Below, in pieces: positions 1 through 64,000 of a stretch of 64,000 nt of DNA; the stretch's first letter is position 1; every line of letters begins with the position of its first letter. Position numbers and translations under genes: made by a program. The notes below the pieces were generated by a model. It did no database searches, was not told the origin of the DNA, and saw only the letters and a list, made by a program, of their open reading frames with translations. This DNA is from Ascidiella aspersa. Lineage: Eukaryota. Location: positions 14,384,001-14,448,000 of the forward strand of contig OZ004607.1 of the NCBI GenBank assembly GCA_963924565.1, in the 5' to 3' direction.

Positions 1-112
1 TACATATTTAAGGTTCACTAGAAAAAAGTTATTTATTTGTTTATTTATTCATATTTTGTTAAATAAAAAGCTATCAAATGTCTTTTATATACATAAGTGG
101 CAGAATACTTGC

Positions 113-2450
113 CCAACATCCATGAGTATAACCTTCGATTGAGTGACATATCTCGCCGCAAGAGACATTGTATGGCAGCCACAAGTAATATGCAGCAATC
201 TTCTTTAGGGAATGGGATGTTTGAGAGAGGACAAAGCAAAATAAGTACATCAAAAGATGCTCGTTGGGTGAGTACACTAGAATCCTGGAAAGCCTCACAT
301 AAGGCACGAACCTGTAAGAAAACAATTCAAAAAATGTATTATGGCATTTATCAAAATTTATTTAACTATATTATTTAAACAATTTATATATTTTGTTGAC
401 CACATTGTTTTATCCCTGACAGTAATTAATTTGTTGAATAAGAAAGTTTTAAGTCTTACGTTACACTTTATAACCTAAAACCAAAAAATCAACTTTATGA
501 CAGAACCACTTCGAATAGTATATCACTTCATTCATTGTAAGCAAGTAGAGAGCAAGACCTACCATAACATTAATATCAGAACCAATGAGGTAGATTTGAT
601 CTTCTGTTGAACGCTTTTTGTTAAAATTTCTTAAAATAAATTGAACAGCAGCCAGCCTTGCAACTGACCCAATAAGTACACAACGCCACATTGCACTAAA
701 AAAATCCATCTCGCCAACTTCTGAAGACAGCTTTTGTAGGAGGGAATCAACTCGCTCAAAATATTCTGTTCCTTCTTCTAACCCTAAAAAAAACTTAATT
801 TATTGCTATGAATTCATCTGTTTTTCGACATACTCATATGCTCCAGGAAGTGTTCTTTTTTTAAAAAGCAAGTGTTGTTTGTATTTATTTAAATATTTGA
901 AGTTTTAATGTCTGAGTAAAGATTGACAGTGTAATATATATATTTATCAGTGGTGCTAAAAATGTTAAAAATTTAATGCAAATGGTTTAGCAAATTGTAT
1001 CGAAAATATGGATGATTGTTTTTATATTTGACTTACCAGGTAGCAAACCCATTAGTATCCCATCAATGCAGACATTTAAAGATCCTCCCAAAGGCAGTAT
1101 GTGAGTTTCATAAAGGTTCAACAAAACAGGACGAACTTGCATAGAAGCGTTTGCAAAGAGAGGAAACAATCCAGTGCTAAAAACAAAAAATATTTTGGAA
1201 ACCAACTTTTATAAATTAAATAAACTCTGTCATTAAAGTTTTCACACCTATACACATATAGCTCTGTTTGAAGTCTCTTTTTCTGAATGATGTTAAAAAT
1301 GGTATCATAGACCTGGAGAGCTTTGAGATGCACCCCTCCTGGCAGAGCTGGATGCATACATTGTGCCAAACGCTTTCCAACAGTTATCTTCTTTGGGATA
1401 GCTTTATATTTGGGATTTAAAACCTGAACAAAGAAAAACACTTTCTTGGAAAAAATCATGTAATACATTAGTACTATTTTATCAATATTGTGTTTTATGC
1501 TGCACTTGCAGATCTCATAGTTTGCTAATTAATACAAAATATATATATATGCTTACATGAATTTTGTTACACTTAAAAAGGAAACTAAACTGAAAATCAC
1601 TTTTCGTTTATACTGTTAAAGTTGGATTTTTGGTTTATGTGGTTATTAAGGCTGGTTCACACTAGACGCGTCTAGCGTTAACGTAAAGCGTTTTTAAAAA
1701 TGCTTTCGGTTGCGGAAAAGTTGAAATATTTCAACTTTGACGCTTTCGGTTAGAAGCGAGGAAATTTGCCGTTAACGCTGGCAACGCGTTATGTGTGAAC
1801 TGGACGACGTTAGCCGTTAGACGCCAGACGTTAACGCGTCTAATGTGAAACAGCCTTTAGACCTTTTTTGGCCGTATGGGAACAGAGTGGTACATTTATG
1901 TTTTAGGAGAAGGTTCTGGTCCGTTTAAAAATCTTTCAAGTGTGCTTGCCATACTTATGACGATAGTAAATTTTTGCCTAGGCTTTGACTAGCCAGCTAC
2001 GTAATCTTAAATAAAACAGATTGTTAGAAAATAAATAGTGCAAGCTGAAATACCAAATAAGCCGAATTTCTCTTCAAGATAAATTAAGTATGTAACAAAA
2101 CACGCAAGAAAAACAAACATTTTATTTGCGTAAAGTGATAAAATTACATTTAAGGTGATTCCAAATTATTAAACTTGCCTAAAGTGTAACTTTATTTTAA
2201 CTTAGGAAAGACATAAAATTGCTAAACAAGCTTGCCTTTCAATAAAAAAAGTATTGGTTTACTTAAAACAGCAAAAGGAAAAAACGCATAAAATAGCAAT
2301 ATAAATTACCTTATTGAGTTTGCCAAGAGCCGCAATTAAGTCAGCCCATTCACTTGACGACTCAAAGTTTCTTAAGGCCTTGTCTACAGCATTCATGTAC
2401 TGTCGGTATTTAGGGTCATCCAATAGCGAAGTATCTTGAACAGAAAACAT
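113..2450 (-). CDS. DOP1: Protein dopey / DOP1 family, 5' part only (gene continues beyond position 1)
   Basis: Exons 2310-2450, 1248-1423, 1037-1176, 563-783 and 113-311 join in frame. Translation [47 protein letters not shown]...[20 protein letters not shown]...GLLPGLEEG...[18 protein letters not shown] is the Dopey N-terminal domain. The fifth donor appears to be GC. Confidence 0.96.
1650..1855. mobile_element. Palindromic MITE (PIF/Harbinger-like) in DOP1 intron 1
   Basis: Imperfect terminal inverted repeats GGCTGGTTCACACTAGACGCG ... CGCGTCTAATGTGAAACAGCC with internal AACGC/GCGTT symmetry. Flanks are taa/ttt(a), consistent with a TWA-type target. Confidence 0.75.
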
Positions 2451-2940
2451 CTTTTGGGGATAAAACTAACTTTCCGTTCCGCCCAAATACATAGACAGGG
2501 TCCAATAGCCTATTATTTACTTGGTTAAAATGTCATTTTTAGCTTAAATCGTATATTCATTGATTTGATATTCATCCAGTCTTATGATTTTTAAGGGTTT
2601 TTCCCTTCGAAACGGTTCAAAGACCACAATGGTTTTGGGTCACTAATTTCATTTAAAAACGTTAATTTTAAAGAACCAGTAAAACAGTTTGACTTATTAA
2701 ATTTAGGTTGGGTTGGGGTTCAAGATATTTAAAAAAAATTGATTTAGTTCCGGATTCGGTTCGAAACAATTTGAAAGTTCCGGCTCAGCTCCCAAACCAA
2801 AGTTGTTCTAAAAATGGGTTAATAAAATTCCGGTTCGCGCTCAATGTAAATATCTTACACTAAACTAAAAACACTAGTCTTTACTGTAAATAACATTCGA
2901 AAAGTAGTGTAAATCCTCGTTTGATCTAAAACGTTAAAAC

Positions 2941-3312
2941 TAGGGCTGCGGAGTCGGTTAAAATTAACCCGAGTCCAACTCCCGAGTCCCGGTCAAATGT
3001 GCGATTTCGTCGAGTCCTGAGTCCGGCTCTGACTTTACAGCCTGTATTCCGCCAACTTACGTAGCCTATACGGTAACTAAAATAACGTGGATGTTCAGCA
3101 ATTAATCCACTTATATGGGTGTTGTATAATTCATTCACTCACAATACATGGTTGGAAAATATTCCACCATACGCCTCTTCCACCTTTACAATTTCTAATT
3201 GGCGGTCATATCAGTATTAAATTTTGATAGTGCGCATGCGCATGTCGGTTTAGGGACTATGGTAGTTTTACGTGGTCTTACTCGAGTCCCGAGTCCCGAC
3301 TCCTCAGCCCTG
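2941..3312. mobile_element. Non-autonomous hAT-type MITE
   Basis: TIRs TAGGGCTGCGGAGTCGG / CCGACTCCTCAGCCCTG. Perfect 8-bp TSD GTTAAAAC at 2933-2940 and 3313-3320. Subterminal GAGTCC repeats. Confidence 0.9.
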
Positions 3313-6300
3313 GTTAAAACTAAATATTAAAGAGGGTTAAAAAACAAAAGAGGTTGTTCTTTATGAAAAAGCTGAACAGTAAAAATAAACCGTTTTTTGA
3401 CAAATAGGCAATGTTTGAGACATTAGTTTTTTATTCATGGGCTTGTTTACAGTCTCACATTTACCCCTTAGAATAAACAGCATGATAACAAATTAGTAAA
3501 CCATTGTATTTTATATACCAGTCTTCGATTGTTGAGCGCCACTATGTGATGATCAAGGGTTTGTTGGCGCTTGTCCGACGCGTGGATTAATAGACTGAAG
3601 GCAAAATGATTTTTTTTATTATGGTACTGAAGGGGGTGTGTCTGATTAATGAGTCTTCATTTATATAATTGCCACGATGAATCGACCACACTCCTTCAAG
3701 ATTTGAGATGGCCTGTCTTCGTGAGGCCAGATAGGTCCAATTCTTTCCTTTAGTTCAGATACATGAACAGTCAATTTTGCTGTCTTCAGTCACAAAAGCA
3801 CTCGAGTTTGCTGTCTGAGTAAAAGCTGTAAAAGCCCGTTTTATATTGATTGAACACGCTATTTATAGACGAGAATCAGTTAGGAAAATTTCTGCGAATA
3901 AAGAAAGATTTACGTCATTAATTCTTATAATACTTAACAAAATACCACGTGACAAAAAGGGCGTAACTCAAGCCTTTTTCACACTTATTTCTGACGCGAA
4001 ACATACAATTTTTACGTCAAAATGCGATTGCGAAACAGCTTCTGACTTCAGTTAAATGTCAACAGTTTGAAATCACACGACCGGGGAAACCGATTAATGT
4101 TCAGACCGCGGTGTTTTGAAAACATATGCTAAAACGGATGTAAATGCCTTGACGCATTAAAATTGGTGTCAGCAATTTGAATTTTTGCAAATTCGCTGCA
4201 AGGATATCGAAAACATTAGAATGTGGTTGCAAGAAATCTACGTAACGGAATTTTACCGAAAACTTTCCGTTTATCGTTTGCACATTGGCTGCAAGAAGTA
4301 ACGCAAACATTGAAAGGATTGCAAAGAATTTAGGCCATAGATTTTTACTGAAAATTTTCCGTTACGACACATCGATTAAAACAAAAATTCTCTGTGTAAA
4401 CACAATATGACGAAGTGGCTGCTATAGTACCACCACATTCGGTTCAGTTCCGGTTCGACACCTTAATTTTGTAAAAAAAACGGTTCAGCTTCCGTTTCGT
4501 TTCTAGTAGAATTAGTCTGAAACGGGTTTAAAAAACTTCAAGGCGGGTTTGCTTCGGTTCGACTTCCGGATTTTAACACAAAAATGTAAAATAACTAAAA
4601 CAGTTAAGTAGAACTATACATAAACTTCCAATTGTTATCAAAGATGTTTTACAAATTTCTAGAGAGTAGGCCTATATAACCTAAAGTTTGTTATTTTGTT
4701 TGGGTAAACAACGAAACCTAATTATGTTTTAGAAGATTTAAAGACTACATGAGAAAAATCATGCAAAATTCGAAAGGAAGCCTAAAGAAAATGTTAATGC
4801 CAAGACCATTAAGGTATAGAAGTGTATTTTTTTTTTCAATTTGACGCCAAAAAATCTGAACCACCATATGTTACATTAATCTGAACCACCTTTAAATTTG
4901 AACCATCATATATTACTTACGAATATATACCTTATGACGGAGACTGTAGTGTTCAGCTTCGTTCGAAGCGCGAAAAAATATACAGTAATAAGAAAAATCT
5001 GTCTGTAATCTTCATTTAAAGTTAAACGGTGCTTAACTATTTTACCGCAACACCTGTCTGCATAGATTCCGTTGAAGCGCTATATCTTGTAAAGCTATAG
5101 ACAAAAATACTGAACATGGCTTTATCAGTTCAAAAAGTATCGAAAAAAATCAACTACTTAGTTCAGTTTAATACATGTATTATAAAAAACTTTATCCTCA
5201 AACTCAAATCACAAGCCGTAGAATACTTTTATTAAGTTTAAGTTGGTAAAAAACACACACGCCCGTAGAACTTGCTCCATCCTTAAAAAACATAAGCGCT
5301 AGTCGTACACTATTAGGTTAACACCCTTTCTCAATTGAACGTACTCACTAAAATACGAACATCGTTTTCACAAAAATGCCTATTGCCTACCTTAGACAAC
5401 TGACCTAACAGTTAAAATGAAAAATCCAAAGCAAGCGACATCCAGTACGTAAACGCTTATTGCAGCGTTTCTAAATGTGAAGGGTCAACAAAAACAGTTT
5501 TAAAGGTTGTGGGAATGCAAAAAATACCTTTTTTTAAAACACAAAAATTGCCTCGATATGTGAATATGTTTTGCTATAAAAGCAAGGTGTTTTGCACGGT
5601 TGCTTAAATGTTTTATAACAGTTAGTTTTTATAGCAACACGTAAAAGAAACAACATCAATACGTTTAAATTGTCGCGCGTTAAGTACGCAGAATCCGTTT
5701 CAAATTTGAGTATGTTTCTTAGTATGCTCAAATTGGCACAGAAATCTGAACTCTTAATCGCGACAATATATAATAAAATGTTCAACTTTCGATGCAAATG
5801 GTCAGGGCTATTTTGGCTAAATAATTTTGTTTTTCCTGATTTCTGTTAAAACATTGCTATCCGACGTGTGTTTTTTAACGCCTTTCTTCTCTCTCGCATC
5901 CACTTCGCTGTATTGGTAAGGGTTCGTTACATATGAAGTCAAACAACAATAACAAAAATCATGTTTAAAGTTCACCGTTTTAACGATTAGCGAAAGAAAG
6001 CCTGGAACTAAAGAACAAGATCCAGAAGTTATAAGATACTCAAAAGTTCAAAGTGAATTTACTAATGTACAGTTGTCGCTCAATTTACTCTGCAGCGCTG
6101 TTAAAAATATGTTGCTTTTTGTAGATAAGACAAACAATAGACCCATTTCAAGTCTGGGTCCAACTTGTTGATACAAAGGTTTTTGAAGTCAAGTGGGGGA
6201 TTCTGTTAGCGTGTTTCTTTTTCTAATTTTACACTTTACCGTGTAGACGGTATTGTCACAACAAAAAATATTCTCATGACTTTAATACTTTTTCTAGTTT

Positions 6301-7101
6301 AATTTGAGACGAGCGGCAATTCCTTCTTGGATACCATTAAACTTGAATGAATTGCTTTTGCCATTGGAAACCATGTAAACTTTACACCGATGACACGTTC
6401 ATTGCGTGTTTGAAGTGGTTATACAGAAACTCTTATCCCACTTTTGCTGCTGGAGAAAGTCCAGTGGCAGCTGAAGAGACTTGCTGATGGGTTGGTAGAG
6501 ATACGACAGCCTTCGTAAGTCAGGCGCTCTTCACATGCACTTAAGTCTCTGGCAATCCAAGAAAGTATGTGGTTATTGAAGTCTTCTAGAAACATTTTTT
6601 CCATATAATAGGATGTATATTTCTTGCGCTTTAATATAGAAAATCGTTCATAAATATTACTCCTTATTTGTAGGCTCGGCTAGCATGAGCTGTTTAATAA
6701 GCTTATAAAATCCGAGACTATTAGGAAAAGGTGGAAATTTACTGTTCTCAGCAAAGCAAAAATTTAAACAATTTATAGCACAGGACTTTCCAAACGTGAT
6801 TGTACCAAACCTACCAGTTTCTATTCTGGCCTTTTTGATGTCGCTCGTCAAGTGGTTGTGAACAGTACTACAATCCAACTAGTCGCTCTTGACAGACACT
6901 TGGACTGTACTTATAGGTCCAAATAAGACAGTGCTTTGGGAATTAGCAAACCGATATAGCGATACAGAACAGTGGTCCTACAGCCGGCGAAATAATCTGA
7001 CATAAAACCTCCAACGCGTACCAAGTGGTTCCGTCGGCAGTTGATCGATTTAAGTAGATCAGCAGATGACATAACAAATCGAAGTCCTCGACATAAATGT
7101 C

Positions 7102-10100
7102 ATGCGAAACATAAAGTCAAGAAGAGTAAGCTTTGCCTGTATGCTCGTTGTTGTGATTGGCTTTGCCGGGGGACAAGATTACTCCACTTCGAAAGAAAAT
7201 ATGCACTCGAGGTAATGAGTTTTTTTCGAGTTTAGTTTAAATTTTTCAAACGGCAACGAAACAAATATAGGTCAAAGTTGATAACAAAAGTCAATTTTGC
7301 TTACAGTCTTTTTATTTTTCAGGCGAAGGCGTTCGGTGCTTCCTACAGCTGATGAGGCCCAGATAGTTCTAGATGCCCATAACGAAGCAAGAGCCACGAT
7401 TTCCGATGAAGGGGAAGAGCCAATGCCTTCCAATATGAGATATATGGTGCGGTTTTAACATTATTAAAGTCAATCTTTGTTTACAAAAGTATCACGTTTT
7501 TTTTTCAAATAAAACATTAGATAAGTTTGGTAATAACCAACAACTATCAATGATTGCTGGATTTTAACATTTAAAATGAGTTCCATTCTGACGAAAAATG
7601 AAGTCATTTTGTTTGTTTGAATTACTCAAGGATGTTTCCTAATTATTTTTGAATACCTCTTATTCACTTTCAGACATGGGATGACCAACTTGCTGTAAAC
7701 AGCCTTAATTATGCAAAGAAATGCGTTTGGGGCCACAGTCCAGTTCCGTCGAGAAGGACACCTAAATTTAATGTGAGTGTATTTTTAATTGAATTCTATA
7801 TTCGTGCCAAAGTACTTTCAAGGGTGCTACGATACAAAACTTGTGAATAAAAAGGGTTAATCAGTATAACATGTATAATTTTGATTTTATAATGCCCCAC
7901 TCTAATATTTGTTACATATATGCGAAGTTTGATGGTTTACCTTCATATTTATATATCTTGAACATGGGTAGGCCAAAAATAATCAATTCAACTATTTATA
8001 CAACAAATAAAAGTTTCTCATGAAGTACCTAAGAATCATGGAATCGAAGAATATTTTTTTTATTTCTGAAGTTTGTTAAATATTTCCTATGTTTTTTAAC
8101 AACATTTATTGGGATTTTAAATATATAGATAAAAAGTTTTTCCACGACGCAAGCGTACCGTTTTACCCTTAAAACTCAATGGACGAAATCTCTCGAATCG
8201 GGGGTAAAACTTTACAAAACGAGCATGGGGATGTCGGCATAACCTTATATCATTCCTAAATTAAAGAATCACTATTATAGTAGGTGTTTTATTAACGTTA
8301 TTTTTAAGTGCAAACGTCCAAAATTCCACAGAACTTTTCAAATCATGGATCACGACTGTATAAATGCTAATCACTATACATGACTATACTGTTGGATAAA
8401 AATAATTTAACAAGGCAAAGGGCACTCACCATTTTGTTGGCGGTAGGCGATCAACGGTGAGAATCTATGGTGTGGCAACGGCCCGCTCACCAAACATTTT
8501 TCGCCACTTCGCGCTGTCAGTTCTTGGTTCAACGAGTACGAGTATTACGAATTTTACAACCAAACCTGCGTGCCAGGCAAAAAGTGCGGCCACTATACAC
8601 AGGTTTGACCAACCAACTATTGCGTTAAGGTATTGTTTGCAGTACATATAGAAGTGGTAAGTAGTATAATAAAATTACACCAAACATTGCTAAATATATA
8701 TTGCGTTAAAAACATAGAGTTTATAGTAGTCTAATTGTTATGGTCGCCATCTTGCATGTAGACCGCCAACTGTTTTTTAGGTAAAAAATAAAAAAAAATA
8801 TCTAATTTCTTCACTTGACGCAAATACATTGTGTCATGCCAATATAAATGGATGCGACGAAGCTTACCCGAATTATTGATTTAAAATCGAGTTTGCATAT
8901 ATTTTAACTTTATTGAGTCGTCTAAATCAGTGGTCGACAACCGACGGTCTGCGGACCGGTACCGGTCCGCGAGGAGTTTGCTACCGGTCCGTAGCAGGGT
9001 TGCCAAATTAAAATTTTGATTTAAACCCAAACTTTAAACACCTTGAATAAAGTAAAACAATGTGTATTTTTATTATTAAAACAAGCTAAATTTCGTTCTA
9101 ATATGCTCCATGGTTGATTGATATGATCAAAAATCACCATTAGTGTCAACTATCAAGCTCTCGTGAGGTTTAAAACAACTAGTGTGCTGTAGCCATATAC
9201 TTTAGATATAGCCTAGCACGTTCACAACATACAAAAATGCATATTTTTATTGCAAAATTTAACTCCTAGCACTTATAACATATCAAAAATTTGGCCAAAA
9301 TATCATCTTCTTTTATGTTTAAGCGTCCTGACCAAAAAGTGCAATAGAATAAATTCACGCAAAAAATGGTTGTAAACAATGTCCAATAATGAAACAATTT
9401 ATTGTTTTGATATTTAAGCAAGAAAGTTTCGAAAAAATGTATGCTTTTTAATTAGTTTTGGCAAGTTTAAGCCTCCATCTATAGTTTTAGCCTCTATATA
9501 AATTCAGTTTTTGCCTCTATAAAAATGTCAGAAAAAGGCCTGATTACTTTTCTGACATCAGCCACGTTTAAAATATGCCAGATGTTTGAAATTTGTTGTC
9601 AAAAAATCCAATCTGGCATTCTTGTACGTATGCCTATTTTATGCGTTTTAGGTGTTGGTCTGTGCTTCGTACTTTTTTATATAACCATAATTTTATATTT
9701 TGAAGTCAAAGTGTCGTGTAGGGTCTGGTCAAAAAAGGGATCTAAAATACATCATATATAATACAAAGTGTAACTCATTTTAAAAGAATGCTTTAAATAC
9801 TCTTATTTTAACAAGCTGGTAAAAGTAGGAATAGGTAATAATGGTATACAAGCAGTGGTGGGATTCAGCCGATTCGCACCTGTTCTATAGAACCGATCGA
9901 CTCACGAAATTTTATGAGCTCATCCAACTGGTTAGCATTACTGTCAATGGATTTTTGTATCTAATCTTGATACACCGATTTTTGAGATCCAAGTAGCTCA
10001 CGTGTTGTTTTCAAAATCTGCGATGTTCAAGTTTGCACGTAACAGTTATACATGGTGTTAATTTTATAGTTTTAGTAATTTTCCTTTTGTGATTGTTTGT

Positions 10101-13100
10101 CTGGGGACGACTGCTGCTTTATTTTGCTATTGCACTGTCTTCTATTTATCTTCGTAAAACGAAGTTCTGCCGTATATATATAAAAAAATAATCAGTTTAT
10201 TTGCCGAATAATATGACTTTTGATAACAGAACCAGCTGAAAAATATGACATTTCTGATAGAACCAGCTGACAAAATTTGAATCCTACCACTGTATACAAA
10301 TGTAATTTAAGAAAAAAACGTTAAAGGCTTAAAAGTTTTATTAAAATGGACCGCGGGCTTGGTTAAATTGCCAAGTTCAATTTTCCCAGATGGTAACAGC
10401 TCTTTAAGCAAAACACGCTTAAAGTTCGCTTTGAAAAAAGTTGCAATAAATTTCCGTTATTAAACATTTGTTTTTTAAGGCCGGTCCGCGGCAAAAGTTT
10501 TAGTTTTAAACCGGTCCGCATTGCAAAAAAGGTTGCCTACCCCTGGTCTAAATGTCCAAATTATGGATCGAGTATTGAATAATAAGTTCTTACATATAAA
10601 ACTAAAACTTAATCATCTAATCGTAGAATTGTGTCAATCAGATTCTATTTTTTCATGTCTTTACTTCATGGTAACCTATTCGAAGACTAACGATAGCGTC
10701 ATATAAGCATTGATCAATTTATTAAAACCGTATTTGCATTATGACATAAAATTTGCGGCGTTTTAACCATTTAAGTTAAAAGCGCCAGTTTTGACGTTTA
10801 CCGTTTATATCTAAGGTTGTTTGGGCTACAACTTACAAGCTTGGATGTGCATGGACGCTCTGCCCTCTTGTCAAACACACGGGCTTGACAGAGGCGATGT
10901 ACATGGTTTGTCAGTACGCACCGGTGTAAGTTAAAAGTATTTTCGCGTAAGGCCTTTTATGATAATAGGCATGGTCAGAACCAGACTTGGGCAACCATAT
11001 AATTATAATTGTCTATAAATCAAAGAAGGAGAGCAAAATGCCTAATTATAATCCTAATTTAATTTGTAAAATGCTTGTGAACGCCAATTCAGTACTCCGC
11101 AACCTTTTTCCACTTGCGGCGCACCAACAGGGTTAAATCATTAGGCGGCACACCCACAAAATATATGCAGTTCGACCACAGACAACATCAGCTAATATAC
11201 TTGGAAGGCAAAAAAAATGAGCTATACTGTATGTATAATAAAACGCGCCGAAGGCCAAAACGTTACTTATTACATTCCTTTATCCTCTGATTTCGCTGTT
11301 TTGCTAATCTAAATAATTTTTTTAAACCGATTAATTCGGAAAATTGTACCTCCTTGTAGATGATTCGTATCCCCAATAACTTTAGAAGACAGAGGGCTTT
11401 TAATAGCATTCAAAAAATGAAACCCGACAAAGGTGCAAAGCACTTTTTTGCTTAATTTATTTTTCGAGACAGCAACTAAGATTAATTATACAATCTCTAA
11501 TGACAATATTATAGGGGTTTCGAGCGTATAGTTAATCTCCCTTTCTACTTTGGTGTAAAGCTTGAAAACAATTGTTGTATATTTATACCACTGGTATAGT
11601 TCCTGGTAGTTGATTCAATTTAAATAAATATTTTAAGTTTGATTTCCGGCGATTGAAGATAACATAGGTTTTAAATAAGTTTATAAAAAGTAAATAAAAT
11701 TATAGAAAGTTCATAAACTTACACCTGCAATCCTGCATCATTGCATAAAGTCAAAATACAAGCCTTGATGAGACATTCATTTCTCGCAATAATTCGATTG
11801 ATTATTAAAAATTACCCTTAAAAACGCAAGTAACAAACCTCCGTAAATGTAGCGGTGACATGGTCTCGGCAAACCGGTTGCGGAGCACTACTTTGAGTCT
11901 ATAGTTCTAATCTAATTCAGGTTTCCAAAAAAGGTTGCATTGTTCAACGAATTTTTTTCTTTAGGTCGGAACGAAGAATGCGAATTGGCACTCTTAAGTC
12001 AGAACGACTTTAATAGGCTAATTTAATCCTAGTATTGTAGTATCGGTAGTTTTAATTCTAATCTAATTTTGGAAAACTGATATGATCTTATTTTAATTCT
12101 AATATGATTGTAAAAAGTTAAAATAAACCTATAGTTGTCCAAGTCTGATCAGAACCACATGCCCAATTTTCTAAGTTGGATTTCTAAATATAATACACTT
12201 GCTTGCATTGTCTGAAGTGCAAGCCAAATTCTAAAATTGCGATCTAGGCTTACTTCGTTTGGGCTTAGTAAAGAAGTTCTGGGGTATAGCGGCTTAAGTT
12301 GACCTTATCTGGAAAGTGGCTGTCGTTTTGTATTTATTTTTCTTTAATGGCCCTCCAATTATAAAAATATACGAGTTGTCAGCTGTTTTGTAAAACTTCA
12401 GGAACTGCTGCAGTTAGAGCGAACCACTTCAAACCAGCTTGCCAAAAAACTTTTGACAGTATAGCATACAGCAGTGTACCTGGGTTTGCAAATTACACTT
12501 TCGCTTGCAGGGGAAATATCCGCGGGAGAAAACTTTACAAAGTGGGTGAGAGGTGTTCAGAGTGCGAGGAAGGGGACACATGTCCAAATGGCACACTTTG
12601 TCGTACGTTATCATTTAATTACATGATTTTTACGTTTTGACATTATTTCATATTAAAATCTCCCGTTCAGATAACGCCGAACGCGACAAGCTTATTCCAA
12701 TTCAAAGACAGCCCGGTATGTTTAAAGTGCAAATACAGTTGTTCATCGTGATTTATTTGAAATCGTATATCAAAACTGATATTTTTCGCAGACGTAACGG
12801 CGGGAGTCCTGATCAGCATAATTTTTGTCTTGGCCGCTCTGGCCGCGGCTGGTTATTACCTGTATGTTAAATATGGGGTACCATCCAATGTTCTCCTGGC
12901 CTGGCGTAAAAGGCGTCGAGTTTCTTCTGCGGCGGAATTGTAAGTTGCAGTGAGTTCACGTGACGTACAGCTCAATAAATCACACATCTCTATCTCTGCT
13001 GGTTGCAGATTGCCGCGTTTTGCAGGCCGCCAGTAATAATGAACCCACGAGCAAGATAATTGCTACCTGTAGGCAACAATTTCTTTGAGGTAGTTTAATT

Positions 13101-13721
13101 ATATCGCGGCAATCTGCAAGTTCAGCTATATTCTACAAGTTTTAAAGTAATTATATAACATTAAACGAACTTCCTTGACTTACCGGCTCAAAGCACTTAT
13201 TAGAAACATTGGACAAATATAGGAAAGGGTCTGTGATGAATGGATGCTTATGAAGGTTTAGTTTATAAAATAGTTGTAAATACAAATCATACTGTGTTTT
13301 AAAACCAAAATGTTGAAGAGCGGTGTAGCTAAACTACAGTTAATAGTTTAAAAAAACTAATCGAATGTGTATTTCTCATTTAATTATTATTGAATACAAT
13401 CTTAAAAAATACAATGACTTTTTTAATTATTATAGAATACAATCTAAAAATACAATGAAAATTCACCTCAAGGATACGACACTAATTTTAGCAACACTAT
13501 ACACTATAAAGATCTTAGGCTATATTTCATAATTTTTGTAAAATTTTGAATTATTTTTTCTTATTTACAGAAAAAACAGTCAAAACTCACAGGATAACAA
13601 CAACGAAGATGGTAAAGATGATGCTTGTGAATCTAAAGCAACAAAGAACTACGTGGATAACAACAATAGGGGAGCTCGATTAGCTTCTATAAATGTAGAA
13701 ACCTGTAATTCTCCTGATTAG
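7102..13721 (+). CDS. CAP/SCP-domain (GLIPR1/PI16-like) type I membrane protein, 344 aa
   Basis: Exons 7102-7211, 7323-7446, 7674-7772, 8447-8602, 10816-10925, 12511-12602, 12671-12715, 12792-12939, 13571-13721 (1035 nt, phases consistent). Signal peptide and RRRR furin site. CAP motifs LDAHNEAR, NMRYMTWDDQLA, CVWGHS, GENL, WFNE, CGHYTQVVWA-T-KLGCA, VCQYAPVGN. Cys-rich hinge CSEC...CPNGTLC, then TM helix VTAGVLISIIFVLAALAAAGYYLYV and a cytoplasmic tail. Confidence 0.93.
8928..10545. mobile_element. Non-autonomous hAT (Charlie-like) element in CAP-gene intron 4
   Basis: Ends CAGTGGTCGACAACC / GGTTGCCTACCCCTG. Subterminal CCGGTCCGC repeats at both ends. Perfect TSD GTCTAAAT at 8920-8927 and 10546-10553. 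Confidence 0.9.
9853..10292. mobile_element. hAT-type MITE nested inside 8928-10545
   Basis: TIRs CAGTGGTGGGATTCA / TGAATCCTACCACTG. TSD TATACAAG / TATACAAA. Internal AGAACC repeats. Confidence 0.85.
10982..12147. mobile_element. hAT-type non-autonomous element in CAP-gene intron 5
   Basis: TIRs CAGACTTGGGCAAC / GTTGTCCAAGTCTG. TSD GTCAGAAC (10974-10981) / ATCAGAAC (12148-12155). Confidence 0.85.
11090..11890. mobile_element. Probable hAT-type element nested inside 10982-12147
   Basis: TIRs CAGTACTCCGCAACC / GGTTGCGGAGCACTA. No recognisable TSD. Confidence 0.6.
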
Positions 13722-16700
13722 TAAGACTCAGCAGTATTAGTAGCCTGCGTCAGCTTGTAAAGTCAAAAAAACTATTGCACTTTAAAAAACGTTGGACTCT
13801 AATGAAGAATGGAAAAAAATGATTAGGATATTTTAGTTTAACGCTTACTGTAAAACGTACTCACAAGGCGTTGTTGGATACTTTTTGTGTTGCAACTTAC
13901 ACTTTTGACAACTCAAGCGATTTTTGACGAAACGTAGCAGTTTGTACTATTTATTATGTTTTATCTTTTTCGCCAATTTATCCCTGTGCACTTGCATTTA
14001 GCTGTTTATACTAGTGTAGGGTCATCACAAATGCAAACCAATTTAAAGGTTTTAGCACCCTAACTTGAAACGGGTCTCAAAACATGGGCAATTATGTTGA
14101 TCCAAGACTAGAGTTGGCAGTTATTGCATCAGGTAATTCCATATTTCGCTTTTAACCTATTTTTTGTTCTGATGAACTATTTTCAACCATTAATTTTGCC
14201 TGACAGTAATACCGTTTGGTTTTGCAAGAGTGTTTTATTTGGTAAAAGCCATTTTTGAGCTTAAATCAATTTTTGTTTGAAAAATAATACAAGTTTTTTA
14301 AAGTGTTTTCTAATTTGAAAGCAACAAGACTGTTGTATTTTTAACAAGATGATGGTATTTCTAAGTTTAACTATAAGTGCTTTCCTACTTAAATTTAAAT
14401 GTATTGTTTCACGCTTTTAGTTTTGTACGTGCTGTAGGCCTATCACTTCGTTGCTATAAGTTCCATAATAAAATACAGTGGTTTTTAAACGGTCGTTGCC
14501 AGTTGGGTTTATTTGAGGTTGATTTGTGAATAACGAATGTAGAAAACGGAGATGTTTTATCAGATTCGGCCGATTAGTCAAAAGTTGTCCAAATTATAGA
14601 AATATGAATGTGGTGAACAAAGTCCAATATAATAGTAATGAATTCTGCGAATGCCTGCCAGCTATTATCTTTGCAGTATTCCACGTAATTCACGTTTAAC
14701 GTTGGCAAACAAAACTGAACTTCATCTACACAATGAATACCTAAGTGGTATAATAGCCATGACAGGGGACTTACGAAAGGAACATCTTAGTTAACTTTTT
14801 TTAAAACTACGTATCATTAAAACTAAAAGCTATATAATGTGTAGTTTTAAAAATAATATTGTTGAAGTTCAGTTACTGAAAGCTGCATAACTTAGGGATT
14901 ACTGAAAAGGGTTGTTTGAAAGCACCTTGTTGTGCACCATGTTTGTTGGTTTGCAGATTATGACGATAATTCATTCAAAGTTGAGGTGCTTCTGTCGTTA
15001 TAATTTACCAAAGGTTGCACATAAGAAAATTCAAAAAAGGGGGTAATTGTGCAGTTCTAAATATGTTAAAAATCTGGCGTTTGACAATCAAAAAGAAAAA
15101 CTCTTTATTAAACAAGGCTGTGTGGATTTACCGTCTTGTTAAGGCCTTTACCCTTTATTCTGCCAGGCAAAAAATGATGGCTGACGCAAACATAAAACGA
15201 AAATAAGCAAGGGTTTAGAAACTTTCGAATATATCAAACAAATTTACTGCGTGATGAGCGGACTGACTATACTATACTATGACTGTTTTTAAGCTTTCGC
15301 AAAACCCCTCTTTACAAGTTTGAAGAATTACAAGTTATTTTACTTGCAAGGGTAAAACATATAAATGGGCGATTGATGCCAACCTATTAGAATTAGATGG
15401 ATCAGGTGTCGATTCTCGGAATTTGAAAATTGCATTGTAACTAGAAAGTTTACAGAAGAAGAATATTTACTATTATATGTTTCCATGCCAACGGTAATAA
15501 ATTAAATTGGATCGCTTCAACTTTTTTATTCGAGTTTTCAGATGTCCCACTGTGCATTGATTAGTTTGATTTTGTTATGGTTTAGTTACATAACAAAAAC
15601 ATAATGATTAAGATCAAACTTAATCCCAAGCTATTCGCAGGATTGGCCAAAAATATTGCTGTGGTTTTACATCGACAAGAATAAATTTCAGTGTCGCAAT
15701 CAGTCATGGTTCATACCAATACTGAAACTGCTTTAAAACGTTTGAAATATAGCTTTACGTGACTTTGGTAACGAGGTTTAATTAGGGCAGACAGAAATTT
15801 GGCGAGAGTCGATAGGGATCGCCAAACTTTTAGCGGCTAATAGGCCACTTGGCGATGACGATACAACTGAAAGATATTTGTAGAAAATTTGTTGTTCTAC
15901 CTTTCTATCTGTTTTCACAATGCCTCTAAATTTCGAAACCCGACGTTTGTAGATACATTAGATCGAATCTGGAACACGCGCATCAACTTACGATATCTAG
16001 TAATCACAACTTTGTACTGTAACGCAATAATTTACTCGTCGATGCAAGTTAAATCGTTGTGTACAGCGACCACGTATATATTTCTGTTACATAAGAGAAC
16101 AATCTTACAAAGTAAACTCATATCTGAACACAAGTCTATTAACAACTTTTATTTCAAATACGGCCTTTTGCAAAAACAAAAAAAGGTTGTGCTATTATCT
16201 TTACCCTGCCCTAAAATAATCAATAGACCACCCTTCAATATGTAAAATACATAAAATGTTAGACACATTTAATTGCTTTATTTGTTTAAATCGTTAAGAA
16301 ATACGTGTCGAGTAAACATCTTTAACCCTTTTTTTGTGATATTTGTAATTGTGTTTTTGTGTCATAAACGAAATATTCGTGCATACATTACTATTCAACT
16401 GCACGTTCTGCATTGCTGAATTTTTTTTTGCCCATAAAATTCCGCGTATCGTCCTCGTTTGACTTGTCAATCATAAAAAGGCCGACAAGAGCCAACGCAG
16501 CGAAATTCTCAGCAGCTGTTTGTCGTTAAACGATATTTTCCCAGCAACAAAATAGTCGCCACTCATCGCCTTCACAAACACATTCTTGGATTCTGAGTAT
16601 TTGTCACCAGTCGAGAAAATCTTTCTATTCTTTACGTTTGGGCGTGAACCCAAAATAGGCGTTTTGCTATCAGTGACGTCAATCATAAAAAAGGAGACCG

Positions 16701-18064
16701 TGAATATGTAGTGTGCATCAATATTTGGCGACTTGGTTTGCTTCAGTGACAAACATGGAGAGTAAAATTTTGTCGAGGAGTTGTGACTATCCTTTAAAAC
16801 AGTTATAAAAGTATCAACAGCAAGCTAAAATATATTAAATTTTAAATGACAATAAATGTAAGAATTAATCCTATAATATTGCCCCACTATTTACCGATTA
16901 CTAAATTATTGTTTAAATGGCTATATTAAAGCTGTGATAGACAAAGGATAACAAAATAAGTTAGTTTCGAGTTAAGGACTATTTGAAATCTTACAATATA
17001 ATATTGTGGGTAAAATTAAATTTTAAGCCGACAAAATGCGATTTACTGGTTTAGCAATCATAACCCTGAAGGAAAAGCTTTAAACTGTAAATCCATATTC
17101 TTCTGTAAATCTATATTTCGTTGCCTCATGCTACTTTGTTGAATTAAATTCTGTTCGGACATCCTAATTTAATTTGCTCTGAATCTCTTCTTTTATTTAA
17201 CGCTGTACATGACTTTTTGTTAGCTTCTTGTATATTTTGATGTAAATTCTTCTATAGTGTCCAATAATGAGTCATTACGTGTTGTTCCTTAAAATCGTTT
17301 GTTCTTCGTTATAATGGTGTCGCGACAAAAGGGGTTCTTCAGTCGTAAGACTGCCACCTGATTGTCGTTAAATCAAAAAAAAAATGTAAATTTAGTCGTT
17401 AATTACTGAGTTGTGAGTCGTTAATTTAGTGAGTTTCTTTGGTTTAATATATCTGCTTTGATTAAGACTTGTGTAGGCCTACACGAATTTGTGTTTGTCT
17501 TTCAAAGCTAAAATGCTGATGGCTTTACTGTACTTGCATAATCAAACTGCGCGCACAACGGCGTGTAAGTTGCATAAGCATCTCAAAATCTTGAATGGCA
17601 TGCTGTTACAGTGGTCTATTATATCGTAGTATACAGTAACAACAGCACGGCAAATAACACACTGACAAATTGACGTCACACAATGTTGACACATCAATAC
17701 AGATAATTCGGCAAGACGGATAGCTCAGATAAGGTCTCAAACTACAACCCTTTCAGGTGCAGTTCAGGAAATTAGCGAAAAAAGGTGCAATAAATAAGAA
17801 AAGTGAAACTTAAAAAAAAATGAACATGCAACTGTACGAACAAATAATTAGGATGTGCAAAAATATAAAAGAATACTTCTCATGTTGAAGCAGTCTAGTT
17901 GTAAATAAACAAGACTGCAGAGTTAAGCGGCAGGTGCAAAACGATTTAACCACGAGGCGGCAGTGTGGTGCTTAGTACGCATTTTCTTTAGCGGAAACAA
18001 TTTTTGAAGACAACACCGTGGTAACAAGAAAGATACAAAAACGCAAGCGTATCGACTTGCTTTA

Positions 18065-20220
18065 TTACGTTCGAATGCTATTTACGTGAGCACACGCTTG
18101 CTTGACCTGGCCGTCAATTTCGTATAAATCGTGAAGCATTCGCCGCTCGCTTAAATGTACTTGTGTATACGCAAAATAATCGTTGTTAAGATCGCAGCTG
18201 TCGTCGAAAGGTCTGTACAGCCGATTCATCTGCAAAATAAAGTAACCAGTTAAGTTTCAAGCTTTGACCTTTTTAAAATTATATGTATAATATACATCCA
18301 AAAAAAGCTTAAATGCAGCAATTGGAGAGCGGGTTGACATAAAAGGTTTTTTCGCCGAATGATTTCAGTTTGCGTTTTTCTGACTCATAGTACCTAAAAT
18401 TTTGATACATATAATCTGTGGCGCAAGTCAATTTACTCTGATTTATTCTCGTACTAAGAACAACGAAAGATGCTCACCTCTTGCTGTAAGACGTTGGTGA
18501 TGGAGTGAAGGGAAACGGCGACGTCCGACCGATTGTCGGCGAAAATGTGCGGTGTCGCTCGCACGTAGCAGAGCATGTCGCGGTACTTTGCCAGCACGTG
18601 CGAGATGATGTCTCCCCAGGTACGTTGCGAATTGACGCGCGATATTGCCGTTCTTTTACGCATTCTCTCGTGCCCTTCGCTCTGTAAATGAAGAAGCGAC
18701 GTTAAAGCAATGCTTTGACCATCATGCCCAGTTTGGGGTGCGCTACGTATGGTTGTAGCATTACAAAACGTGTGTACGCTGAGTGGCTAACGATTTAAAC
18801 TTACCGCCATTCTGAAGGTGTGGTGATTCAGATGCGCCAACTTTTGCACAATGACCTCGCAGGAAGCCGTAGAGCGCTTTGTTTTAAGACCGGCCAATCG
18901 CTGGCCGAACGTTAATCTTGAAAGTGAACTTTTTCCTTCCTCCTGCTTCCAACCGTTGCTGTCCAGGTCGCGAAAGAGTGCAACTGGTAATCTTTGCACG
19001 TCCTCAGATTGTTGCGCATTGGGTAGAAAGAGGTTGATGTGTTTCAAAGGTATAGCCCGCGACGTTACGATATTGATAGTAAGGATCACAGAAACTGAAA
19101 ATAAAAACAAAGGAAAAATGGTTATTATACGGTTTTACAAGTTAAAAGTTTAATTAGGAAAATTCTTAAATCCGATTAATTATTCGGAATTATGCCATGC
19201 ACGACAACAAAACGCAATTCCTGTCAGCGTGAGATGTTTGCTCTATCTAACCTGTACGGACTACTGCCAAACCCATTACTGAAATGTCAGTCAGCGAACA
19301 AGCCGCTTGGCCTAATGATATGATTTATTCGTGTGTGATTACCGAGATCATGCGGCTGATAAGGAAGCAGGCGACCCTCCCTTAGAGTGCATCCCGGCGC
19401 TTAAACTTTCATCTGGCTTGCAAGTAATTAGGAATGGCGCTACAGTCGTATATCTGTCTTCCGACAGCGGTATCCACACCCATATCGTTGACAGTGTTCA
19501 AAAAGTTCACAACCTTTGTGTTTCATAACATGCGATCGCGTGACGTGCCACCTTGGCGCACAATTCTGCTGTTCCTCGCCTCGCTTTCTTTGGTCGTTGA
19601 GTCACGATCGCAGGATTACGGCGACGGGTTAGTTTATCAAACGTCAATCTACTTCTAACACAGGTTTTCGCACATTCGTCTCGCAAAGATTGCGCACGAA
19701 ATCCGATACATCATAATTATTTTTAACGGCAATGAAAGCCCAATTTAGGTGAGCCACTAATGCCAGAATCATTGGGCAGCCTTAATGAGCGCGAACGATT
19801 AATGTTCCAGGAACTGGTTTTATATTGAAATCAAACATCACGTTTTTGCTCAAATAATGTAATCTACAATAACAACCCTAGGCCTAACTGAATTTTACGA
19901 CACCACTAATGTGTTACGCTTCCAAGAAATCGAAACCCGTTCAAATGACACGTTTCAAACTCGAAATTACAGTTAAGCATTTTGGGTGCCTCACCTATTT
20001 TGAAGAAAATCGGTGTCCCGCTGATGAAACTCCGCATGTTTTGAAGTAATAAAGTCGGCCCTTGCAAAGTCTTTTGAGTGTCACAGTGTTGAAGCGCTTC
20101 CGTTGATACACGTTTTGTTTCCTTTGCTACTTTTTTGCCTTTTTGTTTTTCTTCTTTATTGTCCAACATTTGGGAGGATTTCGGTGACATTTTGTATCGG
20201 CAACTGCTTGGAATTTTCAT
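18065..20220 (-). CDS. Orphan secreted/furin-processed protein; candidate IL-6/IL-11/G-CSF-like four-helix-bundle cytokine precursor
   Basis: Exons 19995-20220 (alternative Met at 20037), optional 27-nt exon 19252-19278 (Met at 19276), 18805-19094, 18478-18681, 18065-18229. All are GT-AG with phases 1,(1),0,0. Hydrophobic segment IFFKIVSVILTINIVTS, prodomain, KTKR/S cleavage site and a 145-aa amphipathic helical domain with 4 Cys. The gene model is well supported; the family call is inference. Confidence 0.8.
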
Positions 20221-22174
20221 AGTTTTGCTGTAGGTATGATGTTGAAATTGCGAGTCAGCTAATATGGAGCAAAACACTCTTTTGTTTAAACTCGACGCCG
20301 AAGCAGATTTGTCTATTAAGCAGCTGCAAAATTCTTATTACAAAGTTTTTCTTTGTTATGATCTGTAAAAAACAAACATCAAGTTACACTTTTTACCACT
20401 TAAATAATTTCGTTGCTGAGCTTGCTATTCGTTGAAGTTTGCGGCGTTTCCGCGAATACGAAATTCCTCTTCTCCAAGTCAACAGATTACGCTACATGTC
20501 GCATCCTACTGTCGGTTAATGGATAGGCTACGCTTCCATTGCCGCACAACGTGTGACACGGCTAAAGGCAGAAATCGAAGTTTTATATTAGCGAAAAAAA
20601 GTCGTCGGCTCTTGTTTTGCGAAGGTTACGAAACTTGCGCATCTACCGAAGTTACATAACACTTGCCCGTAGCTAAATAACGCTACATTTTTCAGTTCGC
20701 CGCACGACAGGCAGGTAGATACATATCGCTTGTATCGAGGTCGTCTCAGCTGACCAGTACGCCATTACATATTCATTAAGGACCGGTCTTGAGTATTTAT
20801 AAAGATCTTCGTCAGATGATTTTTCTGCCGGCGAACATTTTCTTTTTTCTGGTTCTGCCGGTTCAAGGATACAACGGGATTTTTCAAAGGGGGATTATAC
20901 TATTTTAAGTGGCACGTGCCCTTCGGTCTTGAAGCCACATATCGTGCCTGTGATTCTTCATTGTCATTGACCATGATTGCGCATTTGACAAAAATTCGTT
21001 CTTTTAAGATGTGAACTCTGCGCTCGGGTTCAACAAGTCGATAAAATATTGTATATGCTGTAGTTGGTTAATTACAATTACCAGGAAAAGTTATTATTAT
21101 CATTTCGTGATAGCAACGGTATATATATTGTATGCGGTGTTTATCAACAACTATCCTCATTAACTTTAATCTACAAACTTTTGTGGGAAAATGATTGTAT
21201 AAATAAAATATGTGAAAATGGCAAGTCCTTCGTCAAGATGACAGTAATCTGCAATTTACAAAAAAACATTTCGTGAACTGCTGGACACGGGCTGGCCCAT
21301 ACTTTTCTGATAATTCGATTTATACTTTGCTAGACTTACATCTTCTCAAAACCTTGTCAAATATGTATGTCGTTCAAAATCGTATTTCTTACCTTTCGGT
21401 GTTAAAATAGTAGTAAATAAATATTGCTTACTTTTTTGAGAAAAACAACCTGCAAAATCTTCTTCTACAAGTTTAAATTTAACGTTTACTTTACTTAAAA
21501 AACATTTATACAAACTTAATAAATAAACCCAATAATTTCAACCTTTATTTACTCCTGTAATACGCTACTCTTCATTTGTTTTCTTTTTGCAGTGGCATGT
21601 CAAATATTTCAGTTGAGTGAACGTATTTCATGACGTCATCTTGACTCGTTTGTTTACTAACAGTTTGAGTCCACACGTTGCAGCACAAACAAGCAAACAC
21701 TTACAAAAATCAGGTGGGTTGAGATGGGCTGTATGTAGTTAACAAAAGTTATATGCTTTTAGTGTAAGCTTTCTATGTATTTCAATGTGTAAGCTTTCTA
21801 TGTATTTCAATAAATTTACTGACTATTTTATAACATTTACCGTTAAAGGATGAGTTCGATTTTTAAAGGGTTTCATTGCAGTGAATTTCTCAGAAGCTAC
21901 TACTGAGTTTTAAGTGGATGCAATTGCTAAGTAATTTTTTGTTTAAAACCGGATACAAGAGTAGCAAGGGATGCTTGACCTCAGGTTGGGAGAATGTGGA
22001 ACGAATAATTGATCGCGGCCTAAATGTAATTCAGCGTTCGGTATGGATGCAAACGATCGGGCGATATAAAGGTCATGGCACCTCGAGCAACCCAAACAGG
22101 AATTTCAGTTTACGTCGCAGTTAACGCGCCTTATTGTAAAACTAGAGCAAAGCTTGTAGAGCGCATTCTCTGAA
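19805..22174. promoter_or_regulatory. Cluster of STAT/GAS motifs, TATA box, kB-like and CRE sites around the 5' end of the cytokine-like gene
   Basis: TTCCAGGAA 19805-19813, TTCCAAGAA 19920-19928, TTCCGCGAA 20448-20456, TTCTCAGAA 21887-21895, TTCTCTGAA 22166-22174. Minus-strand TATAAATA 20794-20801. GGGATTTTTC 20876-20885. TGACGTCA 21631-21638. Confidence 0.45.
21762..21811. repeat. Tandem duplication, 25 bp x2
   Basis: GTGTAAGCTTTCTATGTATTTCAAT twice. Confidence 0.9.
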
Positions 22175-25016
22175 TACATACATCAACAACGATACAGCCG
22201 ATAAGCTAACGCGTCGCCGATGTTTCAAGGAAAGAAGAGGTAACCGGCTGGCTGGTGTGGTGTCTAAACGTCCATCACGACGCCTCGTATAATCTCTGTA
22301 ACGAATTGCATCGCGGTTTACAATGCGTTGCGCTAAAGGGACAGAATTTTAAAGGTAAACAAGGCAATTTAAAAGCAAACTTCAACCTCCTGGTGAGTTG
22401 AAGTTTCGAAGACCATTTTTGAATAACAGATTTTTGTTTATTTTAGGATTGAGCGTGAACTTTCAATCTCACAGTTTAGAACAGTCTTGCTTAGATACAT
22501 TTAATTAATAAAAAAGCCTGATAAGCTTGGATGTCATTAAGGGGATCAAGTGAATAGCATTACGGCATTTTTTGTGTGACGCGTAATAACTAATAGGCAA
22601 TTAAACGGTCAAGATAGACTTGGCCCCTGTTTTACCGGAGAATTGCGTCACTCTATTTTAGTTATATAAGACCATAACAATTCAGGTATTGTAAGTTGTT
22701 ATTACACAGCGGAATTACACCCCGGTGCGGGCGACATCGCTGTCGTTCTGACAACGTTGCCGCCTTAAACAATCGATCTGTGACGGTCCAAACTGGGTTT
22801 GGCAGCAGTTAATGTGGCATGTATAAATATGGTTCGCAGAACTGCGTGACGCGAGCCGGAAAATATCTATTATTTATCATCTTGTTTTGTAACATTCCCG
22901 TCTGTAAATGTCATCGCAGTCTCAAAAGGCAAATTTAATGTTTCGTGACCTGATAGGTCGGACCTCAGTTTAAAATGGCTGATCAACTAGCTCAAATTCG
23001 CCGGGTATGTTCGGGAACCTTTCTGTTTCCGCTCCTACAAATTTCGCGTATCGCCCAAACTGAAGACACGTAGTTGGTGGTGTGCTACATAATGTGGTGC
23101 AGACACGGCTGTTAAGCGCAAACAATCACAATACAAATCGCCCCCCAACTGTAGACCAAAGAAATGCGCGAAATTTAATTCGACAGACGGCGAGACAGCG
23201 ATTATCATCTCAAACCATGCCTGACGTGATTTAAGCAATCAACATGATCTTGTTTCCTAGGCACGATATCGCCTCGGAAATATGTTTTTTTAATAATTAA
23301 TCTACGTACAAGCGCTTAATTATGCTTTCTCATGGGAAAAGTCGTCGTCGTCTAGCAAATAAAATCAAATTTGTATACGACATGTTAGAAAAATGAGCTA
23401 TTTTTTAGGCGTGTTACCGACAAACAAAATGGCGTTTCCAGATAAATTTGTGTAAAGCACTGAATTTTAATTACAAGTTTCAGTTTTCTTTGGTTGTTTA
23501 GATCTTAACAAAAATGCAACATTTTACTACATTGTGTACAAAAGTTTAGTGTTCTGTAGTGTAAATACATTCACGTGTAGGGTGCGGTCTTAATTTACAT
23601 TTCTTGGTTAGATTTAAATTTATTTTTTTCAGTTAGTCCTATCTAGGTTTTTATTACACACAAATCACCTAAGTGTTTTGAATTACTTTTTTCATACTTA
23701 ATGCCGTAGTTTTTCAATTGGTACCACATCATCGTCTGACAACTTTCCATTTTTACCTTGATGCCACAAAAGTTTCGACACATTTTCCAATGTAACCGAC
23801 GTTTGGAAAAACAGTTTTACAAAATTCGTCTTTTACAAAATAACACAAAAAAATGTCCCTGGGATATATTTGACATGTATTTTTTTATTTCACATCGATT
23901 ATTTTGTTCGCTTTTATGAATCTGATGCTACAAAAAGTTTTGGCTTTGTTATAGGTAAACCAACATCACGGTTAACATTGCAATATTAAAAAAGGTTCAA
24001 CATAAACAAATATTCGGGTTAACAAATTTCGGTCGTTCGTAAAATAAAATTGACATAATTTCTTTAAAAGTTAACATAATATCTTAAAAAGAATTTTTAA
24101 ATAATGTTTTTCATGAGTTGAAGGCAAATTTTCCAGATATATATGTATTGTTTGTTCAATTGACATACAGAAAACTTCGGGCCAAGTGTTCTAAATAAAG
24201 TTTGATTTAATTTAATCAATATCTTTCAAGGTATTTTTATCTATCCACCAAAATACTTATGTATAGGTATGGTAAATTTTGAATGTATCCAACAAACACC
24301 AGTTTAAGCGTATGGGTTAATTTTTAAAACATTCCTTTCATTTCTAAAAAGTCACTGGAAGAAATACAAGTAACAAATATCATATAAGGGTTAAATATCT
24401 AAACGAACGAGTAAAAAGTGACTATACCCTATGGCTTGAGGTTGAGGGGTTGAGGGTTTTTTAATCATATAAAAAAAAAATCAAAGCGAAAATGCAGCGG
24501 TTTTAGTTTGTAAAAAAATATTGTATCAACTCTTGAGCGACGTGTTTGATACAGCCCACCAACGCAGGGCTTTTTTATTTCACTCAGCTTTGCTTAGACA
24601 CAAGCATTTGTGCACAGATGAATCGGAGGTCGGCACGACTTTTTCGGATTAGCCGAGAATGAAAAGTTCGCCAACTAAATATTCGTTTGAACATTTCCAA
24701 GCGTAAGATTGGTGTTATTTAGACATACGCCTTAGCATCGTCGGAAAGACGATTTTAAAATGTCGTTCAATGTCGAACCGCACGCACATACAGGAACGCC
24801 AAACCGTCAACACACTTGAGATTTCGTGGTCCGGACGTTATTTTTGCGTCAATGGATTTAAGGTGATTTTCTGTCGTCTTATAGTGATTTGCACGTGCAA
24901 CTTTCTTGTGGTATCACGCCACATTCGGAAATATCTAGGTAAAACGTCGCTTCTGGTTGCGTTAGTGTGACGCAATGATCCCGATTGGTCAGTGTGATTT
25001 GACACTTTGGGTCTAT

Positions 25017-25050
25017 CACGATAGGTCGTTAAGCACGATAGGTCGTTAAG
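25017..25050. repeat. Tandem duplication, 17 bp x2
   Basis: CACGATAGGTCGTTAAG twice. Confidence 0.9.
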
Positions 25051-28000
25051 AAACGGGAACAGGTCTTTCTAGGCGGTATCGAGAAATGTCGACAGTCTAA
25101 ATATAGTCAAGATGACAAATTTAGGAAGCCTTAATTTGACCGATGTTTACAGCAACTTCCGTCGCCACATGTCCGACCGAAAATTTGCGTGCAACTCAAC
25201 TCGTTGTATAACACATGATTGATGTCGGCGAAAACTTGTGACATGAAATAATTAATCAGCTACAACTTTGGCCTTACGCAAAACGTGACTAAAGAACTCA
25301 TATTGAGATTTTCTTTACCTGTATCGTGCCTTTTTGAACTGCTTATCGCTCCTTTCTCACAATAGTCATCAGAGTAGTATTTCTGTTTTCTGAGGTGCGT
25401 CTGAGCATCACGTTATTAAATTGTCAACTAATACAAACGTTGTTATCCCTTGCGTGATTTCCAAATCTTTGACGTAATTTTTACTATGCGTCATTACCTT
25501 CGCGTCACAAATCGGGTAAAATAAACCTGGTTAGCGTTTTTAATTGATTTAGCAACTTGCGTAGTTCATTTCAACTAACCCCAAATGTATTTTTATAAAC
25601 TGCCTGTGACCTTAGTCTGGGTGACCTGAATCTGGGTGACCTTTGCCTGTATATGTGAAGGATTTGGTTCAACTGCAATGTTAGACATTCGTGTCTTGAC
25701 TGTTACCGTAGTCGTATATGTTTCAAATGAACGACACACAAGGCCCTGACCCGGAAGAATTGAGCGCAGCTGTAAAACTTAATGTTTTTATAAAAGGCAG
25801 CTCACGGCGGTGTTACGCATTATATTTCACTGTTTATTGCGGCCTCTTTAAGCTTCGGGGGAGGAGCACGCGGTTTCGCCTAGAAAGTGACTATTCGCGA
25901 ATATACTTTAAAACGCTAACTATGTAAACAAACACGTTTCGGCGTTCATGGCGCAAAATAACAGTTACCTGCCCCTGGGCATCAACTTTGTTGTGGTTAA
26001 CTCTTACATAAACGTAAACTAGTTCTAGATCACTTTCTTCTCAGCACACAACATTGAAACTTTAACGTACTCTACCAACAACTAAAGTGTTAGCTAAAGC
26101 CTGGTATACACAGAGGTGGCAGCCAGTTTAGCCATGTTACCACTTGCAGTGGACATTTAATTGAACTTCGCGGTAGAGCGTAGTACGTAACTAAATTTGT
26201 CTATAAAGCGAAATGGTGTTGTAAATTACTTAAGTACTGTCGCTGCACTAATACGTTTTTCGTTTAACCACTAGTTGTTTGTTCCACATTTGTAGAAAGA
26301 ATTATATCGGGTAAAACGCTTAATATTCTCTGCTATAACATGCAAACATTCAGCGAGGGTCAGTCATTTTGCACAGAGAACAAATAAGTGTGTAGTACAA
26401 AACATCTGGATATACAAGTTTTCTCTCGAATAGCCGAGGCAGAATTACTTCAAATGTATTAAGTGCAAGCAGGCATTTGTTGTACCGTTGTCTGTTGTCT
26501 GTAAGCAATTACAATGCCGCGTAAAAGGTGCACAGGGTCGCGCGACCTGAAATGGGCTCAGTAACTATCATAAAATCGTGTTGGTTGTTTCGCGCAAAGC
26601 CTCGTGATTGTTGCGCGGTAACAAACAAGCGTGCGAATCCGGCCTGGGCCATTAATTCCCGGCATCGACGGGGCGACATTGCAAATCCGCATCGAATGCC
26701 ACGGAAATTGCAAGACATCATGTCAGTTGCGCATTGTAGCCTGAAATCATCGCTTCCCAAACTATATTTAAAGAGCAATAAAAAATCGTTTCAACAAAAT
26801 CAAATTTTCGTCTTGATCTACATAATCTGTAAGGAGAAACGCGACCAGTATTCGGACGTCAGCAATTATTAGCAGATCGCCCCTAACAAGACGCGTCAGC
26901 AACATATTGACACGCGAGATTAACCGACTCATAAATCTCGAGATTTGATAGCACTACATCTTTACGTCGTAATGCCATTCTGCAAGAGTTTCGGGCAGTC
27001 ACGCCTAACGGGTACATGAAAATCGCGCCGGCAGATTCGTGTCATTATGAGGCCCTGTTTACGAATGATTAGGGAAACGTGCAGGTTATCGCTTGTATAG
27101 AAGCGGAGATTTAGGCGCGGTCCGGACGTTCGTTTGAACGGCGCAGCTTAGACAACATGTTAATGTCACCAGAAGCATTATTCATTCGACTTGCTTTTTT
27201 CGCCGCTCTGCCACCGTTTACGGCGTCACAACCGCGTTTTTGTCCCTGGATAAAATGATTGACGTAAAGTCGTGGTTTGCCTTCGCTTATAAAACCCCAC
27301 CTTGCGACCCGGAACTGTCGCGTGGATCACTTTCTTGTAGGCGGTTTACCTACGTCATGCGATTGTCAGACTTCAATCACAAACCGTCAAAGCTAATAAG
27401 GATAAGTTTCTGTGTTCATTCGCAACGCGAGTAAGCAGGCTGAGCGGATCCCCAATCCGCGGCGTGCCAGTATGCGCGCATCTGCTTAGCGTCTGAAGCC
27501 CGTTCAAGGTTGCATCGCGTGTCCTAGGTCGCACAGAGGGCAGCGCGTGGAGCACGGGAACACGGAGATTAGTTGAGATTTGACAAATTTACTAAATACG
27601 AATGACAAGCGCAATTGACAGAACATTGCCTCGAATTCCGACGCGCTAAAGCCGACGGTTAAAACACCCGCGGGAGTGGATATCTTAAACAGATCCTGTC
27701 GAATAGACGAGTTTAGGCAACAGATAAGAAGCGGCGTTACGTAATAATCTCTTTGTTGTTATGCAACCGACCGCGCGCAAAGATACACAAATATTACCCA
27801 TTTTTATCCCAAAACAACGATAAACATGTAATTTAAATTTACCATATTTGCAAACAAATGCTATTTTAAACCTTTACTGATTACGCGATTACGAAACAGA
27901 TCAAGAGTAAAAGAATGTGAAATTTGCAGTCGACCGATCGAACTGATTTTACAAACAAACTCATGTTTACGCATGCGTATTTTATTTCATTGTCAGTTGT

Positions 28001-28875
28001 TCACAGACAGTGCTAGAACACAATTAAAACTTGACGCAAAGAGTACAGAAGGCGATTTCCCGATTAAATACCAGGGTCCATGTAGCAACAGCCGAACAAT
28101 GGCAACTTTGAAGAGTCGAATTGGACGGAAAAAAAATTATTTTACTGGTCGTTAAGCATTTGTCATTTCATCTAAGCCGAATGCTATATTGGAAATTTTC
28201 AAGGTATGTCGCACGTAACTAGTTTATACACATTACACAGGTTGCAATTTACAAACACATGAAACACATCCTGTAATTTACAGCAAATATAAAAATACCA
28301 AAATAATACATCTAACTGATACAAACATACTTTGAAGAGGTTTCTTGCAAACGAGAAGAATTTAAAAATATATCTATAAAAATAATATTCCTTTACAAAA
28401 ATCGTTCGTAGCAAACCCGGACAGTGCTCTGGATTAGGAACAAATAAAATTATACAATATAACAGTGAAAATAATTCCTACAGGGGGTAATACTACAGTG
28501 GTTGAGATGTGTTACGTATTTACGTATACTTATATACAGAGCTAAAAAAGCATGGGCGCAAATTTTCAAACAAAATTAAATTTCTTTATAATAATCACAA
28601 TAGAACAAAGTTGCTAAAACCTAAAACAAAACCTGCCATGCGATTTAACACAAACGTATGTTGACGCAAGAACATTTTCAGTCGATCTCAACGTCAAAAA
28701 CGCAATTTGCCGTTTGCAATTTATTGATAATTCAGGGTTCGATTTTAAACACAAGAGAGGTGAATCGAAATATAAACAAGCAAGGATAACAACAAAGGAT
28801 TCTCGGGGAGCAATATTCATGTTACTGGTGTGTTTTGGTGATGGTAGCATTGTGATATTCAGTTGAATCACTGAA

Positions 28876-31800
28876 TTACTGTTTTGAACGGTGGGAGGAA
28901 TACGGTGCTCGACGGCGTATCTCCTGGCCCAACTGATCTTTAAGTGTGGAAACCTGAAACAAATGAAAGCGATTAAATCTCGGAAATGTTTTGTAAATCT
29001 CGTTTCTTGATTATGTAAGCCGAACTTGTGTAGTAAGTAATGACAACTTTTAAATTGATGGAGCACAAAACTCGACCGTATACCTGTTCTTCTAGTCCCT
29101 TCACCCTTTGTCTGTGCGCCCTCTCGCGCGCCTCTAGTGTACGCTCGGTCTGCAGTTGTGCGGTTCGCAGACGCTCCATCTCCAGTTCTGATTCCTGTCG
29201 GTGCCTTGAGGTAACCTCGATCAAGCGCTTCGCGTTCCCTTGTTCTGAGTCTGCGAGTTGCGCTTGAAGTGCCTGAAAACACATTAGGTGTATTTTTAGT
29301 GCGTATACATTTAGTATTTTTTTCTTTAAAAGTTGTTACAACGACCATACAAATAAGCCGAAATTTGGCGACTAAATACTGTACATACCGAAGTGTTTTA
29401 CATATACGATAAACGGTCAAAGTTTCGACCATAATACGACTTACAAAACCTGTTCCAACATGTAAAAATTATCTGGGAAACACGCATTATAAAGCCACAT
29501 ACCTGGATCGTTGAACGTGCATCCTCTAATTCACTTTCGGTATCCCGCAGAGATCTGTTCAGGTGGCCCTTGTTTTCCGCCAGCCGAATCGATTCCTCTT
29601 CGTTCCTCAAACGCTCACGTTCGACCTGTGTGGTTTCGCATGTAAACTTCGACAGCCGTTCGACATTCTATTTAGCGTTCACACATGCATTACCTTATCC
29701 AACGTCTTCTGCAAGGCTGACTTGTCCTTCTCGAGACGCACGGCTCCGCGCTGAGTTTCCCTCTTCTCTGAGTCCAGTTGCGCGATAGCCCTTTGTAAGC
29801 CGGTAATGCGCTCCTGAAGTATTCTCTTCTCCTCTTGCAGCTTCTGTATGCGCTCCAAGCTGGTCGCCTCGGTTTCTTGATGTTGAGTGAGCATCTGCCA
29901 CGATAAATCAGCCGGGTTAAAGCTCATTTATCAACGTCTACATGTGGTCGGAAGGCTTGACAGATGGCTCTACCTGCTGTAAGCTCTTTAATTGGTTTTC
30001 CACTTCTGACTTTCGCACTTCGGCGTCCTCGATGTCGTGCGTGATATTCTGCACTCTTTCTTGCAGCGCGGAGTTTTGCTTTTTCAAATCGGCAACCGCT
30101 TGTCTGGCAGCCTGCAGTCGTTCCTGCAAAAAAGTATGTGCCACGCGATCAATTACAACAAACGACTTGCGGCTTGCGGCGCTGTACCTGTCGGATGTAT
30201 TTGTTTTTACGCACCTGTAATACACGACGGTCGTGTTCAGAAGCTGTAAGCATCTTCTGGAGCTGGCTTATTTTCTCGTTCAAGGAATTTGTCGTGGCAT
30301 CCTTTTCGGACATGGACATTGAGAGCGATTGGACCTGTTCAGGAAATTTACGTAAGAGTAACACCTGTATTGCGGCAAGAATTGTCCGAATAATAGTTTA
30401 ATATTAACGGCGCTTACCTTGTCTTTAAGATGGCTTTCGCCTTCTTCGGTCTTGGCAAGTGCGGTACTTAATCTGTCGATAGTAAGCTGCAAGGAAGTGC
30501 ATTTGCCCTCCAAGTCTTGTATCTGACTTGTTAGATTGTTAATGCGCTCCTGTTGAACCTATAACAACAACGTTATGGTTAAATCACATGTCTATAATAG
30601 TATTATTAGCTATTACAAGACACAAAGTTATTGTAACATTAACCTGATTAGCAGTTTCTCGGTCGTTGATCGAGAGTTTGCTTCTCTGCAGATCACCCTC
30701 AAAGGCACGTCTTGCCAGTTCAAGCTTGGTGGCTCTCTGTTCAGACATGTCGAATGCCTCTTTCAACTTGCGTTTGTCAGCCTCCAGTTTGGCCTGCTGC
30801 GCTTTCATTTTGTTGATTTTGTCCTTTGAAAAAGTTTAGATTTTACATTTTACAAATATTGCTTTTCGTGGCTATCCAGGAAAAAAAATTTTTAAACACA
30901 TTACGTATGCCCACTAAAACTTTTAATCTTCATGTTTTTGTGGAAATAGAAAAATGCTGCAATCGTATATAAAACTAGTTTTAACCTGAATGAGTTGACG
31001 TAATCCTTTTTTTTTCAAAATTACATTGTTCTATTGTCGGGCCTGGGTCTATAACGCAGCATTAATTACAAGGGCTACAGACCACAATGTACACAAATAA
31101 TAGTTATTCACCTGTAGGGATCGTCGCTCGCTCTCCGAGTTCTGTTGTGCTCGCTCAAGTTGAGCCAGTTTCTCAGCCATTCCCTTTTGTTCTCTCTCGT
31201 TTCTCCTGATTGTCTCCTCCTGGAGCATGAGAGCGGTCTGCGCGGATGCGAGTCTTCCGTGCGCTCCACGTTTTCCCTCTTCCGCCTCGCCGAGCGACTT
31301 TTGCAGTTGCTGCAGACGCTGGTTAACACGGTCACGATCCGCTTCCATCTCCATAAGCTAAAAAGGAAATTGGTTGAACTCCCATGTTGCTTATATTGTC
31401 AGGATTTAGCAGAGGCAATGGGTGACTTTAAGTCAAGATGAGGTAGAGTGGATCATACATATTTGTGTCAGGTGAGCTTTGGTATGGCATGGCTCACATC
31501 ATCTTCAATCTAACCACGTTACACTGGTGCTATGGTGTTAATGGAAGTAGCCAATTTACGTAGCTATACCTGTCGTGTAAGGTTGGAGACTTCGATTTTA
31601 GCGTCGTCCTTCTCGCGCTGCGTGTCCTTTAGCTCCTGAACGAAGTCTCGCAACGATGCTCGAACCACTTCCGGGTCAATATCTTGCACTAGCTGCTCGG
31701 TGCGACTTGGGGAAAATTAGGTTGTAAACAACACAGTGTACACAGCAACATAATCGGATTATTGTAAACTTACGTCGGCGAGCCAGATCTGCGCATGCTT

Positions 31801-34800
31801 GGCGAAAAGCTTCGGTTTCTATCCGGTGATCCCGTGGTCGGAATGGGAGTGCCTTTACCGCCGGTGGTCGTGGTGAAAGTGTTGTCGTAGCCTTTGCCCG
31901 GCGACGGCGATCTCCTGCAACGAACACAGTGCAATCGTTGTGATGGGTACAAAGTTTAATCCCCCAGCGAATTTGGTCACGACTCACACACCTGCTTGGT
32001 GACGGAGTGGCTGATCGGTATCCGCGCATCGGACTCATGGTTCTGCCCAGTCGTGAAATTCCTAAGGTGCGTCTCAGGGCGCTATGCAAGCTTCCCAGTT
32101 TAAATTCAACATCACGCTTGTTGCCTAAAATAGGATTGCAAAGTTTACCAAAAATATCACGTTCGTAGGAAAACAGATTGTTCAGTATGATGCATTTTTG
32201 ATAAATGATGTCACACAGCCTATAAATATATACCTTCTACTTTAACAATTTCGTTTTCGAGGCCGGTAATTCTTCCCTCGGCAGCCGAGAGTTTTAATTT
32301 GTTCTCTGCGAGTTCTTCCTCAGATGCTTCCAATCGTAAGTTATTTCCTCGCAAGTCGTCCTTCTGCTTCTTACATGCTGCTGTGGCTTCCGCCAGCTGC
32401 TCAAGGAAATCTCTCTCCTTGGCACGGGAGTCGTCTTCGAGCTCGGCAAGCTTGCGCTGAAGCAAGTTGTTCTAGAAATACATCAAATGAAAACGAATGG
32501 TCATAGCCAAACCAAAACCTGTGCAATGAAAACTTAATAGTTTTGTATTCGTATGAATAAATTACAATTAAATAGTCAATGAAAATGTTTATGTTTTTGC
32601 AAACCGGATATTATACTTTTCTTTCAACTTACTTCTTTCAATGCTTGTTCCTTACTGGCCTCGGTGGCCACTATCTTCTGTTTAAGTCCAAATGACTCCC
32701 GTCTTGCCTCTTCCTCCCTTTCTTCATCGGACGCCACTCGCGATTGCAAGTCCTCAACTTCTTTGGATTTTTTCGTATTTTCACCGTCCAACATTTTCAC
32801 CTGAAGAGTAAAGAGCGTAAAAAACACGTAACATCTGTACCTTGTCTAAAACACAGCTTGTCAGCCGAATGTACGGCACGAGATGGTACAATAGCTCATT
32901 TTAAACTTCTTACTTGTCGGCGTAGCTCCTGAAGTTCTCTGCGAGCTTCCAGTCGGCTCCTCTCAACTTCACGGAGACTCGCGCGTAGGTCGCCGTTCTC
33001 CTTTTGGACATTGCTTCGGCTCTCGTCAAGAACGCTAATCTTTTGTTCCTTTTCTTCGTTGGCACGCTAGACGTACAAATGAGGTTGATAAAAAAATGTG
33101 CAATGCACTGGCAAAGGTACCATAAAAGTTACCTATTCCACATCATGTTAATCGTTAAATAATCCGATACAGCGTTTCGATCGATGCTGCGATCAATTAG
33201 ACATGTTTTGTTTTACGTTTTGTATGCTAAACCGCAGGTATAAAACATACCTTCAGCGCAATTCTTTCTTGTTCGGCCTTTTTCACTTGGTTCCTCAGTT
33301 GGTCGTTTGCCTTTGTCAAGGTCTGCTTCTCATGGATTTCGTCGTTCACTCCACGCTTCAGCTCAAGGTTTTCCTTGCGCTGTCTGTCCCGCTGCTCCTC
33401 AGTTTCCCTTACCTAAGATTTTTTAACAGCTTATAAGCAATCCGAAACAAATATGCCATGTGCGAATGAAAATACGACGAGTCATTACCTTTCTTTGTCC
33501 CTCGATGAGGTCTCTCCTTACACCATCACGGGCGTCCTCGACCATACGAAGCTGTAGTTTCAGTTCTTCAACCTAAAACGGCAAGTATTGTTGAAGACCC
33601 GCAACAAAGACGTTGTTTCAAGAAAACACATTAGTATGGGATAATATGATCCCAAGTCTTACTTCTTTAAGGGCTCCGTCTCGCATTGCATGAACTTGCT
33701 TGCAGGCATCATTTAATCCCTTTATCTCACGCTCGTGCGCTTCGGTGGCCAGCTCAAACTGAGTTCGGAAGTCCTTTAACTCTTGGGTAATTTGGTTGAT
33801 GGTGGCCTGCAAACAATGTTTTTGTAAGGTATTTCGCTGCATTACTGCGTAATGACACTTTCTCAAGTGTTTAAATGTCCAAATTACCAGGTTTTATGTA
33901 TTCGATAAAACATTTAACCACCGTAATTAACTAAGTATTTAATCAGATTTCCGTCGCCGAGTAAAGTATAAAAACGCTTGACAATTTGACAAACACCACT
34001 CATTTTAGGGGTGATCGTTTTAGTTAGCTAACAATCTTTAGGAAAAATCTACTTTTCTACTATAATTTATTTTTAAACCGGTATAGGTAATCCTATCTTA
34101 AAACATTACAAGCCAATTATTTAGATTGCCCTGAAAAGCATGTGGTTCAGTAATTAAACGGTCACTCTAACCAAGCAATTATCCGTCCACAAATAAGACA
34201 GTTGATCACAAAAATACAAATGCATTTTTCTTGATGTTTAACATAGAAATAAAAGAGGACTGCAAAAATAACTTACCCGGTCTTTCTCGTGCTTGGAGTT
34301 AGCCTGGCGTTTAAGTTTTTCATATTCGTTTCCGAGATCGCCAACATTTTGAGTTGCATTGTTAAGCTTTTCCTGCAGAGCGTTCTTTTCTGTTTCCTTT
34401 ATACTCAGTGCTTGTTGCTTCTCGGCTTCTGACATAATCAGTTCCTCATTGTGCTCCTATAAAATCACGATACGTTATTTTTAAAACAACATCTATAATC
34501 ATTTAGGCTTAACTTACTCGTAAAATCCTGCCAAGTCTGATGTTCGGCTTTGACGACTGCCAACGGCCTAACCGAAAGCTAACATTACTATCAGTATATG
34601 CCATTGCTGAGTTGGCCAACGCTTTTAACTACTACTTAGTGAACGCCATTTTGCATCTTTTCATATACCAACTTTCAGTTACCAACGAGGTCTCAACAAA
34701 ACACTCTCAATACTAAAGGTACAAGCTCAGCTCAGTGTTTGACACCAGTATCAGCGGAACTGGCGCAATCGTTATGAAATATGAAAGTGCGTGTGTGGCC

Positions 34801-37800
34801 AGCCATTGTGCTTTCGCCCTTCAAGGACACGCAATATCGAAACTCGTGTAATATGATATGCTTACTTTGTCGGTTCGGAAACATGTATATTTGTATATCA
34901 TTGAGAGTATGTTTCAGTCATATTGGAAAATTATATACCTGGTTTATAGCTTCCATTTCTTCTTGCAGCTCCTGTTTTTCAGCCTCGTATTTGTTGACAA
35001 TATCATCCTTTTCCAGATTAAATTCATGTAGAATTTCCTCCTTCTCGGCTTGGAATTCAAGTCTCAAAGTTTCCTTAGATAAAAAAAATTATTGTTAATT
35101 TTTTGGAAAATTTTCTTTACTTAAAAATTGAACAATATAGTAAAAATATCCAATCATTATTTTTAATTTTTAAAGGTTTACCTTTTCCTGAGCAGCCTTA
35201 TCAAGATCTTCCTGGTGTGCTTGTTGTTCCGTTTTCAAAGCGACTTGTGCCTCTCTTTCTTGTTGGATCATAGATTGGTTGAGGAGCTGAATGTCTCTCT
35301 GCTGCTTGGCGTTTTCTACTTCCATTTCTTTACGCACACGTCCGACATTCACTGAAAATTTCAATAAAACATTTTCAGATAAGCATTTAAAGAAACAATA
35401 CTGAAAATATAATTAACTGCTTTTTAATGGCTCACCTTGCAACGCTTCATTCTTTAGTAAAGCGTTCTGGTTGATTTCCTCCAGCTGTTCTTTCTTCGCT
35501 TCCAAAGTTGCGGCCAAGTTTTGGACATCAAACAGGTTGTTCTCCAAAGCTTCCTTGTCGGCTCTACAAAATAAAGCAAATTAAAATATTTTAATATTTA
35601 TGCAAAAGTAAAATAAGGTAATTATGAAACTCGGCTATTTTCCTTATTGTTATATGTAAATCATCGGGTTGTGTTATATGTAAATCATCGGGTTGTAATG
35701 ACCATTGTGTATTTTCAAGCTACAGAAAAATAATTTACATTCTATTTTGAAAGTATGTGAATGAAAGCTGATTATATGGAAACCATTAGTTATAAACCCA
35801 ACCAACTAGCTTCGCAAACCTCAGACCAGCCATTTCCTCGGAAAGGCTTCTGTTTTCGCGCTCAGTTGCGGTCAGTTGAACGATGAGGTTGGCCTTTTCC
35901 TTGGTGAGTTCTTCCTTTTCTTTGCTGAGTTTGTTGTTAATGTCGTTCAAGCGAGTAGCGTCATCTCGGGTTCGACCCAAGTCTTCCTCGACGTTTGCCT
36001 TCTGTCTGGTGCACTAAATTAAACATACTTGGAAACAACACGAATCATAAAAAAAACACAAAACAAAAAACAAATTTCTTGTTTCGTACATCACTAAAAA
36101 ACTTTAAATCGTTTAAATTTTAGTATTTTTTTGCTGGAAAATTGTGTTTTTAATAATTGAGTTTCTCTAATAAACATAACAATTATGCTAGTTATTTTGG
36201 TTTGATCTCTCCATTATGAACGATACCAAATTTAACAGTCCAAGTAGGTCGGTATTAGTTGCTACAAACACATTGTTCTTCATGAGTAATGTCATCTTAC
36301 GTGGCTGAGAGAGTCATAGAGCTCCGCCTTCTCACGATGAAGGAGCATGAGATCTTGTTCCAACTTCTCACGACTCTGTTCTGTGAGAATTAGACTGTGA
36401 TCGAGTCCAGCCTTTTCGTTGTGAAGATCCATCTTTTCTTGCTCGGTCTTGATCAGCTCTGCTCTAATTGAGTCCTTCTCCAGCCCTAGATCATACTTGG
36501 CCGCTCCCAAAGCGGCAAGCTTCTCTTCCAGCTAAAGAATAAATAAACATTTTTGACTAAATTTCACCACTTTTTAGCCAAGCAAACAATTTTGGGATGC
36601 AACCAGTAAAAATGAAGTAACAGTTTAAGCTTTAAGATATAAAATAAATTTATGTTACATAACATTTAAGTAGGGTTTATATGCAAATGAAACTTACGTC
36701 AGATATTTGTTTAAGAAGGTCGATCTTGTCTTGTCCAATACCTTCGTTGAGAGCTTGCATTTTTGCCAACTGGTCTCTTAAAGATGCTTCCTCAGTCTTA
36801 AGCTTGTTGAGAGCAAGTTCGATTTCGCCGTTGGCACGTTCAACCTACAATTACCAATTTCAATCACATTCCGTTTATTCGAAAATAATTAAGCCTAGAA
36901 AATAGATTAATTCAACATGAACTTTTCCTATACATTTTAGGTACCTGTAGCCTAAACCCTAGAACAAAAAAACACAAACAATTAGAGTACAAACAATACT
37001 TTATATGCTTGCTTAAATTGTAACAGCCTTTACCTTAGACAAGGCTTCCACCACTTCAGCTTTCTCTGCCTCCATTATCTCCTTCTCTAGGACTGCTCTA
37101 TTAAGAGCCTCCTTGGTGGTGACAAGTTGCTCACGGAGGTTCGACTGTTTGTCATCCATGTTGTCAACAGCGGATTTTCTGTTTAAAAAATCCAATTACC
37201 ACTGTCTTCCAAGTTTAACCATGTATTATTACTTTATCAGACAAAAATATCGGATAAATATATCTTGCAAGTATCAAATGTCAATAATTAATCTTGGTAG
37301 ACTTGAATCATACATTTTCTTCCGCCTTTTTAGTTATTACATTACTAGTAGTAGCGAACAGCATTTAAAGTACGCCTTGTTTACCCCCGCTTTAGTTCCT
37401 TCTCTTTGCGGTTAAGATCCTTTAGCAGGTCTTCCTTTTCGTCTTCAACATTGTCACGTTGCCTCTGTAGATCTGCGTTAGCCGCCTGGAGTCGATCTTT
37501 CTCCGCCAGCAATGCGTCGATTCGTCCCTGCAAGTCCTGCCTTTCCTTGCCCATCTCATGCTTCTCACTACATAGCGAATATTTTGTGTTGGCAGTTTTA
37601 TTGAAGAACGTTAAATGTGTTTCTGTTTCGTTATTTTAAAGTGATACATTTTGTCTTACCTTCCGACGACTTCGGCGTTCGACTTGAAGCGGTACGCGTC
37701 ACGTTTTGCGTCGTCCTTCGCCCTGGTGGTGTTGTCTAGTTCTTCCTTGAGGGCGAACACCTGTTGTTCGAGCGCGTTTCTCTCCGAATCATTGTCGACC

Positions 37801-40800
37801 GCTTGCTTCTTGAGAGAAGCCGCGGCATCGCGCGCAGCTTCCAACTTGGCTCGCAGTTCCTATGCGGCAATTGTTTTAAGTATTGGGCGGACAGGTATAA
37901 ACACTGTACTAATTTCCATGTATTTATTGTTTGTATTACACTTGCTGCTGTGAAACATCTTAGCAAATTTCAAATGTGAAGCCTGACTTGTTAAACAAGT
38001 TTAAAAAACTTGTTTGTTATACCAACCTGGACTTGCAATTGCCTCTTCTGCAGAGCGGCCTGTACTGCGTTGAATGTTGAGTCGGCAAACGACGGAGACA
38101 CCCCTCGGATGCCGGGAGACCGTCCACGACGTGGAGATCGCCTTCCAGGAGACGGTGAACGCAATGGGGAGTAGCTTCTCCTGAAATATGAGAACGCCGC
38201 TTGAATATTGTTGCTGTACGGCGTACGGATTTGTATGAAACATTAATAAACACAATGCGTAATCTGGGATCAAGCCTGTCTGGAGTCGCATTGACAGCGA
38301 TATTGGCACAAGTAATACAGTACACATTATGCTTACGGAAAGGCTTACTGAGATCAGTCGACCTAATGAGGATTTTCGTGCATACAAGTCAAGCCATAAA
38401 ACAACTATAGCCTGTGGCGACTTAATGGAGCGAAAGTCCCGGTTTGACCGTAGGTCGTGGGTTCGAGTCTCACCGCAGGCTAGTTGTTTCTCTAGTCTGA
38501 ACTTGCTTGCACGATAATCCTGGATAGGCCGACTGATTTTGGTTAGCACCATGTGTATTTGTATGAAAATATTGCTAAATTCTTTAAACCTGCTTTTACG
38601 TGGCCAAACACGAACGAACGTAGTCTGGTATGTAGCTGGAAGCAGGCAGCAAGAACAACTACTTCCATCGTGTTTTGTCCCGAACTTCTGCCCATTGCTT
38701 TGACAATGCTCACATGGCAATTTCTTTCCAACGCTGATTTTATACTTTACGCTCGTGTTTTTTTCGCACTGTTGCCTATCGCGAATGTTAGGCGAAGATC
38801 TGCCAAACAGTCGCAGGGGCGAAAGGCGATCCAACTGTTCACTCTCATGGCCGTCGCGCTCATAGCCTTGACTAAGCACGTCATCTTCAAAAGAAGAATA
38901 TAATCCTGACGATAAAAAACCGCTGTCGTCTGAGGTAACAGTCGATAAATTCGGACTACCACCAGGGACCAGAGAAATTTTCTTTCCAACTCTCTGAGAG
39001 GACGCTTCCCGTTTATATTTTCTGATTATCCTTCTTATTTTTGCTGAACTCATGTTTTCGCAATTGCTAATGTGTGATGGCAGATATTTAAACAAAACAC
39101 GTTGCTTACTGCGTCTTGCTCCACTATGCGACTATTTTACCTACACTGTACGTTGCACACAGCAGAACATAGACATAGTCCTTGGCGCCGCTTAGAATAG
39201 CGCGTAATGGGTACAATTGACTTTTGTGGAATTTCGACGGGCTTGTTGGCGAGAGCAAGCCCCTCCAGTGACCAAACAATAAAACGACATGATGAAGAGG
39301 CTTAAGTGGCTTCCAAGCGCAGCACTCGGCCGGCATTTTAAGTTAGTTCAAAGTTGAGACACTTATCCAGAGGGTTATTGTACGGTATGTGATACAGTAA
39401 ACGGCCCAACCCCTCGAAAATATAAATTAGCGATACAAAGACAAATTTGGAGATAAGCTTTAAATTATAATTTTACACAATGTCGTTTTGCAGCACAGTT
39501 GAAGCAACCTGTAAAGGTTTTCTAAAGGCGCAACAAAAATCCTTACCGGTATTGCACGGCTTACAAATTTTATGTGACCATAACTGCTGTCTCGTAACTG
39601 AAAGCACGCGCCGGCATCCAAAGCATGGGACAAAGGGAACGTTCATATCGGATTTGACGCGTTTTCAGCCAATAGGTCGAACCCACGCGCCGGCCTTTAG
39701 TTGGATCAGGGCACCAGGCCAAGCGTGACGATCTTTCCTGGCTAGTTATGCCACAGGTGCGTGATGTGTTGGCGTTTCAATCTTACCGCAAAACGATTGA
39801 AATCACATTGTGTCGTCTATTTTTGCCAACATATTATAAGCATGTTGAGATTTATAAGGAATGGGCTGTCAACTATTATCTGAGCTTCTATTATGTAATT
39901 TGCAACAAAACTGGTTTCCGTATTTCAAACCGAATGGATATTCTCACTGGAAAATTCACATGAGAAATTCGCGGTATTTCGCCAATGTGGTCGCCCATAG
40001 GCGTCGGGGATTTTCACGGGAGAATAGATAAAATGTTCCCGAATTGCAGATTGCTGCCTGTTTGTTTTCGCATCAAGCGGCGCGAGATTAAGTCTTAGGC
40101 GGAAGGCGATGTCCCGCTGCGATTGTTGTTTGGGTTCCTGGGCAGCGCGCGGCCTTCACCCATCGCAAGTCGCAACATCATTCACAAAAACACAATAACA
40201 AGCGACAATGTTATCTACCTGGGCGATGCACCGATGCCGAGATCCGCCATCGACTCGGTGAGGTCTTGAACGGCCGAGGCTCGAGGACTGTCCGACAATG
40301 CCATGGCCAGATCAGCATCGGCGATAACAGATTGAGCGATATCGCGCAGCGCCTGCTCCAGCGCTCGTTTCTCCTCCGCTGCTGTCGCAGCCGACTCCTC
40401 ATCCTCTTCTCCTCCATCCACGCGCGTGCTCTCCTGTGTTGCGTAACACTGAATTTTACTCGGCCAAAAGCAGCGGCAGCGGGCCGCCGAACAGTATCAT
40501 TCGCCTACTTATCGTTTTTATCTCGTGTATCTTTACAAGTTGGATAAGCGCGCGTTTGGGGCAGGAATTTTGTTGTGTTTGGCGCGCGGCGCTGTCCGGA
40601 TGCATAATTGCACCTAATGGGCCTCCATGAGGATGTGAGAGATGGCTAAGTAAAAAAAAAATAAGCAAGGTATTCTTTAACTGCGACCCACGGCGCGTTT
40701 AAATCCTTATTACCATTTAGGCTGTAGCAAATTGTTTTACCTTTGTGCCCCCTAAAGTAAGTTCAGGTTGAGCAACATTTTTAGTAGTTGGTCGTTTCTT

Positions 40801-43800
40801 ACCAGTGGTCTTGCTGGAGTTCGAAGCTCGCTAATTGTCATATCTTTGTCCTTGAGGTGGGCCTTTGCCCGATCCAGTCCAACTGTCAATTCGTTGATTC
40901 GGGCGTTCAACCTTGCCTTTTCAGCGTCAAAGTCGGACTGCATTTGCAGCATTTCCTTGACCTGTGAAACAAAATTAAAAAAAACTATCACATTTCTATC
41001 ATCATCTCTCTTGTTCTAATGCTAAAAAATTAAAGCCTTCTTGTTTTTTTGTTTGTTTAAGGTTTACTGAAAAATATCCTAACAGCATTGTATTGTTGTC
41101 AATTAAGTGTTTTAAATCCCACTTTATTAAATACTTTGTTGTGAATATCGAATCGCAACACAAATTCACACGATTTCCGTCGAATGTTTCCGGTGTTTAG
41201 CAAAGCTTAAAGGCGAACTGCTACAAACACATCGCCACCGTGGTGTCAGGATTGCAGCAGGCCGTACCTTGTTGCGAAGTTGACCTTCGATGTCGCCGCG
41301 TTCGACCTTCTCGCGCTCTAGCGACACCTTGGCGGAGGTGTCCTGAACGCTTTGGTTCGAGTTCAGGTTGAGACACGCCGCGTGGAGTTCCCGAGCGCCG
41401 CGCTGCAAGCCAAATAGAGTTCATTATTACTACAAATAGCGTTTTACTGGCACAATAGACCGATAGTACCGGTTTGCCACGTTGCCGGTTTTAACATGTA
41501 CAGTTTGTACACACACTACACAATGCGCAAATACAAAATAAAGAAAGGCTAATATTTTTTGCTTAATTTAATATTGCTAAAAAAGAAATAGAATTACCGT
41601 GAAACGTGTAGAAAACAGTTGTTACTAACGCCTAGGAACATATACATCGATCTTAAAACAAAAGCGACTTTTTTTTTTCTTTTTTTTTTTACCTAATTGC
41701 AAATTAAATACTCGAAGAGCAAACTATGTTGTGATTTTATTTACCTGCACATTGTTAACGGCGGTGTCCAGGTCACGCTGAGTGTTCGACTTGAGGTCGT
41801 TGAAACCGCGACGAATCTGGACGACCGCTCGCCACAAGGCCAGCAGACGACTGTGCTCGTCGCCGAAGTACGAACTGAAGTTCTGGTTGGAAAACGCTAA
41901 CGTTATATCACCGTAACACCAGGCCATGTGGGTTAGGAAAAACACAGCCAGGCGTTTCCAAACTGGAGTCGTGCAATACGTTTTGAAAGATACAGTAGAG
42001 ATAAATCGATGTTGTAGTTGTATTTACTGAATTTTAATAAACAAATGTCGCGAATAATGTAAAGCCCAATTCACGGAAGAGGTGTACAATACGAATGCCC
42101 AAGTTTTTTAAGGACAGTAAGACTGATTACGCCCTTCTACACCGTACAAAAATTTAGTCGTTCTCCATCGTACTGTTCGAATATAATGGCACATACTTTA
42201 CTGACTACAAAAATGCTTACTTAAGTCTTATTAAGGAAACAAGTCAAGGACGCAAAAAAACATATAAAGTACCTCCTGTTCTTCCTTCCAATCTGCCTCC
42301 TTCCTGCGAAGGTCCTCCTTGAGATTGTTCCAGTCCTCGGTGACGGTACGAAGATCGTCGGTGAGTGCTCCGTTCGACTCGTTTGCTTGGGCGAGTTGCT
42401 CACGAAGCATCGAGTTGATGTCAGTCAAACTTTCGCATCTAGAATGTAGCTTACTTAAGTTGTAATTTGCAGAAACGAAAATGGTTTTAATACCGTATTT
42501 AACGTGCCAGGATATTTCGTTTTTAATTTTGGTTCAGCGAAGTAACTGAGTAAGGTGTAACTGCATAGTTTTAAATAACAACGGTCAGACCAATTACTGC
42601 ACAAGGCGTCCCAGGAATAAATAATCGGGTCGCTAGTTGGAACGGGCCGATCGCGGTCGAGCAAAACCTCGTAATGTTTGACCTCGTTATTTGCCCACGC
42701 GCGCCGTTGAAATACAAATAGCGACAGCGCATTTTCAAAAGTAGCGATTCCATTGATGCCGGTCAATGGCGACGGCGCCCGACGAGGGTCAGCCGGGGCG
42801 TTAAAAGCCCGCACGACTAAAACAGAAATAGCGGTTGAGCGCAAATATTGACGCCACACAATGTTTTCAACCACGGAGCAATTCCACGAGCCGATTTTTG
42901 TTATCCTTTTGAAAGCGACTCTCTGGCGGAACCCATTCATGCCGCCGGGCGGAGTTATGTTATTTAAAGGCACGATCTTGGGAGGACCGCAGAACGACGC
43001 GCTACGGCCGGCTGCCATTGGTCGATCTGGCTTTCGTTTCAACTACTAAGAAAACACAAAACGGCGTTTTCGCAACAACGACCTAAAGTAGAGAAAAGCC
43101 GTAAAATTCCATTGTGTCTATTATGTGCAACACGTAAAAAATGTGGCCGCCAGCAGCTAATTAAAAACAGTTTAAATGACAGAAGTTAATTTGTGGTTTT
43201 TAACTGTTGTCTGTTTTAGATAATTCGTGAGACATGACAAGCAAGCAACAAAGATTGTTAAAACTGCGTCTTTACATATTAGGCGTGGTAAATTAAAATT
43301 TTTATAAATCTATATATCAATAAATAATCCGTTCAGAACTGGTAAGAATCTGACTACTACACAATATAGGGAAAGCTGGACCACACACAAATTAAGTAAT
43401 TTTACCGACCAAACCTGTATATGGTTTCGTCATCAAGGGATATGCTAACATGCATTGTCAACTTTGCAATTCAGTTCAATAAATAAACATTTTATTATAT
43501 AATTTTGAACATTGTACTAACTTCTGCTTCTCTTCCTCGAGTTTAATAAGAGCGTCCTCCAGATCGGTGGTGTGCGACTCCTCAGTTCGTCGCAAACGAG
43601 CTTCCGTGTTGTCAAGACGATTCTTCAGACTGTCAGTTGTCTCCGAAAGCTAAAAACACACAAGGATGTTTTGCAATTTCTTATGGTGCACAAAAAGTAA
43701 ACAACTGAACTTTAACTTAAAACTTAACATAACATAACGACAAAATTTAATGCAATGGGAAATGGCCTTGCACAGTCTTTTAAATACAACTGCTAATTTC

Positions 43801-46800
43801 TGCAGCCAGAATTAAGATAACTATGTACTTTGGTGCTAAATGCACCAATCTCTCAAAATATTGGTAACAGCAAGTTAGAATAGCAAAGTTGGCACTTACC
43901 TCCATTTTGGAGCGATCGGATTCCGCCCTCATCACAGCCAACTCATCTTCCAATTCACCGCACTTCTTCTTGTACTGCAGTACCTGCAAAATACAAATAT
44001 AAAAGGTTGGTTTCATCCTACGATTTCACGGCAAAATGCTTGGGTCTACAAAAGTAGTAATTTTTTAACCTATAGGTCCACTCACCTTTTACAACACTGG
44101 TCAAATTTTACAACACACCCACCTTCTTTTTAAGCTTTTCATTCTCCTCCTTAACGTTTGACATTTTAACAGCGTCTAATTTACGCAGTTGTCTTGCAGC
44201 TTATTATAATCGAACACGAGTACCTTATAATAACTTACACCTCAACCTAATCTCTCACTGTATGAGGTCAAAACAAAGCACACTATTTGCCCAACAATCC
44301 GAAATCGCGGTACTTTTGTTTCGCCGCTATACTTCAACATCAGCTGCCCAGGGTTTAGGGCAAATATTAAACTCTGCCCTACAGCCGCGCAACTATATTC
44401 TCAGTTTCGTGTCGACGGCGTACTCAACAATCAATACGCTGTTATGAATCGCGCGCAAAAAATAACAAAGAACGTAGGCGGCGTTCGGCGTTCCTTGTGT
44501 CACGAAAGGTGAGCATTGTAGGGTTTTGTTGGACGGTGTTTGATTTAGATCGGATGAGGATACATTCAAGGTCGGCGGGTCGATGATGATCATAGGTTTA
44601 ACAGGATTAATAGCGTGGCCCATTGCGATATTGAAGTTCAGTTAAAAAACACCAGTCATTCGGCTACTTTGATTTACTCGGTAATTATTGAACCTTTGTT
44701 GTAGATTCGTGGAGATTTGTATCGTTTAAGTACTAAGACGGACTAAAACATGGATGGCGTACCACTATCATGCAGGTCACATAGGAACCCATTACATATT
44801 TTTTTAAACCAGGTGATAATACAATCCTTACAACGTAAAGCCTCCCTGTCAAATTCGTAACATGCTGTAACTTTGTTATATTTTGTACTTCATAAAACTT
44901 TCGCGCTAATCCTAATTTTCGTAAGTAAACTTTTGTCAATTATACGGAAAGTCTAAGAAGACCTATGCCTATGGATTACCAGCTAATGATAATTTTATTT
45001 ATGGAGAAGATGCAATGCAATCTTCGCACTATTATTAACAATCAACCAAAAGCATGTCGTGTCTTTCAAGGATTAAGTTCTCCTTTGTGACCCACGAATT
45101 AAGAAGGTACGGCTTCCAAGTGTTGAGAATTTGTGCGATCGACTTTCAAACAATTAAACAGTATCTTCCAACAAAAAATCTAGAAAAACAGTCAATAACC
45201 TACCAGAAGTACGCATATACTATTTGAGAGGCTCTACTAGTGTTACATGGGCTATGTGGCGGCAACAGAAGCGGGAGAGCGACTTCATTGAAGCGACGGA
45301 AGGCGCATCGGTCAGGGCGCGTTTAAATGGATCGAACAGAGGCGATAGTGACACACAACACTAACCAACAAATTATTGTTTCCCGCACGCCAAGCCGCGC
45401 GTTTAGAATTCGCGCGCGAACAAAAGCGTCCAACTCTTGGTTGGCTGTAGCAACCGAATTTTCAAGCCAACGCCGCACAAAAGACACGGCTAAACAACGC
45501 CGCAAAAACCCGGAGACCCATAACTCGCCGGCCCAAGTGGCAATTGCTCCTAACCAAACAGCACGCGCTATAGACGCGGCAAAGAGATTCCATCAAAATA
45601 ACGCGAAGTTTGTTTCGATTTCTGTCCGGTTCATTATTGACAAGTCAGTGTGGCTCAACGTACACTGTATATTCGGCATTACAGAGGTGTGCATTTTACC
45701 TTGCTTTGAAGCTTCTGCACCAACTGGGCCTGTCGCTGCTGTCCTTCCTGGTAGGCCTGTAGCTTTCTCTTGTAGGCGGCTTGCTCCTCCTCGAGCTTTT
45801 GACGTAGTCTTGCATTCTAGACCGCAAAAATCACATTTTTAACAATTTTCCGGCGTATGGCCTAGTCAAGCACGCATATAATTACCTCTTTCCAACTGCG
45901 CATTGATTCATCTGCCATTTTGACGGCCACAAAAAGGACCGCGCCGACGATTAGCTCGTCAATATTTAAATCACAAGTGTCCCAAAAAGTCTACTAAAGC
46001 TTTACACATTGACCAGGCGGCACAAAACTAGGTAAAGCCAACATTATCGAAACGAAAGGCAATAAAGCGTTAGTGGTCCTGGAAGGGTCGATCAAAATCG
46101 GTTGAATATACCGGAGAGCAAACACAGCATAATGGTAACGTACAAATATTTGCTCGCACCTTGTGCAGATGACGCATAACGTTTTAGTGGCATAGAATAT
46201 ATACCTCCATTTGCAGGGTTTTGTTCTCCACCACGCCTTTGTCGCGCTCGCCCTTTTCCAGCTTCAGTGCTTGCTCAAGCTAAAACGACAAAAGGTAAAT
46301 AGATGAAGGTGTCAGGGGCCATATGCCATTGGGATTGAGTAGACCGGATTGATATCTTATCGTACAATTTAACAACCCAAAATCATAACAGTACCAAACG
46401 CGACCGTAAATTCCACACAAAATGTCAAATAAAACTAATCCTATTAGGCGTACGCAATTCCAAAACAGAAGGTCATTTCGATCAATGAAAATAATGTTTC
46501 AGTTTTTTGCTCCAGGATAACTTTGAGCTTACTCTGTCGACTCTGGTTCGGACCGATTCAGGAGGAGAGTCATCCTCTTCGCTGCTGGTTGACGACATGT
46601 TGCTGTTTACTAACGTCCAGTACTACTCGTTCCACCGACCGACTAAGTCAATGTGAATTTGCAGGCAAGCATTACCATAACGTCATTTACAAATTTACGA
46701 AAAATAAAAAATAGTCACAACAAGGTTATTGAGACTGGGTAAAAATTGTCCTGATTTCTTTCTGATCTTCATGATACATTCTTCCCTCTTTTGTTATTAC

Positions 46801-49800
46801 CTTGTTTAATACCCATGTTGGAATGAGTATATCTGCATTGGTAAAAAACATGTTCTACACTCAAGCGACACTGAATTTCCAAGGTTTATATCGAACAGTT
46901 GTTGGAATTTCAACATACCGATAGAAATCTACGATCCTCTTTCTATCTGTTTCTTGTAATTTTTTATAAAAATGTCGTTTTCGTTTTATTCTTATATGAT
47001 TCTGCAATAAACCTTGTTTTACAGACACTGCAAAAAGTTCCGTCGGAAAAAATAGTTTCATTAACTCTCACAAACGAATGTCAGTTGATATTCCAGACAG
47101 ACAACTACAAAAAATTTTTTTTATACTTGTCAATAAATCAATTAGCAAATCTTCACCCGAATAAGAATTGCTTCTCGACAATGATTTCACTGCAATTTGC
47201 GCATATAAAAGTAAGGCGGCCTACTTTCACTAAAACTTCTCTAAGCCAGGAGTTCCTTCACAACTGAAGCGAAACAACTCCCGAACGCGTTATCCAATAT
47301 GCCAAGTATTTCAATTGACGCGTGTTCAGTTCTACCAATAGCTCGTAATCCAATCAACCAGATAAGACACACGCGTGCTTCCGGACAAAAAGAAATACCG
47401 GCAGCGGTACCAGGTTCGAAAGCCGAACGACCAATTGCCGTAAATCCTTATCCTTTTGTGACGTCACCTAAATGTACGCTTTCAAAATGGAGGGATTTTT
47501 CAGCGTCCCGGGCACCGCTCATTATATTTTTTCGGCCTCTCACTAAGCGATGTGTAATTTCTTAGCGTCACCAATATTCAATAACTAAAGAACTTCTCCC
47601 GAAGCAAACACAAGTGACGCTTTTGTGGTTACTTATTGCCACACAATGTCTACGGCGATATTCACCCCATACAAAGTCTGTCCATTGGTACAATGTCGAC
47701 AACGAATGTGTGCATGTTTTGGGAATAAAAAAACAGGTGTATTGTGCCGTATAGGACAGCAGAAGAAACACAGCGAAACAAACAAAAGGCTGCGTATTGA
47801 GGAAACATTTCGCAAGTGCAGCGAGCGGCCCCTCGGCTGAATGTGTAAATGGACACCGCAAGGGACGCTATCACGTAAGGCCGCAGCGCAATCTGATTGG
47901 ATAACATCCCTATGCTCGTCTGAAGACCACTTGACGGTAGAGGACGCTGCTAGTGGCCTAACAAGGACATCTGAAGAGCAAAGCCTGCGGGATCTTTCGG
48001 GACCAAAGCGTGGCGGTGCGATATAGATGGAACACACGGCTCTGCCCTGACGTCAAAATTTTTAGTTTTTGTTTGCTCACAAAGTACTTGGTGGTTTTGT
48101 GGCGGCACCGCAGTACAGTCAGGACACCCGACATGGTCATTTTACTTCAGTCTTGCATAGCGCTTACGTTTGTAGATGTAAATTTGGTTCAAGGCACTGG
48201 GCGGTTCATTTTCGTGATCTTAGCCACACCCTTTAGGTTTACCGCATGTAACTAGCGGGAAAGCAGTCGTATTGTACGTTAATGAATATAATCCACGGTA
48301 AAAACAACATACTTTGCATACAATGAATATGTTACCTTACGTACCGTACTGCATGGCGTGTTAATCTGTCAAAACATGCTTACGCGTAGCTACAAGATTA
48401 TAGTTCCTACTTTTTACATCGACATTACGTAGGACTCAAATAGTGACAAAACTTACATAAGGCCATTTTGTAATGATTTATTTAATCGTTGGATGAAATC
48501 ATGTAAAACTACTTCTGACTATGTTTTTTGGTCACCATCCAAATTGTAAACATTTGTCAAGAAAGTCATGTCATTGCATATAAAGTGTTCCACTAGTAAA
48601 AGTAACCACTTCTATCCTAATAACTTAAACCCTACTCAAATCCTAATATATTATCGACATTTTCTTTTATTTGAATCAGTAGAAAGCATCCTATAAATGT
48701 TTGCATCTAAGTTTGTGTAGGTATAATTTGAGAGTATTTTTGCAAAAGTTCGTGGGTTTGTTGTGTCACTTACTTCTTTAACACATTGTGATGGACATTT
48801 TTCGGTTACACGTTCCCAAACAAAAGCTTACTAGCCCTCTACCGACAAATCGTTCAATATATTCTGACCACTGTGAGGCTTGTTGTGAACTGACTCTAAT
48901 ATAAGGCTCAGTAGAGACACCTGGCGGTGACTGAAATACGTAAACATCGGCTTAAAATCAAGCTACAACATTAGATACATATATTTCACAGTTTATGATT
49001 TGAGAAAAAACTGAATACCACTTTAAACACCTAAATTTAATTTTATCCTAAATTAATCATGAAACATTTATAATAGAGATTTATTATTAAAAACAATGTT
49101 TCCAAAGATTAGTAAGCACTATTTGTAACAACCGGTTAAAACTTCGTCATGTTTTATATGGACGCGACCTATATTTTCTTTATTTCGGGTTTGTCTATCT
49201 CCTGCGGTTTTATCGCTGATTAGTCACATAGTTTTTAACTCACCCGTTCGCTGACCGCATTGTACTTGATTGCGATCTCGTCTCTATCGGCGCGTGATTG
49301 TGACAGCAAATCCTCCACCCGGTTTAACTCCGCTTGAAGCATGCGATTCTCCTCCTGGAAAAAATCAACGGTGTTACAAAAGCATCTAATTTTTTTAGGC
49401 TTTGCTTTAAAATCTAAAAAGTTTGACATTCCACACCCAACGTTAAAAGTTAATAAGAGGATTTATAATAAATGTTTCCGGTTAATATATTTTATTCGTT
49501 ACCAATTACACACTAAAATCCGTTAAAATACAGTTTTAAATTCAGCCCATTGGAAACATTGTGTTATGTACTTTTAACGACGTAACTGGTATGCTACCTC
49601 TTTATTTTGAAAGGTCCGAACGAAATATTTATAAATTCTTTAAATGTTTTCATAAGATCAATTTTGTAGCAATTACCAAAAAACGATTTTTGAGCACCAG
49701 AAAAACCAAACTATTTTATATCCATACTATTTTATGAGTATATGTGCATTATAGTTTATTGGTGGTGGACGTTTGGTTTGTGTTTAACACAAAAGTTAAC

Positions 49801-52800
49801 AAACTGTAAGAACAAAGTTAACAAACAGTTGGCGGTCAAAAAGGTCAAACCTGGAATGATTTCGACATGACGTCTTCTTCTGCTTGATTCAGACCGGATC
49901 GGTCGGGTTCGCGAAGGTTCTCAGTGATTATTTCCCTGACTCTGGCCCCAATGGACCGAGAGCTCGGACCTCCTTCTCTGTCGCCTCCCAACACAGTATC
50001 TTCGACGTTCTGTGGATTAAATAAAACATTTAAATTAATTAATTTAAAAAACTAAACCCTGGAAACAGAACAGTTCAATCTGGCTGGTATTATAGTGAAA
50101 TAAATCTGACGGTTGCTGGAAACTTTATGATTTACCAATAGAAACAATGAACAAATTTTATGATTTTAAATAGTGAAGCAAGCAATATTTACGTGGAAGC
50201 TTGTGCAAACCTACATAAACTCAAACGTTAGGTATGTTTCCCAGAAATACTTCTTTGCACCTTGCAGTATAAATTAGTTTTAATAGATATGATTTTTTTT
50301 TTCATAAAACAAGGCAATATTTACCTATTTGGATTGGACTGTTTAATCAGCAATGTAACATCAATAAAAATCTTACAAATAAAGAACAATTCGGTAAACC
50401 ATTTAGACTGGTGTTTCCTTAACTTTTTCACCTTAGGAACCACATGGAATTTCTTGAAATACAAAAAGGACCCAATTAGTTTTAAAAATAAGGAAAATTT
50501 TAACTTATAATGTGTAAAAAACCCAGTTTGGGAACAACTGTTATAGGCAAAGGAAATCGCGAAAATTAAATGGTTTCTGAATGAATTTAACCTCTGGAAT
50601 AAGAAAGTGGTATAGATGGTTTTAGAAAATATACCTTAAGTTAGGGACGTGACAAAAGCACTAAAAAACAAATCGTGAAAAAAGCACCGTAGCGGTATAT
50701 TGTCATAAAACATTTTTTGACGCTGGTGTAACCACCAGGCAGTTAGTCGAACCTAAAGTAATTAATATTTGCTAAATAATATCGACAAAACAAATCACAG
50801 CGTCAATTTAATACCGCGAACTATTATTCGCAAAAAAATTGAAGTGATGTTTTCGCAACTCTATATTTCCAGGTAGTAATTCGGTCTATAAAACTTCTGC
50901 GCAATTTCTGGACCGTTGATTTCAAATAAAAGACTTGCCTTGAGAACGTAAATGATAAATTTCGCGCGCGAAAGCGATTTAAACTGACCCTGGACACGTG
51001 GTTTGCCAACGCCAACCGCAAACTGCCGAGGCGCAGCGCAGCGGGCATAAAAAAATTGGACCAAAAGTTCCGGAGGACAACAAAAATGTCGTTTCACTCG
51101 TCACCGTATTGGCCGAGTCAACAGAGAGATAGTTTGTACAGCGGCCGTGTCCCTACACGCAAGTGTTGGCCAGTCGCCTTTCAGCATTTACCGACGCTGA
51201 TGACGGAGGTCAGGATGCGAATTAGCAGTTAAAGACTGCGACCGTTACAAGTCAAACATTCGCTTCCACCAGTTGGGAGCAAACAGAAAGTTGTTTGCGA
51301 TGTTCCTGCGCGATTTCAGTATCATCGATTTGACATATCCCCGATAAATTAACGCGAGTGCCTTTACGTGACTTCGTAGCTCTAAGGATTACGTTTTGGC
51401 CGTTGCGAATGCAAACAGGCGTCAAGCCGGCAGCGTCGCCCGTATGTGAACTATGTCAGCTATGCTTAAAATCGAATGTCGTCATAATGATATTCGGTAC
51501 GTCGCTTCAAGTGTATTAGCCTAAAAAACTCTTATTACGCCACCTTAAAAAATAAAAATAAGGGACGTGAGTTTCATAAAAACAATTTGAAATAAAAAGA
51601 AGCTTCGTATTATAATATTCCTTATTTTAAATAGTCCATGGAAAAACAAAAACACAGTAAATTAGAGTGTTTGAGAATTTAAGTCATTTTTACCCGATTG
51701 TCAAGAATATGGAAAACTAAAAAATCTAAGTAACGTGATAGGTGGTTTACGAATGCCGCTGTTTATAAAAGCAATGCACCCTCATGGTTCAGTGATAAGA
51801 GTCAAGGGTCATGTTCATTTCGACCCGAGGTAAAACCCGATTTAATGATGGCAAACTTTAAATCAATTTAGTAAAGCATTAGTTTGTTAATTGTAGCATT
51901 AAATGCGCTGTGCGTGAGTATGGTGAGTTTGGTGAATTAATTTACATCGAAATTGATACATCACCTAACAATCCAAGTCAATCGTAGAATATAGACTTGC
52001 CATACTACTATGTATTTTAACCGGGTTAATGCAACCAACGGCTATTTGCCCCCAAACCAACCACAAACGCACTTTTGCGACAATGGCAACAAACCTGTTA
52101 TGTCAATCCACAAGGAGATATGTTTGAATGTAAAACTAACAACGCTTCGGTCGGTAGCAAAACGCTCGAGGTCGGCGAACGAGCCGAATCGAAACACAAA
52201 CAATCAAGAACACAAAGCGACCAACAAGCAAACAATTTCCATCTCAGCAGCAATGGCAGCGCCGGTTGGATTCAACCACGGGGCTGGGAAATCCAGGCGC
52301 AGAGAGAGAAGAACGGCGGGCAAGAGCTGACTCGCTCGTTTGTTTGCACAGTCGCGCAACGATCAACGGTTGTCCCGATTTGAATTTTTTAAACTAAAAC
52401 AAACGGCGCGGCCGGGTCTGAAGAGGGCGCTGCTGCTGCTACTACTACTACCAGGAGCTAGGTTTGTAACCTCGTTGCCACGGCAAAGTAAAAGCGACGC
52501 CAGTAACATTTAACCACTTAAACGATTCATATACGTATGCTTTACAGTATGGTTGTAGTTCAACAATTTGTTTTTCAAAACCGACACCCGCCGGTTTGGC
52601 CATTCGCGACCAAGGCGTGAAATTTAATCCCTGTCTAACAGTTGCTTTACATCGAAGGCGAACATTGTTGAGTCTGTTGGTTACAACAAGTAGTCGCCTT
52701 TGTTCGCTTACTGTTGGGCGGAACCGAAAGGCCCGCGGTTTTAACATAAACACCCCAAAATGGCAACATCCCTGGGTAAGCAGCCTACACGTGCGTATGG

Positions 52801-53396
52801 CATTAACTGGTACTTGAAGCTATGATCCTGACAGCCGGCACTCGAATGCCATCCTGAACAGCATTTAAGACACTCGGCAAAATGCCATCGCTGCCGTATA
52901 CTTGAGTTTTAATATTGCCGCTCATACTTATCAGCGTCTTGCGCGAAGTCCAGTCGGCGCATTCGTCATAAGCGCTCGAGTTGAAACACAATCAAGAAGA
53001 GGCGTCTACTCGGGACTTTTCGAGGGCCATCAAGCATAATGTAATGCAACATGATTCTTTTGTTATAGGCGGCACAAGCGGCCGCAGCGCAAAGTGGCGT
53101 TATAGATATGGGCCAAATAGTTCAAGACCACCAAGTCAAATACAAGCGGGACCTGTAGTTATTTTAAAATATTGGGAAAATGGCCTGTCTTTACCAACTA
53201 ACATTAGCAAAACCAGGACTGAAAAAAGCAATAGTTTTTATAGGCTATTGTGAATATTTAAAAGTGAACGATCTTAACGTATTAGTATACCATTTCTGCC
53301 AAAAAACTAATAACTTACTTGTATAACTTTTTCTAGGGGAACTTCGTTTGATCGGTCAGATGAATATCTTGTGTGTCTTGGGTATCTTCGACTCAT
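28876..53396 (-). CDS. CROCC: Rootletin (ciliary rootlet coiled-coil protein), ~2072 aa, 41 coding exons
   Basis: In-frame exon chain (6219 nt): 53319-53396, 49851-50009, 49244-49354, 46205-46279, 45700-45816, 43900-43983, 43522-43649, 42273-42438, 41745-41882, 41268-41402, 40803-40961, 40219-40433, 38027-38180, 37660-37859, 37385-37567, 37034-37178, 36698-36844, 36301-36531, 35820-36013, 35436-35563, 35182-35351, 34939-35073, 34277-34456, 33663-33806, 33489-33572, 33251-33412, 32914-33066, 32633-32800, 32234-32471, 31992-32124, 31774-31914, 31570-31705, 31112-31357, 30644-30823, 30418-30558, 30215-30334, 29974-30123, 29694-29894, 29503-29625, 29084-29272, 28876-28953. Diagnostic motifs LEKVIQNVEDTVL, EENRMLQAELNRVEDLL, YKRKLQAYQEGQQRQAQLVQKLQSKVLQYKKKC, EHSRLLALWR and LEARERAHRQRVKGLEEQV. 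Confidence 0.96.
35648..35695. repeat. Tandem duplication, 24 bp x2 (intronic)
   Basis: TGTTATATGTAAATCATCGGGTTG twice. Confidence 0.9.
38410..38481 (+). ncRNA. tRNA-like cloverleaf with a collapsed anticodon arm, antisense in a rootletin intron
   Basis: Acceptor stem GCCTGTG/CGCAGGC. D stem GACTT/AAGTC with loop AATGGAGCGA. Mini-arm CGGT-TTG-ACCG. Variable region TAGGTC. T stem GTGGG/CTCAC with loop TTCGAGT. A-box-like TGGCGACTTAATGG and B-box-like GGTTCGAGTCT. Confidence 0.7.
38590..39053 (-). CDS. Putative alternative first coding exon of rootletin (154 aa novel N-terminus)
   Basis: AAACATG start and 464 nt open. Ends AGCAG|gtttaa in phase 2, the same phase as the acceptor at 38180. Accounts for the 364-aa ORF in the track. 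Confidence 0.7.
44123..44164 (-). CDS. Putative alternative first exon of rootletin (MSNVKEENEKLKKK)
   Basis: TAAAATG start. AAG|gtgggt phase-0 donor, in frame with exon 43900-43983. Confidence 0.6.
45886..45918 (-). CDS. Putative alternative first exon of rootletin (MADESMRSWKE)
   Basis: CAAAATGG start. GAG|gtaatt phase-0 donor, in frame with exon 45700-45816 across a 69-nt intron. Confidence 0.65.
46533..46598 (-). CDS. Putative alternative first exon of rootletin (MSSTSSEEDDSPPESVRTRVDR)
   Basis: CAACATG start. AGA|gtaagc phase-0 donor, in frame with exon 46205-46279. Confidence 0.65.
52474..52487. promoter_or_regulatory. RFX X-box-like motif in rootletin intron 1
   Basis: GTTGCCACGGCAAA matches 12/14 of GTTGCCATGGCAAC. 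TGGCAAC half-sites nearby at ~52084 and ~52761, within a CpG-rich block. RFX control of ciliary genes is established. Confidence 0.5.
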
Positions 53397-54797
53397 AAAG
53401 CCACCAAAACAGTTCAAATAACGTTAATTGCCAGTACACACTACTTGCTTTCAACCGTTGGTTCTCACCTAACTCTGAATTAGAAACAAAGCGTACATTG
53501 GTAATCTACTCGTGGGCGAAGTGCGTTGCAACTGACTACTTGATATCAGCTTGTGCAAATTTTCGTGCACCAACCTCAAATATGTCTTATCTTTTGCGTC
53601 TCGGTTGTCTTGTGCTCGCCTATTAACGTTTTACGATGGAGTACTGCTGGTAAATGACACGCCGTCTAGCTACTAACTGCCATGTTAAACAACCGGCACT
53701 AACACGGCGCGGCGCAGAAAAAAGGGGCGGGTTATTACAAGATGCCGGTTTAACGCTCTGGAATACTCAAAACGCGGTAAGAGAGCGAACAATGAATGGG
53801 CGAGTAAACGTGGAGTGGGGAGAGAGAGGGCAAACCAGGGACCGGCGCTCGCTTCATTGCTCTACTAGCCGGTCAAGAAACAAAGCGGCAACGGGGAAGG
53901 CGGGAAGGAAGATTTCACGTTTATTTGCACATCTCGACCTGCTGTTGGGAGAGAGTGACCAGCCGCTATGTTCTTTTTTGTCATGTTTACCGCTATATGT
54001 CCTGTAGGCTCTCCTTGCGCTTTCCATAGGGAATCCCAACTGCCTTTACCACCTCTTTGTTTTTCTTAAGTTAACTCAATTATTTCATCGTCAAAGTCAA
54101 AGCAATGCGACAGAAGCGGGAAAGACTTTCACCATGTCATGGTTGTATGACGTCTTGAAAGACCCTTGGATAACCATTAGAATGTCAATGGTATGTTAGC
54201 ATAGTTCGTTTTTATGCAAATTAACAGGTGATAGTAGTTATAACTTTTTTGCTATCGCGGTTTCCAAACTTTTGACAGTTTTTTGCTTATATATATTGGG
54301 TGCTAATAATTACTTTGTTTGTGAAATTAAGGAGAATATGATTAGAAAAAAAATGTTGAGTGTGGTTTGCAACGTAAACCATTTTTTGTCAAAAACAGAG
54401 TTCTCGATGTTTTGTAAGTTACCAACCAGAATCGTGATCAATAATAATATTCTCTGCAAAACACGAGTGAAAGTAGAATAAATTTCTTACCGAAAGGACG
54501 AACAGTTTTCAGAGATTACGTCACAAAGTTACGTCATAACGAGACGTTTAAAAAAGTGACCTTTAGGTAACATGCAGATTGCAGATATCGTTTATTGTCG
54601 CGAACATATATGTAACTGAAATCTTAGTCTCAATACATTAAAGGAGATGGCTGGATGTCCTGCTAAAAAGGAACATGGCTTGCTATAAAATATTTTCATT
54701 TAAACATTGATTTACTAACGAACAAAAAAAATTCCCCCTTCGGGCGAGCTAGGAATGAATATTTGCTAATTACTTTGGAGCATAATGGTTGGAGGTT

Positions 54798-54941
54798 GTA
54801 GTAAGACGTAACAAGAATATCAAAGCCCATACAGAAGTAGGTATCATTTTTAGATGTTGAAAATGAATAAAGAGTTATTCGAAACGTTCAAAATGATACC
54901 TACTTCTGTATGGGCTTTGATAATCTTATTATGCTTATTAC
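54798..54941. repeat. Long inverted repeat/hairpin (palindromic MITE-like)
   Basis: Perfect 33-bp arms 54818-54850 / 54890-54922 (TATCAAAGCCCATACAGAAGTAGGTATCATTTT). Degenerate outer extension and inner GAATAA/TTATTC stem. Confidence 0.85.
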
Positions 54942-57900
54942 TGATTTTTCTAAAAACCCAATTTGGTATTCATTTAATTCTTTACTTTCTCATCGGATAA
55001 AATAAACAACGTATTCTACGCGCACTATAGCCTACCTAGATTAATTGTTCTCTCCAAATAGTAAAATCTTTCAGTTTGGTTATTCGCACAGGTGTTTGGA
55101 GATTTAAGGCACACTTTTCAACAGAATTACACAATTTAGATCAGTAAGCGTAAACACGTGTTGTAAGTTTTGTTTGTAGAATAATTTCATTTCACTGCTA
55201 AGCATAAAAAAATCCATTCGTAAGCTTGTTTTTTAAACTGTTGTGGTTCAAATTTTTTTTAACCCAGCAATATAAAAAAAAAAAATTATGTAAAATTCCA
55301 TTAAATAAAGCGAGTGGTAAACTATTACGTCATCACCAGAGCGCTAATTTGTTTTGTCTTCAATATAGTAACCATGTGCTTAATTCATTGATCCCACAGT
55401 ATTTTTAATGTATGCAAATGCAACTATGAAACCTGTGTTATAAATCTTGCAATCAGCTCAAATACCGGTAAAGTCAAAACAAGCTTAATTCGTCCGCCAG
55501 GTGTCCCACCGCGTTTTAGCAGGACAAGCATCCCGAGTGTAAAAAAGTTAAAAAACACTGCGTTAGTTATTCTTTTGGATCTACTTTCAATAACTAATAA
55601 GCTGCAAACGACGAAACCAAAATAATTTGGAGTTATAACGGAAAAACTATTGTTCAGCTGGTGGTAGATATTGATTGCTTCAGATTACCTACGATCATAA
55701 AATATAAACAACAAAGCATGTGACTATTTTTTTAACAAACAAACAAATATTGACGATTTGGAAAAGTGTCTCGCAGTCGTATGGTCCGACCCCAACAATG
55801 TTAGACTCAACCAAGTTTGTTTTCAACGTTATGTAAACTTCAACAGAAATTTCAGGCCAATTTTACCATAAAAACACATCAATGTAAAAATCGTGTTGTG
55901 AAGCACTGTAAAAAGGTGGGGATAAATTTTGCAAGGTTCTAAACAAGCGGTAACGGTATAAAAAAACATCATGCTTAGAATTGCCAATTTTTAGATATTA
56001 TAATTAACTTGTTAAATAAAGCATTCTGCGCAGCGGAGACAATAATTGATTCAAACTATTTACCCTGTGTTGATCTTTTTTACTGAAAACCAAAAAAATC
56101 TTTCCTACAACATTTTTTTAAGCAAACAACTCTTCAAATCAAAAATTCCAAATATTTCTAACAATGTTTCAAATTACACAAATTTTAAACCGCAATCAAA
56201 AGATTTTCTTTGCTTTAGATCAAAAAATAACTTTTCTCAAAACAGTCAGTTATATTCGAACGACTTTTTACCACATAATGATTAATTATTACACGTGTTT
56301 GAAACAATACACTGACCAGGCCTAACTTACCGACTGCGTTATTGTTTACAAACCTCTCACAATTGACGTTAAGTCAATCGTAAATAGTCTTTGTCAATTT
56401 CTTCCTCCCACCGACCGACAAAACACTGCCGTTAAAATAAATTAATCATGTGATATCCATCCAAAGCGGCACAGCGTTAGTTTTGCTTGTAAAATAATAA
56501 AACGACAGAGTTAACAAAGCCGTAAATCTGCCAATTTTGTGCGTTGCGTAAACAAGCTCGCTAAACTCAAAATAAATATGCCATAACCTCAGCTAGAGTG
56601 GGGTGGTCAATCGCGACAACACAAGTTTGAACACGCCTTTTAAACAACAACACATATTTTAGAACTTAAAAGCAGGCTGGTGTCCTAATAAGAAATTCTG
56701 ACGACTACAAACAAACTGTTTGCCTATTGGTTCTAGCTGCAATATGATTTAGCTCTGTCCTGTGTAAATTGAATTTGAGACATTTTATCGTCGCGGTTTG
56801 TTTAACAGTAACTCACGACGGCATTGCGCGGTTAAACGGCAACTCTTAGCGAAAACGTCGCCCCGCAGACAGAAACAGGTACAGCGTGGTTTATTTGCAG
56901 CTTGTGAGGAATAGGCGACTAAACTAGGGAGCGCGTTAGAAATCTCAGGGTAGTAATTATGCCGCGTTGGTTGTTAAACTCGGGCGTCGTCAGTGGCGAC
57001 CAAGACGCGAAGCCGCCAAGGCGATGCGGGGAGCAGTAAAAGAGGCTTATAAGGGAGATAACCGGCCCATTAAACAAACACACCAACCAGGGCATACACA
57101 CGCCGGGCCAATTCATAGCGTCGCCGCTCGCCGGTTTATGAGCGTCGCTTTTTTCAAAACTGGAACGAACGCTGTGGTCGATCTCAAAATTGAAAGCACA
57201 ATGGCCGCCGCGATGCCGATCATTGAATTAGGCGCAAATCTGCTGTTGTTCAGTCTCCAGCGATTCGCGGCGCGTTTTGTAGCAAATCCCGGCAAATATG
57301 CCAAGGAAACAAAACAGCGCTCGCTGTTGGGATGCTTCGGTAAAAAGCGCGAGGGGTGTTCGGTTTCGTTGGAATCTAATTAACTACTCGAGGAAAACCA
57401 CTGCATCGGATTTCAAGTGGTTCTAAATATACCTGCGACCTTGAATTGACACTAGGAAGTTTTTCCAAACAATCAATTGCGCCACAGCGGGGTCGCGTCC
57501 TTGGTTTATTATAAATATACAGAGAACTTTTATCTTTGGTGTCGGATAATTGCTTTTTTTTTACGGATGCCCAAAATGTTAGACAAAAGTATGTGGCCTG
57601 AAATTAATCATTTTATTAGCAAAATGGCACTTAAAAAAGAAATTTAAATTTACATTGCAGAAAAAAAAGTTAACCTTCCGTACATGCTCACAACTTTTTT
57701 AATGATAGCTGGCAAGTGTTTATTAATTTCAATTTACATCAGGTATCGAATTTAAACCAAAGTCGTATTTACCTTAACGTCGAACAACAGAACACCGATT
57801 TTGGTACAATATAACATGGATCGGTTTTGTTTTATAAATAATTTACATTTCGATTACATGTAGCTGTTTTCTCTCATCCAATAAGCTACTATAATTAATG

Positions 57901-58301
57901 TGGCCAACAAAGAATGCAAATAGAATAACACCACATTTTAGTGCAAAGTATATGGGCAATCTCTTTTATTGGAAAATATAAACTGGTGCTTTAATCCTTA
58001 GTATAACTGCAACAATTGTGTATCCGAGAATGAAGCGGCTCACCAGCTTTAACGTTTTCATAATATTAATACGTACGCTACACCAGCATTATACAAATTG
58101 TGTATGCAACTTAACTTCTTCGCGTCCAGAGCCTTGCGGGCAGCATCGCACTTTGACATAAGTGAGGCGAATGGTACAAAATAGACATGCTGTTACGGTG
58201 AAAAAGCGTGCAGTGTCGTGGTTAGAATTTCCATTAACATCTAAAAGCAGCGAGAAAGATGTAACACTTCGAATCATTCTGCTCCCAACAGAAAGAGTCC
58301 C

Positions 58302-59672
58302 TCATATCAAAACGGTTTTCTGTGTATGATAAATTTCCTTCTTGTCTTGAGAGATGAGGAACAGCACGGCGGCGGTAAGAATGAAGCAGAATGCAGCCCA
58401 CGCCACCCCGTAGCCCCAGCCGAACCAGAAGAAGGCGAAGAAGGGCAAGATTTGCAGGAACATGATCGGGAACAGGATAACAGCCACCAAAACGCAGATA
58501 GCTGCGCGAATAATAAAGAATTTGCCGTTGGGAATGCATTGCGTATCTTTATACTTCTGGCAAATGAAATACATGTTTAACTTCTTCGCTATACTAAATA
58601 GAATTTTTAAATTTAGGTTAAATTTCATACAAAACAATTGTGTTACAAAGCCTCTGTCAAGTGTATTAACATACATCAACACGCCTTTAGGGAGGTAAAT
58701 AATAACCAACACTAAATTTTGAAAACTATACTATTTTTTCTCTTTTGGCGGGAGGGGGGGTTGATATAAACTTTGATATGACCTAAAGAACCTTGTTGTA
58801 ACAAATGTTACCAATAAAAATATCAAAACAACATTTAAAAGGTGCGCAATATTGTTTGTCGTCGTCGATCTGAAAACAACCTACCAGCAACGATAAGAAT
58901 AATAGCAGCAATTTTGTACATGACTCTCCATTCTCTCTTGCAGTATGCGACCAGTCCCAGGATGAAAGCAATGACAGTTGCAATGAAAGGTATAACAATC
59001 AGTGCTTGAACAATCGACATGTAAACTGTAAAACATATTAAAGCAAGCCATTAACGCTAATTAAAGGGATTAATAAAGTGGATTCTTGCGTTTTGTTTCA
59101 CACTATTCTATATCCTTCTGTAGCACATCCAGTGTATACATTTTGGCTAGGGGCGTGTGACATTTTTCTAAGCATGCTGCAAAATGACGAAATCTGAACG
59201 TCATTGATATAATTAGTGGAAACAGAACATTTAAGTTACTGATATGACATATTTAACGTTTGTTATCATTTTGCAGTTTATTCCCGAATGTCAATAAAAA
59301 TTAAAGAATTGCTAATTTATGTTAGTATTAAAGGTATTTCCCCGTGTAACAGTCGGTTTGTGCTAGGCAGATAGAAAACTCAACAATTGTTTATTCTATT
59401 GTTTATTCACCTCCACGCAGCACGGCATCGCGGCATACCCACTCCGACACAGTTTGAGGACTCTGCTCCACTATGTCACCCGGCGGCGGAGTTTTTTTGC
59501 ACTCGGTCCAAAGGCTCATGTAGAATTGAAAATCGTCGGCACGGTCGCTTACAACCCAATCTTTGAGAGCCATCGAAATTATGAAGCAAATGATCCCGCA
59601 CAGTAAATTCGCCAAACCGATTAACTTCAGCGGCCGCAGCCACGATATTTCGATCACCAACTCTTTAGCCAT
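58302..59672 (-). CDS. TMEM47: TMEM47/PERP/VAB-9-like PMP22-claudin family tetraspan, 200 aa
   Basis: Exons 59411-59672, 58885-59025 and 58302-58501 (phases 1,1). LRPLKLIGL...DW...YMSLWTECKK...WVC first loop (W-LW-C-C signature), four TM helices, and the FGWGYGVAW motif typical of TMEM47/PERP. Confidence 0.88.
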
Positions 59673-60362
59673 ATTTTTATACTTAAATATCGCTTAAATG
59701 AACAGTAAATAAAATGAAATAAATTTTACGAAAGGTTTAACTACAATTAATTTCTGGCCTAAAAAAAGGAAGAATTGAAAAGGGTCACAGGATCCATTAA
59801 ATCTAAAATATTGACACAAACATAAATATTTTCCAAGTGGGCGCCGCAAACCCTCGTAAAATATTTGTGATTTAGGGGTAATCTAATTTGTTTCAAACTT
59901 ATTAACGTGCAAACGGGCTTTTGACATCTACACCTTTTCAAAATAAGAACAAAATTAGTTTTTTTGTTTTAAAGAGTTCTGGAACATATTTTAATTTCAC
60001 TGATATACTTACACTCGCTTTACCTTGGTTGTCATGAATTAGTCAAACATCAAAAGTTAAAACGCAAATTTGGGAAATTCTTAATTACAAAACTAACATT
60101 TTGATTACAAAATTCAAACAAAGTTCTGCTATTTGATATTTGTTAAATAAATTGACAGCCTGATATATTTTGGATGGGGGATATTTTTCAGCGGGGACAT
60201 ACACATAATGACGTCTTTCGGAATGCGTGATATCCACACAAATTAGGGCATCAACAACTAAAACGTTATCTATCAACTGGTTAACGCACTAATCAGAAAC
60301 TCCTTCTACGCAAATAAAATAGTTTAAACCCGGAAAAATTAGCTTGTACTGACCTATTAGGC

Positions 60363-61605
60363 CAGGGGTGACGAACACGTGGCCCGCAAACGAATTTTGT
60401 GTGGCCCGCGAAGCATTCGGGTGAAGACAAGGCAGTCTTAAAGTTTTTTTGGCCCGCTTCTACTCTTTGCGATGCGATATCAAAAGCTGATAGCCAAATT
60501 AAATAACGCGTATATCAGCGGTTCTTAACCGGGGGGCGCGCCCCCCTGGCCAAGCAATTCTTAAGGGGGCGCGAGCTTTACATAACTATTTAATTTTCTT
60601 CAGTGATTTTAATAATTTCATTTAGGTTAGGCACCACTCCTACAGATGTACAAACTCTGTTTTTTCCCAACTTTACCTTTGAAACTGCCCAAAAATTATC
60701 TACTTTTTTTATTTTAAAGTACAAATTCTCTTCAAGTGTCATCGCATATTTTCTGTCTATACGTTATACATATATCATCGAAGAAATAATGGCCCTATTT
60801 AATTTCAGTTTTGCTAACTAATAGATAAATGATAAAAGTTTTCCCTTTCGAACAATTTTTGTTCCATATTTTATATATGATAACAGGCTAGTAACAGGGG
60901 GACTCTTTTTTGCGCAAATCTATAACATTCTTTGTAATATTACCGTTGTATTGTGTGTCGTCACATCTTTTGAAAAACGAGAACGTATGTTTAATTTTTG
61001 CGCTTAACTTTTTTGCGCTCCACATCACAGCCTTACAACTTGTGTAGTCAATTTCCTAACAACACGTTTTTTAAAATCAGCTCGATAAAAATCAATGTGT
61101 CGAGCACAGCAATTTGTTGTGTGCCTAATGCTAAAAGCCTCCTAAATTGCAATTTAGCCAATTCAAAACCAGCAATACGCTTAACTATTTTCATATTGTC
61201 TCACTGATATTAATCATAAATTGCCGAGTTGCTTTTCGTAGGGGCATAGAAAAATTACAAAAGGGGAGCGCGGCTAAAAAAAAAAAAAAGAACCACTGGC
61301 GTATATCATGCAGGATCGTAGAAACTGTTGTGTAAAATCCATACAGTAACCATCAATTCAGGATTCAACTGTTTATTCATTGTTGTGAAATAAAATATAC
61401 TAATAATAATAATTAAATTTAACACCATGAGCCTTTGCTGCTTCAGTACATTGCAGTAGTAACTAGCTGAGTAAGCTTAGCTTGCCATTGAACATTTTTT
61501 ATGATTTTAACAGGTTTAATAGCATGAGTTAAAAGCGGTGTGGCCCGCTTACTCAGCGGTAACTGACAAAGTGGCCCGCGACAGCAAATAGGTTCGTCAC
61601 CCCTG
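60363..61605. mobile_element. Non-autonomous hAT (Charlie-like) element
   Basis: TIRs CAGGGGTGACGAAC / GTTCGTCACCCCTG. TGGCCCGC subterminal repeats. Perfect TSD TATTAGGC at 60355-60362 and 61606-61613. Confidence 0.93.
60516..61298. mobile_element. hAT-type MITE nested inside 60363-61605
   Basis: TIRs CAGCGGTTCTT / AAGAACCACTG. GGGGCGCG subterminal motifs. Perfect TSD GCGTATAT at 60508-60515 and 61299-61306. Confidence 0.92.
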
Positions 61606-64000
61606 TATTAGGCCAATGAGACCTTGGCTTTAAAAAGTTCCTTTTTCACTAAAATGCCCCATTTATTAGCCTACCAGAGAAACTGAAAAGTCTGCTTAGG
61701 GTAACTGTGGCCAAACTTAAAAAAAAGGAATTATCGCGCGATCCTTCCATAAAACATTCAAATAGCGCGATCGATAAAACATTCAATAGCACATGTGCAC
61801 TCAGAAGTATAAACCTTTTTGCAGCCTCGCAACCTTGCATTAAAAAGTATTCGTGAAAAGATATATTTTGCCTCGGTTATGCAATTAATAAGTACGAAAC
61901 ATGATATAGCCGACATTACAATACTTAGATGGTTCTCACCATCCCAATGCTAGTTATGTGCTGTTCTAAACCATTGGAATCACATATGTACTGTTCAACC
62001 CTCATAGCTTTGGACCTAACTGAAGTGGCGAGCTTACGACATCAACAGACGTCACATGTTATTTATAGCTCACGAAACAGTTGTTCATTGGGGATTCACA
62101 GTTCACCCGACACAGGATAAGTTATTATCACCTCTCAGCTAAATGATTTTAGTGACTATCTACTTCGGCCACTCTTGTAGATAACACACTTACAAAATAT
62201 ACACTTCAACACAACAGCACGTGGTGGTTCCAGTGTTGAACAGAATGCAACCTGAATTAGGAATAAAATATTGAACTATTGTCGTATGAATGAAAAAACG
62301 AGTAATTTCGGCATTCTGGAGAGAGAACTAGTAAGATAAACACTTCGTCAGGCCGTCACAATGTATTACTGGATTGTCTTTGCAAATTATCATAAATGCC
62401 TAAAGCCGCTATAGGTTAAGCTAAATTGGAGTTCCTTGAATAATTTAACACACAAAACATGCTGTTTGTCTTTTGCGCTAATTTAAATTTGCGTTTGTCT
62501 GTTGCGCTAAGTTAAATTTGCTTCTTGTTGACAATCTAACAACGTTTTCTTAGAAAGCTAACCATCGTCTTTTTCGAGTTTGAACCGCGATATTCCGTTT
62601 TATTTCGTATCGTACAAACAACAATTTAAACATTAAATATCAAGAACTCGACGATTGAAAAGCTGTGACAAGTAACTGTCTTCCAGTGCAGCAATAAACG
62701 TGCACTTCGGATTTAGCTGATTCCAACATTATCCAGTGCATTCTCTACATTAGCTTGTTTTACAGCTTACGGCTACGCCTCAATGAACCTTTTCTACATT
62801 GTTGTAACGCCTCGAGCTTTTCGTGACGTCAAGAAACTAGATTCTACGGGATTACCGGTGCGTGAAAATGAACTCAGTAAGCCAAATGTATAACACCCTT
62901 TACACGTAATGTTTAAACTACCTTACATTAGCCACAACTTAATAAAAGTTTATTTGGAGTATCTTATGCCAACAATAAAAATATAGGCCTATACACACTT
63001 TAGTAGCGGGATAAAAACGGTGACTACAAAACATCGTTAGGTTTTTGGAAGTTTCTAACATATTGTGCGTTTCAGTGTGAAAATATCAGAAAGGTCGAAC
63101 CGACCCGGAACGGATTTTTATGAACCAGTATTGGGCTAATTAAGAGCCGTAACCGAAGCTGAATTGTTTCTGAATTTGTCTGAATTGTAAGTCCAACTGA
63201 AACTATTCAATTTAAAGAGTCAAGTTGTACATTATTCGAGTTTGACGCCGTTTACAAAACATTTTCAAAATAATTGTTTGGCGATCAATACATGAAAAAG
63301 CACAGAATTACTTTTATTTATTGACCTGATTTATATCATGTTGTATAATCATTAGGGCCCACAAAAGTCAATAAAGTTAAAAAATTTTAAGAACCTCCTC
63401 TGTCCACGAATCAAAGAATAAAGTTGTTTTCAGCACCCAGGGGACTGTTTCTAAGAATTTTATAGGTCAAAATAAAGTTAAAATTTACAATAAAGTTAAA
63501 AATTTTTAATAAAGTCAAAATTTGTCAAATTATGGCTTTTGACAAAGTTTTTGTGCTTCTTGAGAGTAATTTTTGTAAAAATCGTCGTGGAAGCATTGTA
63601 AATCAGAAACTGCGACACAATTAAACCATATTAACCCATAAAAGCAGGCAAAATGTCACAATGCCCTCTTGGATCAGAGGTAACTTTTATCGCAAATTGT
63701 CCATTTTTTATTTATTGTTACGTATTTAAATAATTCTTATAAAACACTTTATCTTCATAAACGTGGTCTTTTCGAAGATCAACAATTTGGATCTTAGAAA
63801 TAGTCTACTGACATTCTGTAATACAAAAATGCCTAAGAAAGCTAAATCTATCGCCAAAAAACCCGATGCACTTTTTATAATCTATAAAACAACTTGACTT
63901 TGCGACAAAATATTACGTTTGGGTCTGAAGTCGACAAATTATTACGTTTGGGTAACTGGCATTAATTTAAGGAAGAACTGTGGCCTCTACAAACAAGCAA

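What the first reader, a model, noticed from the sequence alone, without database searches (positions are those of the whole stretch)
18065..20220. Candidate invertebrate-chordate IL-6/IL-11/G-CSF-type helical cytokine split across short ORFs
Seen in sequence: the spliced product is a leader, a prodomain, KTKR, then STASCEVIVQKLAHLNHHTFRMA|SEGHERMRKRT-AISRVNSQRT-WGDIISHVLAKYRDMLCYVRAT-PHIFADN-RSDVAVSLHSITNVLQQE|MNRLY-RPFDDSCDLNNDYFAYTQVHLS-ERRMLHDLYEIDGQVKQACAHVNSIRT (145 aa). This reads as four amphipathic helices with a short BC loop and a long CD loop. Compared with family sequences recalled from memory, helix B I-SHV-L-AK-Y-RDM-L-CY-V follows the IL-6 pattern I-ITG-L-LE-F-EVY-L-EY-L. The helix C end QQE|MNRL resembles G-CSF WQQMEEL and IL-11 LLMSRL, with a phase-0 intron at that point. 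Helix D MLHDLYEI parallels IL-6 ILRSFKEF. A phase-1 intron in the leader followed by phase-0 introns is the usual class I helical cytokine gene layout. The Cys positions allow an N-terminal/C-terminal bond (as in EPO) and a helix B/CD-loop bond. Invertebrate chordates have JAK, STAT and gp130-like receptors, but their ligands diverge too fast for simple sequence searches, so this could be an unrecognised ligand (inference). Caveat: the AB loop is short for a long-chain cytokine.
Basis: partly seen in the sequence, partly recalled or inferred. Interest (0 to 1): 0.9.

Follow-up and report, generated by a model that had tools for sequence, protein, structure and literature searches.

The report
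Orphan secreted helical protein gene
A small four-exon gene in a probable sea-squirt genome most likely encodes a secreted or membrane-anchored, all-helical protein with no known relatives; it might be a missing cytokine, but the fold test that would decide this could not be run here.

Summary
On the minus strand, four open frames are joined by strong GT-AG sites in compatible phases (1, 0, 0). They encode a hydrophobic leader, about 73 prodomain residues, KTKR, and a 145-aa four-Cys domain. The stop codon overlaps an AATAAA. The leader exon ends at 19995.

The gene looks real. A control with this locus's own thresholds found no such three-exon chain in 150 random windows. Exons B-D show codon-position GC bias like neighbouring known exons. 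Each exon is single copy in the 308-Mb genome. The middle exon has one reciprocal homologue (P0006, 30% identity) among 1.84 billion representatives, and it ends at the same exon boundary.

The cytokine reading is neither confirmed nor refuted. No exon matches any Pfam family or PDB sequence. AlphaFold2 on single exons gives helices: pLDDT 73 for exon C, 56 for exon D. The inferred 21-8-21 linker pattern allows an up-up-down-down bundle, but the Cys spacing is not the IL-6/G-CSF pattern. A prodomain, and a possible 63-residue tail that would give a type II anchor, are also atypical.

The scan had already noted this stretch (s1-802353).

The parts
19995..20220 (-). Exon A (leader exon). Candidate starts are ATG 20220 (long form, 294 aa), 20190, 20169 and 20037 (short form, 233 aa). 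It ends in the first part of the hydrophobic segment.
   Evidence: donor ATAG|GTGAGG with GT at 19994-19993, phase 1; the open frame is 142 codons (20334-19909), top 0.13% of frames in the window. P(no stop) over the 61 codons between the two ATGs is about 0.03. That mildly favours a coding N-terminal extension.
20323..20364 (-). Two strong acceptor-like sites upstream of the first ATG: T-rich tract + ACAG|AT at 20364/20362 and TTTTGCAG|CT at 20325/20323. They may be a cis- or trans-splice acceptor of the 5' UTR.
   Evidence: Read. No ATG lies between these sites and 20220, and there is an in-frame stop at 20337-20335. That they serve as acceptors is inference only.
18805..19094 (-). Exon B. 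It holds the rest of the hydrophobic segment (SVILTINIVTS, then SRA|IP), the prodomain, KTKR and the first 23 residues of the mature domain (start of helix A, first Cys).
   Evidence: the acceptor has 13 of 15 pyrimidines, and the donor GCG|GTAAGT scores 5 of 7. GC 0.46-0.50 against 0.33-0.37 in the flanks; single copy in the genome.
18874..18885 (-). KTKR, a dibasic proprotein-convertase-type site at the prodomain/mature-domain boundary.
   Evidence: Sequence, (exon B residues 70-73). P4 is Lys rather than Arg, so it is a KR-type site and not a canonical furin RXXR. Cleavage is inferred.
18478..18681 (-). Exon C, mature residues 24-91: a basic helix (with RMRKR at 18652-18666), helix B with the second Cys (18568-18570), a short linker and helix C.
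   Evidence: AlphaFold2 pLDDT 73, with helices at 2-18, 22-42, 44-47 and 51-67. GC3 0.71 against GC2 0.43; single copy in the genome.
18478..18636 (-). The part of exon C that is conserved in the only detectable homologue, P0006.
   Evidence: E 6.4e-4 against 1.84 billion representatives; pairwise 47 bits, E 3e-14, 16 of 53 residues identical, no gaps. P0006 hits only this exon in the 308-Mb genome (E 1.3e-7). W, G, SH, Y, DM, CY, P, F and the final QE are invariant. In both sequences QE is followed by V, which is the read-through of a GT donor.
18065..18229 (-). Exon D, mature residues 92-145 plus the stop: end of helix C, a loop of about 21 residues with the third Cys (18194-18196), and helix D with the fourth Cys (18092-18094).
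   Evidence: acceptor TTTTGCAG|ATG, phase 0. AlphaFold2 pLDDT 56 (low), coil at 1-25 and helices at 26-39 and 42-53. This is the least supported exon; a 63-codon open frame is only in the top 3%.
18061..18066 (-). AATAAA polyadenylation signal overlapping the TAA stop, followed by a T/GT-rich stretch.
   Evidence: ('after stop' string). Its function is inferred.

Best explanation
This is a real, so far unannotated, lineage-restricted protein-coding gene of a probable sea squirt. It has four coding exons on the minus strand.

Proposed mechanism (inferred from the anatomy):
- The product enters the secretory pathway through a hydrophobic segment that spans the exon A/B junction.
- If translation starts at MRSFIS, that segment is a cleavable signal peptide with a c-region like TSRA|IP.
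- If translation starts at the first ATG (MKIPSS), the segment is a type II signal anchor behind a basic cytoplasmic tail of about 63 residues.
- A prodomain or stalk of about 73 residues is removed at KTKR by a proprotein convertase.
- This releases a 145-residue, mostly helical domain held by two disulfides. The likely pairs are Cys5-Cys137 and Cys61-Cys103.
- The released domain acts outside the cell, most likely as a signalling ligand.

Its family is unassigned, and a four-helix cytokine-like fold is one open possibility.

Shown here: the exon structure, single-copy status, coding-like composition, one cross-species homologue of the middle exon, and helical predictions for exons C and D. 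Inferred: secretion, cleavage, disulfide pairing and ligand function.
For: - Splice sites, phases, stop and polyA signal were read directly.
- Chain control: only this locus in the real window, and 0 of 150 random windows.
- The open frames are unusually long.
- GC is raised in exons B and C, and GC1>GC2<GC3 as in neighbouring known exons.
- Each exon is single copy in the genome, so this is not a repeat.
- The reciprocal homologue P0006 conserves the hydrophobic stripe, the Cys, the Trp and the exon end.
- Exon C is predicted helical at pLDDT 73. Exon D is predicted as a loop plus helix.
- A separate terminal exon of the upstream coiled-coil gene ends near 28879, so this is its own unit.
Against:
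- No full-length or spliced protein of this gene or a relative exists among about 15 billion database proteins. Only one 67-aa genomic ORF was found. So expression is unproven, and exons A, B and D have no comparative support.
- The exon D model has low confidence.
- No signal-peptide predictor was available, and the hydrophobic segment has a Lys in its middle.
- KTKR lacks the P4 Arg of a classic furin site.
- The splice thresholds in the chance control were taken from the locus itself.
Confidence: 0.55

Rival explanations
1. The mature domain is a class I four-helix-bundle cytokine. This is the first reader's idea, though the Cys layout is closer to EPO/TPO than to IL-6/G-CSF. It would be a ligand of the orphan gp130-like or CLF-3-like receptor of tunicates and would signal through JAK/STAT.
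For: - Helical predictions.
- The inferred linkers of about 21, 8 and 21 residues fit up-up-down-down connectivity.
- Cys5 and Cys137 could tie the start of helix A to the end of helix D, as in EPO/TPO (my knowledge).
- STAT genes are present in this genome.
- Ciona has two class I receptors (PMC1963337).
- IL-6-family and leptin ligands have not been identified in tunicates, lancelets or cyclostomes (PMC12284397).
Against: - No sequence match to any cytokine family or structure.
- The IL-6/G-CSF disulfide signature is absent.
- In the exon C model only 3 residues separate the preceding helix from helix B, so the 'AB loop' would itself have to be a helix.
- A prodomain with a convertase site and a possible type II anchor are unknown in this family.
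- gp130-type domain models found nothing exon-wise in this genome, though that is inconclusive.
- Fold searches with the exon C fragment gave only generic helical hairpins.
Confidence: 0.12
2. The mature domain is a class II (IL-10/interferon-like) helical cytokine that pairs with the class II cytokine receptor-like genes of this genome.
For: - About six predicted helical segments.
- Four Cys whose first three positions (5, 61, 103) resemble IL-10's 12, 62 and 108 (from memory, untested).
- The genome has exons over the Pfam cut-offs for Tissue_fac and Interfer-bind. One lies 1.8 Mb away on the same contig.
- Lancelet and lamprey IFN homologues were found only through gene structure and fold (bioRxiv 10.64898/2026.05.30.728932).
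Against: - Intron phases are 1-0-0 in four exons, not the 0-0-0-0 in five exons used to define IFN-like genes in that preprint.
- No Pfam IL10, interferon, IL22 or IL28 match.
- That preprint's fold screen of the annotated Styela clava proteome found no IFN-like secreted protein. An unannotated gene would have been missed, however.
- The receptor-domain hits are only just above the cut-offs.
Confidence: 0.05
3. It is a prohormone or neuropeptide-type precursor. It would be cut at both basic sites (KTKR and RMRKR) into smaller peptides, and there would be no single folded 145-aa domain.
For: Two basic clusters sit 30 residues apart. The signal peptide plus spacer layout is typical of such precursors.
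Against: - RMRKR lies inside a predicted helix.
- Cutting there would split the four Cys 1+3.
- In P0006 the conserved part behaves like a helical core, with i, i+4, i+7 hydrophobic positions, and not like short peptide repeats.
Confidence: 0.08
4. It is not a functional independent gene. It could be a chance ORF chain, a decaying pseudogene, or exons of a larger or different transcript.
For: - No RNA evidence and no annotated protein in any database.
- Thresholds in the chance control are post hoc. My rough estimate still allows some tens of chance chains genome-wide.
- Exon A could also be entered from upstream through the acceptor at 20325/20323.
Against: - Protein-level conservation of exon C with the same exon end in another species.
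- Coding-type GC position bias.
- A stop codon fused to AATAAA.
- The upstream coiled-coil gene seems to end at about 28879.
Confidence: 0.15

Closest known systems
Erythropoietin/thrombopoietin (class I long-chain helical cytokines)
   Same: A secreted helical domain of about 150-165 residues. One Cys sits near the start of the first helix and one near the C-terminal end, so they could tie the two ends together as in EPO/TPO. The connections between helices are long-short-long (inferred).
   Different: No detectable sequence similarity. EPO and TPO have no convertase-cleaved prodomain and no type II anchor. The fold here is unverified.
IL-6/G-CSF/IL-11 family (Pfam PF00489 and relatives)
   Same: Secreted and helical. 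The exon order (leader; helix A; helices B-C; loop plus helix D) is broadly similar.
   Different: No profile match in the gene or anywhere in the genome. The two short-range disulfide loops of IL-6/G-CSF are absent. The mature domain is shorter (145 aa), and the turn before helix B is only 3 residues.
IL-10/interferon class II cytokines, including the lancelet and lamprey IFN homologues found by gene structure plus fold (bioRxiv 10.64898/2026.05.30.728932)
   Same: A small secreted helical protein of about 200 aa with four Cys and several helices. It lies in a genome that carries class II receptor-like exons. Like those homologues, it would be invisible to sequence searches.
   Different: Intron phases are 1-0-0 in four exons against 0-0-0-0 in five. 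It has a prodomain. The fold is untested.
Type II membrane ligands shed by furin-type convertases (EDA, BAFF, APRIL of the TNF superfamily)
   Same: If the first ATG is used, the architecture matches: a basic cytoplasmic tail, a signal anchor, a stalk with a basic cleavage site, and a C-terminal receptor-binding-size domain of about 145 aa.
   Different: The C-terminal domain is predicted helical, not a beta jelly-roll. No TNF Pfam match.
Drosophila Unpaired (Upd) ligands
   Same: Invertebrate JAK/STAT ligands that have no recognisable sequence similarity to vertebrate cytokines. They are a precedent for hidden helical ligands (my knowledge).
   Different: Upd proteins are much larger and are not known to be made as convertase-cleaved proproteins. 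No similarity was tested or found here.

Membership tests
Class I helical cytokines, IL-6/G-CSF/IL-11 type | Significant match to a family profile (Pfam IL6 PF00489, or LIF_OSM, CNTF, IL11, EPO_TPO, Hormone_1, Leptin) | tested here: not met
   hmmscan of each exon against Pfam-A at E<=10 found no cytokine family. The PF00489 search of the whole genome gave a best E of 3.6, at another locus. phmmer and hmmsearch against PDB sequences at E<=10 found no cytokine. Exons had to be searched separately, which lowers sensitivity.
Class I helical cytokines, IL-6/G-CSF/IL-11 type | Up-up-down-down four-helix bundle with long AB and CD crossover connections | tested here: inconclusive
   Only single exons could be folded. 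Exon C gave helices at 2-18, 22-42 and 51-67 (pLDDT 73). Exon D gave coil at 1-25 then a helix (pLDDT 56). The linker lengths (about 21, 8, 21) permit the topology only if the basic helix serves as the AB crossover. The joined domain was not folded (operator rule). Fragment fold searches were uninformative.
Class I helical cytokines, IL-6/G-CSF/IL-11 type | Family disulfide signature: two short-range loops, as in IL-6 Cys44-50 and 73-83 or G-CSF 36-42 and 64-74 (my knowledge) | tested here: not met
   The four Cys lie at mature positions 5, 61, 103 and 137, with spacings of 56, 42 and 34.
Class I helical cytokines, IL-6/G-CSF/IL-11 type | Secretory leader directly followed by the mature cytokine | tested here: not met
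   A hydrophobic leader is present by inspection. It is followed by about 73 non-helical-bundle residues and a KTKR site before the domain. A further 63-residue N-terminal extension is open in frame.
Class I helical cytokines, IL-6/G-CSF/IL-11 type | Binding to a class I cytokine receptor and JAK/STAT activation | not testable with these tools
   STAT_bind exons are present in the genome. IL6Ra-bind and Lep_receptor_Ig models found nothing exon-wise. The tool warns that this does not show absence.
Class II helical cytokines (IL-10/interferon) | Five exons with intron phases 0-0-0-0, the criterion used in bioRxiv 10.64898/2026.05.30.728932 | tested here: not met
   There are four coding exons with phases 1-0-0.
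Class II helical cytokines (IL-10/interferon) | Profile match (Pfam IL10, Interferon, IL22, IL28A) or the six-helix IL-10/IFN fold | tested here: inconclusive
   No Pfam match. The fold of the joined domain was not predicted.
Convertase-processed secreted proproteins (general kind) | N-terminal hydrophobic leader plus a dibasic or multibasic site between the prodomain and a Cys-containing mature domain | tested here: met
   Read from the sequence: the hydrophobic segment across the A/B junction, KTKR at 18874-18885, and an even number of Cys in the mature part. Actual cleavage was not tested.

The most novel reading that the evidence does not exclude
The 145-residue domain is a true four-helix-bundle cytokine (class I or class II). 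It would be the first identified in a tunicate and the missing ligand for one of the orphan cytokine receptors of invertebrate chordates. Unusually, it would be made as a proprotein, or as a type II membrane protein, and released by a proprotein convertase.
Probability: 0.15. Interest if true: 0.85.

Novelty: new member of a known kind. Interest (0 to 1): 0.42.

Why it matters
Class I receptors have been described in Ciona (PMC1963337), and this genome carries STAT genes and class II receptor-like exons. Yet no helical cytokine ligand has been identified in tunicates (PMC12284397; bioRxiv 10.64898/2026.05.30.728932).

This gene appears to be missing from public protein sets. Proteome-based fold screens would therefore have skipped it.

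If the joined domain folds as a cytokine bundle, it gives a concrete candidate to test against those receptors. It would also date helical-cytokine signalling in chordates more precisely.

If it does not, it is still a clean example of an unannotated, fast-evolving secreted protein gene with a convertase-released helical domain.

Tried and rejected
- Known family by sequence: Pfam on all four exons at E<=10 gave only a noise hit (rva_4, 13 bits against a 26-bit cut-off). PDB sequence searches gave nothing, or noise-level DNA-ligase rows.
- The ESM Atlas gave no usable hit for exon C, and sub-threshold bacterial aminopeptidase fragments for exon D.
- The five top hits of the 1.84-billion-protein search (P0001-P0005) are long multi-stretch or tandem-repeat proteins whose scores add up over repeats. 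They are not relatives.
- Word-indexed protein searches with exon C, the A1 profile and exon B found nothing new. The metagenome locus scan also found nothing.
- Repeat or transposon origin is rejected, because every exon and the intron patch are single copy.
- An RNA gene in the locus is rejected: no Rfam match at E<=1.
- A TNF-like reading, suggested by the type II plus basic-site architecture, is rejected because the domain is predicted helical.
- The idea that these are 3' exons of the upstream coiled-coil (rootletin-like) gene is judged unlikely. That gene has its own apparent terminal exon and stop near 28879.
- Hydrophobic-moment profiles of single exons were equivocal and are not used.
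Full report
**What is there**

- Exon A is open from an upstream stop at 20337-20335. It holds four in-frame ATGs (20220, 20190, 20169, 20037) and ends at 19995 with the donor ATAG|GTGAGG, phase 1. The exon A end was worked out here; the finding gave only the overall span.
- Exon B (19094-18805) follows a pyrimidine-rich acceptor and ends GCG|GTAAGT.
- Exon C (18681-18478) runs from TTTACAG| to GAG|GTGAGC.
- Exon D (18229-18065) starts after TTTTGCAG| and ends in a TAA that overlaps an AATAAA. A T/GT-rich stretch follows.
- The introns are 899, 123 and 248 bases long, in phases 1, 0 and 0.

The product has these parts:
- a hydrophobic segment spanning the A/B junction;
- about 73 further residues;
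- KTKR;
- a 145-residue part (23+68+54) with Cys at positions 5, 61, 103 and 137, one N-glycosylation sequon (NRS), and a second basic cluster, RMRKR.

The precursor is 233 aa from MRSFIS and 294 aa from MKIPSS.

**Is it more than chance?**

- The open frames that hold exons A-D are 142, 115, 110 and 63 codons. Among 7125 stop-to-stop frames in the window, those are the top 0.13%, 0.4%, 0.4% and 3%.
- I scanned for three-exon chains using donor, acceptor and length thresholds set at the values of this locus. This locus was the only chain on either strand of the real window. None appeared in 150 second-order Markov random windows. The thresholds are post hoc. My rough extrapolation, which is not a tool result, still allows some tens of chance chains across a 308-Mb genome. 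This control alone is therefore not proof.
- GC rises to 0.48-0.55 over exons B and C, against 0.30-0.37 around them.
- Exons B-D have GC1>GC2<GC3. So do the Dopey_N and coiled-coil exons elsewhere in the window.
- Every exon is single copy in the genome.

**Comparative evidence**

Exon C was scored against 1.84 billion representative proteins.

- Five hits are long tandem-repeat or multi-stretch proteins whose scores add up over repeats. They are artefacts.
- The sixth, P0006, is a 67-aa ORF from a single 1144-base Logan contig. It aligns without gaps over 53 residues at 30% identity (pairwise 47 bits, E 3e-14).
- Invariant residues are R-T-W-G, S-H, Y, D-M, C-Y, P, F and the terminal Q-E. 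Hydrophobic positions are kept at i, i+4, i+7 spacing in both helices.
- In both sequences Q-E is followed by V and then unrelated residues up to a stop. That is what reading through a GT donor looks like, so the exon end appears conserved (inference).
- Searched back against the whole 308-Mb genome, P0006 finds only this exon (E 1.3e-7).
- No closer relatives turned up, no full-length spliced protein, and no same-species entry.

Exon C is therefore very likely a real coding exon under protein-level constraint. Exons A, B and D have no comparative support. The gene seems to be absent from public protein sets.

**Transcripts**

The junctions and the 5' end are therefore untested.

**Host and neighbourhood**

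- The genome has a cellulose-synthase match over the Pfam cut-off. In an animal genome that points to a tunicate. Other notes of this scan also call it a sea squirt (unchecked).
- The gene sits in a gap of about 27 kb between two other minus-strand genes.
- One is a coiled-coil, rootletin-like gene whose apparent last exon ends in a stop near 28879.
- The other is a Dopey gene whose N-terminal exon is at 1121-1468.

**Family tests**

- No exon matches any Pfam family at E<=10, apart from a noise hit.
- No exon matches any PDB sequence at E<=10, apart from noise-level ligase rows.
- The Pfam IL6 model finds nothing in the genome.
- The IL-6/G-CSF disulfide signature is absent.
- A prodomain with a convertase-type site is not a feature of class I cytokines.
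- The 61 codons between the first ATG and MRSFIS are stop-free (P about 0.03). No ATG lies between two strong upstream acceptor-like sites and 20220. The first-ATG product would be a type II membrane protein with a basic cytoplasmic tail of about 63 residues. That architecture recalls furin-shed TNF-family ligands, not cytokines of this class.

**Structure**

The joined protein was neither folded nor searched. That is the main gap of this report.

- AlphaFold2 on exon C, aligned with P0006, gives pLDDT 73 and helices at 2-18, 22-42, 44-47 and 51-67.
- Exon D alone gives pLDDT 56, coil at 1-25 and helices at 26-39 and 42-53.
- Exon B was not folded. Taken with the helix-prone end of exon B (by eye), this suggests the following layout in mature numbering:
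  - helix A at about 5-23;
  - a basic helix at 25-41;
  - helix B at 45-65;
  - helix C at about 74-95;
  - a 21-residue loop;
  - helix D at 117-144.
- The connections A-B, B-C and C-D are then about 21, 8 and 21 residues. This long-short-long pattern is what an up-up-down-down bundle requires, provided the basic helix acts as the crossover.
- Cys5 and Cys137 would lie at the same end of helices A and D, as in EPO/TPO.
- All of this is inference from fragments. The same data fit a plain helical bundle.
- Fold searches with the exon C fragment returned only generic hairpins.

**Context for the cytokine idea**

- Ciona has a gp130-like and a CLF-3-like class I receptor (PMC1963337).
- IL-6-family and leptin ligands have not been identified outside jawed vertebrates (PMC12284397).
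- This genome has STAT exons.
- It also has exons just over the cut-offs for the class II receptor domains Tissue_fac and Interfer-bind. One lies 1.8 Mb away on the same contig.
- A 2026 preprint found lancelet and lamprey interferon homologues through intron phases plus fold. It found none in the annotated Styela clava proteome. An unannotated gene like this one would have been missed.
- The present gene does not meet that preprint's 0-0-0-0 five-exon criterion.

**Verdict**

- The best-supported reading is a real, lineage-restricted gene for a convertase-processed, disulfide-stabilised helical extracellular protein, probably a ligand (confidence about 0.55).
- I put roughly 0.12 on a class I cytokine and 0.05 on a class II cytokine. 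I put 0.08 on a multi-cut prohormone.
- I put 0.15 on 'not a functional independent gene'.
- The cytokine assignment cannot be decided with what could be run. One fold prediction of the joined domain and one look at RNA reads would settle most of it.

Noticed in passing
window 19200-19700 (inside intron 1 of the gene): A single-copy patch with GC 0.47-0.49, in an intron that otherwise runs at 0.33-0.37. It has no Rfam match and no frame-compatible exon that I could find. It could be a regulatory element or an unrecognised exon or antisense unit.
   Followed up: partly
window 28879-30808, minus strand: A run of coiled-coil exons (rootletin-like). The apparent terminal exon ends in a stop near 28879, about 8.5 kb upstream of the candidate gene.
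   Followed up: partly
window 1121-1468, minus strand: An exon encoding the N-terminal domain of a Dopey (DOP1) protein (Pfam Dopey_N, E 1.3e-20).
   Followed up: partly
G000:C1:16248436-16248600, C7:10318294-10318419, C8:22781747-24523594: Exons just over the Pfam cut-offs for the class II cytokine receptor domains Tissue_fac and Interfer-bind. They include a cluster of three equal-scoring matches on contig 8. Ligands for such receptors are unknown in tunicates.
   Followed up: no
G000:C5:19610700-19611167: A cellulose synthase family match (27.5 bits, over the cut-off) inside a 647-codon open frame. This is consistent with the tunicate-specific animal cellulose synthase.
   Followed up: no
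window 58305-58712, minus strand: A 136-aa open frame with a weak, below-cut-off resemblance to the PMP-22/claudin family (E 0.007).
   Followed up: no
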